Source: an uncultured Acidobacteriota bacterium (GTDB lineage: Bacteria; Acidobacteriota; Terriglobia; UBA7540). From it: DNA of 64,000 bases. This document shows positions 1 through 64,000 of this stretch, in pieces. A program made the translations under genes and the position numbers. The notes below the pieces were generated by a model. The model was not told where the DNA came from. It searched no databases and saw nothing but the letters and a program-made list of their open reading frames with translations. Numbering within the stretch: the stretch's first letter is position 1; each line of letters begins with the position of its first letter. Location of the stretch: positions 640,001 through 704,000 of the forward strand of contig CAWDSK010000005.1 of NCBI GenBank assembly GCA_963804995.1, given 5' to 3'.

Positions 1-1217
1 TGCCCATCTGCCTCTTCCCCCATCTCGATGAGGGAAATCGGATAGTGGCGTTTGTAAAGATAGGCGATCTCGGCCGCGGCGTCATCCGGCGTTGCGTACA
101 ACATGGCGATCGGCACCATGGTAGCGAGGCCGCGGGTAATCCCACTGGTGAAAAACAAATCGAATCCGATCTGGTCTCCCCGCGATTCGTCAAGATTGGA
201 AGCCGCATGCCAGGGGTCAACTGACGACGGCCAAGTGACGGTCTGCTCGCGGCTGGGCAAATGTTTGACCACGTCGGTGAACTGGCCGTCGGCGGAGAGC
301 GTCCCGGCATAGAGTTCGTTGATGGCGTAGCCCACGCAGTTGCGGCGGTCAGATGAGCCGTGCGTATCGCAGGTGTTGGAAGACTCCGTCATCCAGATGC
401 GCAGGTAGCGCACCGGGATCATCCAGGAAACCAGCTTGAGCGTGACCGTCCCCCCCTGGCCTTCCTTGACCGTTCCCAACGGAAACGTCTGCCAGGTGCC
501 CTTCGTGGTTCCGTCATAGAACGGCTCCAGATCACCCGTCCAGAACTGCACCGCGTAGCGTTGCGCGTAAGGGTTGGCCCACGCAATCCGCATGGCGTTG
601 ATGTCCACCTTGCTGCCCAGATCCACCATCACCCACTGCGGGTGCAGCGAGTCTTCCTCCCCGGTGAAGGCCTTGGTCAAGTACGGATTGCTTTTCCAGT
701 ACGATTGCAGGTCTCCATCTGTCAGGCGCGACCAGCCGTTTCCGTCGCCTCGGCTGAAGCCGCGATGCGGAAGCGGGTAAGCCCAGGAGTGGCGAATGGC
801 CTCCGCCGGCTGCGGGCTGCCTGTAAAATAACCCTCCTGTTTTGCGGCATTGCTCCAGGTTCCGCGCGCGTTCCAGTGCCAAGCCTCGACCATCAGTTCC
901 GTGTTCTGACGGTAGGTGACGGGCTGCCACCCCGCGCCCAGAATTTCCTTCAGAACCGGATCGCTGAGCAGCGTATCCGTGTTCCTTTCGATATCCTCTT
1001 TGGTGGGGCGACGGTTTCCGGAATCCGGAGCGCCTTCTCCCGCTCTCAGCCGATCGATGGCTCCACCCAGCGCGCGCAGCGGGCTGAAGGAATTCACCAG
1101 GTGCGATGGCGCTGCGTCGACTACGATTTTCTGCGCCATTGCCGCGTTCGCCATGCCCAGGAAGATGCCCACGGCAACGCAGATTCCTTTGACTAGGCTC
1201 TTGCTATTCCAATCCAT
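1..1217 (-). CDS. Secreted discoidin (F5/8 type C)-domain protein, probably glycoside-hydrolase-like; runs off the window start
   Basis: Absent from the ORF track because there is no stop in the window. Manual translation from ATG at 1217 (GAGGGA RBS upstream): MDWNSKSLVKGICVAVGIFLGMANAAMAQKIVVDAAPSH...LTDGDLQSYWKS...PQWVMVDLGSKVDINAMRIAWANPYAQRYAVQFW...VRYLRIWM. This shows a signal peptide and F5/8C-type motifs. Confidence 0.75.
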   Translation of the reverse strand, partial: MDWNSKSLVKGICVAVGIFLGMANAAMAQKIVVDAAPSHLVNSFSPLRALGGAIDRLRAGEGAPDSGNRRPTKEDIERNTDTLLSDPVLKEILGAGWQPVTYRQNTELMVEAWHWNARGTWSNAAKQEGYFTGSPQPAEAIRHSWAYPLPHRGFSRGDGNGWSRLTDGDLQSYWKSNPYLTKAFTGEEDSLHPQWVMVDLGSKVDINAMRIAWANPYAQRYAVQFWTGDLEPFYDGTTKGTWQTFPLGTVKEGQGGTVTLKLVSWMIPVRYLRIWMTESSNTCDTHGSSDRRNCVGYAINELYAGTLSADGQFTDVVKHLPSREQTVTWPSSVDPWHAASNLDESRGDQIGFDLFFTSGITRGLATMVPIAMLYATPDDAAAEIAYLYKRHYPISLIEMGEEADG

Positions 1218-1299
1218 GATTTGTCCCTCGCTAAGATTGCATCGCATGAGGTTCCAGAAATTCTTGTGACAATGTAGCACAGCGCGTTGTAGCCGCACG

Positions 1300-1471
1300 T
1301 GAAAAGTCATAGGAAGAAAACGCATGAGGGTGGGAAAGTAAGTGGGACCTCGCGCGCTATGCCCCGCGGAAAGCAACATGTGGGACATGTCTCAACCATG
1401 ACAAAATGTCGCTGACCTGCAACAACCGAGGAGGCTAGCACGCGATAACGAGCCTGACCTTCCCATCCCGC
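1300..1471 (-). repeat. Dispersed ~170-bp non-coding repeat, copy 1 (copy 2 at 55980-56147, + strand)
   Basis: The reverse complement aligns by eye with 55980-56147, e.g. GTCCCAC(A/T)TGTTGC..TCCGCGGGGCA(TA)GCGCG...GTCCCAC...GCGTTTT...TGACTTTT. Confidence 0.7.
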
Positions 1472-1905
1472 GTCGTGCCGGACGTGCCGATTTCCCACCT
1501 CCGTTTCTCACGCCAACTCTATCCAGTACCGGAGCGTCTCGAAGCAGGCAGCGCAGCGCGGCGGGCAGCGTATCTGCCCCTGTTCCGCCGGCGCGCCTCC
1601 GATAACCAAGCCGCGCGCCCGAATCGTGATGTCGCCCTCCCCGCGATACGAGACGGTTACACCCCTCATTTCCTTGACCCTTGAATTGCAGCCAAGCATT
1701 ACCGCCATGAGGATCACAACCAGAAGGGGATAAGTCCGATAGGAAGGAAACCTGCGCTGCATCCTTGCCACGAGAACCTCCAAGCCGGAATTGCGAGTCC
1801 GCACCGCGCGAGAAGATACACCTGAGCGCTGGTGAACGCAACTGTGGGTCGGGTTTGGTAGTGTTCTAGTTTGATTTTTCTGGAGCTTGCCCAGTTAACT
1901 GTGTT

Positions 1906-2157
1906 GGCCGGCAGGCGCCCCGAAGAGTCGGGGCGATTCACGTCTCTAACCCTGCCCGCCGATATTCCACTTCCGCCGCATACATCCCGACAAAGAGAAG
2001 GTGTGAAAAAATCGTCTAAAACCTTCTTACCGCAGAGACGCTGAGGCGCAGAGGAATGAAAATAAAGGTCCTTTTCTCTGCGCCTCAGCGCCTCCGCGGT
2101 AAGAATACTATTTCTTCACACCTTCAGAGCGCCGGGACGTATGCGCCACCCGCGAGC
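1906..2157. repeat. ~250-bp direct repeat, copy 1, containing nested palindromes (REP > MITE > inner palindrome)
   Basis: Near-identical to 2775-3025. Outer arms CGCATACATCCCGAC / GCCGGGACGTATGCG; middle arms GAAGGTGTGAAAAAAT (1997-2012) / ATTTCTTCACACCTTC (2110-2125); inner arms 2024-2053 / 2076-2105. Confidence 0.92.
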
Positions 2158-2184
2158 CGCTTTTAGGTTGTTGGTGGCAGCCCA

Positions 2185-2541
2185 TCAGACACGTGCGGGT
2201 TTTCGGTCGGCGAATTTGAGAGGCGGCGGGTCTTCGCCCAGGGCCGACAATACCACGGGCCGGCGGTCTGGAAACTCTGCAACCAGGGATAGGGTGCCGC
2301 CCATGGCTTCGACGGCTCTGCGCAGAGTTGAGAGCAAAAGGTCGCTGCGCTTCTCCAGCCTCGAGACGCTATCCTGATTGATTTTCAGCGTCTTGGCGAG
2401 GCGGACCTGGGTGAGTTTGCGAGCTTTGCGAAGCTCCCGCAAGGTCATCTCTTCCGCCATTAACTCGGCCGCGCGCGCCTCAACTTTCCTGCGCTGCGGG
2501 GCGGATAAGCCGCGGCTTTTGTCATTTACGTTCACCGGCAT
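2185..2541 (-). CDS. higA: XRE-family HTH antitoxin (HigA-like)
   Basis: MTLRELRKARKLTQVRLAKTLKINQDSVSRLEKRSDLLLSTLRRAVEAMGG is a classic XRE antitoxin pattern. GGAGG RBS; lies directly downstream of a toxin fragment. Confidence 0.85.
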   Translation of the reverse strand: MPVNVNDKSRGLSAPQRRKVEARAAELMAEEMTLRELRKARKLTQVRLAKTLKINQDSVSRLEKRSDLLLSTLRRAVEAMGGTLSLVAEFPDRRPVVLSALGEDPPPLKFADRKPARV

Positions 2542-2543
2542 GG

Positions 2544-2687
2544 TTACCTCCTCCCTTTTCTCAACCGCGCCAGATGCGCGTCGAGGCGGTCATCGGCTTT
2601 TCGAATGAGTTCGCGGTAGAATCGTTTTTCGCTGCCACCCGACTTATCCCCCGCCACCAGCAAGATGGCACGTCGTCTGGGATCAAA
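2544..2687 (-). pseudogene. higB: C-terminal remnant of a RelE/ParE-superfamily (HigB/Gp49-like) toxin
   Basis: FDPRRRAILLVAGDKSGGSEKRFYRELIRKADDRLDAHL matches the C-terminal half of this toxin family. The N-terminal half is missing and the upstream ORF part translates the repeat. Confidence 0.75.
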
Positions 2688-2774
2688 ATGGCATGTAATC
2701 CATATTCTGTCAAATCCATATTTCGGAAGTCCCAGCGCGCAGGGCTTGAGCGCAAGCGTCGCCAACGGTTTCGC

Positions 2775-3025
2775 GGCCGGCTGGCGCCCCGAAGAGTCGG
2801 GGCGATTCACGTCTCTAACCCTGCCCGCCGTATTCCACTTCCGCCGCATACATCCCGACAAAGAGAAGGTGTGAAAAAATCGTCTAAAACCTTCTTACCG
2901 CAGAGGCGCTGAGGCGCAGAGGAATGAATATAAAGGTCCTTTTCTCTGCGCCTCAGTGCCTCCGCGGTAAGAATACTATTTCTTCACACCTTCAGACCGC
3001 CGGGACGTATGCGCCACCCGCGAGC
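2775..3025. repeat. ~250-bp direct repeat, copy 2
   Basis: Near-identical to 1906-2157, with a few substitutions and one indel. Confidence 0.92.
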
Positions 3026-3029
3026 GTGG

Positions 3030-5253
3030 TCATTGACCTTCAACTTTCGGCGCCATGCTGCTGCGAGGCAGCATCATGGCTGGGAGCAACTTATCCAGGT
3101 GGCGTGCGATGCGGCTTTTCGCCGTCAAGTCCCATAAGGAAGTCTTTAGATGCCGCAGGGCGAGCACGGACGTGATCCAGGCTTGCGTCCAACCTGATTC
3201 GATTGACCAGGGGCCCCACCCCGAATCCGAATCGCTGGCCCAGTAATCCCACATCTTGAAGTCGAAAGCGCGGCACCAGGCGCCATGGAATTCGGGGTGC
3301 GTGGCGGACTCGATCTGGATGCGGCAAAGCAATTCCGCAAGTTTATCCTCCGCTTGAGAATAGAAAGGATCACCGGTGGCGGCAGCAGCCTCGTGCAAGC
3401 CGATAAAGGCAAAATTCGAGGTATAAAGAAGGTCGCAAACCGGGTCCCCGTTCTCCTGGATCAGGGGTGCTTCGCCGCTTCCATAGGCATCGTTTGAGTT
3501 CGGAGGAAGCAACTGGCCCTGGCTCGCAGCACCCATCTCTTCTCGAAGGGCGCCACATTCGTCCTGCAAGGCGAGCAGATCTTGCGCAATTTGCTTGAGC
3601 CACTGGCGATACTCAGGCTTATCTTCAACTCGAATCAGCCAGGCGAGTGCCAACAGCATGCGGGCTCGTTCCTGCTGAATGCCGTTTGTCCAACGCCACT
3701 GGTGGGGGTAAGCGGCAACGGTCATGCGCAGGCCACTCTTGGCCCGCTCGAGGAAGAGTTCATAATGCGTCTTGTCGTATGCCCACAAGAAGCAGGCCCA
3801 AACGTAGGCCTCGAAATGCGGGGCATAGTTGACCGTATCAGCATCATAAAAATACCGCCAGCCACGCTGTTGCAACCGCTCTTCGTGCAGCTTTTCCCCC
3901 CGGAATCCCAACCTCCCTGTGGTCCGCAAATTGCCCAAGAGGCAACGGAGGACCCGTTCGTCCCAGCGGTCGGTTTCCAGTACGGCCGCTGCGGTCATCG
4001 TTCCCAAGATGCTTCGGGCGTTGTCGTCACCATAGTAAAGGCCAGAAAAGCCGGGTAGCTCCCATCCGATCAGCCCGAAGGATGGACTTTTAGGGTCACC
4101 GCGGGGCCCCTTCGTAAAGGGAGAGGTAAAATATATGAAGTCATTCAGATTGGAAGCAATTCTGCCGTCTTCGGGTCTTTTGCTGATCAGCGATGAGAAG
4201 GCCATCGCCATGGACGTTTCCCCGGTACAGTCATTGCGCAGGTTCCAGCTCAGCAACTGTGAACCATCGGGCTCAATCATGCTGGAAAAGCCTTCCAGCA
4301 GCCCTTCCGTGCCGTCTCCGACGGGCCAGTCAGATTGCGGCCCCGGCGATGGAACATCGATTGATTGATGTTCAGCAGCCCTCTGTTTCCACGAGGGATT
4401 GACCAATAGTTTCGCATTCTTAAACCACTCCACTCCTCTCTCGAAGGCCTCCAATTCGGCAACGCTGGGCAAGGATTGATGGCGTCCGTAGAAAGGATGC
4501 ACGGCGGGAGTAAATTCCGGCACGACAACTTTACTTTCCGGGGAGAGCCAGTCGAGGATGGAGTTCCACACGAGCCTCCACGCCTCCGCGGGTGCGTACC
4601 GACCCGTTATGAATTGGCTCAGCTTCGTCGCTGCAACCAGGACGTTCCCCCCCGGAGCCTTAAAGAGGATGGGGCTGACGCCTTCTTTCGGCACCCCGAA
4701 GATCGCGGTGTCGAAGCCTGCGACGCGGGCCAGCACGAGTTCAGCATTTTGGGCCGCGACAGGCACATACCAGCAATCATGGGTGGCAAGAATCTGCAAT
4801 TGCTTGAGCGGGTATTTGAACCGCTCCGACACAATCACGGTTCTCGAGAACATTTCGGTCTCTTCCCCACTTCCCCTGGCGAGGTGTCCCTACGGTCAGC
4901 CCCGGAACAAAGGATGGGTACTCTACGAATAATCGCAGGTTTTTGTCCGCGGCCTCCTGGAACAGTCGACTATCAAGTTCGGTCACCCTGGCGGGATAGC
5001 CCTCCGCTAGTATCAACACACCAGAGCCGCGCGGCGCTCGTGTGACGGCCTCCCGAGGCTCGCCATAACGAGGGAAAGATGAACCCTGTAAAGCCAGCAG
5101 TTGATAAAGGTCGTTATTTGCAGAACAACTGAAGAAAAGCGGCTGAGCTGCCACCTGAGGTACGGCGAGTGGGACCAGAACCGCCGGTAGGGCGCCGAAG
5201 GCTTTCAGGATATCGCGTCGATGAAAAGAATTCCTCTTTACGTTACGTTCCAT
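3030..5253 (-). CDS. Tat-exported hypothetical protein, likely alpha/alpha-barrel (glycosidase-like); split by a frameshift near 4860
   Basis: ORF 4777-5253 has a Tat signal (FHRRDILKAFGALPAVLVPLAVPQVAA). ORF 3030-4853 continues in another frame. Aromatic-rich helical C-terminus. Confidence 0.55.
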
Positions 5254-5391
5254 AGGGCCTCCTCAAAAGGTGACCAGGTTCATCAGGACCCCCTGTTTGA
5301 AGAGAGTCACGCGAACACTTTTAGCATCTGGCCTGCGGAACGGGTAAATTCCACGCACCTGATAATACCAGCCCACCTCGGCCCCAGGTTG

Positions 5392-6870
5392 CTACCGCAC
5401 CACCTGCAACTGAGTCCAGTTGCCGGTGAGGTTACCGTTGGGATTGAAGGTAGGGTCATCGCTCATGACGTACTCATTCGTCCCATTCAGCCAGGCGTGG
5501 TCGTACTGGTTGCTGAGCTCGAACGTTGCGCCACTCGCCGGATCGCGGAAGGTTTGCACGCCGCGGATGATCTGACCCTCGCCATAAGCAGCATGGTTGG
5601 CGCCGGCCTCCCGGTTCGCGACCACGCCGTTGATGGTCTGGGCGACGTGGAGCTGAAACTGCGCGATCATCGCCGACTGCTTCGCCAACTCCTCCTGCTT
5701 CTTCTGATACAGGGAGGCAATGACACCATTGCTCCACTTCTCCCATTCCGGCTCGGGGCGAATGGTGCTCGCAATCAGCTTGAAGAGCCTGTCGTTCGCA
5801 TCGAGCTGGCCTTTGGGCGTCCGGTAAAACATGACCATGACGGCGTGCCAATCGTAGGCTACCCCGCGGCCGCCGGTCTGGATGGGGCGCACCACGATGG
5901 CCGCCGTAATCCATTCCTCGACGGGCTGACCTTTGTCGTCGTCGTAGGCGAGCCGCGCGCGGGCGGTATCCGTCCGAACCCCACTTGCGCTGCCGCCCGC
6001 CGCCGTGGGGGGCAGTCCCATCCGGTACCGGACGATCTGGTCAAGTTCCGGAAAGGGGTCAATCGAAACCACCGTCTTGCCCTTGCGATACTTCGTGAGG
6101 AGGTCCTGGCGCAGGAACTCCGCCGCCCGGATCGGCGCCCGCACCGGGCAAGGCTTCATCCGCGACTGCGCATCCCGCTGGTTCTGTATTTGCATCTGGC
6201 GCTGCGCGGCAGGATCATCGATGTATTGCCACGTGTACTGGGGAAGCATCTGTAACTCAATCGAGTTGTCGGCGCTTTTTGCGTCTCCCACCACGGCGAA
6301 CCAATCGGCGAAACACCCGCCCTCGGCAGCGCCGACATTCACCCAGCCTTTGAATTGCCATGCCGTCGGGATCATCAGGTCGTAGGCCGGTCTTCCCTGG
6401 CCCAAACCCTGGTCGATGATCTTGACCTGCTTCATCACGAAGTAGCGCTGGGCCGGACCGGAAGCAGTGGGAGTGGAAGGATGGCTCTCGCGTGGCCCCC
6501 CGGCGGGACTGGAGGGGGCGCTTGCCGGAGAGCTGGGGGTGGGAGGTTCGACCGGCCCGGGCGCGGGGCTAGGGGTAGAAACAGCACCTCCCTTCGCTGG
6601 CTGCATGGCGTTAACGATAGCCTGCTTGCAGCGGTCCGAGACTTCCTCTTTGTGCTGCTTCAGGCAGGCGAGGATTCGTCCTCCGCCTGAGGGGACACCC
6701 GCGCAGAGCCTCTGCACGTCTTCTGTACACGCGGCGCGGACCTCGGCCTGGATTTGCGGCGACGCGGTCTGCGCAAACGACGACTGCGGTCGAAGCAGGT
6801 CGCCCAGCAGTGCGGAGTGCGCCGCGGCGACGACGCACAGTATGAACACCTTCGTTGACCTCGACATCAT
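5392..6870 (-). CDS. Secreted protein with a Cys-rich (GLG1/Cys_rich_FGFR-like) repeat, Pro/Ser linker and unknown C-terminal domain
   Basis: Start ATG 6870 with GAGGAGG RBS; signal peptide; ACTEDVQRLCAGVPSGGGRILACLKQHKEEVSDRCKQAI; PSPAPGPVEPPTPSSPAS linker. Confidence 0.65.
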   Translation of the reverse strand: MMSRSTKVFILCVVAAAHSALLGDLLRPQSSFAQTASPQIQAEVRAACTEDVQRLCAGVPSGGGRILACLKQHKEEVSDRCKQAIVNAMQPAKGGAVSTPSPAPGPVEPPTPSSPASAPSSPAGGPRESHPSTPTASGPAQRYFVMKQVKIIDQGLGQGRPAYDLMIPTAWQFKGWVNVGAAEGGCFADWFAVVGDAKSADNSIELQMLPQYTWQYIDDPAAQRQMQIQNQRDAQSRMKPCPVRAPIRAAEFLRQDLLTKYRKGKTVVSIDPFPELDQIVRYRMGLPPTAAGGSASGVRTDTARARLAYDDDKGQPVEEWITAAIVVRPIQTGGRGVAYDWHAVMVMFYRTPKGQLDANDRLFKLIASTIRPEPEWEKWSNGVIASLYQKKQEELAKQSAMIAQFQLHVAQTINGVVANREAGANHAAYGEGQIIRGVQTFRDPASGATFELSNQYDHAWLNGTNEYVMSDDPTFNPNGNLTGNWTQLQVVR

Positions 6871-7338
6871 GGCCTCCTCAATGCGGTTGCGAAGTGTATG
6901 CGATGCCAACGATCCCCGGCTCATGGCGGATCAGACCCGATCGTAAACTCGTCTCACACCACCGCTGTCGCGTACCTCACCTGATGTTTGGTACTTTTCA
7001 AGCAGTAGTCTGAGCCGGAATTGGTCTCTTGGCCCCGTTGCTGTTCCAATTATACAGCCCCGCGCCTGCAACAGGGCCCAAATTTCCATTATCGAGTTCT
7101 CGCCGCTGCAGCAAACTGAGACACCGCGACAACTTGTTAGAAGTGGCGTCAATGGTTTTGCAGGATTTCTGGATGGCTAGTGTAGTGTCCCGTGCTAGAG
7201 TTGACAATGGGTAGAACCCCCTCACCCGTCTGGCCTCGGCTGATGAGAACGCCTCGGCCAGCCACCCTCTCCCCCAAAGGGGCGAGGGCAAGAGAATTAA
7301 CTCTCCCCTCGCCCCTTTGGGGGAGAGGGGCTGGGGGG

Positions 7339-8728
7339 CATATGCGCTAGAATAAGAAATTGACTTATTCTGCTGCTGATGTATGCTTCTGGCATGAACA
7401 AGAATCTAATGGATACCGACTGGAAGTATCTATGCCAGTATTTGCCAGCCAATATGAGTGAGTTGGCTAAGCGCAGTGGAGCCGTGGCGCGATGGCGCAA
7501 CCTTAAGAGCGGTGAGGAGTTATTGAGAGTTATTCTAGCATATGCCATCGAAGACCTCTCTTTGCGGAGCACGGCGGCTTGGTCCGCCCAGGCGGCTCTG
7601 GAGCTCAAGGACACCTCTATCCTGCATCGTTTGCGCAAGGCTCCTCCTCTGCTGGAGCGAGTCTTGGCGCATCTGCTGACGCAGCGACTGCGGGCCGAGC
7701 CTGCCCCGGGGCCAGCCTTTCGGATCCTCGACGCCACCGTGCTGAGCATCCCCGGCAGCCAAGGAACGGATTGGCGTTTGCATGCCGTCTATGATCCCGC
7801 CCAGTGTCGTCTCCGACGGGTGGAGATTACCGACCACCAGGGCGGCGAGCGCTTGGATCGCGACCGCCCGCAGCCGGGGGACATTGTCTGCGGGGACCGG
7901 GGATTGGCGCGCGCCCAAGGTATTCATGCGGTGAGCGAAGCCGGGGCCTATGTTCTGCTGCGCATGCATTGGCAGAATATTCGGCTGCACGACGCCCAGG
8001 GACAGCCTCTGAATCTGAACCAGACCTTGAAAAGGGCGGACGCTGGAGATACGGGGACCGTTGCATATGTCCCCCTTTCGGGTAAAGCCCCTGCTCCGGT
8101 GCGACTGCTGATTCGCCCTCTGCCCAGCGAAGCAGCCCACCGCAGCCGTCAGCGCTTGCGCCGCAATGCCGCCAAAAAAGGCCGCACCCCGCAGGCCACC
8201 GCCTTGCGTCTGGCCGGCTATTTCTGTGTGCTGACCACTTTGCCGGAAGCCCTCGCCAGTGACAACGTGGTCCTGGAACTCTACCGCATCCGCTGGCAGA
8301 TTGAGCTGTTCTTTAAACGCTGCAAAGGCCTCTTGCATTTTGATCAGCTCCGCGCCTTCGACCCCGGCTTGGTGCGCACCTACTGTCTGGCCAAGTTGAT
8401 TGAGGTGGCCCTGATTCAGTGTTTGCATGAGGAGGCCGTTTCTATTTCCCCCTGGGGAGTTCCCCGCTGCCGGAGCGTCGCGGCTTAGCCTGTGGCGATG
8501 GGTGCATCTGCACCATTTGGATTTGATCCTGGCCATTTACGGGACCTTCTCCTTGCGGGTTAAACAACATCGCTGGCCCCTGGCGCGTCAGGCTTTAACC
8601 GAGGCACCTCGAAAACGAATCTACGATCGAGAAAAATTCCGGCACCCGCTCTCGCTCCTTATGAACCGCCTCCTCCACGCGCAACAACTTCGCCTAGGAG
8701 CATCGAATGAGCTATTCTAGCGCCTATG
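7339..8728 (+). mobile_element. IS4-family insertion sequence (1390 bp)
   Basis: TIRs CATATGCGCTAGAATA / CATAGGCGCTAGAATA (1 mismatch). 12-bp target duplication GGGGCTGGGGGG at 7327-7338 and 8729-8740. Confidence 0.9.
7379..8488 (+). CDS. IS4-family DDE transposase
   Basis: ILDAT, GDRG and the YREK-type motif YRIRWQIELFFKRCK. Confidence 0.92.
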   Translation: MYASGMNKNLMDTDWKYLCQYLPANMSELAKRSGAVARWRNLKSGEELLRVILAYAIEDLSLRSTAAWSAQAALELKDTSILHRLRKAPPLLERVLAHLLTQRLRAEPAPGPAFRILDATVLSIPGSQGTDWRLHAVYDPAQCRLRRVEITDHQGGERLDRDRPQPGDIVCGDRGLARAQGIHAVSEAGAYVLLRMHWQNIRLHDAQGQPLNLNQTLKRADAGDTGTVAYVPLSGKAPAPVRLLIRPLPSEAAHRSRQRLRRNAAKKGRTPQATALRLAGYFCVLTTLPEALASDNVVLELYRIRWQIELFFKRCKGLLHFDQLRAFDPGLVRTYCLAKLIEVALIQCLHEEAVSISPWGVPRCRSVAA

Positions 8729-8871
8729 GGGGCTGGGGGGTGAGGGGGTCGGACAGCCTTGTCAAATATTAACCGGGACACCACACTAGTTCGGAGCCGA
8801 CGCTGGTGATTCGAGAGCTGGTAGCGCGGAGGTAGGCGCAGTTTGCCTTCCCCCACGGCTCTGCTCCGAGC

Positions 8872-10170
8872 CTAGGATGACCCGAGGTGTGCCGCTTTTC
8901 TGGCGGTGCTGAGAACCTCGCGAAGCCGTCTGCCCACGATCATCTCTTCGCCGGGCCGCAGTGTCATTGAGACAATCTGTAATTGGTCATTGGTCTGGGG
9001 TTCTTTGCGATTCGGATTCCCCTCGACGACCACCGGGACCAGGCTGGGATTGCTTTTGGTCAGGACTTCGATGCGCGGACTGCCGTCGCTCAGCTTTTGC
9101 GCGCAGTCGGCGACCGTAAATCCCCAAGCTTTTTCGTCCCAGGTCACGATCAAGGTAGGATAACGGTTCCCTTCCTGGGGGATTTGAATCTCAGTCTTCA
9201 CCCCAGGGATGGTCCCGACCAACGTCGAGATCCGTTTGACGCGTTCCTCCCACTGACGATTGAGACTCCCCAAATCCATCTTCAGCCAGGTTTCTACAGC
9301 CGTCAGGCATCCAATCATCTCTTCTTTGCCGACTTTCATCGGCCGGCACACGGCGCCTTCGTAGGGGCTCGTGTTGGCGAGCGCTGCCTCGATCAGATCC
9401 TTGCGCCCCAGCAGCAGGCCGCTGCACTGCGGTCCCATCAGCCCCTTGCCGCCGCTGAAGGTGTAAAGGTCAGCGCCCATTTTCGCGTAAAGTTTTATGT
9501 TCTCGATGGGAGGAATGCCGGCCGCGTCGTCGAGCAGCAGCGGGACGTTGGCAGCCTTGGCGATGGCAATTTCCCTGGCTAACGGGTCGCCCAAATCGGT
9601 GGTATAAATCATGGCCGTACGTTCGTTGAGGGCGTTCTGCAATTCCTCCAGCCGGTAGACAAGGACCAGTTTTCCGCCTGCCAGCCGTATCGCACTGTCG
9701 AAGGCGCTGCGCCCGCCCACCATCACGACTTCGTGTTTGAGTCCGGTGGTATCCGGGAGTTGCCAGATCTTCGCCGGGTCAGTCCCCGCCATGCAGGCTG
9801 CGGTGGCCGACGCCATCGCTCCTGCCGCGCCCGAGGTGACCATGCCCGATTCCGCTCCGGTAATTTCATGGAGGCGCTTTCCTACCGCGTGCTGCAGCTC
9901 AATCACGTTGACAAAATACTTGGCGGCTTCGACCTGTGCATCACGAACCTCAGGCAGCTCCAGGGAGCCGCTGAGATAAGTCCACGTGCCGCGACAGTTG
10001 ATGAGCGTCCTTACGCCCAACCGCTCATAGACATTCCCCGTGGGCGCCCTGCCCATGGCCTCCTTCGCTTTGCCCAGGAGATCTTGAGCGGCGATTTGGC
10101 CGAGCAAGGGAAGCGCCGCCGCCCATTTCATGAACGCGCGCCGGTCAGTCGAAAGTGGATTTGTGTGCAC
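8872..10170 (-). CDS. SelA/DgaE-like PLP-dependent enzyme with a twin-arginine signal
   Basis: GVRTLINCRGTWTYLSGS, VTSGAAGAM, LDDAA, FSGGKGLMGPQCSG (PLP Lys), RPMKVGKEE. GTG start at 10170 with GGAGGGG RBS; TDRRAFMKW signal. Confidence 0.8.
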   Translation of the reverse strand: MHTNPLSTDRRAFMKWAAALPLLGQIAAQDLLGKAKEAMGRAPTGNVYERLGVRTLINCRGTWTYLSGSLELPEVRDAQVEAAKYFVNVIELQHAVGKRLHEITGAESGMVTSGAAGAMASATAACMAGTDPAKIWQLPDTTGLKHEVVMVGGRSAFDSAIRLAGGKLVLVYRLEELQNALNERTAMIYTTDLGDPLAREIAIAKAANVPLLLDDAAGIPPIENIKLYAKMGADLYTFSGGKGLMGPQCSGLLLGRKDLIEAALANTSPYEGAVCRPMKVGKEEMIGCLTAVETWLKMDLGSLNRQWEERVKRISTLVGTIPGVKTEIQIPQEGNRYPTLIVTWDEKAWGFTVADCAQKLSDGSPRIEVLTKSNPSLVPVVVEGNPNRKEPQTNDQLQIVSMTLRPGEEMIVGRRLREVLSTARKAAHLGSS

Positions 10171-10290
10171 GGTCCCCTCCCATCCATGATCTGGAACTCT
10201 ACGCAAGACTTATGCGCAATACGGAAATCCCGGCCAGACACCCGTTGGTTTCATGAGGCGCAGCGGAAAGTCTGGCGCTCAAATCAAACC

Positions 10291-11199
10291 TCAATCCGCT
10301 TCCTTCACAAAAGGAAAGCGCGATCGAACGGCCAGGATGTGGGCTTTCGTATCGCTGTTATAGAAGCCCACGGTGCAATTCAAGCGGAAGAAATACGCGT
10401 CCCCTGGCTGGGCAGGATGGAAGCCTTCGATGCCGTCCATCCCTCCGCCTGCGACCATCTTCCCCTGCCCATCCAGTACGAGATAGATTTCCTCGGCCGT
10501 CTCATGATGGTGCGGGAAGTTGGTGCCGCCCGGAGCGAAGTCCATGAGAAAGAGACTGGTCACCACGTAGCCCGCCGCAATCTTATCTCGCGTGCTGCTC
10601 CTGTCGCCCACCATCAGCTTGTAGAGCACCGAAGACGGGTGCCCTGCCACTGTCTCTTCCTTGACGTCTTCCAGATTCGCCAGCATGAGTTTTTGGGGCG
10701 GAGCGATGGCGATTTCGGCCGGGATCTTGAATCCCATCACGACCAGCCGGCAGTGCTTATCCGAAGATCCAGAAATCGTGTGCTTCACTCCCGGTGGAAG
10801 ATACATGAAATCGTTCTTGCGGACGGGGGCGCGCTCGTCCCCATATTGCAGAACTCCGCTGCCTTCAAGAATCACATAGATTTGTTCTTCTCTTTCGTAG
10901 GCGACGGCCGCGCAGGCACCCTGTGGGTCGACAGTGACCTCGCCAAAGCGGGCCACGCTTCTGATGATGTGGGTAGCGGAATCACCCTCGCCAAAAATCT
11001 GCTTGTAGTGGCAGGTGGGCGTGCTCAGGTCAGCGCTGCTCTCCCGGATGTCCGGGACATAACGGTGTAACCAGGTGGGGTCAACTTTTCGCTCGGCAGG
11101 GAACAACGAGGGCGCTATCAGCAGGATTATCGCGATCATGAGATTACTGGAAATTCGCGCCCCGCGATTGCGTCCAGATGATGGATGTTTACTTCCCAT
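10291..11199 (-). CDS. Secreted bicupin-domain protein
   Basis: Two cupin motifs (EEQIYVILEGSG...MYLPPGVKH; PHHHETAEEIYLVLDGQG) and a signal peptide. GGAGG RBS before ATG 11199. Confidence 0.8.
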   Translation of the reverse strand: MGSKHPSSGRNRGARISSNLMIAIILLIAPSLFPAERKVDPTWLHRYVPDIRESSADLSTPTCHYKQIFGEGDSATHIIRSVARFGEVTVDPQGACAAVAYEREEQIYVILEGSGVLQYGDERAPVRKNDFMYLPPGVKHTISGSSDKHCRLVVMGFKIPAEIAIAPPQKLMLANLEDVKEETVAGHPSSVLYKLMVGDRSSTRDKIAAGYVVTSLFLMDFAPGGTNFPHHHETAEEIYLVLDGQGKMVAGGGMDGIEGFHPAQPGDAYFFRLNCTVGFYNSDTKAHILAVRSRFPFVKEAD

Positions 11200-11395
11200 T
11201 TTGGTCGCCTCCAGGTTCATGCCCTCAGAAGGGAAGGCTCGCTTCAAACTTCCCACGGCAGTATTTGCGGATGACTGCAACGCCTGAACCACGAGATATT
11301 GGCAGGAATCCTCCTCCCTTGGCAAGTGATCGGAATAAATAAAAGGCGCTCTTACGTTTTGACTTGACCGGGATGCTGAACTACCTCTAGGTGGA

Positions 11396-12967
11396 TTAAT
11401 CCAGTCCGAACAGGGGGCGACGAGCCCGCTTGAATGTGAACCGAGTGGGGTTGACTGCGGTCAACCCCGGGGTGTCGACCGCAATGATGCGAGCCGCAAT
11501 AGGCTCATAGGCCGCGCGCGGCGCAATGGCTCCTTTGGCCACCAGAATCTTCTGCCGCTCGGGGTAGACTCCAACGCTGATTATCTGCTGCAGGCTGTCG
11601 GGCGACGAACGAGTGGTGGTCAGCACCAGGAGATTGGCTAGATCCAGAGTCGAGCCCTCTGCTTCAATGACCGCAGTCAGCCCCAGATTGTGATAGCGCT
11701 CTCCTCCGTGCCGGACCTCGGTCTCAATATATGTACCTACGTGAAGGGACCTTACCAGCCCCCGAACGCGCGTCGCGACACCGTGCATTTGATCCGTCTT
11801 TCCACCTACCAGAAAATCAAACGGCTTCCCCACACCGGCTTGTATCGCAGCGCTAACCGCCTCGGGGTCAGCGATTACTACGACCCAACCTTCCGCTCTC
11901 TGGCGCAATAGCTCCTGTAATAGGAAGGTGCTGTCGCCGGCGGAACCCCCGCCAATGTTGTCTCCCAGATCCATCAGGGCGACGGGAAACTTATCGCTCG
12001 ATATGGCCAGACTCACTCCTGCCGCGGCATCTGGCAGGTTAAGGACAAGCTTGTCCCGTGTCGCCCACAGCATGTCCGAAAGCCGGTGTGCCTGCTGTTC
12101 AGCCAAGGCGGGATCGTTGTCTGTAACGACGACCACGCTCGGCCCGACTTGCGGCACATCCCCCCACTGGTAACCTCCCGCAACGCTCACCGCAAGGATC
12201 CTGGGATTCTGCTCCAGCCGTCGACTTTCTTCGACAATGGGAAGCAGCGGCGGCTGTTTCGTATACTGGTACACGATGTTGTAGAGCATGGGAGGTTTCA
12301 CCACCGCCTGCACCGGCTTAACCTTCCCTTGCACTATCTCCGCCATGATCCGGGCCGCATGGATGCCACACTGCTTTGTGTCAATGTGGGGACATTCTTT
12401 ATAGGTGAGCAGGGCATTGGATAGCTGCACGATTTCGGGAGTGATATTGGCGTGAAAATCGTGGGTGACAACGATCGGAATCTTGTTCCCCAAAGCCTCT
12501 CGCACCCTGCGTACCAGCTCCGCATCGCCGCTGGGATAGCTCTCGACAACCATCGCACCGTGAAGTGCCAGCAGCACGCCATCGAGCTGGGGTACCGCCT
12601 GGAGCTGGCGGATCATCTCGGCCGTTATCGTATTAAAGGCCTCGTCGGTCACTAGCCCCTTAGGATCTGCCGAAACCACCACGGTCGGGTACAAGTCGAG
12701 ACCAAAGAAGCGGGCACCTTCGATATATCCGCTCAGCTCGGTGCTGGATAGGGAGTTTTTGCGGAAGAATTCCTCGCGAGAAGTCCGCAAGGGCCATCCG
12801 AAATCGGCCAGCCCCGTCTTAGCCGGGTTGAAAGTATTCGTTTCGTGCATCATGCCGGCAACGGCGATGTGTGGCTGACGTGGCGGAGCACCCAGCAGAC
12901 CGGCATGGAAGAGAAGAACCAGGAATGCCGTGATGCAAATCCGTACCCTTACGGCAGTAGCCAGCAT
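11396..12967 (-). CDS. M81-family (MlrC-like) metallopeptidase
   Basis: MMHETNTFNP, LALHGAMV, THDFHANI, PHID and DLGDNIGGG motifs. Confidence 0.88.
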   Translation of the reverse strand: MLATAVRVRICITAFLVLLFHAGLLGAPPRQPHIAVAGMMHETNTFNPAKTGLADFGWPLRTSREEFFRKNSLSSTELSGYIEGARFFGLDLYPTVVVSADPKGLVTDEAFNTITAEMIRQLQAVPQLDGVLLALHGAMVVESYPSGDAELVRRVREALGNKIPIVVTHDFHANITPEIVQLSNALLTYKECPHIDTKQCGIHAARIMAEIVQGKVKPVQAVVKPPMLYNIVYQYTKQPPLLPIVEESRRLEQNPRILAVSVAGGYQWGDVPQVGPSVVVVTDNDPALAEQQAHRLSDMLWATRDKLVLNLPDAAAGVSLAISSDKFPVALMDLGDNIGGGSAGDSTFLLQELLRQRAEGWVVVIADPEAVSAAIQAGVGKPFDFLVGGKTDQMHGVATRVRGLVRSLHVGTYIETEVRHGGERYHNLGLTAVIEAEGSTLDLANLLVLTTTRSSPDSLQQIISVGVYPERQKILVAKGAIAPRAAYEPIAARIIAVDTPGLTAVNPTRFTFKRARRPLFGLD

Positions 12968-13140
12968 GATTCCGCAATCTCCGTTATGGATTTTTTGCCC
13001 TACCGATAGAATACACCTGACCACCGCTGAACGCATATGAACATTGATGACAAAGCCGATCCGAAGATTCGTAAGTGAGGTTCATAATGGAAATGCGGGC
13101 TAAGGCCTCCAACGACGATCACCGCGCGCCCGGTGGAGGG

Positions 13141-14487
13141 TTACGCCGCAAATGCCGGCTGCTTGGCCTGCCACTTCCCGCGTGTGAAGTCCGGGCAATC
13201 CACGGTCGCGCCGCCCTCGGCGATGGATTTTTCAGAAAGCGGATTAATCACGCTCATGATGACAGAGTCGTACACGTCCACGGGGGTTTGGGTCTTGTTG
13301 CGCACGGCTTTTAAGAACTGGTTCACCTCGTGGTAATCCGTTCCGCTGTGCCCTTTCGCAATCTCGTCGCCGCTGGCGTTCCTGGAGCCGGGCTTGGCGC
13401 TGGGTTTCTGCTCTTCGGGTTTCCACCAGGCGTGGTCGTATTTCTCCTGGTAGGCATCGAACGATTCCCATTCCTCGTACTTCGGGCTGCGACCGTGCAG
13501 GTAAACGGCCTTGCGCTGCTCGTTGTAAAGGCCTTCGGTTCCCTGGACCTCCCAACGGTTATCGTAGGGCCGGGGCAACTGCATGTCATAGTTAATGACG
13601 ATGGTATTGCCCTTCTTCGTCTTCACCAGAGTTGTAACAATGTCGCCCTGCGCGTACTGGCGCTTGGCGTTGGGGTGGTTGGGGCCAAACTTGGTCGAGA
13701 AGTAATGGTTAATTCCCAGCGACCGATTGGCGAAGGAAACGACCTTGTCAAAGTAATCGCCGCACCCGATATCCATCCAACTGATCACCGGGCCGAGGGC
13801 GTGGGTCGTGTACTGGCTGGCGTTGTGCTTCACCAGGTATTCACCGCTCCAGCGCATGTTGCCCTCCGCGTCGAAGAACCAGTGATCGATGCAGTTGTGG
13901 GAGTGCGCGCAGTGGCAGTGCACGACCTCACCCAAGAGCCCGGCGCGAATCATCTTGAGCACTGCCAGGTTATCGCGCCGGAAGCTCCAGTTCTCGAGCA
14001 TCATACAGGGCACCCCCGTCTCCTCATGCGTGTTCACCAAGTCCCAGCACTCCTGGACCGTGAGGGCCGCCGGCACCTCCACCGCCGCGTACTTGCCGGA
14101 TTTCATCGCGCATACTGCCATGGGCGTGTGCCACTCCCAGTAGGTCGCGATCAGCACAGCGTCCAAGTCGCCGCGATACACCAAGCGCTGGTAATCCTCC
14201 ACGTCGCGCCCATAGCCTTCGGGACGCTTTTGCCCCGCCTTCTCCACCAGGGCTTGCGCGCGCTCGAGGTGCTCCTGGTTGATGTCACAGATGGCAGGGA
14301 TCTCGACCCCACCCATAGCCAGCAGCAGTTTTAAATGAGCGGTGCCGCGATCTCCGACTCCGATCATGCCCAGGCGCAGCGGTTTCTCTTCCTGCGCTGT
14401 GCCGAAGTTGAAAGCGCTGGCGAGCGCGCCCACGCCCAGCGTCGTCGCCGAACCGAGGAAATCTCTCCGATCGAGTTTCGCGTCCAT
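13141..14487 (-). CDS. Gfo/Idh/MocA oxidoreductase, GH109-like (alpha-N-acetylgalactosaminidase-like), Tat-exported
   Basis: DRRDFLG signal, IGVGDRG, ATYWEWHTPMAV, AVEVPAA, MMLEN, YTTHALGP, DFTRGKW. Confidence 0.85.
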   Translation of the reverse strand: MDAKLDRRDFLGSATTLGVGALASAFNFGTAQEEKPLRLGMIGVGDRGTAHLKLLLAMGGVEIPAICDINQEHLERAQALVEKAGQKRPEGYGRDVEDYQRLVYRGDLDAVLIATYWEWHTPMAVCAMKSGKYAAVEVPAALTVQECWDLVNTHEETGVPCMMLENWSFRRDNLAVLKMIRAGLLGEVVHCHCAHSHNCIDHWFFDAEGNMRWSGEYLVKHNASQYTTHALGPVISWMDIGCGDYFDKVVSFANRSLGINHYFSTKFGPNHPNAKRQYAQGDIVTTLVKTKKGNTIVINYDMQLPRPYDNRWEVQGTEGLYNEQRKAVYLHGRSPKYEEWESFDAYQEKYDHAWWKPEEQKPSAKPGSRNASGDEIAKGHSGTDYHEVNQFLKAVRNKTQTPVDVYDSVIMSVINPLSEKSIAEGGATVDCPDFTRGKWQAKQPAFAA

Positions 14488-14581
14488 TTCCAATACCTCC
14501 TCCGACCTGAGTTTTGATCGCCCCCACGCCTCACAAGGTCAAGCGTTGCCCCTGCGGACCCCGCCAGGGTGCGGCAGCGGG

Positions 14582-14622
14582 GTAGCGCAGAGTCTCGTGC
14601 TTTTCGAGACTCTGCGGCTTTT
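14582..14622 (+). repeat. GTAG-type REP hairpin
   Basis: GTAGCGCAGAGTCTCG-TGCTTTT-CGAGACTCTGCGGCTTTT; same architecture as the REP interrupted by the group II intron. Confidence 0.75.
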
Positions 14623-14805
14623 CGTTTGTTGCGTGCGACTTCGGATCAGCGCCTGGGACCTCATCTGTTCCCTATTCCCTGTCCCCTGCATTACCGCGTT
14701 ACGTGTCAAAGCCCTGTGGTAATAAGGCAGTGCATGTTCATCATATTAAGAACCGCATCAGAGTCTGAAAGGCACAGACTCGGCGCTGCCTGCTATGGCT
14801 ACCCG

Positions 14806-15450
14806 CTAACAACACTCCTCGCCCTGCAACGCTTTCTTCCCTTCCAGGCAGATGATTGGAACCGCAACCAGCGCGGCGGCGGGGTCTATCCAGCGGATAT
14901 GAAATACAGCATTGAGCACCAAGCCGGCAAGGGTTATGCCGGCAAGGTAGGCGCAGGTTGCTGACTGCACCGCGTCGGCGGTTAATGCCGCGTTGCGGGA
15001 CGTTTTCCCGGCTCTTCGCTTCGCCGAACTCAGCGCGGGCATGACGGCGAGCGCGGCAAGGGTGACGCCCATACCGATCCAACTTGTGTCGGGCCGCACA
15101 TGCCGCCAAAACGCGAGGGCAGAGCTCATGGTAATGACCGCGGCGAGCAGGAAGAGAAGAATGCCTGCGAGCCTCGTGGCCCGAGCCGTGCTCAGAGCAA
15201 GGCTTGGGAGGAATTGTAGAAGCACCACAAGCGCCGACAAGAGTTCGATGAGACTATCGGCGCCGAAGGCCAAAAGCACGGGGCTGCGTGCGCGCCATGC
15301 GGAAAAGAGGGCAAGGGCGCACTCAACCACCATCCAGATCAGCGTGAACACCTGCAACCGCATAATCTGGCGCGATAATTCGCCGGAAGTTCCTGCGCAT
15401 CCACACCCGTGGGTCAACGTCGCGCGCCCTCTTTCTTCTTCATAGCTCAT
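14806..15450 (-). CDS. Cation-efflux (CDF-like) membrane transporter
   Basis: About 6 TM segments; LLAFGADSLIE, ALTADAVQS, WIDPAAAL. Confidence 0.8.
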   Translation of the reverse strand: MSYEEERGRATLTHGCGCAGTSGELSRQIMRLQVFTLIWMVVECALALFSAWRARSPVLLAFGADSLIELLSALVVLLQFLPSLALSTARATRLAGILLFLLAAVITMSSALAFWRHVRPDTSWIGMGVTLAALAVMPALSSAKRRAGKTSRNAALTADAVQSATCAYLAGITLAGLVLNAVFHIRWIDPAAALVAVPIICLEGKKALQGEECC

Positions 15451-15454
15451 AGTG

Positions 15455-15624
15455 CCTGTACCACCGCCCCCGACGGCTACTTTTTGCGCTTGAATCCGGC
15501 TTGGGATTCAACCCTCGGTTATACCCGCGACGAACTCAAGGCCAAGCGCTCCTTTGACCTCATCAACCCTGACGGCGTGGGGGCTACCCGGAAGGCCACG
15601 GTCACGAAGATGTCGCGGTCATGA
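15455..15624 (+). pseudogene. PAS-domain fragment (sensor protein remnant)
   Basis: CTTAPDGYFLRLNPAWDSTLGYTRDELKAKRSFDLINPD is a typical PAS N-terminal motif; no start codon and no downstream domains. Confidence 0.55.
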
Positions 15625-15750
15625 AGGATCAGACGCCCCGACCTCGACATGCGATCAATCTACGCGCGATGCCGTGCGGAGGCAAGAGTGAACAAAGTCG
15701 GCGAACGCGGGCGGGTACGAAGAGCCGGGGACCTATGAGACTGGCCCTCG

Positions 15751-16530
15751 CTACTGGCTGTACTTGGGAATTATCTCATGCATGACTCTGTGCTGACCTC
15801 GTGGCGTTAACGCAAGGTCGCCATCGTGCACCGGCCGGACCTGTCGAGTATTAATGAGCTTAGTAATCGCCGCGTTTAACGTAGGAGTTTTCCTGAGCGG
15901 TGCGTACTGTCGAATCGCCGCTCTGCTGAGACGATTGCTGGCGGCGTGATTCAATAAGAGCAGAATTTCGTCAGATGCTGGAATATCGGATTCGAGGACC
16001 AGTGGCTGGCCGTCCAACTCGTGAATTAGAGTGTGCTGAAGTTGCACGATCTGAGCGATTGCTTCAGCAATAACCTGTTTGTCGGCAGTCCAAGCGAGCC
16101 GCAGAAACTCAGCGAACATCCATTTTCCAGCGTGCAAAACGAGCATGGAGTCCATGTAATTCGCGGTGTAAACGGGGGAGATGTGCACGGGTCCGCGATC
16201 GGAGCGAAGTTTGTATACCAGGCGGATGGCCCTGCAAAAATGGCGGCGGTCTCCTGCAGCGAGATTATGGGAATGCTTGTTATTAAAGTCTTCGAGGCGA
16301 TCACAGAGCGTGCCTGGCAAATCGCTGTGTGTGACCGCGCCTGAATCGAGTTGATAGAGAGCACGAGAAACCGCCTCACAGAGCCGACCTCCGTCGAGTT
16401 CTGCTGGTTTCCAATCGCCGGCAAGAAATCGTTGCTGCATTTCCACGTACCCATCCACGATTGCTTGGGCGAAGGCAGGGTCTACGACGGCTGCAAGCTC
16501 GATAGCGAGTTGATCCTTTGAAATGTTCAT
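15751..16530 (-). CDS. Hypothetical HEPN/Abi_C-like protein with C-terminal winged helix; putative defence effector
   Basis: Helical N-domain with GRLCEAV and YKLRSDRGPVH (Rx4-6H-like); C-terminal LALTPRG wing motif. Its ATG overlaps the upstream stop (ATGA). Confidence 0.6.
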   Translation of the reverse strand: MNISKDQLAIELAAVVDPAFAQAIVDGYVEMQQRFLAGDWKPAELDGGRLCEAVSRALYQLDSGAVTHSDLPGTLCDRLEDFNNKHSHNLAAGDRRHFCRAIRLVYKLRSDRGPVHISPVYTANYMDSMLVLHAGKWMFAEFLRLAWTADKQVIAEAIAQIVQLQHTLIHELDGQPLVLESDIPASDEILLLLNHAASNRLSRAAIRQYAPLRKTPTLNAAITKLINTRQVRPVHDGDLALTPRGQHRVMHEIIPKYSQ

Positions 16531-17744
16531 TGTTTTGTCGCCTTGGACAACTGCTCGGCGCGCTTCGTTCCGCTCGGCGTCAACTTATAGCCATCTTCAG
16601 TCTTGATAACGAAATCCTTGGCAGTCTCGCGCTTCAAGGTAACCTTAATAGACCGCTCTTTTTCGTTAAGGGAAAAAGCTGCGACTATGAAACGTTGTAG
16701 GTAAAGACCCGACGCCGCTTTGCCGCCTACCTTGTGAATGGCCCAGAGTGCTAGGATGGCCTTGTCGAGGATCGTCTTATCCTTCAAAATGAAATGACCG
16801 TCAATGTGGTCGGTGTGCTTCTCCCATTTCCCCGCCCATTCCTCTGCCAGTTGCGACCGTTTTCTACCTACCCTGCCGGTTGGCCTTGTTTCTTTTGTAT
16901 CGCGGCCTGGCTTTACTGCTTTGGTTTTGGATTCAGGAGTCCAGCCAGGATCAGCATGGTTAATGTCTAGAATTTCATTCAGCACCTGAATTGCTCTTTC
17001 TCGGCCCGCCTTCTTAAGGCGGATGTTGTCTCCGTCTATCTCCACCGCCATCTTTTGCCTTAGTTCATGGCGCGTGTTGTTATCCCACACTTTTGATGCG
17101 TCGAGTATTTTCCTCAAGTTCGTGACCGGGATTGGCTTTCTTCCGTGCAGTTCGTGCGCGTAAAGGAACAAGTAACTCAAGCGGCGGGCGTATTCCAGGC
17201 TACTGTCCGCCTTCAACCGATTTTCTTCGAGTTTGAAATCCTCGCCGTCGGGTTCGAAGATATTGCCGAGCCGTTCGGCATCTCCCGCCAACTGTGCAAC
17301 GGGTTTCGCCTCCATCTGGTGCTGCAGATCAAGCGGTTGGCCAGTTGTTCCAGCGCCCTGCGCTGGCGGCAACATAGGTTGCACGTGCGTGTCGTCGCCT
17401 GTTTTGAGTGTTCGCCTGCCGTGCGAAGCCAGCTTGTCTGAGAGCAGTTGATTCACCGTATCCCCGACGCTGCCAATAGCTGTGTCAGTGAAGCTTATGC
17501 GAAGAGACCGACTTCGCGTATCCTCCTGGAGCTCTAGAGTGTTCATCCGAGGAGCATTGCCGTTTGTGCCATTCCCGGCCGCACCGGCGCCGACGGTGGC
17601 ACCGCACATTACGCATGCCCGCGCATCCTTTTCGAGCAACTCCCGACAGTCTTTGCAGCGCACTTGCATGGCACAGGAAGCACAAAAGAACCCACGTTCG
17701 GCTAGAAGCACCCCACATGATGGACAGTTTTGCATTTGAGACAT
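16527..17744 (-). CDS. Hypothetical double zinc-ribbon protein with two winged-helix-like domains
   Basis: Four CxxC motifs (CPSC, CASC, CKDC, CVMC); IRLKKAGRERA and YKLTPSGTKRA wing-helix motifs. Confidence 0.65.
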   Translation of the reverse strand: MSQMQNCPSCGVLLAERGFFCASCAMQVRCKDCRELLEKDARACVMCGATVGAGAAGNGTNGNAPRMNTLELQEDTRSRSLRISFTDTAIGSVGDTVNQLLSDKLASHGRRTLKTGDDTHVQPMLPPAQGAGTTGQPLDLQHQMEAKPVAQLAGDAERLGNIFEPDGEDFKLEENRLKADSSLEYARRLSYLFLYAHELHGRKPIPVTNLRKILDASKVWDNNTRHELRQKMAVEIDGDNIRLKKAGRERAIQVLNEILDINHADPGWTPESKTKAVKPGRDTKETRPTGRVGRKRSQLAEEWAGKWEKHTDHIDGHFILKDKTILDKAILALWAIHKVGGKAASGLYLQRFIVAAFSLNEKERSIKVTLKRETAKDFVIKTEDGYKLTPSGTKRAEQLSKATKQ

Positions 17745-17916
17745 TGTTTATATCCTTTTATGAATCTGGACCTGCGGATAACATACACCTTACTGCCCCT
17801 GAACGCAATCGCAGCCGGGTAGCCACGGTCAATCGTACTTTGATTGACCGTGGGCCTTTACCCATGACCACAAACCCACGGTCAGGAAGGCACTGGCCGT
17901 GGCTTGTATCTACCCG

Positions 17917-20900
17917 CTAGAGGGCGGGCAAGGATTTTACGAGCTTCACGGTTTCAAGGCTCACGCGGATGACCTGGCCCACGAGGCGCACGATGTATTC
18001 GGGGTCGTCGGATCGATTGGGGTCGGAGCGGATGCCGCTGTGCTTGTCTTCCGTCACCTGGTATTGGTCAATCACCCATTCGAGGGCGCTGCGATTGCCC
18101 AGGCGGTATTCAAAGGTTTCAGGGGGGATGCCGCTTAGCGTCAAGGACTCGTTTACCTTGAGTGAGTGGTGGTCTTTCGCGAGGCGCATTTTGTCCTCAA
18201 CACGATAGGAGAGTGGAATCGTAGCGCCGCCGTCCCGGCGGCCGGTAGTTTGCCGGCGGGACGCCGGCGCTACAGCGCTCGTCTCGATGAATTTCAGCGG
18301 GTACGGTTCGAGCGTTTCGTAATCAATGTGCAGGTGCGCCAGTTCCTTCCCGGCTTTCGAGAATCCCCAGAAATCCTTCGCGAGCGGGATGCGCGGCAAT
18401 TCGCGCTTCAGGTTCTCCGCGTATTTGGCGCGGTACACAGGATGATGCAAAACACCGTAGACGTAATAGAAGATGTCCCATTTGGTGATTTTCTTGTCGT
18501 TGTAATAGATGCGGAAATGGTCCAGCGCCCAGTCGGTGATGTTTTCGTGTCGCGTCACCCCGTCAGACTCGTAGACGTAGAAGGGGAAGCATTGATGGCC
18601 ATCAACGGATGCACAGAGATGTAAGTCCGCAGGATGGTTCACCGCCAGTATATTTATCGAAGGAGACCGATACGCAAGATCGCTCGTCACAAGCATGCGG
18701 TTGTCGATTGCAGCCGTATCGTTTGGGAAGAATGAACGGCAAAGGCCCGGCGTATCGTTCAGCAAATCCGCCAGGTACAAGTAGCGTTTGGTGAAGGGTC
18801 GGTACTCTGCGGTTTTAATCCTAGACTCGTTAAACTCGGCATATCTTCGACGCCGCAGATCTTGCTTTAGGTCGCGGCTCCATTTCACCTTGGAATAGTT
18901 GAGGAAGCGGTCGAAGGCTTGCCCTTGGAGTTCCTTCCTGCTGCGCTTATACCGGTCAACCTCTGCGTTGTAATCCTCACAGAATTCTCGCACTCTATCT
19001 GCCAATTCGCCGCGACTGAAATCGTAAACCACTTCATCCCGATTGGTTGAAACCCCTAGAGAATAAGTCTTGAATATGGTCTGGGGCTCCAGCTCTGCGG
19101 CGCGGCCCTCCTTCGTTGCTACAGGGGGGAAGGTTTCGAATTCCTCCGCACCAATTGTCAGCCATTTCCCCGGAGTCAATTTTCCCCAATCCACCTTGGC
19201 CACTGTGCCAGTGCGCGACAACCAATCTAGTTTTTGTTCCTTGCGCCAGTTCTCCGGCAGCCGGTAGTAATGAAGTCTGTGTTTTCCGTCGTCTCCGCGC
19301 CGCACTGCGACCGTTACCCCAACTCCGACTTGTATGCCAAACACATTATGCGTCGTTCCGCTTAACTTGGGATTCTTGCGAACATTCCCGTGAAGGTCCA
19401 CGTGGTAGACGTCCGTGAAATCCTTTAACAGGTGTTCCTGCATGCCATCAAAAGCCTGCTGGTCCACGAAGCTGTTGTTTGAAATGAAGCAAACAATGCC
19501 GTCCCGCCCTTGGAGGCGATCGGTGGCCCAACGGAAGAACTTGACGTAGGGGTCGTACAACTTTGTTTTAAGCGTTGCTTTTGAGGCTCTTGCATACGTT
19601 TCCTTAATCCTACCGTCAATTTCCTTGTACTGCCTGTTCTTGTTGTTATCGTTTTCGTTTTGCTGGCCCATGTTGTAGGGCGGGTTGCCAATAACCACCG
19701 TGATGGGTGTCTTTCTTTGCCTTTCGACGCGCTCTGCGTTCTTCTCCGTTAAATATAGGTGGGGCTGGCTGGACTTGCTAAGGTCGAGCGTATCCACAAA
19801 GCACAGCCCTTCAAAGGCCTCGTACTCGCCAGTGAGCTCGAAGTAGGCGTGTTCGATGTTGAGCGAGGCAATGTAATACGGCAGCAGCATCACTTCATTG
19901 GCAAATAGCTGCTCGCGGTACACGCGCGGCAAGTCGCGGCCGGACATGCGGCGCAGCAGGTTCACGATGAAGTTACCGGTGCCGGTGCAAGGGTCGATAA
20001 TGTATACATCGGGGCTGGAAAGGCTTTTGCCAAATTCCTTTTCCAAGACCTCAGCCACGCTCGCGCACATGAAGTTGACGATTTCCTGGGGTGTATAAAC
20101 AATGCCCATCGTGTCAGCCAGCTTCACCGAGTAGCCCTGGAAGAAGCGCTCGTAAACGGTGTTCAGGAAGTGCTGCTTTTCGCTGAAGTCGGGCAGGGTG
20201 CGCGCGGCGTTTTCGATGGCCAGATAGAAACGATCCAGGCTCTTCAGGTACTCGGTGCGGTCGAAGCTATGGCTCACCAGGGCCTCAATGACCCGTTCCA
20301 CTTCCGCCGCGATGGCGTTGCGCTTCACGAATTCTGGGTTGTTGAAGATGGTTCGGAACAGGCGCTCGGTGAGCAGGTGCTGCACCAGCATCTCATCCAC
20401 GGCCTCAACGCGGATGTTGGGGTTCAGCGCAGTGCGGCAAAGGTCAAAGAACTTTTCGAAGGCGGCTTGGAATCCCGCATTGTCCTTGTGCGCCCGCTGG
20501 ATCTTCTCCACCAGGCCACGCGCGAGGTCCGGGACTCGCTCCTTGAATTCTTCAATCGCTTCTTCGAATCCTTCGATGTCCGGCTCGGTGTAGGAGAAGA
20601 ACTGGTTGAGAAGGGCGACCAATTCCTTCGGGTTGCCGAGCGTATAAGGCCCGTTGACCTTCTGTTTGTTCTGAAACAGGACGCCGGTTTGGGTGTCCTC
20701 GAAGACAATGTTGGAGAGCGGGTAGCCGCGCGCGATCTTCTTTTTGATTTCGCTGTCGAGATCGTCCTGGGTGTCTTTGGCTTCCCAATAGCCACGCGGC
20801 AGGCTGTTGCGGTCGCGCAAAGTGCCGTCAGGACGAATCAGCGCGCCGCCGGATTTCCCGGAAAGCTCCGGAATCAGCGTCCAACCCTTGAGCTTGGCGG

Positions 20901-21030
20901 TCTCCTGAAGCAGGGACTCGAAGGGCGAGCGCACGCTCATTTCGTTCAGTACACCCTGGTCCCGCAAGGCCGCGACGTTTTCGTAATACTTGCGAATGGA
21001 GCGGTGGGTGGGAGCGATAAGTCCACTCAT
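17917..21030 (-). CDS. Single-chain restriction-modification enzyme (PD-(D/E)xK nuclease + N6-adenine MTase + type ISP-like target recognition domain, no helicase)
   Basis: RPDG...WEAKD nuclease motif; IVYTPQEIV; IIDPCTGTGNF (motif I); GNPPY (motif IV); YRPFTKRYLY and LGNRSALEWVIDQY in the C-terminus. True start probably ATG 21030; the ORF-track extension to 21219 overlaps the intron. Confidence 0.88.
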   Translation of the reverse strand: MSGLIAPTHRSIRKYYENVAALRDQGVLNEMSVRSPFESLLQETAKLKGWTLIPELSGKSGGALIRPDGTLRDRNSLPRGYWEAKDTQDDLDSEIKKKIARGYPLSNIVFEDTQTGVLFQNKQKVNGPYTLGNPKELVALLNQFFSYTEPDIEGFEEAIEEFKERVPDLARGLVEKIQRAHKDNAGFQAAFEKFFDLCRTALNPNIRVEAVDEMLVQHLLTERLFRTIFNNPEFVKRNAIAAEVERVIEALVSHSFDRTEYLKSLDRFYLAIENAARTLPDFSEKQHFLNTVYERFFQGYSVKLADTMGIVYTPQEIVNFMCASVAEVLEKEFGKSLSSPDVYIIDPCTGTGNFIVNLLRRMSGRDLPRVYREQLFANEVMLLPYYIASLNIEHAYFELTGEYEAFEGLCFVDTLDLSKSSQPHLYLTEKNAERVERQRKTPITVVIGNPPYNMGQQNENDNNKNRQYKEIDGRIKETYARASKATLKTKLYDPYVKFFRWATDRLQGRDGIVCFISNNSFVDQQAFDGMQEHLLKDFTDVYHVDLHGNVRKNPKLSGTTHNVFGIQVGVGVTVAVRRGDDGKHRLHYYRLPENWRKEQKLDWLSRTGTVAKVDWGKLTPGKWLTIGAEEFETFPPVATKEGRAAELEPQTIFKTYSLGVSTNRDEVVYDFSRGELADRVREFCEDYNAEVDRYKRSRKELQGQAFDRFLNYSKVKWSRDLKQDLRRRRYAEFNESRIKTAEYRPFTKRYLYLADLLNDTPGLCRSFFPNDTAAIDNRMLVTSDLAYRSPSINILAVNHPADLHLCASVDGHQCFPFYVYESDGVTRHENITDWALDHFRIYYNDKKITKWDIFYYVYGVLHHPVYRAKYAENLKRELPRIPLAKDFWGFSKAGKELAHLHIDYETLEPYPLKFIETSAVAPASRRQTTGRRDGGATIPLSYRVEDKMRLAKDHHSLKVNESLTLSGIPPETFEYRLGNRSALEWVIDQYQVTEDKHSGIRSDPNRSDDPEYIVRLVGQVIRVSLETVKLVKSLPAL
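18221..18273. repeat. Inverted GTAG-REP doublet inserted in frame inside the RM gene
   Basis: GTAGCGCCGCCGTCCCGGCGGC...GCCGGCGGGACGCCGGCGCTAC, translated as VAPASRRQTTGRRDGGAT. Confidence 0.8.
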
Positions 21031-21151
21031 AACGATGGAGGCAATACTAGCACTTTGAGGGGGGCGGACCAAGCGCCAATGGTTGTGTCGGATGGGGGGA
21101 CATTGTCGGTGGCGGACGTGAAAAGCCGCGGACCTCAGAGACGGAGGTCCG

Positions 21152-23064
21152 GTGCGCCGGGATAAACCGGCAGAAAGCAGAGAATGAAAATTTCTCACGA
21201 GGAAGGAGCAGCGATCCACTCGGCCCCGAGTTTTGCGCTGGGCGTCGTGAGGCGCACGGTGAAGCGTAAACAGGGGAATAGGTGGGCTGGGTATTGAGCT
21301 TCGAAAATGTCCAATCAGGACGCCGACGTTTTCAGACTAAACGGAAGGCAACATGAGGCCGGGACGCCAACGCGAGTTCCGGCACAGTCCTGCGTAGTCG
21401 TAGACCCCAGACACGCCTAGACACTTTCTGCACGAGAACCGGGAGACCTCGGAGGCGCCGGCCGCCGTAGATCGTGGCCGGACGGCGGGAAAAGGCGATG
21501 GCCGTACAGCCCGCCTGCACGCTTTCGAGGAGTCGGACAGCGGAACAGTACCGATGAATCATTTGAACAAAGACGGGAAGCCGTTGGCGGAGAATGAGGA
21601 GGGAAGGCCGCTGATCAAGGAGAACACCCGTTGGCCTAACACGCACCCGACACAGAGCGGGGCACGCGTGTCCCAGGGACTCGCGGGTGTGCGGAAAGCC
21701 GCGAAGGAACACAGGGAGATGAAGTTCACGGCCTTGCTCCACCACTTAACGGTCGATCTGCTGCGGGAAAGCTTTTACGCCTTGAAGCGAAAAGCTGCAC
21801 CGGGAGTAGACGGCATGACGTGGCAGGAGTATGAAAGCGGGCTGGAAGGTCGACTCGTCGATCTGCACAGCCGGGTCCACCGCGGAGCATTCCGAGCGAA
21901 GCCCTCGCGAAGGGCGTATATCCCGAAAGGCGACGGGCGGCAACGTCCGTTGGGGGTTGCGGCACTGGAGGACAAGATCGTCCAACAGGCCGTGGTCACC
22001 ATCCTCAAGGCGATTTACGAGGAAGACTTTCTGGGCTTCTCGTATGGCTTTCGACCGGGATGCAGCCAGCATCAAGCGCTGGACGCGCTCTCGTACGCGC
22101 TCACGGTGAAGCACGTGAACTACGTTCTTGACGCGGACATTCGTGGATTTTTCGATTCGATATCCCACGAATGGATGCTCAAGTTCGTGCAGCATCGCGT
22201 CGCCGACCCCCGGATTCTCCGGCTCATCCAGAAATGGCTGAAAGCCGGGGTGAGGGAGGAAGGCGAATGGTCGGAGACGGAGATGGGTACGCCACAAGGG
22301 GCGGTGGTCTCGCCCCTGCTGGCGAATATCTATCTGCACTACGTCTTTGACCTGTGGGTGCAGGCGTGGCGCAAGAAGCACGCCCGGGGAGACGTGGTCG
22401 TGGTGCGGTATGCCGACGATACGGTCCTTGGATTCCAATCGCAGACGGAAGCCGACCGCTTTCTGGAGGATTTCCGGGAGCGGGTGGGGAAGTTTGGATT
22501 GGAACTGCATCCTGACAAAACGCGCCGGATCGAGTTCGGGCCGTTTGCCGAACTTTACCGGAAACGGAGAGGAGAAGGTAAGCCGGAGACGTTCGACTTT
22601 CTGGGCTTCACGCATATCAGCGGGAAGAACCGGAGGGGGCAATTTACCGTGAAGCGGAAGACGATCAGCAAGCGCCTGCGGGGGAAGTTGCAGGAACTCA
22701 AGCAACAACTCCGGCAGCGTCGGCACGATCCCATCGCGGATACGGGTAAATGGCTCCGGTCGGTCGTGCAAGGCTACTTCAACTATCACGCGGTACCGGG
22801 AAACCTCAACCGCCTGCGAATCTTTCGGGAACGGTTGACCCGACTGTGGCGAACGCAACTGCGTCAACGCAGTCAACGCCACCGCCTCAACTGGGACCGA
22901 CTGGGGAAGCTTGCGGCCTGCTGGTTGCCTGCTCCGCACGTTGTGCATCCTTGGCCATCCCAACGGTTCGCCGCCACACATCCGAGATAAGAGCCGTATG
23001 CGCTAACCAGCGCACGTACGGATCCGTGCGGGGGGTACCGGGTAACCGGTATCCCTACCGCAAC
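21152..23064 (+). mobile_element. Group II intron, complete (probably bacterial class E-like; no En domain)
   Basis: 5' end GTGCG at 21152. Domain V GAGCCGTATGCGCTAACCAGCGCACGTACGGATC follows the RT stop; domain VI ends CCCTACCGCAAC at 23064. The flanks rejoin into a REP hairpin. Confidence 0.9.
21554..22990 (+). CDS. ltrA: Group II intron reverse transcriptase/maturase
   Basis: KFTALLHH, AAPGVDG, RPLGVAALEDKIVQ, GTPQGAVVSPLLANIYLH, VRYADD, FDFLGF, maturase GYFNYHAVP. Confidence 0.95.
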   Translation: MNHLNKDGKPLAENEEGRPLIKENTRWPNTHPTQSGARVSQGLAGVRKAAKEHREMKFTALLHHLTVDLLRESFYALKRKAAPGVDGMTWQEYESGLEGRLVDLHSRVHRGAFRAKPSRRAYIPKGDGRQRPLGVAALEDKIVQQAVVTILKAIYEEDFLGFSYGFRPGCSQHQALDALSYALTVKHVNYVLDADIRGFFDSISHEWMLKFVQHRVADPRILRLIQKWLKAGVREEGEWSETEMGTPQGAVVSPLLANIYLHYVFDLWVQAWRKKHARGDVVVVRYADDTVLGFQSQTEADRFLEDFRERVGKFGLELHPDKTRRIEFGPFAELYRKRRGEGKPETFDFLGFTHISGKNRRGQFTVKRKTISKRLRGKLQELKQQLRQRRHDPIADTGKWLRSVVQGYFNYHAVPGNLNRLRIFRERLTRLWRTQLRQRSQRHRLNWDRLGKLAACWLPAPHVVHPWPSQRFAATHPR

Positions 23065-23135
23065 CGCTACACTTGCTTATCGGGAAGCTGCCATGGCGAG
23101 GTAAACTCGCCGCCACATAGAAACCACAGCCGACC

Positions 23136-23450
23136 TCAGGCAAAAACTTGTTGCAGTGTTTTCAGCGTCGAAGCCAAAACTGCCGGGCGAATCGTTCCCA
23201 GTCGTTTGACCAACCGGACCTTGTCCAACGTCCGGAGCTGGTCCAGAAGAATCAGTCCGCGCTTTCCGGAAAGAGTAACGGCAATGCGATAAGGGGCCGG
23301 TCTGGCGCCGGTAGTCATAGGAGCCACAATCACTATCCGAAGCTTATTGACGGCAGCGAGGCTGATGCGGCGATCCCACATCCTGTCCATCAGGTGCCGG
23401 GTCGGTTCTTGATCTTGTGGTTGAGTCCCCCGGCCCGACTCACCAGGTTG
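23136..23450 (-). pseudogene. pemK: Degenerate PemK/MazF toxin
   Basis: LRIVIVAPMTTGARPAPYRIAVTLSGKRGLILLDQLRTLDKVRLVKRLG is a PemK C-terminal motif. The N-terminus is scrambled and no antitoxin is visible. Confidence 0.7.
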
Positions 23451-24138
23451 TTCATTCGGGTGGGGGGGGACTAAGGTCGGCAACGTCTCTTGCCGATATA
23501 TGATTATGGATGAGAGGGTGGCGTCCGTCTGGTCTGAGTTCGGTTTGTAGAGGGGAGGGAGAAAGCCGATGGGTGACGGTGGGCATTTGTAAAGATGGAG
23601 GGACATCAGGGGGGGATTCAGACTGGTTTCTGCACACAATTGGGCCGCGGAGATTTCAGGTGGACGTTTACTCCAAGTGGGTCGTGGCCTTGGGCTCAAA
23701 AATCCATTGTGGCGGGCAGAACCAGGGAAAGGAGTGTCCTGGAGGTGATGGAGATAAGTCGTAAACTGTCATTTGTACCCCTGGAGGGTGAAAGACCCGG
23801 TCGTGGCTGATGGCGATAGAGGTAATACTTCCTAGGGGACTTGAAGAATGCATTTATTCGTTGATAATTGGTTTCTCTCCGGTACGTCCCGCGCGGACAC
23901 CGCGCCGGAATGGAGAGTTCCCAGGAACGTTTAGGTTCCCAACGGTTGTTCGCGAGTGGATTTGCGAAGCCGACACAACTTGTTTGCGGTTTGTTATCGG
24001 GTGATTTCTTGCCGGGCCGAGGCATTGGCAGATTTCTGACACGGTGGCTTGTATAAGGCGAGCAAACGACCCTGGTCAGGTCGCAAAACGTGACTTTCTG
24101 GGAACTCCTGTGAGTCAGACGGCGGAGCTTTATTTTCT

Positions 24139-24729
24139 ATGACCGAACCCGTTCGATCCGTTGCGGACTCGATCCCTCACCATGGCTGGTACGCTCTTTA
24201 CACTCGCCATCAGCACGAAAAGATTGTGCATCGAATCCTGACGGGGAAGGGGTTTGAAGCTTTCCTGCCACTCTACACCGCCGCTCACCATTGGAAAGAC
24301 CGAATCAAGCGAGTCTCCCTCCCACTCTTCCCATGCTATGTTTTTCTCCGCGGGCCCCTGGACCATTGGCTTCCAGTCCTCACTACTCCCGGCGTTCACA
24401 CCGTGGTGGGATTCGGAGGGCACCCGGCGAGTATCGCCTGCACGGAGGTTGAGGCGATCCGGAGGGTAATCGAAAGCACTGTTAAGGTGGAGCCGCACCC
24501 ATTTCTTAAGTGCGGTGATCGCGTCAGAGTTATGGCCGGCGCGCTGCAAGGGCTGGAAGGGATTTTGGTCCGCAAGAAAAATTGGTGGAAGCTCCTCCTC
24601 TCGGTCGAGATGCTGCAGAGATCTGTGGCGGTGGAGATTGACGTTGCCCTCGTCCAGCGAGTCGGCGGGCGGAGTCAAGAACTTGTGCCGGGAATTATCA
24701 ACCCCGGTTGGTCGGGTGTTCCTGCCTAG
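24139..24729 (+). CDS. UpxY/RfaH (NusG paralogue) transcription antiterminator
   Basis: WYALYTRHQHEK, PLFPCYVFL, KOW motif GDRVRVMAGALQGLEG; heads the polysaccharide locus. Confidence 0.92.
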   Translation: MTEPVRSVADSIPHHGWYALYTRHQHEKIVHRILTGKGFEAFLPLYTAAHHWKDRIKRVSLPLFPCYVFLRGPLDHWLPVLTTPGVHTVVGFGGHPASIACTEVEAIRRVIESTVKVEPHPFLKCGDRVRVMAGALQGLEGILVRKKNWWKLLLSVEMLQRSVAVEIDVALVQRVGGRSQELVPGIINPGWSGVPA

Positions 24730-25039
24730 GAGCCCGTCGGAGATAGATTTCGTTGTACGTAGAATTAATAACTTAGCGAGGTTCGAGTGTCTGTAAGTTG
24801 TTGATTCTTCGTTGACGAATTATTATTTCCGACACACTCCTAGCTTTTATTTCCCTGCAAAATCACCGGGCGGAAGGCGAGAATTTTTCCAACCTTTCTG
24901 AATCATCGGACAAAATTACCGAAGGAAATAGCGGTCGAAACTGATTGACCTGCTAAGGGCTGCGCTGATTCCCAGTCATGGTTGCGATTAAGTCTAGTTA
25001 TACAGCTCTGTACAGCTTTGTGAGGGTTTGTAAAGCTTC

Positions 25040-26471
25040 GTGGTCTCCCGGGGCCCGCTCGTTTTGAATCAGGAAAAAACACAACCTCAGTTGTGGACAG
25101 GCGCCGAGTCCGCTCCTAGCTTCGCTTCCCAATGGTTGCACTCCCGCAGCATCGAGCTGCCGTTACAGTCCCGGTCGCGGCGATGGGTCTTCTCCCTTGT
25201 CGTGATCTTGATTGCCGTGCTCCTCGGTGGAGCTGTCCTGCACACAGCAATTGTCTCGGTCCTGGGAGGGTCTGTAGAAGCGGGGAAACTCCAGCAGGCA
25301 GTGGCGATTGATCCTTCCAATCCTGAACTCCACCATCGACTGGGGATGGTTCTAAGCAGTTCTCTAGAAGAGGCTGACCGGGCCGAAGGTGTAAAGCACC
25401 TCCGCCGCGCCACCGAATTGAATCCCCACGCCGCACAGTACTGGTCTGACCTCGCCTGGGTTTGCGAGTTGGCCGGTGACACGGCCTGTGCCACCCACGG
25501 AGTTCGAGCAAGCGGTTAAGATCAACCCAATGACGCCACAATTGCATTGGGTTGCGGCAAACACCCTTCTGCGGATGGGTCAAACGGATGCGGCCATGGC
25601 GGAGTTTCGCCGCCTGTTGGAGCTGGACCCGATGTACGGGCCGGCGACTTTCCACGTTTGCATGGGGTCACTCGGGGATCCGCAACTTATCGAACAGAAG
25701 GTGCTACCTCTTGGCAAGGATCCCCGCGTGCTCCTATCCTATGTGAATTTCTTGACCTCAAGCGGGCTCGCGGATCTTGCCCGTCCGGTTTGGGTTAAGA
25801 CCGTGGAGCGGGGAACTCCCTTTCCGCTTGCATTGGCCAGACCTTACATCGAGCATTTACTTCAGCTCGGGCGGGTTGAGGAAGCTCAGAGCGCGTGGCA
25901 GGATCTTGAAAAGCTCGGAGTCATCCCTAAGCCTGCCACCGATGATGAGGGCAATCTTATTTACAACGGAGGCTTCGAGCAAGTACCGCTCAATACTGGC
26001 TTCGATTGGCGGACCGGAGCCAGCCGATACTTAGCGCTTGATTTTGCGGACAGTGCTCCCTATGCGGGAAAGTCTTGCTTACGAATTGATTTCACGGTCA
26101 GCCGAAACGAAGCGTACCTGCCCTTGTCTCAACTAGTTCTGGTGACTCCCGGCCAAGCTTACCTCCTGACCGCCTATGTGCGCTCGCAGGAAATCACTTC
26201 TGACAGTGGGCCGCGATTGCAAGTGCTTGACCCCCAATCCCCTGAGAGCCTGATTGGGGTGAGTGAAACAACGGTTGGGACGACACCCTGGCACCAGATT
26301 AGTTTCAAGTTTTGCACTAAGCCAACCACAAGACTCGTGCAGTTATCCGTAGCACGAATCCTAAGCCGAGCCTTTCCCACCGAGATCACTGGAAGCTTTT
26401 GGCTCGACGCTGTGGTTATGAAGTCGTTGGGGCCAGCAAGTGAGAGTGCGTGTGGATCTCCTGCCCACTAG
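25040..26471 (+). CDS. Membrane-anchored TPR protein with C-terminal CBM_4_9-like domain; frameshift near 25495
   Basis: ORFs 25040-25519 and 25476-26471 join. TM segment, TPR repeats (AVAIDPSNPELHHRLG), NLIYNGGFE and FWLDAV motifs. Confidence 0.7.
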
Positions 26472-26500
26472 CCGGTGGGACGCTTCTTTTTTTGATTGAA

Positions 26501-27870
26501 ATGGCAAACCGATTACCCGAAATTCCAGGATTGAGGACTCGTCCAGCCCCCCGAGCATACACCGTGGCCCGGACGCTGCTCGGGTTGATGCTGTTCCTGG
26601 TGCCTCTCCCTTACGGCGCCGTCTATACGTGGGCTTGGGCGTCAATCAGCATCATGACACTCTTGATTCTGATTCTGTGGTTGCGGGGAAGTATGCAGGA
26701 AGGGCGGCTGAGAGTAGGTTGGTCCCCGCTTTACTTGCCCATTGGCCTTTTTTTCGCCCTCGGTCTCTTTCAGTTGGTTTTTCATTTCACCCTTACACCC
26801 ATCGCTACGCGAGAATCGCTTCTCAAACTCGCCACCTACTTTGTTTTGTTCTTTGTTGTCATCCAGCTTTTCGTTGCTTCTCCCGTCGAGACATGGCGCA
26901 GGGTGGGACTCGCCGTGCTGGTTTTCGGGTTTGCATTCAGCTTTCTTTCTATCCTTCAGTTTTTGTGGGACCCGGGCAGGATTTTCTGGGTCGATCACAA
27001 TCTTGGAGGTCCCTTCGGCCCTTACGTCGATCGCGACCACTATGCGGGTTTGATGGAGATGGTCATTCCAGTATCCGCTTCCTTTGTTCTCTCGCGGCCG
27101 AAACGTGATCCGCTGAATGCCATGTTCTGGTTTGGTGTGCTGGTCCCGATTGTCTCGCTGCTCCTTACCGGCTCTCGTGGAGGGCTTGTCTCTCTCTTGG
27201 TGGAGACGGCAATCCTGGGCGGGATCATGTTCTGGCGTGACCCTGTGCGCGGCCGACGAAGGAGAGTCGCAACCACGGGGTTGGTGCTTGCGGCCGTGGC
27301 GGTGCTTTTCTTCTGGCTTGTCCCGACCTATGTGCTTACCAAGCTCGGAACGGTTGAAAGCTATGCCTCGGAAACCAGTGCCGGCAACCGGCCGACCCTT
27401 TGGTGGAACTCTCTGGGATAGTTCGGGATCATCCCTTGCTAGGGGTCGGAATGGGGAGCTTTAAGACGGCATATCCACCTCATCAAACCCAGGCGAATGA
27501 TTTGGTGACTGAGCACGCTCACAATGACTACGTAGAAGCTTTGGCAGAAACTGGGCTACCTGGCGGAATTTTGGTTCTTGCTGCCCTGTTTTTGTTTTTC
27601 CCCATCGCGTTTAGAAACCTGGCTGTACAATTGGATGATGAGCCAGGGTGGAACAAACTGGGTGCAGCCGTCGCCTGTTGCGGGATGCTTGTCCACAGCT
27701 TCGTCGACTTCAACCTTCAAATCCCTGCCAATGCGGCATGGTTCGTATTCTGTTCCGGGCTGGCGAGCCTTTCTGGCTGGCCTAACCCTGGGCAAGTAGA
27801 ACATGCCCTAGCTGAGTTGCTCGAAGGCGGGAACGAGCCTCCTGGGTTGCGCGGCGTGGTGCGAATGTAG
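26501..27870 (+). CDS. O-antigen ligase-family (Wzy_C) membrane protein; frameshift near 27415
   Basis: GPYVDRDHYAG, LTGSRGG, HPLLGVGMGSF, HAHNDYVE, HSFVDFNLQIPANA. Confidence 0.85.
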
Positions 27871-28222
27871 CCTCGACTCCCTCCGCGGATTGCGGTGGGT
27901 GCCGAGAATATATAGGATTCTGATAAGGGTTTGATGGACCCCCTATGACACAGAATCGGCGGGTGGGAGTTTTAGGCCCGGGGCACGTTGGGTTGCCCAC
28001 TGCCCTGGGCTTCGCTGAACTGGGATGGAATGTAGTCGGGATCCTCCTCTGAAACTGAGCCCATCAGAGGCGTCGTTGAGAAGCCATACATAGGGGCAGG
28101 GGGGTAGTTGTCTCGGTTCCAAAGTTCACTTTGAAGGAACCTCACGAAACGATGGTTATGGAAGGCTATCCTTTGAACCACCTCACCCGAGGAGCGGGCA
28201 GATTACCGATAGGAGTTACACC

Positions 28223-29299
28223 ATGAACACTGAAATCTCTCGAATCTCGGAAGCAACAAGAGGAAAGCCCGGACGCCATCTGTTAACGAACACGCTTCTG
28301 GGGCTCGCGATAGGATTAATCGCGATCAGTGGTTGCCCAATCCTACGGGCTCAGGACACTGCCCAAGGCTCAAAACCCAGCCCTGCGGCCTCGGAAAAGC
28401 AACCCGCCGCTGCAACTCCCGTGGCGCCTCAGGACGACCAGATTGAGATAAGTCCGAAAGATGTTTTGGATATCTACGTCTACGACGTTCCCGAGCTTTC
28501 CCGTTCGTATGACGTAAGCCCATCGGGGATGGTCACTATGCCGCTTTTGGAGCAGCCGGTCCATGCCGTGGGGTTGACGCCTGACCAGTTCGCGCGCGCA
28601 TTGGAAGAGGCTTTCCGCCAGTCCGGTCGCCTAAGACGCCCGGAAATCGCCGTCTCGATTAAGCAAACGCGAAATAGTTCTGTGGCGGTGGACGGTGGTA
28701 TAAAAACTCCTCAGGTTTTACAGGTCGTTGGGCGGACGAAGCTTGTCGACATTCTTTCTCAATGTGGCGGGCTGGCTGACGACGCAGGGTCTGAAGTCAC
28801 GGTAACGCATGGCCCCTTGGCTCTGCGGGACCTCCCCTCGGAGGGTGGGCAGGCGACTCAGACGCTGACCCTCGAGTTGAAGAAGGTGCTGGATGGCAAT
28901 GATCCAGCTTCGTCGACTTTAGTGTGGCCGGGTGATCGCGTATCAGTGACCCGTGCTGGCGTTTTTTACATCCTCGGGGATGTCAGGAGTCCTGGGGGCT
29001 ACACCCTTGGCGCTCCACACAGTGACTTAACCGTACTACGGGCCTTGGCCCTTGCCGGCGATGCGAATAGAACTGCTAAGAAGAACAAGGCAATGATCAT
29101 CCGAAAGGATCCGAAAGCGCCGAATGGACGTGAGGAGATTGCACTTAATCTGAAGGATATAATGAGTGGACGGAAACCAGATCCCAAATTGCAAGCGAAC
29201 GACATCCTCTATGTCCCGTCCAGTGGAGGCAAGCGTGCGCTCCAAACGTTAACTAACGTTCCCGCGACACTCGCGACGAGCGCCGTCATAGTTCACTAG
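28223..29299 (+). CDS. wza: Polysaccharide export protein (Wza/OPX family, SLBB domains)
   Basis: DVLDIYVYDVPELS...VSPSGMVTMPLL...GLT, plus SLBB repeats ending LQANDILYVP. Confidence 0.9.
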   Translation: MNTEISRISEATRGKPGRHLLTNTLLGLAIGLIAISGCPILRAQDTAQGSKPSPAASEKQPAAATPVAPQDDQIEISPKDVLDIYVYDVPELSRSYDVSPSGMVTMPLLEQPVHAVGLTPDQFARALEEAFRQSGRLRRPEIAVSIKQTRNSSVAVDGGIKTPQVLQVVGRTKLVDILSQCGGLADDAGSEVTVTHGPLALRDLPSEGGQATQTLTLELKKVLDGNDPASSTLVWPGDRVSVTRAGVFYILGDVRSPGGYTLGAPHSDLTVLRALALAGDANRTAKKNKAMIIRKDPKAPNGREEIALNLKDIMSGRKPDPKLQANDILYVPSSGGKRALQTLTNVPATLATSAVIVH

Positions 29300-29457
29300 T
29301 GTTGCCTCATAAGGCCATTAAGTTGGGGAGCTTGCAGTGGGGTTCACTACACCACTCAACAGCATCGTGGCTGTATCCAATACTGGAGACTCCGTGGAAT
29401 CAGGGCCGACACCGAGTCTTTCCCGACAACCAATAGGCTCAGACGTGAGGAAATAAC

Positions 29458-31782
29458 ATGCCTGAAGACAATCATTTAACTCCCTTTAACCCAGTGCCTC
29501 TCGGTCCCAGCGACTTGCGCGACCGGCGCATCCCAGCGTCCAAGAACATTGAGATCGGTGAGATCGATGCCTTCGGCCAATTCCGCGCCGTCTGGGATCT
29601 TTTAGTGAAACATCAGTGGCTCATCTTGGCCGTCACGGTTGTGCTCACAGCCTTGGTAGCCTTCTACTCCTTCAAGATGCAGCCGGTTTACCAAGCCATG
29701 TCCCGCGTCGATGTGGAATCCGAAATACCCCTCCTGCAGTCCTTGAATGATCTCTTCAAGACCGGGGAAGCCGACGAAGCGTTTCTGGCCACTCAAGTCA
29801 GCATCCTGCAGAGCGATGAGCTGGCATGGGATACGATCCAGCGATTAGGGATGGGAGGGTCAGAGAAGTCCGGTGGTAAAGTTGTCGGCACTCCCACCAC
29901 GATGCAAACTTCAGCTATCCGGGCATTCCAAGGTCATCTGCGTGTGGAGCGGGCAAAGGACACCCGCATGATACTTGTGAAGTACGAGAGTACCGATCCC
30001 AAACAGGCGGCGGTTGTCGTGAACACGCTAGTCGACAACTTTATCGAATATAACTTTCGCACCAAATATGACGCCTCCCGGCAGGCAACCGGATGGATGG
30101 AGCAGCGGCTGGATGAGTTGAAAGTCAAAGTGGAAAAATCCGAGCAGGCGATGGTCGATTATGAGCGGCAAAATAACATCGTTAGTGTAGGCGACAGGCA
30201 GTCGATTGCGGAATCCAGGCTGGAGGACCTGAACAAAAGCTTCAACAATACGCAAACTGAGCGCTTGTCGAAGGAATCGATTTACAAAATGGTGTCCGAG
30301 AATGAGGCCCAAGTCGGATTCATCCAATCGGGCAGCCTCCTAAACGGCCTGGAAGCCAAGGAATTGGAGTTGAAGCAGCAGTACTCGGAAACTGTGTCGC
30401 ATTACGGGCCAACCTATCCCAAAGCGCTGGCGATTCAGGATCAACTGAAGGATCTGGAGTCGCTCATCGCGCGGGAAAGGAAGCGTGCGGTGGAGAACAT
30501 CCGCAGCGAATACCAGGCTGCCGTACAGCGTGAGAAGATTCTCTCAGATGCCGTGAACAGCCAGAAAGCAGAAGTTTCGAAGGTCAATCAACTGTTGATC
30601 GAGCACAATCTGCTTAAGCGGGAATTCGAATCCAATCAACAGCTTTACGATAGCTTGCTTGCGCACCTGAAGGACGCTAATGTTTCCGCCGGCTTGCGGG
30701 CAACAAACATCCATGTCATCGACCGGGCCGTGCCTCCGACTGCTCCCATCCGGCCGGACAGGGCCCGTAACATCTTGTTTGCCATGGCGGCAGGCTTGGG
30801 GCTGGGGGTGGCCTTAGCATTGACCCGGGAGGCGCTGGACAATTCCATCAAGAGCGCCCAAGAGATTGAGAAGCTTACGGATCTTCCCACCCTGGCGATT
30901 GTTCCCATCGCCCAAACAAATCCCGGGCTAGGTCCCCAAGCCCACACTGGCCCCAAGCGTATTACCACCGTGAGTCAAGATTCGAAATTCCCCCCGGCAT
31001 TGGCGGTTATTAAGAAACCCGGCGCACCCGTCTCCGAAGCGTATCGGGCGCTTCGCACTTCCGTCCTGCTCTCGACCGCCGATCGGCCGCCCCAGGTGTT
31101 GTTGGTTACCAGTTCTCAACCCAATGAAGGGAAGACGGTGACTGCGCTGAATCTCGCTCTTACCATGGCCCAAAAAGGGGGTCGCGTGCTCCTGATCGAT
31201 GCGGACATGCGTCGCCCCGGCATCGCGAAGGCCTTGAAGTTGTCTCTCACTAAGGGGCTTTCGGGGATTCTCACCGGCGCTTATGAGTATGGTCCACAAC
31301 TGCTGTTCAAAATCGAACGGGTGGACGGCCTTTCCCTCCTGCCCTGCGGCCCCATTCCCCCCAATCCGGCCGAACTGCTGTGCTCGATGAAGATGGAAGC
31401 CCTGCTCAAGCGGTTGCGGCAAGATTTTGATCACATCATCCTCGACTCGCCCCCCGTATTGCCGATCACTGACGCCACCATACTCTCCAGCATCGTGGAC
31501 GGCGTCATCATGGTCGTGGAATGCGAAATGACCACGCGCGCCGCACTGAGCCGGGCTTGCCGGGTCATTGAACACGCGGGCGGCAAGATCCTCGGGACGG
31601 TCCTGAACAAGGTGGATGCTAGACGGGACGGATACTATGGATATCGATATTACCACGGATACTATTCATATAATTATAAGTCGTACTATTCGGAAGCAAT
31701 CGCTCCTCCGGTTAGCCGTGAGCCGGTAAGAGTCGCGAGGCAGTTGAACGGTTGGCTTATCGTTCGGAAGGAGAACGGATTT
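29458..31782 (+). CDS. wzc: Polysaccharide co-polymerase / tyrosine autokinase (Wzc); true stop uncertain, as the ORF reads into the next gene
   Basis: Two TM segments, coiled coil, EAYRALRT, Walker A SSQPNEGKT, IDADMRRP, LDSPP, Tyr cluster GYYGYRYYHGYYSYNYKSYY. Confidence 0.9.
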
Positions 31783-32775
31783 ATGGTCTCATTGATTACA
31801 GGTGGTGCGGGATTCATCGGGTCGCACTTGGCGGAGGCCCTGCTTTCGAGGGGAGAGCAGCGTCATCATCCTGGACGACCTCAGTACTGGGTCGGTTGAT
31901 AACCTCCGGCATTTGCGTGCTAACGGGGCCTTGCAATGTTTCTTTGATAGCGTAATGGATCGTCACCTCCTGGCAGAGGTGGTTGATCGAGTCGGACGTC
32001 GTGTACCACCTGGCTGCCGCAGTGGGGGTTCGACGGATTATCGAAAGTCCGGTGCGGACCATCGAAACGAATGTCAAGGGGACGGAGTTGGTTCTGGAAG
32101 CCGCCGCCAAGAAGCGGAAACTGGTTTTCATTGCCTCCACCTCCGAAGTCTATGGCAAGAACAACAAAGTGCCGTTCTGTGAGGACGATGACACTACTCT
32201 CGGTCCCACGGTCAAGTCGCGCTGGTCCTATGCCTGCTTCCAAGGCTCTGGATGAGTTCCTCGCCTTGGCTTACTGGAAAGAAAAGAAGTTGCCCGTCGT
32301 GATTGGCAGGCTCTTCAACACCGTCGGCCCGCGCCAGACCGGTCGCTACGGGATGGTGCTACCAACTTTCGTGGCCCAAGCCATTAGCGGGCAGCCCTTG
32401 ACCGTGTATGGAACGGGCAAGCAGAGCCGCTGCTTTGGCTACGTCGGGGACGCCGTCGAGGCGATCCTGAAATTGATGGACACGGACCGCGCGGTCGGCG
32501 AAGTGGTCAACATCGGGAACGATGTGGAGATTACCATCGAGGACTTGGCCCTTCTTGTCAAGGAAAGGACCAAGAGCGCCTCGCCGGTTCACTACGTCCC
32601 CTACGACGAGGCTTACGAGCCGGGCTTCGAGGACATGACCCGGCGTGTCCCGTCCCTGGAAAAGCTCATGCGGTTTACGGACTTTCGTCCCTCGACGCCC
32701 CTTCCCATGATTATCGATCGGGTGGCCTCTTACATTGCGGCAAAAGTACAGCTGGTTCAAACCACCCCGGCGTGA
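31783..32775 (+). CDS. NAD-dependent nucleotide-sugar epimerase/dehydratase; about 3 frameshifts
   Basis: ITGGAGFIGSHL, LDDLSTGS, YHLAAAVGV, STSEVYGK, WSYA..K, RLFNTVGPRQ, spread over several frames. Confidence 0.85.
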
Positions 32776-33058
32776 GCCCATTGTGTTGCCATGGGGATAA
32801 ACTTTTATCCTAGACGTTGCGGGAGCCCTCTGCGATCCGATGCCCAGCGGGGCAGTCGCAATGATGGATATCTCCGGCGGACAGGCTGGAGCACTGTATC
32901 ACGGGTTTGAAGAGGGTAAAGAGCCCGAAAGCGGCGATATTCATCTGGCTGAGCGAAGGGCTCACTCTTACCCTTGATCCTCGAATACAATCTTGAGTAT
33001 CGCACCTGCCAAACTAAACCCACGTTCCGAATAGGAAATCCCAAGGGGTCCCATCATC

Positions 33059-34078
33059 ATGCCTTCATCTCTTAGCATTGCTCTTGTCGGCTACGGCCGT
33101 TGGGGACTGAACTATGCTCGCGTTATTGGCGAACTTAGGGGAACAGAGCTTGGCGCAATATTTGACATTGACCCGGGCCGTCTGGATCGGGCCCGGACGC
33201 GTCATTCCCAAGTTCGCTGCTCAAGCGACGTGCAAGATATCCTCGCCGATACTTCCCTCGATGCGGTGGTAATCGCCACGCCGGCCTCGACTCACTATGA
33301 GCTGGCCCGGGTGTTTTTGGAGAGTGATCGGCACGTGCTGATGGAAAAACCTATGGCCCTCCGAGTCGATCACTGCGAAAATCTGCGCGAGATTGCCGAG
33401 CACAAACAAAAAGTGCTGATGGTCGGTCACACCTTCCTTTACAACTCTGGAATCCACAAGATGAAGGAAGTTATTGCCTCTCCGGATTTTGGGCGAGTTT
33501 ATTACCTACACGCCACGCGTACGAATATGGGGCCTATCCGTCACGACGTGAACGCCGTGTGGGACCTGGCCGCTCACGATGTTTCCATTTTCAACTACCT
33601 GCTCGACCAGCAACCCCGCACCGTGAGTGCCGTCGGGTCAAAGGTACTTCACGACCCGCGTGAGGATGTGGCCTTTATCACCCTTCAGTATGGCAGCGGT
33701 GTGATTGCCAACATCCACGTTAGCTGGGCGGATCCGAATAAAGTGCGCGAAGTGGTCGCCGTGGGCAGCCGTCGCCGTGTGGTCTTCGATGACTTGAACA
33801 GCCTGGAGCGGATTCGTATTTTTGAGAAGGGTGTCTCCGCGGAAGATCCCCGGCCTGAAACCTATGGGGAGTTCAAGCTTGTCATGCGGGATGGGGACAT
33901 CCTCAGTCCCAAAATCGAGCCCAGTGAGCCTTTAAAGGATCAGTGCGAGGACTTCATCTCAGCCATCCAACATCGACGCAGGCCCATTTCCGATGGCCAC
34001 GTAGGCGTACAAGTTGTTCGTAGCTTGGTGGCCATAGAGGAGTCGCTACGTGAGGGCGGCGTTCCCAAGGAGGTCTGA
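33059..34078 (+). CDS. Gfo/Idh/MocA nucleotide-sugar dehydrogenase (WlbA/WbpB-like)
   Basis: VGYGRWG, ATPASTHY, MEKPM, WDLAAHD. Confidence 0.85.
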   Translation: MPSSLSIALVGYGRWGLNYARVIGELRGTELGAIFDIDPGRLDRARTRHSQVRCSSDVQDILADTSLDAVVIATPASTHYELARVFLESDRHVLMEKPMALRVDHCENLREIAEHKQKVLMVGHTFLYNSGIHKMKEVIASPDFGRVYYLHATRTNMGPIRHDVNAVWDLAAHDVSIFNYLLDQQPRTVSAVGSKVLHDPREDVAFITLQYGSGVIANIHVSWADPNKVREVVAVGSRRRVVFDDLNSLERIRIFEKGVSAEDPRPETYGEFKLVMRDGDILSPKIEPSEPLKDQCEDFISAIQHRRRPISDGHVGVQVVRSLVAIEESLREGGVPKEV

Positions 34079-34081
34079 GAA

Positions 34082-34777
34082 ATGGAAGCATGCGTTGACG
34101 TGAGGTTCGGCGATGGCCCTTCGATTGACGACAGTGTGCTTCTCGGATACCGGCCAGGCCGTCTGATCAAACTTGAGCCGGTCCAGATCGGGGATGGGGC
34201 TAGGATTCGGGCCGGAACAATTATTTATGCCTCAGTGGAAATTGGTTCCGGCTTCGAAACGGGGCACAACGTGATCATTCGTGAGCAGACCCGTATCGGA
34301 AATGACTGTTCCATATGGAACAACACGACCATCGACTATGGCTGCGTCATCGGCAATGGTGTTCGCATACATTGCAATGTATATGTTTCTCAGTACACCA
34401 ATATTGGGGATGATGTGTTTCTTGCGCCGGGGGTCATGATCGCCAACGACCCCCATCCGATTTGCACGAAGTGCATGCAAGGCCCGACTTTCAAACGCGG
34501 CGCCCGTGTTGGGATTAACGCCATCGTTTTGCCTCACGTCATCGTTGGGGAGGATTGCTTGATTGGCGCGGGCAGTGTCGTTACGAAGGACGTGCCCGAC
34601 CACGCCGTGGTGGCCGGGAGTCCGGCGCGCGTGATTGGCGACGTGGACAACTTGGATTGTCCCTTCGAAATCGTAAAGCCCTACCAAGATGGCCGTGACG
34701 TTCTGCACCGTGCGGAGTGGAACACCCTGTTGCCCCTTTCGCGCCCCATCCATAAGCCCAACAAGACCCGCGCTTGA
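34082..34777 (+). CDS. Hexapeptide-repeat N-acyltransferase (WlbB/WbpD-like)
   Basis: Left-handed beta-helix repeats; IGAGSVVTKDVP...VAGSPAR. Confidence 0.88.
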   Translation: MEACVDVRFGDGPSIDDSVLLGYRPGRLIKLEPVQIGDGARIRAGTIIYASVEIGSGFETGHNVIIREQTRIGNDCSIWNNTTIDYGCVIGNGVRIHCNVYVSQYTNIGDDVFLAPGVMIANDPHPICTKCMQGPTFKRGARVGINAIVLPHVIVGEDCLIGAGSVVTKDVPDHAVVAGSPARVIGDVDNLDCPFEIVKPYQDGRDVLHRAEWNTLLPLSRPIHKPNKTRA

Positions 34778-35484
34778 AGACACTCGTAGCGGCTTTCGCC
34801 TACAACGAGGGTGAAAAGATCCGCCGAACCCTAAGCCGGCATCCACCCGAACGTCCATACGACTTGCTCGTGATGGACGATGGCTCGACCGATGGTGCAT
34901 TGAGTGGGGTGGACAATGCGGATTTCATCGTGCTTCGCAATGAAAATAACCGAGGCATCGGTTTCGCCATGAAGCGGGTTTTCCAGTACGCCCTGGACAA
35001 GGATTACGATGTATTGGTGATCCAAGCAGGGAATGACAAAGACGACCCCCTGGAGATATCTAAGCTCCTGAAACCTATCCTCAACGACCACGCCGATTTT
35101 GTCCAGGGGTCACGTTTCTTGCCGGGTGGCGGCTCCGGCAATACGCCTGTGTACCGGATCTTGGCGACTCGCCTTGTCCATCCTACGCTGTTTTCGCTGG
35201 CGGTCGGCAAGCGGCTAACCGAAACCACCAACGGCTTCCGGGCGTTTCGCACCAGCGTCCTACGTGATGCTCGTATCAACTGGCGCCAGGACTGGCTTGA
35301 TAAGTACGAGCTTGAACCGTACATTCTTTACAAGGCCATAAAGCTGGGCTACCGGCACCGTGAGGTCCCCGTCACAAAAATCTATCCGCCACATGAACAG
35401 GGCTATACAAAAATGAAGCCGTTCACAGGCTGGTGGAGCATCCTCCGACCCATCTTCTACCTTTGGCTAGGCATCAAGAATTGA
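34774..35484 (+). CDS. GT2 glycosyltransferase, polyprenol-phosphate (DPM synthase/ArnC-like) type
   Basis: AYNEGEKI, MDDGSTD, NRGIGFA, VQGSRF, TNGFRAF; TTGA overlap with the upstream gene. Confidence 0.8.
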   Translation: MKTLVAAFAYNEGEKIRRTLSRHPPERPYDLLVMDDGSTDGALSGVDNADFIVLRNENNRGIGFAMKRVFQYALDKDYDVLVIQAGNDKDDPLEISKLLKPILNDHADFVQGSRFLPGGGSGNTPVYRILATRLVHPTLFSLAVGKRLTETTNGFRAFRTSVLRDARINWRQDWLDKYELEPYILYKAIKLGYRHREVPVTKIYPPHEQGYTKMKPFTGWWSILRPIFYLWLGIKN

Positions 35485-35566
35485 TTTGTAGTCTGAGAAC
35501 GGCACAGCCTTTTTTCGAAGGACTCGCCCGCGACGCTAACAGACTTGCCCTCCTGTGGAGACTTAG

Positions 35567-36702
35567 ATGATGCGAGTGCCATTTGTCGATTTGAAATCCC
35601 AGTATCGCGGGATTGCCCCGGAGATCAACTATGCCATCCACGGTGTAGTGGAACGGGCGGATTTCATTCTTGGCCAGGATGTGGAGCGGTTCGAAGCGGA
35701 GTTTGCCGCCTACATTGATGTGAAGTACTCCGTCGGAGTCGGTTCCGGTCTGGCAGCTTTCAGTTGGCTTTGCGGGCTTACGGAATCGGTGGCGGCGACG
35801 AAGTCATTACGACGGCAAATACCTTCGTTGCAACGGTGCTTGCGATCATGGCGACGGGCGCACGCCCTGTCCTGGTCAACGTCGATCCGGCTACCTATAA
35901 TATGAATCCGTCCGCCTTTGAAAGTGCTATTACCCCGCGTACCCGCGCCGTAATTCCTGTTCACCTTTACGGTCAACCCGTTGATCTTGACCCCATTTGT
36001 GCGATTGCCAGAAGCCACAATCTGCTCGTCATTGAAGATGCCGCGCAGGCCCACGGAGCTCGGTACGGAGGCAAGCGAGCTGGCAGTTTCGGCCACGCGG
36101 CCGGATTCAGCTTTTATCCCGGCAAAAATCTTGGCGCGTACGGCGACGGCGGAATGGTTGTTACGAATGATAAAGACGTGGCAGAGAGAATCCGCCAATT
36201 GCGTAATTATGGTCAGCGCGAGAAGTACTATCATGAAGTCAAGGGCACGAACTCTCGTTTGGACAGCCTGCAAGCAGCGGTCTTGCGCGTGAAGCTGCAA
36301 TATCTGGACCAATGGAACGAGCAAAGAAGAAAACATGCAAACGCCTACAGCCAGCAACTCGCCGGCTTGCCGGTAATTTGCCCGGTTGTATCTCCTGGTG
36401 GCGAGCACATCTATCATCTCTACGTAATTCAAGTGGAGAGCCGGAGCGCCGTACAAGCGGCTCTTAAGTCGCAGGGCGTTGATACCGGTATTCATTACCC
36501 TGTGCCGATCCACCTGCAAAGTGCCTGTGCCGACTTGGGCTACCGCCTGGGAGATTTTCCCGTTACCGAGACGCAAGCCGATAAGATTCTCTCTTTACCG
36601 ATGTTTGCAGAACTAACGCACGAGCAAATTGATTACGTCGTGTTTTCCCTCAAACAAGCCATTTCAACATCACAGCGTGGCTTAACGTGGTTGGCACGAT
36701 AG
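35567..36702 (+). CDS. DegT/DnrJ/EryC1/StrS aminotransferase; frameshift near 35760
   Basis: [48 protein letters not shown]. Confidence 0.92.
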
Positions 36703-36781
36703 ATTTGCCTGGTTTGTTGGAACGTTCTTGGGCAATTCGGGCACAAGCCCACTGGGAATCTTCGTCTGCAGAGTTTCGACA

Positions 36782-38247
36782 ATGATTTTGCACGGATTGA
36801 AGGCGCAACCCAAAAACGTGAAAATCCTGGCGATTCTATTCCTGCTGACCCTACCTCTGGTGAACCCCTGGGTGCGCGGGGACGGTGTTGGTTACTACGC
36901 CTACGTCCGTTCCGTGGTCGTAGAGCGTACGCTCCACTTCGAGAACGACTGGAGGGCCGGGAACGAAAGTTTCACTATGGGCAGGGTAGGTGCAGATGGG
37001 AAGATCAATCCCATCCAGTACACGCCGACCGGCTATATCGAAAATGCTTACGCCATCGGCCCTTCCTTGCTCTGGGTGCCCTTTATCTTGCCCGTTCATT
37101 ACGTCATGCTGACTCTCCAGAAGTGCGGGTTGAGCGTTAAAGCCGATGGATTTTCCCGGCCTTACCTCATCGCGATGGCCCTTGCGACTGCGCTTTACGG
37201 GTTTTTAGGCCTGCTCATTTCGTATCGCCTGGCTTCCCTCTATACCGAAGAGCACTGGGCATTGCTTGGGACGATGGGAATGTGGTTCGCGAGTTCTCTA
37301 CCTGTCTACATGTATTTCAATCCCTCCTGGTCGCACGCCCACTCGGTTTTTATCGTGGCAGTGTTCTTGTGGTACTGGCATCGAACAAGGCAAGGCCGCA
37401 CCTTGGGGCAATGGGTGATTCTGGGTCTGATTTCCGGCCTGCTTCTCGACGTCTATTACGTAAACATTGCGGTCCTATTCGTACCTCTTGTGGAATCTCT
37501 GGAGGGGTACTGGCGTGGCTGGCGTGAGTCTGGGCTTGGGGGGCAAGCCGTCCGCAGGCTCTTTGTGGCTAATCTACTCTATTGCTTGGGCACGCTGATC
37601 GCCTTTTCGCCTACTATGATCACCCGGCAGATTATCTTTGGGAATCCACTCAACCTTGGTTACGGAAGCATGGGGGCGTGGCTTTGGACGTCACCCTACT
37701 TGGGTAGCGTCCTGTTCTCGTCCGACCACGGCCTCCTGACCTGGACCCCTATCGTCATCCTCGCGTTGGGCGGGCTTTTTCTACTCCGTCGACGCGATAA
37801 AAACCTGGCCACGTATTTCATGGTTGCGTTAGTCGTATTTTGGTTCCTCGTCGGCAGTCATCTCTGTTGGGACGGCATTTCATCCTTTGGGAACCGGTTC
37901 TTTATTTCTCTCACGCCCATGTTCGTCCTGGGGTTGGCGGTATTTTTCAGCGACTTCGCCAAATGGGTAAAGGGAACCCGGCGGGCCATGGTGATCGCAG
38001 GCTCAGTCACCGCTCTCCTCATCCTCTGGAACCTGGCCTTCATTTTCCAGTGGGGCACGCATTTGGTTCCTGCCCGTGGACCTATATCTTGGAAACAGAT
38101 GGTTCGCAATCAATTCCTCGCTGTGCCGCAGCGAGCCGCGACTGAAGTCGCGGCCTATTTTAAAACCGCCGAGCGCTCATGCACCATATCGAGCAGGAAG
38201 ACGTTCACCAATTGAAACAGCAGCAAGGAGCGGCTAAAGCGAAGTGA
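36782..38247 (+). CDS. GT-C fold (GT39/ArnT-like) multi-TM glycosyltransferase; frameshift near 38165
   Basis: RGDGVGYYAYVRS motif after TM1, 11 or more TM segments, SFGNRFF. The corrected frame ends at the GTGA overlap with wzm. Confidence 0.7.
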
Positions 38248-39105
38248 CGAACGCTTTCGCCGAGCAAGCTGTTCAGGTTGAGCCACCGGTGCTGCGCATC
38301 GCTCCGCCGCGCGGATGGTTCGACATCGATTTCAAGGAGCTCTGGGCAGCGCGCGAATTGCTTTACTTCTTCGTCTGGCGCGACATCAAAGTTCGCTATA
38401 AGCAGACCGCCATTGGAGCGGCCTGGGCGGTGATTCAGCCCTTCATGACGATGGTCGTTTTCAGCCTTTTCTTCGGAAAATTGGCCAAGATGGATTCGCA
38501 CGGTCTGCCTTATCCGATCTTCTACTACAGCGCCCTGCTGCCCTGGATGTACTTTGCCGGCGCTTTGCAGAAGGCTACTAACGTCGTGGTGGACCAGCAG
38601 CACGTAATCACCAAAGTCTATTTCCCTAGACTTGGTGCTCCCCTTGGCGGCCGTGACGTTGCAGGGTTGCTGGATTTCGCCATCAGCTTCCTGGTGTTTC
38701 TGGGCATGATGGCCTAGTACCGAATCATGCCCGGCCCCGCCCTGCTTCTGTTTCCCCTTTTTCTGTTGCTGGCGATCCTGACGGCGCTGGGCGTGGGCCT
38801 GTGGCTCTCCGCTCTGAACGCGCATTTATCGCGACGTCCGTTACGTTGTTCCCTTCCTCGTGCAATTCTGGCTATTCGCCTCTCCCGTGGCCTATCCCAG
38901 CAGCCTCGTGCCGGAGCGCTGGCGTTGGCTTTACGGACTCAATCCCATGGCCGGGGTCATTGAGGGCTTTCGCTGGGCGCTCACCGGCCATGGCCAGCCA
39001 CCGAACATCATGCTTGCGGTCTCCACCGGGATGGTTCTGCTCCTCGTGGGCGGCGGTTTGGCATTTTTCCACAGGATGGAAGGAACGATTGCCGATGTCG
39101 TCTGA
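38244..39105 (+). CDS. wzm: ABC-2 transporter permease Wzm; in-frame TAG at 38715 plus frameshifts
   Basis: RELLYFFVWRDIKVRYKQT, KVYFPR, LNPMAGVIEGFR. Confidence 0.88.
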
Positions 39106-39325
39106 TTGGATTGATGAATTCTGAATTATGAATGACAGTTTGTATCTTCATCGAAATTAGGTACAGAGGCGAACGGGCTCCTAACATATTGCATGGACGC
39201 GCAGGATAACGCTCGCTTCGTGGGGTTCGGAGTGCTGCCGCCGGGTTCGAGAAAACCAACTCACTAGGGTCAGGCCAAGATTCCAAGTGGAGGCCATTGT
39301 GGGCACTACTGTAGAGGATCCATCT

Positions 39326-41324
39326 ATGAAGCCATGCCGTTGGGTGGGACCGACCGCGATCCTCTTCTTTATTGTTGGCGTGGGAGTTGGGGTGCTGATA
39401 GGGATACTTGAGGCTGCGATGATCTGGTGGGATCCACGGCGCTCACATTATCTCGTCGCGCCCATTGGGCCAATCCTCTGGCTTGTAGTACCTCTTGTTG
39501 ATCTTGTCCCATTTGCCCTGCTTGGTCTATGTCTAGGGGTATTTGCCCAGCGGTGGGTACCGGATAGCAGGATGGCCAAGGCCCTTCTCGCCGCGCTAGG
39601 TTTTGGGATGGCGGGATGGTTTGCCACATATGCCACTCTGTCATTGCATCATTTCAATTCACACCATTGGATGGTCTTCAGCCTTTTGGCCGCATTCCTC
39701 AGCTTCGCCATGGCTCTCTGGGTTATCACCCTCACTAGCAAGCCCTGTCCAGTTCGCCAGAACGTAATAGGGAACCTCTCGCGATTTTCCTATTCGAGGA
39801 AGTTTTTAAGGCCGTTCCCGTTGCTGACGGTTCTCTTGGCATGTGTCTTGGCTAATCGGATTCAGGGCTCAGGTTCTGACCTTCCGCCGGCAGGTTCTTA
39901 TGTTCCCGGGAGCCACCCTAACATTGTTCTTATTGCCTTTGACACCTTCGCCGCTAGTCACTCCTCGACTAATGGTTACACTCGTCTCACAACACCTAAC
40001 CTCGACTCGCTTGGTCGCCGTGGGATAGTCTTTGAAAATGCTATTGCTCCTTCTAGCTGGACGTTGCCATCCTTTGTTTCCATGTTTACCGGTCAACTCC
40101 CTCACCAGCACGGCGCGGACTTTGACATTCCCTGGAGGGGCCGGTCCCCTGCACTGCCCGAAGTTCTGAGGTCGATCGGCTACGAGTCGGCCGGCTTCAA
40201 TGCGAACTGGATCTATGGTGGGGCAGCTCAAGGGTCGGGGCGAGGCTTCGACGTTTACCATGACGGTTCATCTACCTTTCCGCCGAACTTCCGACGGACG
40301 CTCATAGGACGATATTTTGAGTCCTGGATGTACGGGCATGCCGATTACATGGGTCGGCGGAACGCACAAGAAGTCAACCGCGAAGTTTCCCAGTGGTATT
40401 ATCACCGGTCCAGGCGCCCCTTCTTCCTATTTTTGAATTACTTTGATGCTCATTTCCCTTATTACGCCCATGCCCCTTTCAAGAACCGTTTTGGGGATGT
40501 ACCCGACGACCTGATCGGGTTGCAGGCATCGAGGGAGGATCCAAAGACCCGTAATTGGCGTCTCTCGCCTTCCGAGCGAGCGGAATTAATTGAGGGATAT
40601 GACAATGCCCTCGCCTACGTAGACAGCCAAGTTGGCGAACTTCTAAAATTTCTGGGGACTTCCCCCGATTGGGCGAACACCTTTGTGATTGTGGTCGCAG
40701 ATCATGGCGAGGCTTTTGGTGAGCATGGGCGCTACGGACATGCTTTGGATCTTTACCGCGAAGTCCTCCATGTTCCACTCATAATTTTAGGACCGGGCGT
40801 TCCGGCTGGCGTGAGAGTTTCAGGCGTGGTCGGCACGCGCGAGATCTTTGCGACTGTCATTGACCTCGCCACCCATCCGGAAGCGCCTTCTCAATCGAGT
40901 TTACGCAGGTTTTGGGCCCCCAGCCCAAGTCAGACCGACGCACCTGAGGCGATCATCTCCGAACTGCATAGTACGTGGTTTAAAGGCGAGCGCCCGCGCA
41001 CGCCGATAAGCCTGACCACGGACCATTGGCACTACATCCAAGATACACCAGAGAAGCTGCGAACTTTTCGATTGGACCAAGGATGCCCTCGAGCAAACCA
41101 ATTTGGCCTCAAAACCTGAGGAACAAAGTATCATCGCATCCTTTCAAGCTCAATTGGGTCATCAACTCAGTGAGACAAGCCAACCCTGGCTGGGACCGCA
41201 TTATCTCTTGGCGGTCGGGTCATTCCGACTTCCCTTGCTTCATGCGATGGAATCTCGTGCGTTACCCGCCGAAAAGACCACGCCCGAGGATAGGGAGTTG
41301 TTGGAGGGTCTCCCTTACCATTGA
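39326..41324 (+). CDS. Membrane-anchored sulfatase-like (alkaline phosphatase superfamily) hydrolase/transferase; frameshift near 41050
   Basis: About 5 N-terminal TM segments; PNIVLIAFDT, SWTLPSFVSMFTG, NYFDAHFPY, ADHGEAFGEHG, HVPLI; C-terminus continues in ORF 41103-41324. Confidence 0.8.
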
Positions 41325-41437
41325 ATCAACTTAATCAAGAGCAACCGTAGCACGGACATCTCTCGTAGGTCGGCGGCTTTTCTCGACTTCCATGTTCTGC
41401 TTCGCCATGGCGTCCGAAAGAGCTTTCTCCCGCTGAA

Positions 41438-41645
41438 CAGCAGCTTCGTCCCAAAACGATGGCGCTGGCTGTACGGCCTCAATCCGATGGCGGGCGTCAT
41501 CGAAGGGTTTCGCTGGAGCTTGACCGGACACGGGCAGCCCCCGACGTTGTTGCTGGCCGCCTCATCTGGAATGGTGCTTCTCTTGGTCGCTGGTGGGATG
41601 ATCTTCTTTCATAGAATGGAAGGGACCATTGCGGATGTGGTGTGA
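41438..41645 (+). pseudogene. Diverged duplicate of the 3' end of wzm (cf. 38898-39105)
   Basis: Translates SSFVPKRWRWLYGLNPMAGVIEGFRWSLTGHGQPP...FFHRMEGTIADVV*, nearly identical to the wzm C-terminus, with no upstream part. Confidence 0.88.
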
Positions 41646-41822
41646 GTGATGCATTCTGAATTGAAACTCAAAATGAAGCCGGCAACCGTGAGTGCATTGT
41701 GGATAAACCAAAAATCCCCGGCACTGAGGGCGATATCCGGAATCGCAGCTTCTGACATAATGTCCGTGGCGCTGACCCTAACCCTATTCCCTACTCCCTG
41801 ATTCCTAATTCCTAAAGTCAAA

Positions 41823-43085
41823 ATGTCCCAAATCGTCATTCGTGCTGAAAACCTGGGCAAGCGCTATGAGATCGGTGAGCGAGAGCAGTACACGGCGCTG
41901 CGTGATGTCCTATCCCACGCACTCAGTGCACCGGCCAGGATGTTCCGCCACCGAAAGCCTCAATCCTCAAACGGTGACGTGACCCACATTTGGGCGCTCA
42001 AGGATGTCTCGTTTGAGATTCGCCAAGGCGAAGTGGTGGGAATCATCGGTCGCAACGGGGCGGGGAAGAGTACTCTGCTCAAGATTCTCGCCCGTGTCAC
42101 CAAGCCCACCACGGGCTATGCCGATGTGCAAGGCCGCATGGGCACACTTCTTGAAGTCGGCACGGGTTTTCACCCCGAGCTTACCGGCCGCGAGAATACT
42201 TATCTCAACGGCGCCATCCTGGGCATGAGCAAGAAAGAAGTGACGCGCAAGTTCGACGAAATCGTCGCCTTCGCCGAAGTTGAGAAGTTCATCGATACCC
42301 CTGTCAAACACTATTCCAGCGGCATGTACCTCCGGCTCGCGTTTGCCGTGGCGGCGCATCTGGAGACGGAAATACTCCTTGTTGACGAAGTGCTGTCGGT
42401 GGGCGACCTCGCCTTCCAGAAGAAATGCCTGGGGAAGATTGGGGACGTGGCTAAGGCTGGCCGGACTATTCTCTTAATCAGTCACCAGATGAATCAGATC
42501 CGACGACTGTGCGACCGTGCAATTTGGCTTGTCTCGGGCAACTTGGTAGCTCAAGGGCCGGTAGGAGAAGTTGTCTCTGCTTATGAAGTGGCTATGATGG
42601 ACCTTCGCAAAGCGAATGATGACAGTCACTGTTTCCTTGACTGGGAAATCCCCGGACAGGGGAACGTTTTGCGAGACGGTCTGCGTGAGGTGAAACTGCA
42701 CTTCAGCCTAAAACTGAATGAACCCATTTCGCGCGGACACTTCGGGTTGAACGTCTATGATGGGTCCAACTTTCTGGTCGCTGGTTGGGGTTTGGACGAC
42801 GTCAATATACCTAAGGGGTTGCACGAGTTGGCCTTTTCCGTTCCGATGCTGCCACTGCGCCCCGGCGCATACGTCATTCAATGCACGTTGATTAACAACG
42901 GAAACAACTTGAATGGTGGGGTCTTAGTGGAGTCGTGGTATCCACTGCGCCCGCTTATAGTGGATACAATTCCGCTATCGCACCCCCAGGACAGGTATTC
43001 GGGACTTCTGAACATTCCTCCCGCGATCAACGTCTCAGCGGCCAGAAAGCTTAGCGCCGGATCGGTTCGCGCCGACGAACCTTAG
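41823..43085 (+). CDS. wzt: ABC transporter ATP-binding protein Wzt with C-terminal Wzt_C domain
   Basis: GRNGAGKST, YSSGMYLRLAF, LLVDEVLSVGD. Confidence 0.93.
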   Translation: MSQIVIRAENLGKRYEIGEREQYTALRDVLSHALSAPARMFRHRKPQSSNGDVTHIWALKDVSFEIRQGEVVGIIGRNGAGKSTLLKILARVTKPTTGYADVQGRMGTLLEVGTGFHPELTGRENTYLNGAILGMSKKEVTRKFDEIVAFAEVEKFIDTPVKHYSSGMYLRLAFAVAAHLETEILLVDEVLSVGDLAFQKKCLGKIGDVAKAGRTILLISHQMNQIRRLCDRAIWLVSGNLVAQGPVGEVVSAYEVAMMDLRKANDDSHCFLDWEIPGQGNVLRDGLREVKLHFSLKLNEPISRGHFGLNVYDGSNFLVAGWGLDDVNIPKGLHELAFSVPMLPLRPGAYVIQCTLINNGNNLNGGVLVESWYPLRPLIVDTIPLSHPQDRYSGLLNIPPAINVSAARKLSAGSVRADEP

Positions 43086-43177
43086 AAGTGGGCTCATGCC
43101 CATGCCGTCCAATAGCGACGGGACATTTGGAACTCGTGGTCAAGAACGTCCTGACCAAATCAAATCCCAGGGCATAT

Positions 43178-44305
43178 ATGGATAAACCCCTCGCGTCAGT
43201 CGTGATGCCTGTTTTCAATGGCGAGCGCTTCCTGCGCGAGGCCGTTGAGAGTGTTCTTGCGCAATCTTTTACGGACTTCGAGTTCATCATCATCGACGAC
43301 GGCTCGACCGACGGCACTGCTGCGATGCTTGATTCGTATGCCAGAAGCGATCCGCGTGTCCGCGTTTACCATCAGGAGAACAAAGGGTTGGTTGAGTCCC
43401 TAAACCGCGGGTGCGGGCTGGCTCAGGGCAAATACCTGGCCATTATGCACGCCGACGACCTCGCCGTCAGGAATCGCTTGCGGTGGCAGATCGAATTCAT
43501 GGAGAGACATGCTGACATAGGTGTTGTTGGCGGCGCGGCCGAGACCATCGATAGCACGGGTAGGGCGTTAACGTGCTTGCACCCCCCACTCGACGACGAG
43601 GACATCAAGAACGCGCTCCTGCACTACAATCCTATGGCGCACCCCACAGTCGTGATGCGGAAAGAAACCTTTGTATCTGTCGGAGGGTACAGAAGGTTTT
43701 TTCCCGCCGAAGACTACGACATGTGGCTCAGGATCGCAGAGCGGTGGCGGCTGGCCAATCTTGAGGCCGTCGTGCTCAGGTACCGGATTCACCCCAATCA
43801 GGCATCCAACCAGAAGCGGACACAGGAAACCCTCTGCACGCTCGCCGCCCGCGCCTTTGCTTTGCTAAGGAGGGAGGGAAAAACCGAACCGGTCATTCCG
43901 GTTGAGAGTATCACGCCAGAAGATCTGGCACGGCTGGGTGTGGACCGCGCCAGCCAGCAGCGGGCTCTGGTAGCGGACTGTTTTGTCTGGATGGGATTGA
44001 TGTCACGAGCCTCTCAGGACGATGCAGCTTTACGGATGATGGACGAATTGATCCATCTATCGAGGTCCGGCCCGGTCGATCGACGTATCTTTTCAAATGC
44101 AATGCTCTTGGCTGCCCGGATTCACCACCGCCAGGGCCGGCGCTTCCAGGCTCTGGCTCTCGTGATGCGGGGGGCGATCATGACTGGCCCCATCGTTCTA
44201 AGAGACATCTTTTGGGAAATCTTTATTAATCGAACCTTTCCTTTGCGGAAACGGCTCGGGTTGAGGCGACGAGCAAGCATCGAGCGTGACGCGCGGCCAG
44301 TTTAA
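43178..44305 (+). CDS. GT2 glycosyltransferase
   Basis: SVVMPVFNGERFL, IDDGSTD, MHADD, AEDYDMW. Confidence 0.9.
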   Translation: MDKPLASVVMPVFNGERFLREAVESVLAQSFTDFEFIIIDDGSTDGTAAMLDSYARSDPRVRVYHQENKGLVESLNRGCGLAQGKYLAIMHADDLAVRNRLRWQIEFMERHADIGVVGGAAETIDSTGRALTCLHPPLDDEDIKNALLHYNPMAHPTVVMRKETFVSVGGYRRFFPAEDYDMWLRIAERWRLANLEAVVLRYRIHPNQASNQKRTQETLCTLAARAFALLRREGKTEPVIPVESITPEDLARLGVDRASQQRALVADCFVWMGLMSRASQDDAALRMMDELIHLSRSGPVDRRIFSNAMLLAARIHHRQGRRFQALALVMRGAIMTGPIVLRDIFWEIFINRTFPLRKRLGLRRRASIERDARPV

Positions 44306-44483
44306 GTACTCCCCCAGCCATGGTGCGCTGGCACCCTGAAATTGGCGTAACCAAACCAGGCGAAACTTTTGCGATCCCGGAAGACCACGTGTGGGGGCCT
44401 GACTCGCCCCATCGTTGCTGGGTGCCCCCTAAGCGCGTTGTGAACTCAGTTCTCCGCAAACCCCCCGGGGAACACAGAACAGT

Positions 44484-45761
44484 ATGAGGATAGTCCACAT
44501 TAGCGTTGGCGATGGCGTAGGCGGCGCAGAGCGCGATGCCTATCGGCTCCATCGCGGGTTGCGCCTACTAAATCAGGATTCCTCCATGCTGGTGGCCTCG
44601 CGCTTCAGTGATGATCCTCACGTGACGGAGATCGTGCGGAGTAGGAATCTGATGGCCCGGCTAAGGCGCCGTGGTTGGCGCCACGTTCTGCGCTGGAGCG
44701 AGGCGCGCTATGCCTCGACGCGCCGCGCGCCTTACTTCTTCGACGACCGGAGTGAGCTGGGAGCCGACCTGGTGCGTCAGTTGCCGCCTTGCGAGGTTTT
44801 CAACCTCCATGTGATCTGCAAATTTGCAGATTTCCGGAGTTTCTTCCGGTCTATTGCACGACGAAGTTCGTTGGTCTGGACACTGCATGACCCGATCCCT
44901 TTTACCGGGGGTTGCCACCACTTCGACTCGTGTCGGCGCTTCAACGATGGCTGCGGCGCCTGCCCTGAACTTGGCTCCAGCGATGAGAGCGACCTATCTC
45001 ATGAAATCTGGCAGCGCAAAAAGGCGGCCTATTCTTACATCCCAGATGGGCGACTCCACCTGGTGGCACCCAGCCGCTGGCTTGCAGGTGAAGCCCGGCA
45101 GAGCAAACTGCTGGGCAGATTCCCGGTCTCGGTCATCCCGTATGGGCTTGACACCGAAGTCTTTAGCCCCAGAAACCGGGCGGCGGCCAGAGACGTCTTG
45201 GGCATACTGCCCGGTACGAGGATGATACTCTTTGCCGCGTCTTCCATCCGGAATCCAAAGAAGGGTTTCACGATGCTGGCGGAAGCGCTCGCCCCCCTTC
45301 CTGCCGATGCGGGAATCCAACTTGTTTCAGTCGGATCGAACGCAGTTTCTCCCAACATTCGCCTACCACACATGACCTTGGGCTATGTCGAAAACGACCG
45401 TATCCTTTCCTTGATTTACAGCGCAGCAGACCTCTACGTTACTCCAACGTTGGTTGAGGCCATGGGAAACACGGTGATGGAATCGATGTCCTGCGGCACG
45501 CCGGTCGTGGGTTTTGACACGGGAGGCGTCCCGGACATGGTGCGCAATGGCGTCTCTGGATTTGTGGTGCCGAAGGGAGATACCGCTGCGTTACGCCATG
45601 CGATCCTGCGAGTACTAGACAATCCCGCACTTAGGGCCGAGTTGGCCGCCAATTGCCGCCGAATCGCTGTGGCGGAGTACGACCTCTTGATCCAAGCTCG
45701 ACGCTATCTGGAACTTTACACGTCATTAACCAATGGATGCAAACGAGGGGCGCAGGCATGA
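44484..45761 (+). CDS. GT4 glycosyltransferase (WcaC-like)
   Basis: GGAERDAYRLH, WTLHD..FTGGCH, EAMGNTVMESMSCGTP. Confidence 0.9.
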   Translation: MRIVHISVGDGVGGAERDAYRLHRGLRLLNQDSSMLVASRFSDDPHVTEIVRSRNLMARLRRRGWRHVLRWSEARYASTRRAPYFFDDRSELGADLVRQLPPCEVFNLHVICKFADFRSFFRSIARRSSLVWTLHDPIPFTGGCHHFDSCRRFNDGCGACPELGSSDESDLSHEIWQRKKAAYSYIPDGRLHLVAPSRWLAGEARQSKLLGRFPVSVIPYGLDTEVFSPRNRAAARDVLGILPGTRMILFAASSIRNPKKGFTMLAEALAPLPADAGIQLVSVGSNAVSPNIRLPHMTLGYVENDRILSLIYSAADLYVTPTLVEAMGNTVMESMSCGTPVVGFDTGGVPDMVRNGVSGFVVPKGDTAALRHAILRVLDNPALRAELAANCRRIAVAEYDLLIQARRYLELYTSLTNGCKRGAQA

Positions 45762-46639
45762 CGAAGGCAGCGCGCCCGATCGTTTTATTGCTGACTGCCA
45801 CCGTAGATCCCGGGCTCATGACCCATGTTAAACGTAGGGATCCGCGCAGGCGGTTCAAAGACTACGAACAGGCGTTAAAGAAGTGGTGCCGCGTCCCCGG
45901 CTTTCAATCGATCATCTTTTGTGAGAACTCCGCGTTCGATATATCTCCCCTTCACAAGTGGACGGCGAGTGCACCTGAGGCACGCACCCGTGTACGCTTT
46001 ATCTCTTTCCAGGGCAACGACTACCCACCCCACCTTGGCAAGGGATACGGCGAAATGCGCATCCTCAAGCATGCCTTATCTTTGGCCAGTCTGGAGCCCG
46101 ACACTCTCATCATGAAGGTCACTGGTCGTTACTTCGTGCGGAATGTCGATGCTCTGCTTGGTCAAACCCGGACGCAGAGGGAATTTGACGTGTTTTGTAA
46201 TGTCGCGCCCGATGGATGCTGGGCGCACTCGGTGGTGTTCGCTAGTACATTGTCGTTTTTTGAAACTCACCTTTTCCCATTTCATGAGCGTCTTGATGAT
46301 TCTGCCGGAATATACTTCGAACACGTGTTGGCTGACGCAATACGGGCGGGCATGGCTGCCGGGCTCAGATGGACGGGGTGGTGCTATCCGCTTCGGTTGT
46401 CTGGAGTGTCAGGCACTCTGGACAGACGCTTCATAGCCGTAAGGTCCGGTTTGGAGCGAGTCAAGCAGTGGATTATAGAGAAGACATACAGGCTTCGCCA
46501 TGCACTGGGGCTTTATCGGAGACATGGAACGTCCGCTGGGCCAAGGGCTGGAAGGGATTCCGCTATGCAGCCACGGGAAACAGATATAGGGATCGCGGCC
46601 GCTGTCGATAGCGAACAAAAGGCCTCGACGGTGGACTAA
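45758..46639 (+). CDS. Hypothetical polysaccharide-locus protein (possible GT-A-like)
   Basis: LLLTATVDP, FCENS, GKGYGEM, KVTGRY; ATGA-coupled to the upstream GT4. Confidence 0.6.
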   Translation: MTKAARPIVLLLTATVDPGLMTHVKRRDPRRRFKDYEQALKKWCRVPGFQSIIFCENSAFDISPLHKWTASAPEARTRVRFISFQGNDYPPHLGKGYGEMRILKHALSLASLEPDTLIMKVTGRYFVRNVDALLGQTRTQREFDVFCNVAPDGCWAHSVVFASTLSFFETHLFPFHERLDDSAGIYFEHVLADAIRAGMAAGLRWTGWCYPLRLSGVSGTLDRRFIAVRSGLERVKQWIIEKTYRLRHALGLYRRHGTSAGPRAGRDSAMQPRETDIGIAAAVDSEQKASTVD

Positions 46640-46946
46640 GGTAGGTGAATAAGAACTGCTTCAAGAAACAGCAAGCTCCGGCATATGAAGTCTGTGATCG
46701 AGCGCGCTTCAGGCAAGCCTTGGTATGAGGCGCAAGGACGTTCCATATGCCCACGTTTAGCTTTGTGGCGCATACCCGGACCCCGGGCTTCTCGATCCTG
46801 CGGTTAGGGAAAGCCAGCGACGAGCCAAAGGGAGGACTCCCCTGGGTCGACTGAGTCAAATCCGAAATTCGCTTAGGCCAGGTCGCATCCTGGACCGCGC
46901 CGTAAACCCGCTCCTTCGAATTCTTGGCGGGCGCCTTGCGGCACAG

Positions 46947-47744
46947 GTGTTCTGGGAGTCTCTGCTTCGATCCTCCCTGGCGGGCATGAATATCGGATTG
47001 GGCGGAAATTTTGCAGTTAGCGGCGAACTATTCGCTATAAACTACGCCAGGCGGGCACTGAGAAGCGACGAACCACTCACAGTTTTTGACGTGGGCGCCA
47101 ATCTTGGCGGCTATGCCAGTGCCGTCATCCGGGAGCTGAACGACCAGTTGAATTTGTACTGCTTCGAGCCTTCCAAGGATACTTTTCAGAAACTGTCTGA
47201 AGCGGTGCCAGGTTCTCAGAACGTGCACTTGTTTAATATTGGTCTGTCCGACGTAAATGCCTCCCTCGTGCTGTACACCGACGCGCCGTGTTCTGGGTTG
47301 GCATCTTTCCATCACCGGCGGCTGGATCACTTTGGGAAGCAAATGCCATACTCGGAAGAGGCGACCATTCGCACGTTGGATAGCTTTTGTAGCGAGCGCG
47401 ACATCAACCATATCAATTTCCTGAAGCTGGATGTAGAAGGGCACGAGCTCAAGGCATTAGAGGGGGCCAGGGAACTCATTGCCAATGGCTGCATCGATTT
47501 CATCCAGTTTGAATTCGGGGGATGCAATATTGATTCCAGGACGTTCTTTCAGGATTTCTACTATCTCTTGAACCCGAAGTTCAGAATTTACAGGATTCTC
47601 AGGAACGGCCTGGCCAGCATTGACTATTACCGTGAAACACTGGAGCAATTCGTGACCACCAACTTCTTGGCGGTAGGCAGACGGGTAGTTCCTTGCAGTA
47701 AGGCTGAAAGTGCGCGGGCATCAACCCCGGGCAATATAGATTAG
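46947..47744 (+). CDS. FkbM-family methyltransferase (start uncertain)
   Basis: FDVGANLG, FEPS, LKLDVEGHE. Confidence 0.88.
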   Translation: MFWESLLRSSLAGMNIGLGGNFAVSGELFAINYARRALRSDEPLTVFDVGANLGGYASAVIRELNDQLNLYCFEPSKDTFQKLSEAVPGSQNVHLFNIGLSDVNASLVLYTDAPCSGLASFHHRRLDHFGKQMPYSEEATIRTLDSFCSERDINHINFLKLDVEGHELKALEGARELIANGCIDFIQFEFGGCNIDSRTFFQDFYYLLNPKFRIYRILRNGLASIDYYRETLEQFVTTNFLAVGRRVVPCSKAESARASTPGNID

Positions 47745-47767
47745 CTTATTGCGAGGTACAAATTCTA

Positions 47768-48478
47768 ATGTTCGCTTTACTCCGCAAGATGCTGCGAGTG
47801 TTTTTGGTCCGAATCGGTAATTTCAACTTCGAGTATTTACTGAGACGGCGCCGAGAGCAATTTTCACGCCCACTATTGTTCGACATCGTAATGGGCTTCG
47901 TGGACGATTGCCGCGTTGAGGGCTGCTATCTGGAATTTGGGGGCTTTGCCGGCGGATCTCTCATCGACGCTTTTCATGCGACGCGAGACTATGGGAGTCT
48001 GAACTCCATGCGGTTTTTCGTGTTTGATTCTTTCGAGGGATTGCCCCAACCCGTTGGCCTCGATGCGGGCGAGTTCCTGAGGTACAAGCAGGGACAGTAT
48101 GCCTGTAATCTTGACCTATACAAACAGAATATCCGCAAACAGGGAGTAGATCTGGACAGGGTTACCTGCATTCCTGGTTGGTACCATGAGACTCTGAATG
48201 AAGAACTGAAACGGCAACTTCCCATAATGAAAGCTGCGGTCGTGTTGATTGATTGCGACCTGTACGAGTCGACGGTTCCGGCGCTTGATTTCATCACCGA
48301 TTACATCCAAGACGGGACGGTAATAATCTTCGATGACTGGTTCTCTTACAAGGGTCGGTTGGATCGCGGGGAGGCAAGAGCTTTCAATGAGTGGTTGGCG
48401 AAGAACCCTTCGATCCGGGCCCAGGAATATCATAAAGTTGGTCGAACCATGATCTCGTTCATAATGCAGGTTGATTGA
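47768..48478 (+). CDS. TylF/MycF-family O-methyltransferase
   Basis: YLEFG, FDSFEGLP, IDCDLYES, IFDDW. Confidence 0.88.
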   Translation: MFALLRKMLRVFLVRIGNFNFEYLLRRRREQFSRPLLFDIVMGFVDDCRVEGCYLEFGGFAGGSLIDAFHATRDYGSLNSMRFFVFDSFEGLPQPVGLDAGEFLRYKQGQYACNLDLYKQNIRKQGVDLDRVTCIPGWYHETLNEELKRQLPIMKAAVVLIDCDLYESTVPALDFITDYIQDGTVIIFDDWFSYKGRLDRGEARAFNEWLAKNPSIRAQEYHKVGRTMISFIMQVD

Positions 48479-48518
48479 CCCGCTGATCATGGCGGTACGT
48501 ATAGGCGCAAGAGAGGAT

Positions 48519-49400
48519 GTGCACACGGTTACCGTAATCTTGCAGGCCGGACTTGGCAACCAGATGTTTCAATACGCGTTGGGCAGAACGCTCGCCCAAC
48601 GGCGCGGAACCTCCTTAGCAATGGATTTGAGTTGGTACAAGTATGACAAGCTTCGGAAATACTCGCTGGGAATTTTTAACATCACTGAAAAGTTCGCGAC
48701 CCATCCCCGCCGCGGGCTGGTCCGGGCGGTTGGCCAAAGACTCCGCCTTCCGGGATTTTCAAGGAACCTCGGGTGCCTTCGGATTCCAGGATTTGACTAT
48801 GTGCTGAGCGAAAAGGCGTTTCCATTTGATCCAACTGTTCTCGACGCGCCCCAGGACGTGTACCTGGAGGGGTGGTGGCAGAGTGAGAAGTACTTTAAAG
48901 AAATCGAAAGCGTTATTCGGAGTGAGTTTTGCTTCAAACATGAGGCTGATGCCCGCAACAGGGAACTCGGGGACAGGGTCAAGAGTCTGAACTCAGTCTG
49001 CGTACACGTCCGGCGTACCGACTACATAACAACCCCCCGGGCCGCCCAAGTGTTTGGGACATGCCCGGTGGAATACTATCGAGTGGCTGGACAGTGGATC
49101 ACCTCCCAAGTCGTGAACCCACATTTTTTTGTCTTCTCCGATGAACCGGATTGGGCGAAAGCCAACCTGGAATTCAAAGGGCCCACAACATTCGTAACTC
49201 AGAACAGCATAGGAAACGATTTCGAGGACCTACGACTGATGACCTTCTGTCGGCACCATATCATCGCCAACAGCTCTTTCAGTTGGTGGGGGGCATGGCT
49301 CAGCAACTCGCAAGGGATTGTGATAGCACCTCAAAGATGGTTCAGGTCGAAGGACTTGGACACGCGCGACTTGATTCCGGATAGATGGATTCGCCTGTGA
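48519..49400 (+). CDS. GT11 alpha-1,2-fucosyltransferase
   Basis: GLGNQMFQYA, GWWQSEKYF, HVRRTDY, FSDEPDW, IIANSSFSWWGAWL. Confidence 0.92.
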   Translation: MHTVTVILQAGLGNQMFQYALGRTLAQRRGTSLAMDLSWYKYDKLRKYSLGIFNITEKFATHPRRGLVRAVGQRLRLPGFSRNLGCLRIPGFDYVLSEKAFPFDPTVLDAPQDVYLEGWWQSEKYFKEIESVIRSEFCFKHEADARNRELGDRVKSLNSVCVHVRRTDYITTPRAAQVFGTCPVEYYRVAGQWITSQVVNPHFFVFSDEPDWAKANLEFKGPTTFVTQNSIGNDFEDLRLMTFCRHHIIANSSFSWWGAWLSNSQGIVIAPQRWFRSKDLDTRDLIPDRWIRL

Positions 49401-49676
49401 ACGTGCTGCTCAGGGCGCGGACCCTCGCGACTCACCCCATCATTATGTAGCGTCCCCTGAAGCGTGCCGTGAGCCCCCTATTTCGCACATCTCAGAGGAG
49501 AAATGCCCAGTTCTCGCTCCAGCCCCAGGGTGGTGTCAGGGGGCAGCCCACAGTGTATGCCGTCTGGGAGGAGCCGCCACGCGTTCGCCCATCTCCGGAA
49601 AAGTGGCTAGTGAGCTTATCTGTATCAATCTCTGATTATCGGCGGCTTGATTAGATTTTTTCGTGGCCTGTAAGTC

Positions 49677-50594
49677 TTGGCAATCGGCCCAGCGAGGCTT
49701 CCAATCGAAAATCCAAAATACAAAATCGAAAATCAAAGGGTTTCGCTCTACATTCCCTGCTACAACGCGGAGCGCTACATTGGTCAGACGATTGAGGGAG
49801 CGCTGCGCCAGACCTACTCTCTGGAGGAGATCATCGTCGTTGATGACGGCTCGACCGATCAGACGCGGGAGATCGCAGCGCGCTACCCCGTCCGGGTCGT
49901 GGCGCATGACCGGAATAGAGGGGTCACGGCAGCCCGGAATACAGGCTTCCGCTGCGCGCGCAATGAACTGGTGGCATCCTTGGACGCCGATTGCGTGCCG
50001 GAGCCGGATTGGCTGGAACAACTTATCCCGCTTCTGGATGATTTGAAGGTTGGCGCGGCCGGCGGGCGCCTCGAAGAGACCCACTTGACGTCGATCGCCG
50101 ACCGCTGGCGCCAAGCGCACCTGCCCGAGGATTGGGGAAACGCCCTGGTGGTGAATCCGCCGTTCCTCTTCGGCGCCAACGGACTGTATCGCAAGTCCGC
50201 GTGGGAGCGGGTGGGTGGCTACGACGAGGGTACATTTCGAGCCTACGGCGAGGATATTTACCTGTGTCGCCGGCTTCGAGACCTTGGTTACGAGCTTATC
50301 TATAGCCCCTTGGCTTTGGTAAAACACATCAAGCAGGATACGGTGCGCTCCGTGCTGAACACTCGGTGGAACTGGTGGCGGTACGGGGTCCAGGCTTACT
50401 TCCAGCGCATCCGCTTGCGTTCCATTGCGGGCACGTTTTATCGCGCCCATTTCCGAACCATGTTTTTTGAGCTCGTGGCACAAGACTTGAACTCCCGCAG
50501 GTACGAACTTCTTTGGCTCGATACCCTGTGCCTGTTCTACATGCCTTATCGCGACCTGACGCTCTACTGCGAGAGATCTAGGTGGCTCCAATGA
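49677..50594 (+). CDS. GT2 glycosyltransferase
   Basis: YIPCYNAERYI, VDDGSTD, LDADC, GEDIYL. The N-terminus carries a heptamer repeat. Confidence 0.88.
   Translation: MAIGPARLPIENPKYKIENQRVSLYIPCYNAERYIGQTIEGALRQTYSLEEIIVVDDGSTDQTREIAARYPVRVVAHDRNRGVTAARNTGFRCARNELVASLDADCVPEPDWLEQLIPLLDDLKVGAAGGRLEETHLTSIADRWRQAHLPEDWGNALVVNPPFLFGANGLYRKSAWERVGGYDEGTFRAYGEDIYLCRRLRDLGYELIYSPLALVKHIKQDTVRSVLNTRWNWWRYGVQAYFQRIRLRSIAGTFYRAHFRTMFFELVAQDLNSRRYELLWLDTLCLFYMPYRDLTLYCERSRWLQ
49703..49737 (+). repeat. Five-copy heptamer tandem repeat
   Basis: AATCGAA AATCCAA AATACAA AATCGAA AATCAAA. Confidence 0.8.
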
Positions 50595-51349
50595 ACACGG
50601 TTCTTGAGGAGATTCTCCGGTCAGGCATTACGGTGACGGAATCGGGGGAAAAGGTTCCGATAAATTCGGCTGTTACCGAAGGCGAGGGTTCATTTCTCGA
50701 AGGGCTCGTTTCTGACATAAAGCCCCGCATAACCCTGGAGGTTGGGCTTGCCTTCGGTGTTTCTGCCCTATTCATTTGCCAGGCTCTCCCCTCAGGAGCC
50801 AAACACATCGTGATCGACCCGCACCAGTTCTCTGGCCCTTGGGGCGCTGGATGGCACGGTGCTGGTCTGGCCGCCCTTAAACGAGCTGGGTACGGAGACC
50901 GGGTTGAGTTCCATCCTGAACCGTCTTACGCCGTCCTTCCGCAACTCGAATCGAGTGGAGTCAAATTAGACTTCGCCTACATTGACGGCTGGCACACGTT
51001 CGCCTTCGCGTTGGTCGATTTCTTCTACATCGACAGGATGCTGGAGGTCGGTGGAATTGTGGCGCTTGATGACGTGCACATGCCGAGTATTAGAAAACTC
51101 TGCAGATTTGCTCTCATCAATCTCAACTATGATGTCTGCGGCCACTACCCCGAGACAAGGTCCAAGCCGACCTGGAAGCAGCGCGCTGTGACGGCATTGG
51201 CGAAGAAATCGAAGATCATGGGGCGGTTCGTCAAACCAGAGTTCACTGTGCCCGACACTGATCTCGGCATGCCCCTGGACTGTCGATGTCTGGCCCTGCG
51301 AAAGCGATCGCACGACACTCGCGACTGGGACTTTCACCGGGAGTTCTAG
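50591..51349 (+). CDS. Class I SAM-dependent methyltransferase (Methyltransf_24-like)
   Basis: LEVGLAFGVS, IDPHQ, AYIDGWHTF, GGIVALDD. Confidence 0.85.
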   Translation: MNTVLEEILRSGITVTESGEKVPINSAVTEGEGSFLEGLVSDIKPRITLEVGLAFGVSALFICQALPSGAKHIVIDPHQFSGPWGAGWHGAGLAALKRAGYGDRVEFHPEPSYAVLPQLESSGVKLDFAYIDGWHTFAFALVDFFYIDRMLEVGGIVALDDVHMPSIRKLCRFALINLNYDVCGHYPETRSKPTWKQRAVTALAKKSKIMGRFVKPEFTVPDTDLGMPLDCRCLALRKRSHDTRDWDFHREF

Positions 51350-51408
51350 CCCCGCCGTTACTCTTTCGATCAGCTTAGCTTCCGGCCATTGAGGCGGCCA
51401 ACGGAACA

Positions 51409-52467
51409 ATGTCAACACCACGCGTCAGTGTTTTGGTCGACACCTACAACCACGAGCGCTTCATTGAGCAAGCAATCGTCAGTGTGCTGGAGCAGGACGT
51501 GTCGGAAATGGAAGTGATCGTCGTGGACGACGGGTCTACAGACAACACTCCCAGCATCGTTCGCAAATTCATTCCCCGGGTCCGGTACCTGCGCAAGGCC
51601 AACGGCGGGCAGGCGTCAGCGTTCAACGCCGGGATTCCGGAAACGCAGGGCGAGGTCGTGGCTTTTTTGGACGGCGACGATTGGTGGGCAAAAGACAAAC
51701 TGCGCATTGTGCTAGATAAGTTGGCGAGCAACCCAGAGATCGGGACCGTCGGACATAGCATCTTCGAGGCGGATGCGGAGACCGGTCGCGCACTGCCGAT
51801 CCGTCCCCTTGGGGAATGCTGCCTGCGCCTAACAAGTCCTGAGGAAGCCTTGTTGTTCACCCAAATGAAATGCTTCATGGGAACGAGCCGGGTGGCGATT
51901 CGCCAGACGGTATTGAAGCAAGTGCTGCCCATCCCGGAAGAGTTGGTGGTCGAAGCGGATGAGTTCATGTTCACCCTGGCGGTGGCGTTTGGCGGGGCGG
52001 TGGTGCTTGAGCGCCCACTCACTTATTACCGGCTCCACGCCAACAACCTCTTCCAGTTTCGGGCCGGAGATGACACTAAGGTTCGGCGGAAGAGAGATGT
52101 GATGAGCTGTCTTGTGAGGGAATTACCTCCACATCTTGCACTGATGGGTGTGCCGCCGAACGTCATCGACACGATCATCAAACCAGTTTGGGTAGATGCT
52201 GAGCGCCTGCGCCTCACGCTTGGGGGCGGAAAACCGTGGGACACTTTCAGAGTGGAGCGTGTGGCATACAGCACGGCGTATAGAAAAACTTCGCTCGCCT
52301 ATCGCGGCTTCAAGTCTCTAGTGCTTTTCAGCGCCCTGCTGATGCCGCCGCGGCAATTCTACCGTATGAAAAACTGGTATGCGGCCAGGGGCTTGCGCAA
52401 ACTGCGGAGCATCCTGGGCGAGCCCACTCCAGCGGCGCCGATACTGGAAGGTGAGCAGGGAACCTGA
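51409..52467 (+). CDS. GT2 glycosyltransferase
   Basis: TYNHERFI, VDDGSTD, NGGQASAFNAG, FLDGDD. Confidence 0.9.
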   Translation: MSTPRVSVLVDTYNHERFIEQAIVSVLEQDVSEMEVIVVDDGSTDNTPSIVRKFIPRVRYLRKANGGQASAFNAGIPETQGEVVAFLDGDDWWAKDKLRIVLDKLASNPEIGTVGHSIFEADAETGRALPIRPLGECCLRLTSPEEALLFTQMKCFMGTSRVAIRQTVLKQVLPIPEELVVEADEFMFTLAVAFGGAVVLERPLTYYRLHANNLFQFRAGDDTKVRRKRDVMSCLVRELPPHLALMGVPPNVIDTIIKPVWVDAERLRLTLGGGKPWDTFRVERVAYSTAYRKTSLAYRGFKSLVLFSALLMPPRQFYRMKNWYAARGLRKLRSILGEPTPAAPILEGEQGT

Positions 52468-52487
52468 CCCTACTGTTTGGCTGACGA

Positions 52488-53376
52488 ATGCAAAGTGTGC
52501 ACAGTCTACTTTCTGCCCTGCCTCCTTTTCCCGGAAAGCTCCGCTTGGCGGACATTCTGGGAGGAATGAGGAGCACGCTGGGTGGCGCACGTGGTTCGGT
52601 GCGCTTGTCACCAGGAGTACAGTTTGAAGTCGACTTGCACGATCGTGTGCAGAGACAAATGTGGGCAGGGTGTTACGAGCCGCACGTCCGCAAATGCCTT
52701 GAGAGTCTCCTGGCGGAAGGCGACATCTTTGTCGATGTTGGAGCGCACATCGGTTATGTCACGATGATTGCTGCGCAGCGGGTGGGTTCGCAAGGAAGGG
52801 TGTTTTCCTTTGAACCTGATCCATTCTTGCATAAGAGGTTAGCCCGGAATGTCGCGCACCAGCCGTGGGTTCAAACCTTTTGCTGCGCTGTCTGGAAACA
52901 AAGCTGTGCACTTACCTTTGAACGGTCATCATCAGAGGGTGAATCGGGCTGGGGTACATTGACTTCGGTTCGTGACCTGAAGAAGGGTGAGCACATTGAC
53001 GTCCATGCAATTTCGCTCGACGATTGGGCTGTTCGCTCCGCGGTGGATAGAATCCAAGCCATAAAAATCGACGCCGAAGGGTCGGAGGTAAGCATTCTGG
53101 AGGGCGCAAGCGAGAACGATTTCCCGAATTCGTCCGATCATCATCATGGAGCGGAATGACACCATTCTTAGGCAGGCTGGCGCTTCCACCTCGATGCTGG
53201 TGAATCACCCGGTCCTCACGAATTACAAGATCTATGGGCTTACTTGGATGCAGTTGGCGCCTCTCGATGCGCGAGAGGCTGCGAACGAACTTCCTTCCGA
53301 AGTCCTCTGCGTACCCAATAGCCAAACTGAAACCACGTTGGGCATGCTCCAAAAGGCGGGATTCAAGCTGTGCTAA
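52488..53376 (+). CDS. FkbM-family methyltransferase; frameshift near 53110
   Basis: VDVGAHIG, FEPD, KIDAEGSE; C-terminus in ORF 53146-53376. Confidence 0.85.
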
Positions 53377-53558
53377 CCCTGGGCGTTAATTACTCTCATA
53401 AGAACGACTCGTCGGCGTGCAATGCATGGAATGGTGAGCCTTTATTTGTTGCGGTGGAGGAGGTGCTGAACCGTGTCGAGCACGATGCCTGCCTCCGGAG
53501 GCCCATTTTAACGACCTGGCAGACATTTTCCGGGACTGGCGCCCAGTCAACTATATAA
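53370..53558 (+). pseudogene. Degenerate copy of the carbamoyltransferase 5' end
   Basis: MLTLGVNYSHKNDSSACNAWNGEPLFVAVEEVLNRVEHD versus MLTLGINYSQMHDSSACIARDGELLFAVAEERLSRVKHD at 56217. Confidence 0.88.
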
Positions 53559-53761
53559 ATAGGACCTGAGATCTGAGGGCCGGTCTACCCATCAAAATGA
53601 AGCCCGCAAAAACTCATCCTTCCAATTCCTTTCCAATCTGGTTATGGCCCTTGATGATTGATCTTTGGGTCGGGGCGGTGCTCGGCCTGTTCCTGGTTAT
53701 CCGCGTTTTGGGGTCAAATATGGCGAAACACGCACTTCGCGTGTGGTGGTCGTACTAAGCG

Positions 53762-55603
53762 ATGCTGATGAACGCACTGGGGGCAATGTTCGCGACGCTG
53801 GTCGTCGCCGTAGCAGCATGGGGACTGGGCGGCTGGATGTGGCGGGGATTGCCCCTGACCTTCTCCCGGCTCGACCGGCTCGCATGCACCTGGCTTGGTG
53901 GCCTGGGATTACTTGGCACATTGCTGTTTCTCATCGGCCAGGTTGCGTATACCCGCACAACCATTTTCCTTACGTTGGGGGCAGCCGTGCTTGCGGCGAT
54001 TGGCCTGTTCGCACGCATGTGGAAAACGACGTTCGCCATATCTATACGGGAACTTAAGATACCGGCCCTTCCCGCCATTGTCATTGCTACCGTGCTGCTC
54101 GTGACAGCGCTGGGAGGGTTCTCGGAGCCTGTCGGTGACTGGGAAAATGATAGTATTGCTTACCATCTGCTTGGGCCAAAAGTTTGGCTTCGAAATGGCA
54201 CTGTGCGTCCTGTGCTGGACAACTTTCGCACGGCGTTTCCAGCCACGGCTGAGATTGTCTACGGAGCGCTAATGGCACTCGGTGGGAAGTGCGCTCCGGG
54301 TTTTTCTGCGGTTCTGACCCTCACGATGTTCTTTTTGGTGATCGGCTCGCTGGCCACTCGCTCAGGCTTGGATGACCGCGGCGCATGGTGGGCTGTGGCG
54401 CTCGTCGCCACCATGCCGGCTGCCTATTTCGCGGGCACTTCCGGTTTTGTAGATGTTCTCTATGCGAGTTTCGTACTGGCTGCAGCCAGGGTTGGGCTCG
54501 ATGCACAAACTACTTGGGAGCACATCTTATTTGGACTCTTCTGCGGACTTGCAATGGGAACGAAATATACGGGCGTGGTGGCGCTCCCACTCCTGGTTTC
54601 TTGTGTCGCTCTACGGATGGTGAATACTAGGCACGCGAGCCGGGATCTGGCCATACTGAAGACGGGGATTGCCATGGCTGTTGCTTTTGCAGTTGCTACC
54701 CCATTCTATGTCCGAAACTGGATCCTCCTCGGCTGCCCGATCTATCCTCCCCCGGTGTTTTTGTTGCATTTCTTTAAAGTCAAGTACGTGACGAAAGGGA
54801 TCGTTGAAGGTTTTCAGTCGAATGTTCTCAATCATGCGCCGTCGAACGTGCTCAGGCCTGGTTCGAGTCTCGGTCGTGTGATTGAGGGCTACCTACTCCT
54901 TCCGTTCAATCTGACATACCACACTTCAAACTTCAATGGGGCAGGCGGGATTGGACTGGCTCCCTTGGCCCTCGGACCTTTCGGTCTCTTTGCCGTCCGC
55001 CGGAACTGCTTCTTAAGATCGCTAGTCCTATTCGCATACTTACTCACCACATTCTGGTTTGTTTCAGCCCAGGAGTCACGTTACTTGGTCCACGTGTACG
55101 TGATCGCAGCAATTCTGGCCGTGATCGGCTGGCGCTACGCCGGTTCGGTGGCGTCGCGGGTTTCACCATTACTTGCCTCCGTTGTGGTCGCCAGCTCGTT
55201 GCTGTATGGCCTGTTCATGATCGCGTCTTCGCGGGTGGACGACATCCGTGCCGCATTTTCAAGCTCCTTTGCAGAGCAGCGGCGGCAAGAACATATCCCC
55301 TTTCTTGCGAGTTTCGAATACGCGAATAGGGACCCGTCCGTGCGAGGCGTACTCATTCTCAACCCGATGGTTCAGCCTTATTACTCCGATAAGACCTATG
55401 TGAAGCCGTTCGGAGATTGGGGAGTACGAACGTTACCTGACACGTCCGACCTGGACAGCGTCCTAGCGCGACTCCACGACCTACCCGTTTCGCATGTTCT
55501 CGATGTAAACTCGGGCGTCTTCCCCTTCCAGTTGCCTGCACGCACTCGGGGCTTGACGCTCGTATTTGAGCGAACGAACCAGAGAATCTATAGGATCGAC
55601 TAA
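53762..55603 (+). CDS. Multi-TM GT-C/ArnT-like membrane protein
   Basis: About 13 TM segments; DSIAYHL, GLAMGTKYTG, PFYVRNWILLGCPIYP, QESRY. Confidence 0.7.
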   Translation: MLMNALGAMFATLVVAVAAWGLGGWMWRGLPLTFSRLDRLACTWLGGLGLLGTLLFLIGQVAYTRTTIFLTLGAAVLAAIGLFARMWKTTFAISIRELKIPALPAIVIATVLLVTALGGFSEPVGDWENDSIAYHLLGPKVWLRNGTVRPVLDNFRTAFPATAEIVYGALMALGGKCAPGFSAVLTLTMFFLVIGSLATRSGLDDRGAWWAVALVATMPAAYFAGTSGFVDVLYASFVLAAARVGLDAQTTWEHILFGLFCGLAMGTKYTGVVALPLLVSCVALRMVNTRHASRDLAILKTGIAMAVAFAVATPFYVRNWILLGCPIYPPPVFLLHFFKVKYVTKGIVEGFQSNVLNHAPSNVLRPGSSLGRVIEGYLLLPFNLTYHTSNFNGAGGIGLAPLALGPFGLFAVRRNCFLRSLVLFAYLLTTFWFVSAQESRYLVHVYVIAAILAVIGWRYAGSVASRVSPLLASVVVASSLLYGLFMIASSRVDDIRAAFSSSFAEQRRQEHIPFLASFEYANRDPSVRGVLILNPMVQPYYSDKTYVKPFGDWGVRTLPDTSDLDSVLARLHDLPVSHVLDVNSGVFPFQLPARTRGLTLVFERTNQRIYRID

Positions 55604-55651
55604 CTGCGGATCCTTTTAGAAAAAGCTCTTGAGATTTGCCAAGTCATGACA

Positions 55652-55900
55652 TTCGATTGTCAGCCTCGGCTCACCCAAGGCAAATTCATAATGCAAACTC
55701 AGGTTGCCGTCAGGCGCACGCTCCGGCACGCTCTCCACGCCATGGTCAAAACCGATCAGCCCTACGACGGCTCCAAACGTTGTCGGGCGCCCCTGCCCAG
55801 AAGGTGACCCGTGCTCGCGTTGCTCGCTGACCTTCAAAACGAAAGAGGTTTCCCGGACGCTTTTGGAAGGAAGAAACGCTTGAACTTCAAGAGAGAATTT
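55652..55900 (+). pseudogene. Remnant of the 3' end of an IS110-family transposase and its right end
   Basis: Manual translation FDCQPRLTQGKFIMQTQVAVRRTLRHALHAMVKTDQPYDGSK resembles the IS110 C-terminal GK.KMQA.VA.MRKLLHA..AM.K..QPYD, followed by TTGAACTTCAAGAGAGAAT. Confidence 0.6.
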
Positions 55901-55979
55901 ACCGGCTTCGAGACTTTGATGCGGTCCTTAATTGAGGGGGAGTGTGAGCCGGCTGAAAGCTGCCCGTCCGGCTCGAAGA

Positions 55980-56147
55980 GCGGGCAGGGAGGTCGGGATC
56001 GGCATCGCGCAATCACTTACTCTACCCTTCCAGGCTCATGACGTTTTGTTAATGTGGGACTGTCCCACTTGTTGCGCTCCGCGGGGCAGCGCGACCGTCG
56101 TCCCACCAAATTCCCCGGCTCTACGCGTTTTGCTCTTGACTTTTTCA
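55980..56147 (+). repeat. Dispersed ~170-bp non-coding repeat, copy 2
   Basis: Aligns with the reverse complement of 1300-1471. Confidence 0.7.
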
Positions 56148-56216
56148 TACCCCACTGGCACTCAGTAGCCAGACTCAAATGGCACCGGGCATGCTCCAAA
56201 AAGCGGGATTCAACCT

Positions 56217-57893
56217 GTGCTAACCCTGGGGATTAATTACTCTCAAATGCACGACTCGTCAGCGTGCATCGCCCGCGACGGCGAGTTACTTTTTGCCGTT
56301 GCCGAAGAGCGCCTGAGTCGAGTCAAACACGACGAGCGGTTTCCAGCCCTGGCGATCAAAGCCTGTCTCCAGTTCGCCCGCGTCCGACCTGAGCAGCTTG
56401 ACTACATCGCATTCGGTTGGTCTCCGCCCCGTCGAACCTACTTGCACGATCTTGCGGATTTTGTGCGCGGCCGCCATCCCATCAGCTATTTGAATGTGCT
56501 GAATTCAACTCGGCAGTTTGTGAGCATGAACCATCAGCGCGGTGGCCAGCGGCGCTTTACCCAGTACTTTGGTCCGACGAAGGCGCGCATGCTCTTCGTG
56601 GATCATCATCGTGCCCACGCGATCAGTGCCTATGCCCATTCCGGATTCGAAGAAGCTGCTGTGGTCGTAGTGGATGGAAGGGGTGCCTGGGAAGCGACTT
56701 CAATCTGGCATGGCCGCAACGGCAAGCTTGACCATGTCCTTACGATCCCCTGGCCGAATTCTTTGGGTCTCTTTTACGCTGCCTTTACAGAGTATCTCGG
56801 ATTCCAACCTTACAGTGACGAGTGGAAGGTGATGGGATTGGCGCCTTATGGCCAGCCGGGAGTCAGTCTTAAGGATTTTGTCACAATCGATCACGGCTTC
56901 TATGAGGTGGACGGTCCACACTTGATCGGCCGCGGCTCCAACCTTGATGGGCGGATCGTCGAGCGTTTGGGGCCCAAACGAGTGCCGGAAAGCGAAATCG
57001 AAAGCCGGTACAAGGATGTTGCCTTCGCCGTTCAGGACGCCTGCGAACAGGCGATGAAGGGCATCGCGGATGTGGCAGTGAAGAAGACGGGTTGCCGCAA
57101 GCTGTGTCTGGCGGGGGGCGTCGCGCTGAATTCTAAGGCCAATGGACTGATCCTGAGTTCAGGCCTAGTCGAGAGCATCTTCATTCAGCCCGCAGCCTCA
57201 GACGATGGCGTGGCGTTGGGCGCCGTTTTTGCGCCCTATCTCGAGACCGGCGAGCGCTTGCCGCTCAAGGCCATGCGGCAGGTTTATCTGGGGGCTGCAT
57301 TCGAAGATTCAGAAATTGAAAAGGTCTTGCGCACTTACAAACTCCGCTCGACGCAGCTCTGCGATGTGGCGGGTACGACCGCAGATTTGCTGGCGGCGGG
57401 GAAGATCATCGGCTGGTTCCAGGGCCGCATGGAGTTTGGTCCCCGGGCGCTGGGTAGCCGATCGATTCTCGCTGATCCCCGCGACCCGGAGATGAATGCC
57501 AAGGTCAATAACGCGGTAAAGTTCCGAGAGTGGTGGCGACCCTTTGCGCCCTCGCTCCTGGCTGAGTCTGCCGGGGATTATTTGGAGTCCGCAGTGGATT
57601 CACCTTTCATGATCCTGACCAGCCAGGTTAAGCCCGAGAAACGGAGTGTCATTCCGTCCGTGACACACGTCGACGGCAGCGCCCGGCCGCAGACAGTTGA
57701 GGAAAGCGTGAATCCGCTCTATTGGCGAGTCATCAAGGAGTTTGGCCAGCGCACGGGTGTGCCGGTCATCATGAACACCTCATTCAATTTGCGCGGCGAG
57801 CCGATTGTGTGCACTCCCACCGACGCCATTCGCACGTTTTTCAGTTCGGGAATGGACGCGTTGATTATCGGTAGCTTCATGGTAGAGAAATAG
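56217..57893 (+). CDS. Carbamoyltransferase (NodU/CmcH family)
   Basis: HDSSAC, AEERLSRVKH, HHRAHA, KVMGLAPYG, AGGVALN, EFGPRALGSRS, KFREWWRPFAP, NTSFN. Confidence 0.95.
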   Translation: MLTLGINYSQMHDSSACIARDGELLFAVAEERLSRVKHDERFPALAIKACLQFARVRPEQLDYIAFGWSPPRRTYLHDLADFVRGRHPISYLNVLNSTRQFVSMNHQRGGQRRFTQYFGPTKARMLFVDHHRAHAISAYAHSGFEEAAVVVVDGRGAWEATSIWHGRNGKLDHVLTIPWPNSLGLFYAAFTEYLGFQPYSDEWKVMGLAPYGQPGVSLKDFVTIDHGFYEVDGPHLIGRGSNLDGRIVERLGPKRVPESEIESRYKDVAFAVQDACEQAMKGIADVAVKKTGCRKLCLAGGVALNSKANGLILSSGLVESIFIQPAASDDGVALGAVFAPYLETGERLPLKAMRQVYLGAAFEDSEIEKVLRTYKLRSTQLCDVAGTTADLLAAGKIIGWFQGRMEFGPRALGSRSILADPRDPEMNAKVNNAVKFREWWRPFAPSLLAESAGDYLESAVDSPFMILTSQVKPEKRSVIPSVTHVDGSARPQTVEESVNPLYWRVIKEFGQRTGVPVIMNTSFNLRGEPIVCTPTDAIRTFFSSGMDALIIGSFMVEK

Positions 57894-57912
57894 GCGACAT
57901 TCAGTGCCGGGC

Positions 57913-58707
57913 ATGAACCTCTCTAATACATTAGTATGGTTTTGGCAAATGGTTCCCCTGGAATGGAGAAAGTTTGTGACGAAATCTCCTAACCTCCGAT
58001 CATTTGCCAACAGGTTTTATCCAAACCAGCCGAGGATTTTCCCGCTCGCCTCTCCGCTTGAGGGGCACCAAATGCTATTGCACTGGCAAACCGGGAAAGC
58101 GTGGGTTTTCGGGACCTATGAGACCGAAGTGACCAAGGCGATACAGAACACTGTTGAGCCAGGTCAGTGCGTAGTTGATGTGGGCGCCAACATTGGCTAT
58201 TTCACCCTGCTGTTGGCCAAGAAGGTCGGATCACAAGGCAGGGTCATAGCCTTCGAGCCCTTCAGTGTAGTGTATGAGGTTTTGGAAAAGAATGTAGCTT
58301 TGAATGGCTACGGTAACGTGACCCTCGTAAACAAGGCCGTTGCCGGACGCTCGGCCGCAGTTGGCTTTAGCCATGTTGGCACCGACCTGCTTAGTTCAAT
58401 CGAAAGGATTGTCCCTGATTCCCTCAATCATGTCTCAGCGGTGAGCCTCGACGACTATTTCGGTCCCGTCCACCGTCGCGTTGACTTTGTCAAAGTGGAT
58501 GTCGAAGGTGCAGAACTGAGCGTCTTGGAAGGGATGCAGGGAATCCTTCAGAATGATCACCCGATTCTGCTCATCGAGCTCCACGGGTGTGCTAGCAGTG
58601 TGGATGTGCACCCAGTGGTCTCAAACCTGTTGAACGCAGGGTATAGCTGCTGTCTTCTCGATGGATCACAAACCCAGGGGCATATTCTTGCTCGGGTGGG
58701 GCATTGA
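57913..58707 (+). CDS. FkbM-family methyltransferase
   Basis: VDVGANIGYF, FEPF, KVDVEGAE. Confidence 0.9.
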   Translation: MNLSNTLVWFWQMVPLEWRKFVTKSPNLRSFANRFYPNQPRIFPLASPLEGHQMLLHWQTGKAWVFGTYETEVTKAIQNTVEPGQCVVDVGANIGYFTLLLAKKVGSQGRVIAFEPFSVVYEVLEKNVALNGYGNVTLVNKAVAGRSAAVGFSHVGTDLLSSIERIVPDSLNHVSAVSLDDYFGPVHRRVDFVKVDVEGAELSVLEGMQGILQNDHPILLIELHGCASSVDVHPVVSNLLNAGYSCCLLDGSQTQGHILARVGH

Positions 58708-58846
58708 TAAGTATGCACCTCGCTCGCTGGTCGGAGTCACACCAACGTGTAGGGCTTCGATATCATTTCGACTCAGGCAAATCGGAGCTCGAAGCGTCGC
58801 GCAGGTGCCGGGAAAACAGGATCCTTCTCTAATTGACAGGCCGCAT

Positions 58847-59953
58847 ATGAACAAGAACCCTGCTCCTTCCTCCATCCTTATCGTACTTTTGGGGAGGAGA
58901 GATGTTCCGACCGACGGTGTGGAGGATTACTGCGGGTTCCTTGGCCTTGCGATGGAAGCCAGAGGCTACAGGGTCGAAATGGTTCGCGTCCCCTGGGAGG
59001 ATATTGGGTGGATTCGAGCTTGGATGCGCCTTTGGCAGGAGAGCCGGGAGTGGAAAGGGAAGTGGGTTCTGGTTCAATACACGGCCCTGATGTGGTCCCG
59101 ACATGGGTTTCCACTGGCGTTCTTGGGAGTCTTGCTGACCCTCCACGTGCGAGGCGTGCGCCTGATTACGGTCTTTCACGATGTTGCGACGTACCCTGGT
59201 AAGCGCATGATCGATCGAATTCGCCGCGCCTGCCAACGATGGGTATTCCGCAGAGCTTATGGGTGGACGCAATCCTGTGTGCTGCCTGTGCCCAAGGAGC
59301 AAGTAGACTGGCTCCCACTGCCTGCCACGAAAGCCAGTTTCATCCCTGTGGGAGCGAACATCCCGGCCATCGCTCCCGTGTGCCGCTCCGCTCACAACGG
59401 AAACGAGCCAAAGACCATCGCGGTTTTCGGGGTTACCGACGGCGGGGACATCAGCAAGGAGGTTTCGGCGATTACCCATGCTGCAACCGCGGCCATCACT
59501 TGCGTCCGCGAAGTGCGGTTGGTGACGCTGGGTCGCGGGTCGCGAGAGTCGGAACCCGCCTTCCGGAAAGCATTGGCCGGAAGCGAAGTTGAGTACCAAG
59601 CCCTCGGCGTCCTTCCTGCCGATGAGGTTGCGAGATTGCTGGCGAGTTGTGACGTCTCACTTTTTGTGCGCGGCCGGATCACGACTCAAAGGGGAAGTGC
59701 TATAGCCAGCATTGCCTGCTTTCTCCCCTTGGTGGCCTATGCCGACGGTTGCCTGCCCACCCCATTAGCGGAAGCCGGTGTGTTGGGTGTCCCCTGCGGG
59801 GATCGCGAAGCATTGGCCGCAGCGGTGGTTAGGGTGTTGACCAATGACGATCTTTGGCTAGAGCTTCATCAACGCAGCCGGCGTGCTTATGAAAGATACT
59901 TTTCTTGGGAAGCCGTGGCAGCCCGCTTCCTAGGGCTTCTTGACCGTGCCTAA
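58847..59953 (+). CDS. GT4-like glycosyltransferase
   Basis: DGVEDYC, FIPVGANIP, RGSAIA, FSWEAVA (GT-B fold). Confidence 0.8.
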   Translation: MNKNPAPSSILIVLLGRRDVPTDGVEDYCGFLGLAMEARGYRVEMVRVPWEDIGWIRAWMRLWQESREWKGKWVLVQYTALMWSRHGFPLAFLGVLLTLHVRGVRLITVFHDVATYPGKRMIDRIRRACQRWVFRRAYGWTQSCVLPVPKEQVDWLPLPATKASFIPVGANIPAIAPVCRSAHNGNEPKTIAVFGVTDGGDISKEVSAITHAATAAITCVREVRLVTLGRGSRESEPAFRKALAGSEVEYQALGVLPADEVARLLASCDVSLFVRGRITTQRGSAIASIACFLPLVAYADGCLPTPLAEAGVLGVPCGDREALAAAVVRVLTNDDLWLELHQRSRRAYERYFSWEAVAARFLGLLDRA

Positions 59954-61160
59954 AGAACGATATCGAGTTCTGTATGTTGCTTCCCATCCCATTCAGTACC
60001 AAGCGCCGATCTTTCGTCTGATGGCGCAGCATCCGCAGCTTGAGATTCAGGTGGCGTATTGCAGTTTACAAGGAGCCAAATCCGGGCTTGATCCGGAATT
60101 CGGGGTCGATGTGAAATGGGATGTTCCATTGCTGGAAGGCTATCCGTGGGTTCACGTTCCAAACAAATCCCCTTGGCCCGGGCTGGGGCGTTTCTGGGGT
60201 TTCTTAAACCCAGGATTATGGAAGTTGGTAAGCCTCGGTGGCTATGATGCCATCGTGGTACATACGGGTTACGTTTGTTTAAGCTTTTGGATCGTGATGG
60301 CCGCGGCCAAGCTCTACAGGGTTCCCATATTGTTTGGGACCGACGCGCACGGACTGGTTCCGCTGGACGGGAAAAAGTGGAAGGTTCCCGTTAAGCGGTT
60401 CGTCTGGCCACGGCTTTTTCGCCTCGCCTCCGTCGTGATTGTGCCCTCGACTTGGAGTGCCGATATGATGCGAACCCTCGGCATTCCGGATGACCGGTTG
60501 GTTCTAACGCCCTACGTGGTCGATAACGATTGGTGGATCAATCAGTCTGAGAAAGTGGACCGCGGTGAGGTGCGGCGAGCGTGGGGGGTGCCTGAGGAGG
60601 TGGCCGTCGTGCTCTTTTGCGCCAAGCTCCAGCCATGGAAGCGCCCCCTGGATGTCATGAATGCGTTCGCCCACGCCGAGGTCACCGGCGCGCACCTTGT
60701 TTTTGCCGGAGAAGGCCCGCTCCGAGGCGAGTTGGAATCCCAGGCCGTTTCCTTAGGCATTGCAGGGCGCGTTCATTTTCTCGGATTCACCAACCAGTCG
60801 CGACTGCCGGCAGTGTACCGGGCCTCGGACCTACTTGTCATGCCTTCGGATTACGACGCTTTCGGTGTCGTTGTGAACGAAGCGATGCTGTGCGGGTGCC
60901 CCGCGATCGTCAGTGACCATGTGGGCGCTGGTCGCGACTTGATATTGGCGGGGCAGAACGGGGGTGTCCTCCCCTGCGGTGACGTGGACGCCCTCGCCAC
61001 GCTCTTGCGGGAAGTCCTTTCCGACCGTGAGCGGCTGAGGCGAATGAGTTCGGCCGCCCGTCAGCGCATGGAGACCTGGTCGCCCCGTGAGAATGTCGAA
61101 GCCCAGGTACAGGCGGTCGAGAAGGCAGTCCTTATGATGCAAAAGGGAGCTTCGCACTGA
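59940..61160 (+). CDS. GT4 glycosyltransferase
   Basis: SHPIQYQAP, KRPLD, FGVVVNEAMLCGCP. Confidence 0.9.
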   Translation: MTVPKERYRVLYVASHPIQYQAPIFRLMAQHPQLEIQVAYCSLQGAKSGLDPEFGVDVKWDVPLLEGYPWVHVPNKSPWPGLGRFWGFLNPGLWKLVSLGGYDAIVVHTGYVCLSFWIVMAAAKLYRVPILFGTDAHGLVPLDGKKWKVPVKRFVWPRLFRLASVVIVPSTWSADMMRTLGIPDDRLVLTPYVVDNDWWINQSEKVDRGEVRRAWGVPEEVAVVLFCAKLQPWKRPLDVMNAFAHAEVTGAHLVFAGEGPLRGELESQAVSLGIAGRVHFLGFTNQSRLPAVYRASDLLVMPSDYDAFGVVVNEAMLCGCPAIVSDHVGAGRDLILAGQNGGVLPCGDVDALATLLREVLSDRERLRRMSSAARQRMETWSPRENVEAQVQAVEKAVLMMQKGASH

Positions 61161-62365
61161 AAATCCTGCTTTACAGCCACTCCTTTGCGCCTAGTGTTGG
61201 CGGGGTGGAGACGTACGTCATGCTGCTCGCGCAAGGGCTAGCCGAGCGCTCAGATCAAGGTGGGGAGAGTGACCTGGAGATCACGGTAGCAACACCTACG
61301 CCAGCGAGCGGGATGGACGACGCCTCGTTGCCGTTCCGTGTCGTGCGCCAACCAGGGCCCCTCACGCTGCTCAAGCTATTATGGCGCTCAGACGTGATCC
61401 ACCTAGCGGGTCCCTGTCTGCTTCCCATGTGGTTGGCAATCCTTTCTCGCAAACCTACGGTGATAGAGCATCACGGGTATCAGGCGATCTGCCCGAATGG
61501 ACTGCTTCTCCATGAGCCGACCAAGACGGTGTGCCCAGGTTACTTCATGGGCCGCCAATACACGAAATGTCTGCGTTGCGACGCCACTAACTCCGGCCTG
61601 CTCAAGAGCATGGTCCAGTTGCTGCTTACATTCCCTCGCCGTTGGGCCTCGAAGCTTGTTACGACTAACGCGCCGATCTCTAGGCATGTTGAGAACCGCC
61701 TCCTTCTTCCCCGTTCGGAGGTTATCTACTATGGTGTTCCCGACCCCCACAAAGGGCTTGAGCGCCCCGCCATCATCAGTGAACGCGACAGGCTGGATCC
61801 TCCTATTTTTGCCTACGTCGGAAGGCTCGTAACCGAAAAAGGGGTGCCAGTTCTCCTGCAAGCAGCGAAGGAGCTAGTTGACGCCGGATACTCGTTTCGC
61901 TTGAAGATTATCGGAGACGGTCCGGAACGAGCGGCCCTGGAGAATAAGGCGATCTCCCTCGGACTTCAGCGATGCGTGTTTTTTGCGGGCTGGCTTCAGG
62001 GAGAAGCTCTCCAGGTTGAGCTTGAAGGCGTTTCCGCAGTGGTAATGGCAACACTTATGGAAGAAACCGCTGGTTTGGCCTTAATCGAGCACATGATGCG
62101 GGGTGGGTTGGTAGTTGCCTCCGATATCGGCGGAATGGGAGAGGTGGTCGACGGCGCGGGATTGAAATTCGCGGCGGGGAGTGTTGCTGGTCTTGTCTCC
62201 TGCCTTCGACGCGTGCTCGATGATCCCTGCTTAGTGACAACCCTGGGGGCCAGGGCGAGGGCACGAGCGCAAGAACTCTTCACACAAGAGAGGATGGTTG
62301 ATGACCATCTAGGCATCTATCGCGAGATCTCTGGAAGCTGTCGGCGAGCGAGGCATCTGACTTAA
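61157..62365 (+). CDS. GT4 glycosyltransferase (probable CTG start)
   Basis: The in-frame upstream extension LKILLYSHSFAPSVGGVETY is the conserved GT4 N-terminus; GRLVTEKG, EETAGLALIEHM. Confidence 0.88.
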   Translation: MKILLYSHSFAPSVGGVETYVMLLAQGLAERSDQGGESDLEITVATPTPASGMDDASLPFRVVRQPGPLTLLKLLWRSDVIHLAGPCLLPMWLAILSRKPTVIEHHGYQAICPNGLLLHEPTKTVCPGYFMGRQYTKCLRCDATNSGLLKSMVQLLLTFPRRWASKLVTTNAPISRHVENRLLLPRSEVIYYGVPDPHKGLERPAIISERDRLDPPIFAYVGRLVTEKGVPVLLQAAKELVDAGYSFRLKIIGDGPERAALENKAISLGLQRCVFFAGWLQGEALQVELEGVSAVVMATLMEETAGLALIEHMMRGGLVVASDIGGMGEVVDGAGLKFAAGSVAGLVSCLRRVLDDPCLVTTLGARARARAQELFTQERMVDDHLGIYREISGSCRRARHLT

Positions 62366-62437
62366 TGATCCACGGTTAGCAGGCGTGTTGCGAGGGGATC
62401 CTGCGCCGAACACCTCCTTGATAGATGAGAACAAAGG

Positions 62438-63997
62438 GTGGGGACCTTAGTGCGGAATAACGAAGGTGTCGGGAAAACGCTTCTTTTCTACCTGGGGCTG
62501 GCCGGCGCAGTCTGGCTGGTGCGGGGCTGGATCCTCGCGGGCAATTACAAGACCGTCATCTTGGTTCCCCTAAGTCTCGCTTTGCTGGGCATCGCGGGCT
62601 TGATTACCGGTGACTGGAGGAAAGGGCTCTATGCTTTCCTGGCCTGGCTGTTGTTTGAGGACATGATCCGCAAGTACATGGGCAACAACATGGCAATCTA
62701 CTTTGCTAAAGACGCCCTTGTAGGAATAACCTACCTCTCGTTCCTGCTGGCTAAAACGCGTGAAAAGCGCATCATGTTCCGCGCTCCCTTTCTCTACCCG
62801 CTCGGGCTGTTTGTAGGTCTGGGTGTTGTCCAGGTGTTTAACGCCGATTCACCAAGCATTCTCTATGGTTTGATGGGCCTGAAAATCTACTTTTACTACG
62901 TTCCGTTGATGTTTGTGGGTTATGCGTTCCTCCGCGATGAGGAAGACTTGCGTCGCTTCCTGGTGTTCAATATGGGGATCGCCGCGGTTATCGCTTCGAT
63001 TGCCATCGCTCAATCGGTCTTCGGGCTCAGTTTCCTTAATCCGAGCGGAGGCGCGGAAATTGATGAACTGGGACACCTGACGCGGTTCACATCTACAGGT
63101 GTAGCGGTGTCACGTCCCCCTTCGGTTTTCGTGAGTGAGGGCCGATGTGCTTGGTATCTGATTCTTACTTTCATAATGGGCTTGGGGGCGGCGGGGTACC
63201 TGCTCCTCAAAACGCCCAGAGGCCGAAAAGTTGTCTTTCCCGGCTTGCTCTTGGTGAGCGTTGCGGCCATGATGAGTGGGTCGCGTGGGTGCGCATCATA
63301 CGTCGTTATCAGCGCGCTGGTTCTCTCTGCTGCCTTGCTCTGGGGTGCGCCACCACGCGGGCTCGAGGCCTACCGGCTCTTCAAAGCCATCCGCAGGAGC
63401 TATATGGTGGTTGCGTTGGGCTTGTTCCTGATGCTTGTGGTTTTCCCCGAAGCTATTGGAGCACGCTGGACTTTTTATGCGGAGACCTTGGACCCGAGAA
63501 GTGAAAACTTTGAGGCTTCGAAGCGTGCGTGGGATTATCCCGTTGATAACCTGATGTTGGCGTTTACGGACCCGGAGTGGCCGCTTGGACACGGCATCGG
63601 GACGTCATCATTGGGTGTGCAGTATGTTGCGAAAGTATTGGGACCAGAAGTCGATGCTTCGATACATCGAATGGGCCTCGAAGAGGGATTCGCAACGTTG
63701 ATCTTCGAACTCGGAATCCTTGGCCCGATTCTTTGGTTATTTTGGGCCGGGAGCCTTATCTACACTACCTGGAAAACAGTAGTGCGGGTCAAAGGGACTT
63801 CGACCTTTCCTCTAGCGATTTGCATCTGGTGGTTTGGATTCCTGCTCCTCTTTCCCTTCACCTATGGAGGCTTCCAACCGTATCAGAATTTCGTATATAA
63901 CGCCTACTTTTGGCTTCTAACCGGAATTCTCTTCAGTCTGCCGAGGTTGAGTGAACAAGGTTCTCTCCAACCCGAATCCCTCGTACGTTCCCGCTGA
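62438..63997 (+). CDS. Wzy-like polymerase / O-antigen ligase-family membrane protein
   Basis: About 12 TM segments; RPPSVF, MSGSRG, GHGIGTS, ELGILG. Confidence 0.7.
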   Translation: MGTLVRNNEGVGKTLLFYLGLAGAVWLVRGWILAGNYKTVILVPLSLALLGIAGLITGDWRKGLYAFLAWLLFEDMIRKYMGNNMAIYFAKDALVGITYLSFLLAKTREKRIMFRAPFLYPLGLFVGLGVVQVFNADSPSILYGLMGLKIYFYYVPLMFVGYAFLRDEEDLRRFLVFNMGIAAVIASIAIAQSVFGLSFLNPSGGAEIDELGHLTRFTSTGVAVSRPPSVFVSEGRCAWYLILTFIMGLGAAGYLLLKTPRGRKVVFPGLLLVSVAAMMSGSRGCASYVVISALVLSAALLWGAPPRGLEAYRLFKAIRRSYMVVALGLFLMLVVFPEAIGARWTFYAETLDPRSENFEASKRAWDYPVDNLMLAFTDPEWPLGHGIGTSSLGVQYVAKVLGPEVDASIHRMGLEEGFATLIFELGILGPILWLFWAGSLIYTTWKTVVRVKGTSTFPLAICIWWFGFLLLFPFTYGGFQPYQNFVYNAYFWLLTGILFSLPRLSEQGSLQPESLVRSR

Positions 63998-64000
63998 TGG

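Follow-up and report, generated by a model that had tools for sequence, protein, structure and literature searches.

A group II intron assigned to class E occupies RAYT-associated REP hairpins in an acidobacterial genome

A stretch of 64,000 nucleotides from an uncultured Acidobacteriota bacterium (the window) contains a group II intron that splits a REP hairpin and that is present in the host genome in many nearly identical copies. It is very probably a recently expanded, endonuclease (En)-less class E intron that homes to the tag-proximal arm of RAYT-associated REP hairpins. EBS1 (CAGACU) pairs with positions -6 to -1 of the target and a short EBS2 (UGUC) with positions -12 to -9. In the mechanism proposed here, the EBS3 G would read the C at +1, and the protein probably reads GCYA at +2 to +5, which would confine the intron to REPs. 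By analogy with class D and class E biology, reverse splicing by the RNP would take place at the replication fork, with the lagging-strand template as the single-stranded DNA target, and the nascent lagging strand would serve as primer. The intron would thereby gain approx. 150 extragenic targets with a full match, located on both strands and maintained by the host RAYT/REP system, and related introns may re-tune EBS1 by point changes toward other REP families.

The intron copies and their insertion sites

The genome searched (G000; 7.55 Mb in nine contigs) holds 38 full copies of the intron, which are 99.7-100% identical, and two more copies that are cut by contig starts. The ORF is intact in 37 of the 38 full copies, EBS1 reads CAGACT in all of them, and the 37 copies of standard length carry 0-6 differences from the consensus. 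By all signs, as judged from these sequences, the intron has been recently mobile, and because its 38 copies are young, it is presumed to be active in retrohoming. The ends of the intron, GTGCG and CAAC, are set by the 38 full-length copies with their differing flanks (Table 1). The features of a group II intron are present, namely a 5' GUGYG and a 3' AY end, domain I, domains V-VI, and a maturase ORF with a YADD motif. No endonuclease domain was found in the RT/maturase, of which RVT_1 is the sole Pfam match and whose ORF stops at domain V.

Table 1. Features of the intron, its target, and its surroundings in the window, with the loci of one related lineage
Feature	Position	Strand	Remark
Group II intron	21152..23064	+	1913 nt; IIB-type RNA of class E; 38 full copies in the genome
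Domain I core	21187..21407	+	Rfam RF02005, 170.2 bits
EBS2 core UGUC	21308..21311	+	identical in 38/38 copies
EBS1 stem-loop CGTTT-T-CAGACT-AAACG	21327..21343	+	present in MFE and centroid folds
delta U; putative delta'	U21332; A21326		delta U at the same place in relatives
EBS1 CAGACU	21333..21338	+	fold, covariation
Candidate EBS3 G	21344	+	coordination-loop position; would pair with +1 C (IBS3)
Intron-encoded RT/maturase, 478 aa, YADD, in domain IV	21554..22990	+	TIGR04416, 342.9 bits (cut-off 300); RVT_1
Domains V and VI (AGC triad, end ...CAAC)	22989..23064	+	Rfam RF00029, 39.2 bits, just below the gathering score of 40
5' part of split family A REP (left arm, loop, most of right arm)	21120..21151	+	sequence; rejoined hairpin folds
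IBS2 GACG (-12 to -9)	21140..21143	+	pairs 4/4 with EBS2 UGUC
IBS1 GGTCCG	21146..21151	+	pairs 5/6 with EBS1
3' part of split REP, CGCTAC	23065..23070	+	CTAC is the GTAG tag on the - strand
Intact empty GTAG-REP, stem variant	14582..14629	+	arm ACTCTG, one EBS1 mismatch
Family C REP (GGTAGCCACGG...)	17818..17860		just past the 3' end of the type ISP gene
Type ISP restriction-modification gene	17917..21219	-	
ORF with PemK/MazF toxin domain	23136..23699	-	domain in the C-terminal part
Loci of the EBS1 AACUUC lineage	L004, L113, L117, L119; G000:C2:652257 and C1:206552		

Excision of the intron rejoins GAAAAGCCGCGGACCTCAGAGACGGAGGTCCG with CGCTACAC, and the reverse complement of the product is a GTAG-tagged 10-bp hairpin (-13 kcal/mol), the GTAG tag of this family A REP lying on the - strand. 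The original prediction that the intron splits a GTAG-REP is thus borne out, together with its coordinates, by the boundaries of the 38 copies and by the folding of the rejoined flanks. The rejoined REP had also been likened to the intact one at 14582; the architecture is indeed the same, but the stem differs.

In all 37 copies with a readable 5' flank, the junction is RGTCYG/CGCYA (the slash marks the insertion point), situated in one of two RAYT-associated REP families; the 38th copy, at a contig end, retains 3 nt of 5' flank (CTG), which agree with RGTCYG. A T occupies position -2 in 34 of the 38 copies, and the window's copy is one of the four at minority 5/6 sites. It had been expected that the flanks would rejoin to REPs at the same position, followed by CGCTAC: the position held throughout, with CGCYA as the 3' flank in 38 of 38 copies, but only 23 of these read CGCTA and the other 15 read CGCCA. 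The insertion point never varies and lies two bases into the stem, beside the GTAG (or CTGG) tag. Although RGTCYG/C occurs 5172 times in the genome, the 37 occupied sites with readable flanks are all REP arms, so that no copy in this genome was found outside REPs, the observation on which the original prediction had been staked. The proposed specialization on one abundant REP family stood in part: all copies are in REPs, but two families are used (GTAG- and (G)CTGG-tagged), and some relatives are looser. With 33 of the 37 occupied sites extragenic by crude ORF calls, it is plausible that REPs serve as 'safe' sites; the same location applies to 199 of 221 empty REP arms.

The family A consensus (GTAGCGCRGACCTC..., 254 motif hits) fits the criterion of a GTAG-REP, a palindrome preceded by a GTAG tag, as given in the accessible text of PMC8266576, and family B REPs (GCTGGCGCAGACCCC..., 81 motif hits) carry (G)CTGG where family A has GTAG. 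Chance does not account for the frequency of these sequences: GTAGCGCAGAC is present 129 times (3.6 expected) and GTAGCGCGGAC 125 times (5.3 expected). RAYT genes scoring above the NF047646 cut-off are flanked by REPs of family A (C5:58407) and of family B (C6:722336), and at each of these loci one flanking REP holds an intron copy. Because both families flank RAYT genes, the targets of the intron are regarded as RAYT-associated REPs and not as generic terminators. Six RAYT loci of the genome exceed the NF047646 cut-off, several others are weaker, and at least three REP families flank them.

Several intron copies are located in REP arrays, and contigs C6 and C7 each have two copies close together in neighbouring REPs. 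Four contig ends (C2 start, C6 end, C7 start, and C9 end) lie in or beside intron copies. At G000:C3:1520741 and C9:287203, a family A-type 5' flank is joined to a family B-type 3' flank; as both of these hybrids (2/2) contain the intron, they may stem from recombination between copies or from joins made in assembly. No complete ORF-less REP intron was found in G000; a 5' remnant is present at C1:441118 and a 3' remnant near C9:36920, the former being the 5' part of a relative with a non-canonical 5' end, at a REP-like hairpin.

Guide pairing, occupancy, and strand

The loop presenting CAGACU, which the original prediction had put forward against the possibility that the EBS1 lies elsewhere, is the true EBS1, on the evidence of RNA folding (the stem-loop appears in both the MFE and the centroid fold), covariation, and a dose-response in occupancy. 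Recomputation reproduced the predicted pairing: CAGACU makes five of six pairs with GGTCCG, with an A.C mismatch at -2 and a U.G wobble at -6, and all six with RGTCTG. The latter had been named as the preferred target, in agreement with the prevalence of T at -2 and with an occupancy that is highest at 6/6.

Covariation was assessed in 13 related, not independent, intron variants from the host genus that start with GTGCGCC; variants with other 5' ends were left out, which makes the boundary independent of the pairing. In this set, EBS1 and the exon end form 5.74 of 6 pairs, compared with 3.24 after shuffling (0 of 5000 shuffles were as good), and over the nine distinct EBS1 sequences the values are 5.67 and 3.05, respectively. 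Pairs in relatives include AACUUC/GGAGTT, UGGCUA/TAGCCA, UGUCAG/CTGACA, and GAAUUU/AAATTC. For EBS2, in a register picked after the alignment had been viewed, the same variants give 3.09 of 4 pairs against 1.67 when shuffled (0/5000), and other registers give 1.4-2.0.

Occupancy follows the strength of EBS1 pairing. With a site profile made from the occupied sites, RGTCTG arms (6/6) hold the intron in 33 of 146 cases, GGTCCG arms (5/6) in 4 of 83 (p=3e-4 versus the RGTCTG class), and GGACCG arms (4/6) in 0 of 113 (p=1e-9). The last of these belong to an abundant variant of REP A with a stem mismatch (113-120 sites), which never holds an intron. Selection by EBS2 within the genome was considered and rejected, as the unstratified value (p=0.004) is confounded by position -2 and becomes p=0.30 once -2 is fixed. 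Occupied and empty T-type REP arms cannot be told apart at any flank position (C at -10 in 32/33 versus 110/122, p=0.30), and it is therefore covariation that argues for EBS2. The +1 C stands opposite the candidate EBS3, G21344, in 38 of 38 copies; this G is invariant in relatives and thus offers no covariation test, and position +1 seems to be A in some relatives.

Occupied sites also differ from empty ones in strand. They lie on the locally G-skewed strand in 28 of 37 cases, compared with 91 of 221 empty REP arms (p=1.3e-4); the genome is not closed, its skew is weak, and copies close to one another do not count as independent. Contig C6 has its 15 occupied sites all on the - strand, whereas the empty arms are distributed as 41 + and 15 -. 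With fourfold-site skew in three window sizes, 22, 23, and 31 of the 37 sites are on the G-skewed strand (p=0.05, 0.07, and 5e-6, respectively). The En-less introns RmInt1 and RmInt2 show a bias toward the lagging-strand template (accessible parts of PMC5894124 and PMC4615759), and the strand bias seen here may, by analogy, be linked to the same template.

Class assignment, relatives, and their targets

The protein encoded by the intron is 57% identical to that of the disrupted intron on pRmeGR4b, which is given as the class E intron S.me.I4 in the accessible text of PMC5894124. It is 35% identical to that of the intact class D intron on pRmeGR4b, taken as RmInt1, and 31-35% identical to class D proteins. 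In a 47-row tree with one class E reference, from which four loci with no long protein match were omitted, its nearest grouping is with S.me.I4 (100/97), and class D (with E.c.I9), g1, g3/F, and the class C candidate L135, presumed to be such from part of PMC5894124, fall elsewhere. No class E accessions were found in the data accompanying Toro 2013. On this phylogeny, the intron is assigned to bacterial class E, in line with the earlier expectation of a non-class-C intron. Features of class E are also found in the absence of an endonuclease domain, the 6-nt EBS1-IBS1 pairing, and an EBS2-IBS2 duplex, of which EBS2 provides only 3-4 bp.

In the closest lineages, those of genomes G005 (92%), G026 (88%), and G002, the introns are in REP A or B, and the same families are used in G006. 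In G005, five of six copies with EBS1 CGGACU are mismatched at -4, and in G026 the 3' flank is not CGCYA in two of three copies. Other lineages are found in other repeats. A lineage with EBS1 UGGCUA is in a third family, REP-C (GGTAGCCA/CG...), entered from the GTAG strand; the same family (GGTAGCCA) also flanks a RAYT gene in G000. A lineage approx. 61% identical, with EBS1 CAGAGC, is in GCTGGCGCAGAG-type hairpins. A class E intron with 53% identity (EBS1 GCGGGC, with the 5' boundary deduced from the pairing) is present in G058, a genome from another family, where 18 of 18 copies fetched are at the 3' end of a GGAG-tagged palindrome that is present 591 times. Palindromes are, however, not the only targets: a lineage with EBS1 AACUUC is in a dispersed non-palindromic repeat with the core ATGTTGATGAAAA (36 copies in G000 versus 0.4 expected), copies of a sister lineage with the same EBS1 as the present intron are at non-hairpin sites (L041, L109), and further lineages occupy unclassified sites.

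Several side observations concern these relatives. ORF-less introns of approx. 645-655 nt, each with its own EBS1, are found in REP A (L097, L103, L105), in REP C (L092, L098, L108, L116), and at L107 and L113; L092 comprises two of them head-to-tail. Non-canonical 5' ends (GAAAGCG, GATAGCG, or GAGCG instead of GTGCG) are found at L035, L036, L039-L041, L069, L097, L103, and L105. The copies on G058:C1 (L014, L051-L067), the single contig of that genome, form large blocks that alternate in strand.

REP-using introns do not appear to form one clade: on a quick tree of 18 of the 47 rows (8 rows versus 10), with the group named after the first tree had been seen, the AU test rejects a single origin of REP use (p=1e-6). 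A rule by which EBS1 follows the commonest local REP variant was likewise rejected. It fits G005, where empty sites are 31 C-type versus 14 T-type and EBS1 is CGGACU, but it fails in G026 (137 versus 16, EBS1 CAGACC) and in G000 (118 versus 84).

A broader scenario can be offered only tentatively, being on balance doubtful: class E introns of the host's bacterial class may repeatedly and independently have become parasites of RAYT-maintained REPs, with the protein or RNP recognizing the REP foot or hairpin, a re-tunable EBS1 picking the family, and ORF-less derivatives riding along. If so, REPs would join unique homing sites, terminators, and attC sites as the basis of another targeting mode, and the whole would be a system of three levels in which RAYT makes REPs and REPs feed introns.

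Confinement to REPs and comparison with known systems

Pairing with EBS1, EBS2, and EBS3 does not suffice for insertion. Non-hairpin sites with all three matches are never occupied (0/141, including 0/45 outside long ORFs), whereas 28 of 111 comparable REP arms are (p=3.9e-5, with ORFs called crudely). Nor is the intron ever found in the opposite arm of these hairpins, which has the same IBS1 and a +1 C (0/166 and 0/242), but only 12 of these arms have a compatible IBS2. Because EBS pairing alone is insufficient, a further determinant must exist, either the positions +2 to +5 read by the protein or the hairpin itself. A linear reading of the 3' flank is favoured; for comparison, RmInt1 recognizes 5 nt of the 3' exon (accessible part of PMC5894124).

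The main rival to linear reading, possible but judged unlikely, is that homing depends, as in class C introns, on the structure of the REP stem-loop or its GTAG foot, which the protein or RNP would require, and that EBS1 merely fixes the nucleotide. The empty non-hairpin sites are compatible with it, as is the fact that three separate class E lineages and that of G058 have chosen palindromes, and a role of hairpins for IIB introns at attC sites has been the subject of speculation (PMC7923331, accessible part). However, just three non-hairpin sites carry the whole linear motif, so that the genome data do not part the two readings, and recognition of +2 to +5 explains the distribution equally well. 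Moreover, hairpin energy is equal in occupied and empty REPs (median -11.6 versus -11.6 kcal/mol, p=0.77), IBS1 is inside the stem, which must open for pairing, the opposite arm of the same hairpin is never used, and other members of the clade target the non-palindromic repeat. A preference for weak hairpins in G000 was also rejected, as there is no difference in energy and the bulged GGACCG variant is not used.

Selection after the event would be another route to the same pattern: the intron would insert broadly wherever its EBS elements find a match, and copies would persist only where they do no harm, in extragenic REPs. The extragenic position of most occupied sites and the genic position of most matching non-REP sites (96/141) agree with such a filter, which is nevertheless improbable, since the 45 non-genic, non-hairpin matching sites are all empty and the copies are young, with few differences and mostly intact ORFs. 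In addition, a sense-oriented splicing intron is often tolerated within genes. Still less credible is the spread of one intron-in-REP unit by RAYT/REPIN mobilization or gene conversion instead of retrohoming. The two RAYT genes with an intron in a flanking REP and the copies in REP arrays would suit it, but copies that are 99.7-100% identical in the intron have flanks that diverge as far as the junction itself and that represent two REP families with many loop variants; this flank diversity already largely rules it out. Occupancy further tracks EBS1 pairing, and empty REPs show the reverse strand bias. Homing guided by EBS1 with linear reading of the 3' flank is thus the preferred explanation.

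Known class E introns (S.me.I4, PMC5894124; Cl.be.I2, PMC3753933; both in part) likewise have no En domain and use EBS1 plus EBS2. According to the accessible text of PMC3753933, class E EBS2 is dispensable for splicing and has been proposed to act in homing, and splicing in vitro is hydrolytic. No REP target was met in the class E literature as far as it is accessible, in contrast to the 38 near-identical copies found here in one genome, all in REPs. RmInt2 of Sinorhizobium meliloti (PMC4615759, in part) is also En-less, homes into a repeated element (the ISRm17 inverted repeats), has a lagging-template bias, and shows relaxed 4-bp EBS2 pairing with a 2-nt linker; it differs in belonging to class D and in targeting an IS end, where it has seven copies, instead of a host REP family with hundreds of members. 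Class C and IIC-attC introns (PMC4424553, PMC7923331; in part) are similarly En-less and insert at DNA stem-loops, with many extragenic sites. However, class C is characterized by a short EBS1 (3-4 bp) and no EBS2, whereas here a 6-nt sequence-specific EBS1 is accompanied by a covarying EBS2; class C introns insert directly after the terminator or attC stem-loop, whereas here IBS1 is inside the stem and no U tract is present; and the present protein falls outside the class C candidate clade.

REPs are known as targets of insertion sequences: all copies of ISPpu9, ISPpu10, ISPa11, ISPsy8, ISRm19, and ISRm22 likewise break a REP at a fixed nucleotide (PMC1525189, accessible part), but these elements are DNA transposons, not retroelements. 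The same text describes a group II intron of P. putida KT2440 that is REP-associated in only two of nine copies. TeI3/TeI4 of Thermosynechococcus elongatus (PMC2882425, in part) resemble the present intron in high copy number (28), divergence of target specificity, and ORF-less derivatives; they differ in their targets, which are other introns and IS elements, and in their dependence on high temperature, and REPs are unmentioned in the accessible text. Reviews list three target specificities, namely homing sites, terminators, and attC sites (PMC4424553, accessible part). In the accessible literature, outside of which subscription papers and the Zimmerly database largely fall, no account of a group II intron specialized on REPs was found. 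The guide logic and chemistry are ordinary, and no printed precedent was found for the target class, the copy number, or the repeated re-tuning between REP families.

The case shows how a sequence-specific intron avoids target saturation, namely with a guide aimed at a repeat that is multiplied by the host's domesticated transposase. The approx. 40 copies exceed the 28 of T. elongatus, called exceptional in the accessible part of PMC2882425. With matched REP variants at 6/6, 5/6, and 4/6 pairing, the genome is a natural homing experiment; it supplies targeting rules for class E, for which no homing data were found in the literature consulted, partly accessible as it is, and the homing role proposed for class E EBS2 (PMC3753933, in part) becomes directly testable. 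Forty 1.9-kb repeats in REPs may also drive rearrangements.

In the window, the intron has a type ISP restriction-modification gene on one side and a PemK/MazF gene on the other and is antisense to both. Scans for promoters and terminators gave nothing exceeding shuffles, and no terminator-like site was found at the intron junction. Reads from four of 20 listed runs (two DNA and two RNA), compared with all contigs, gave partial cover, mostly from relatives, and are uninformative on expression and splicing; they contain no joint that skips 21152-23064 and no circle or lariat junction. The end of the PemK/MazF ORF is 70 nt from the 3' end of the intron, and the type ISP gene, with a family C REP just past its own 3' end, is thus bracketed by REPs from two families.
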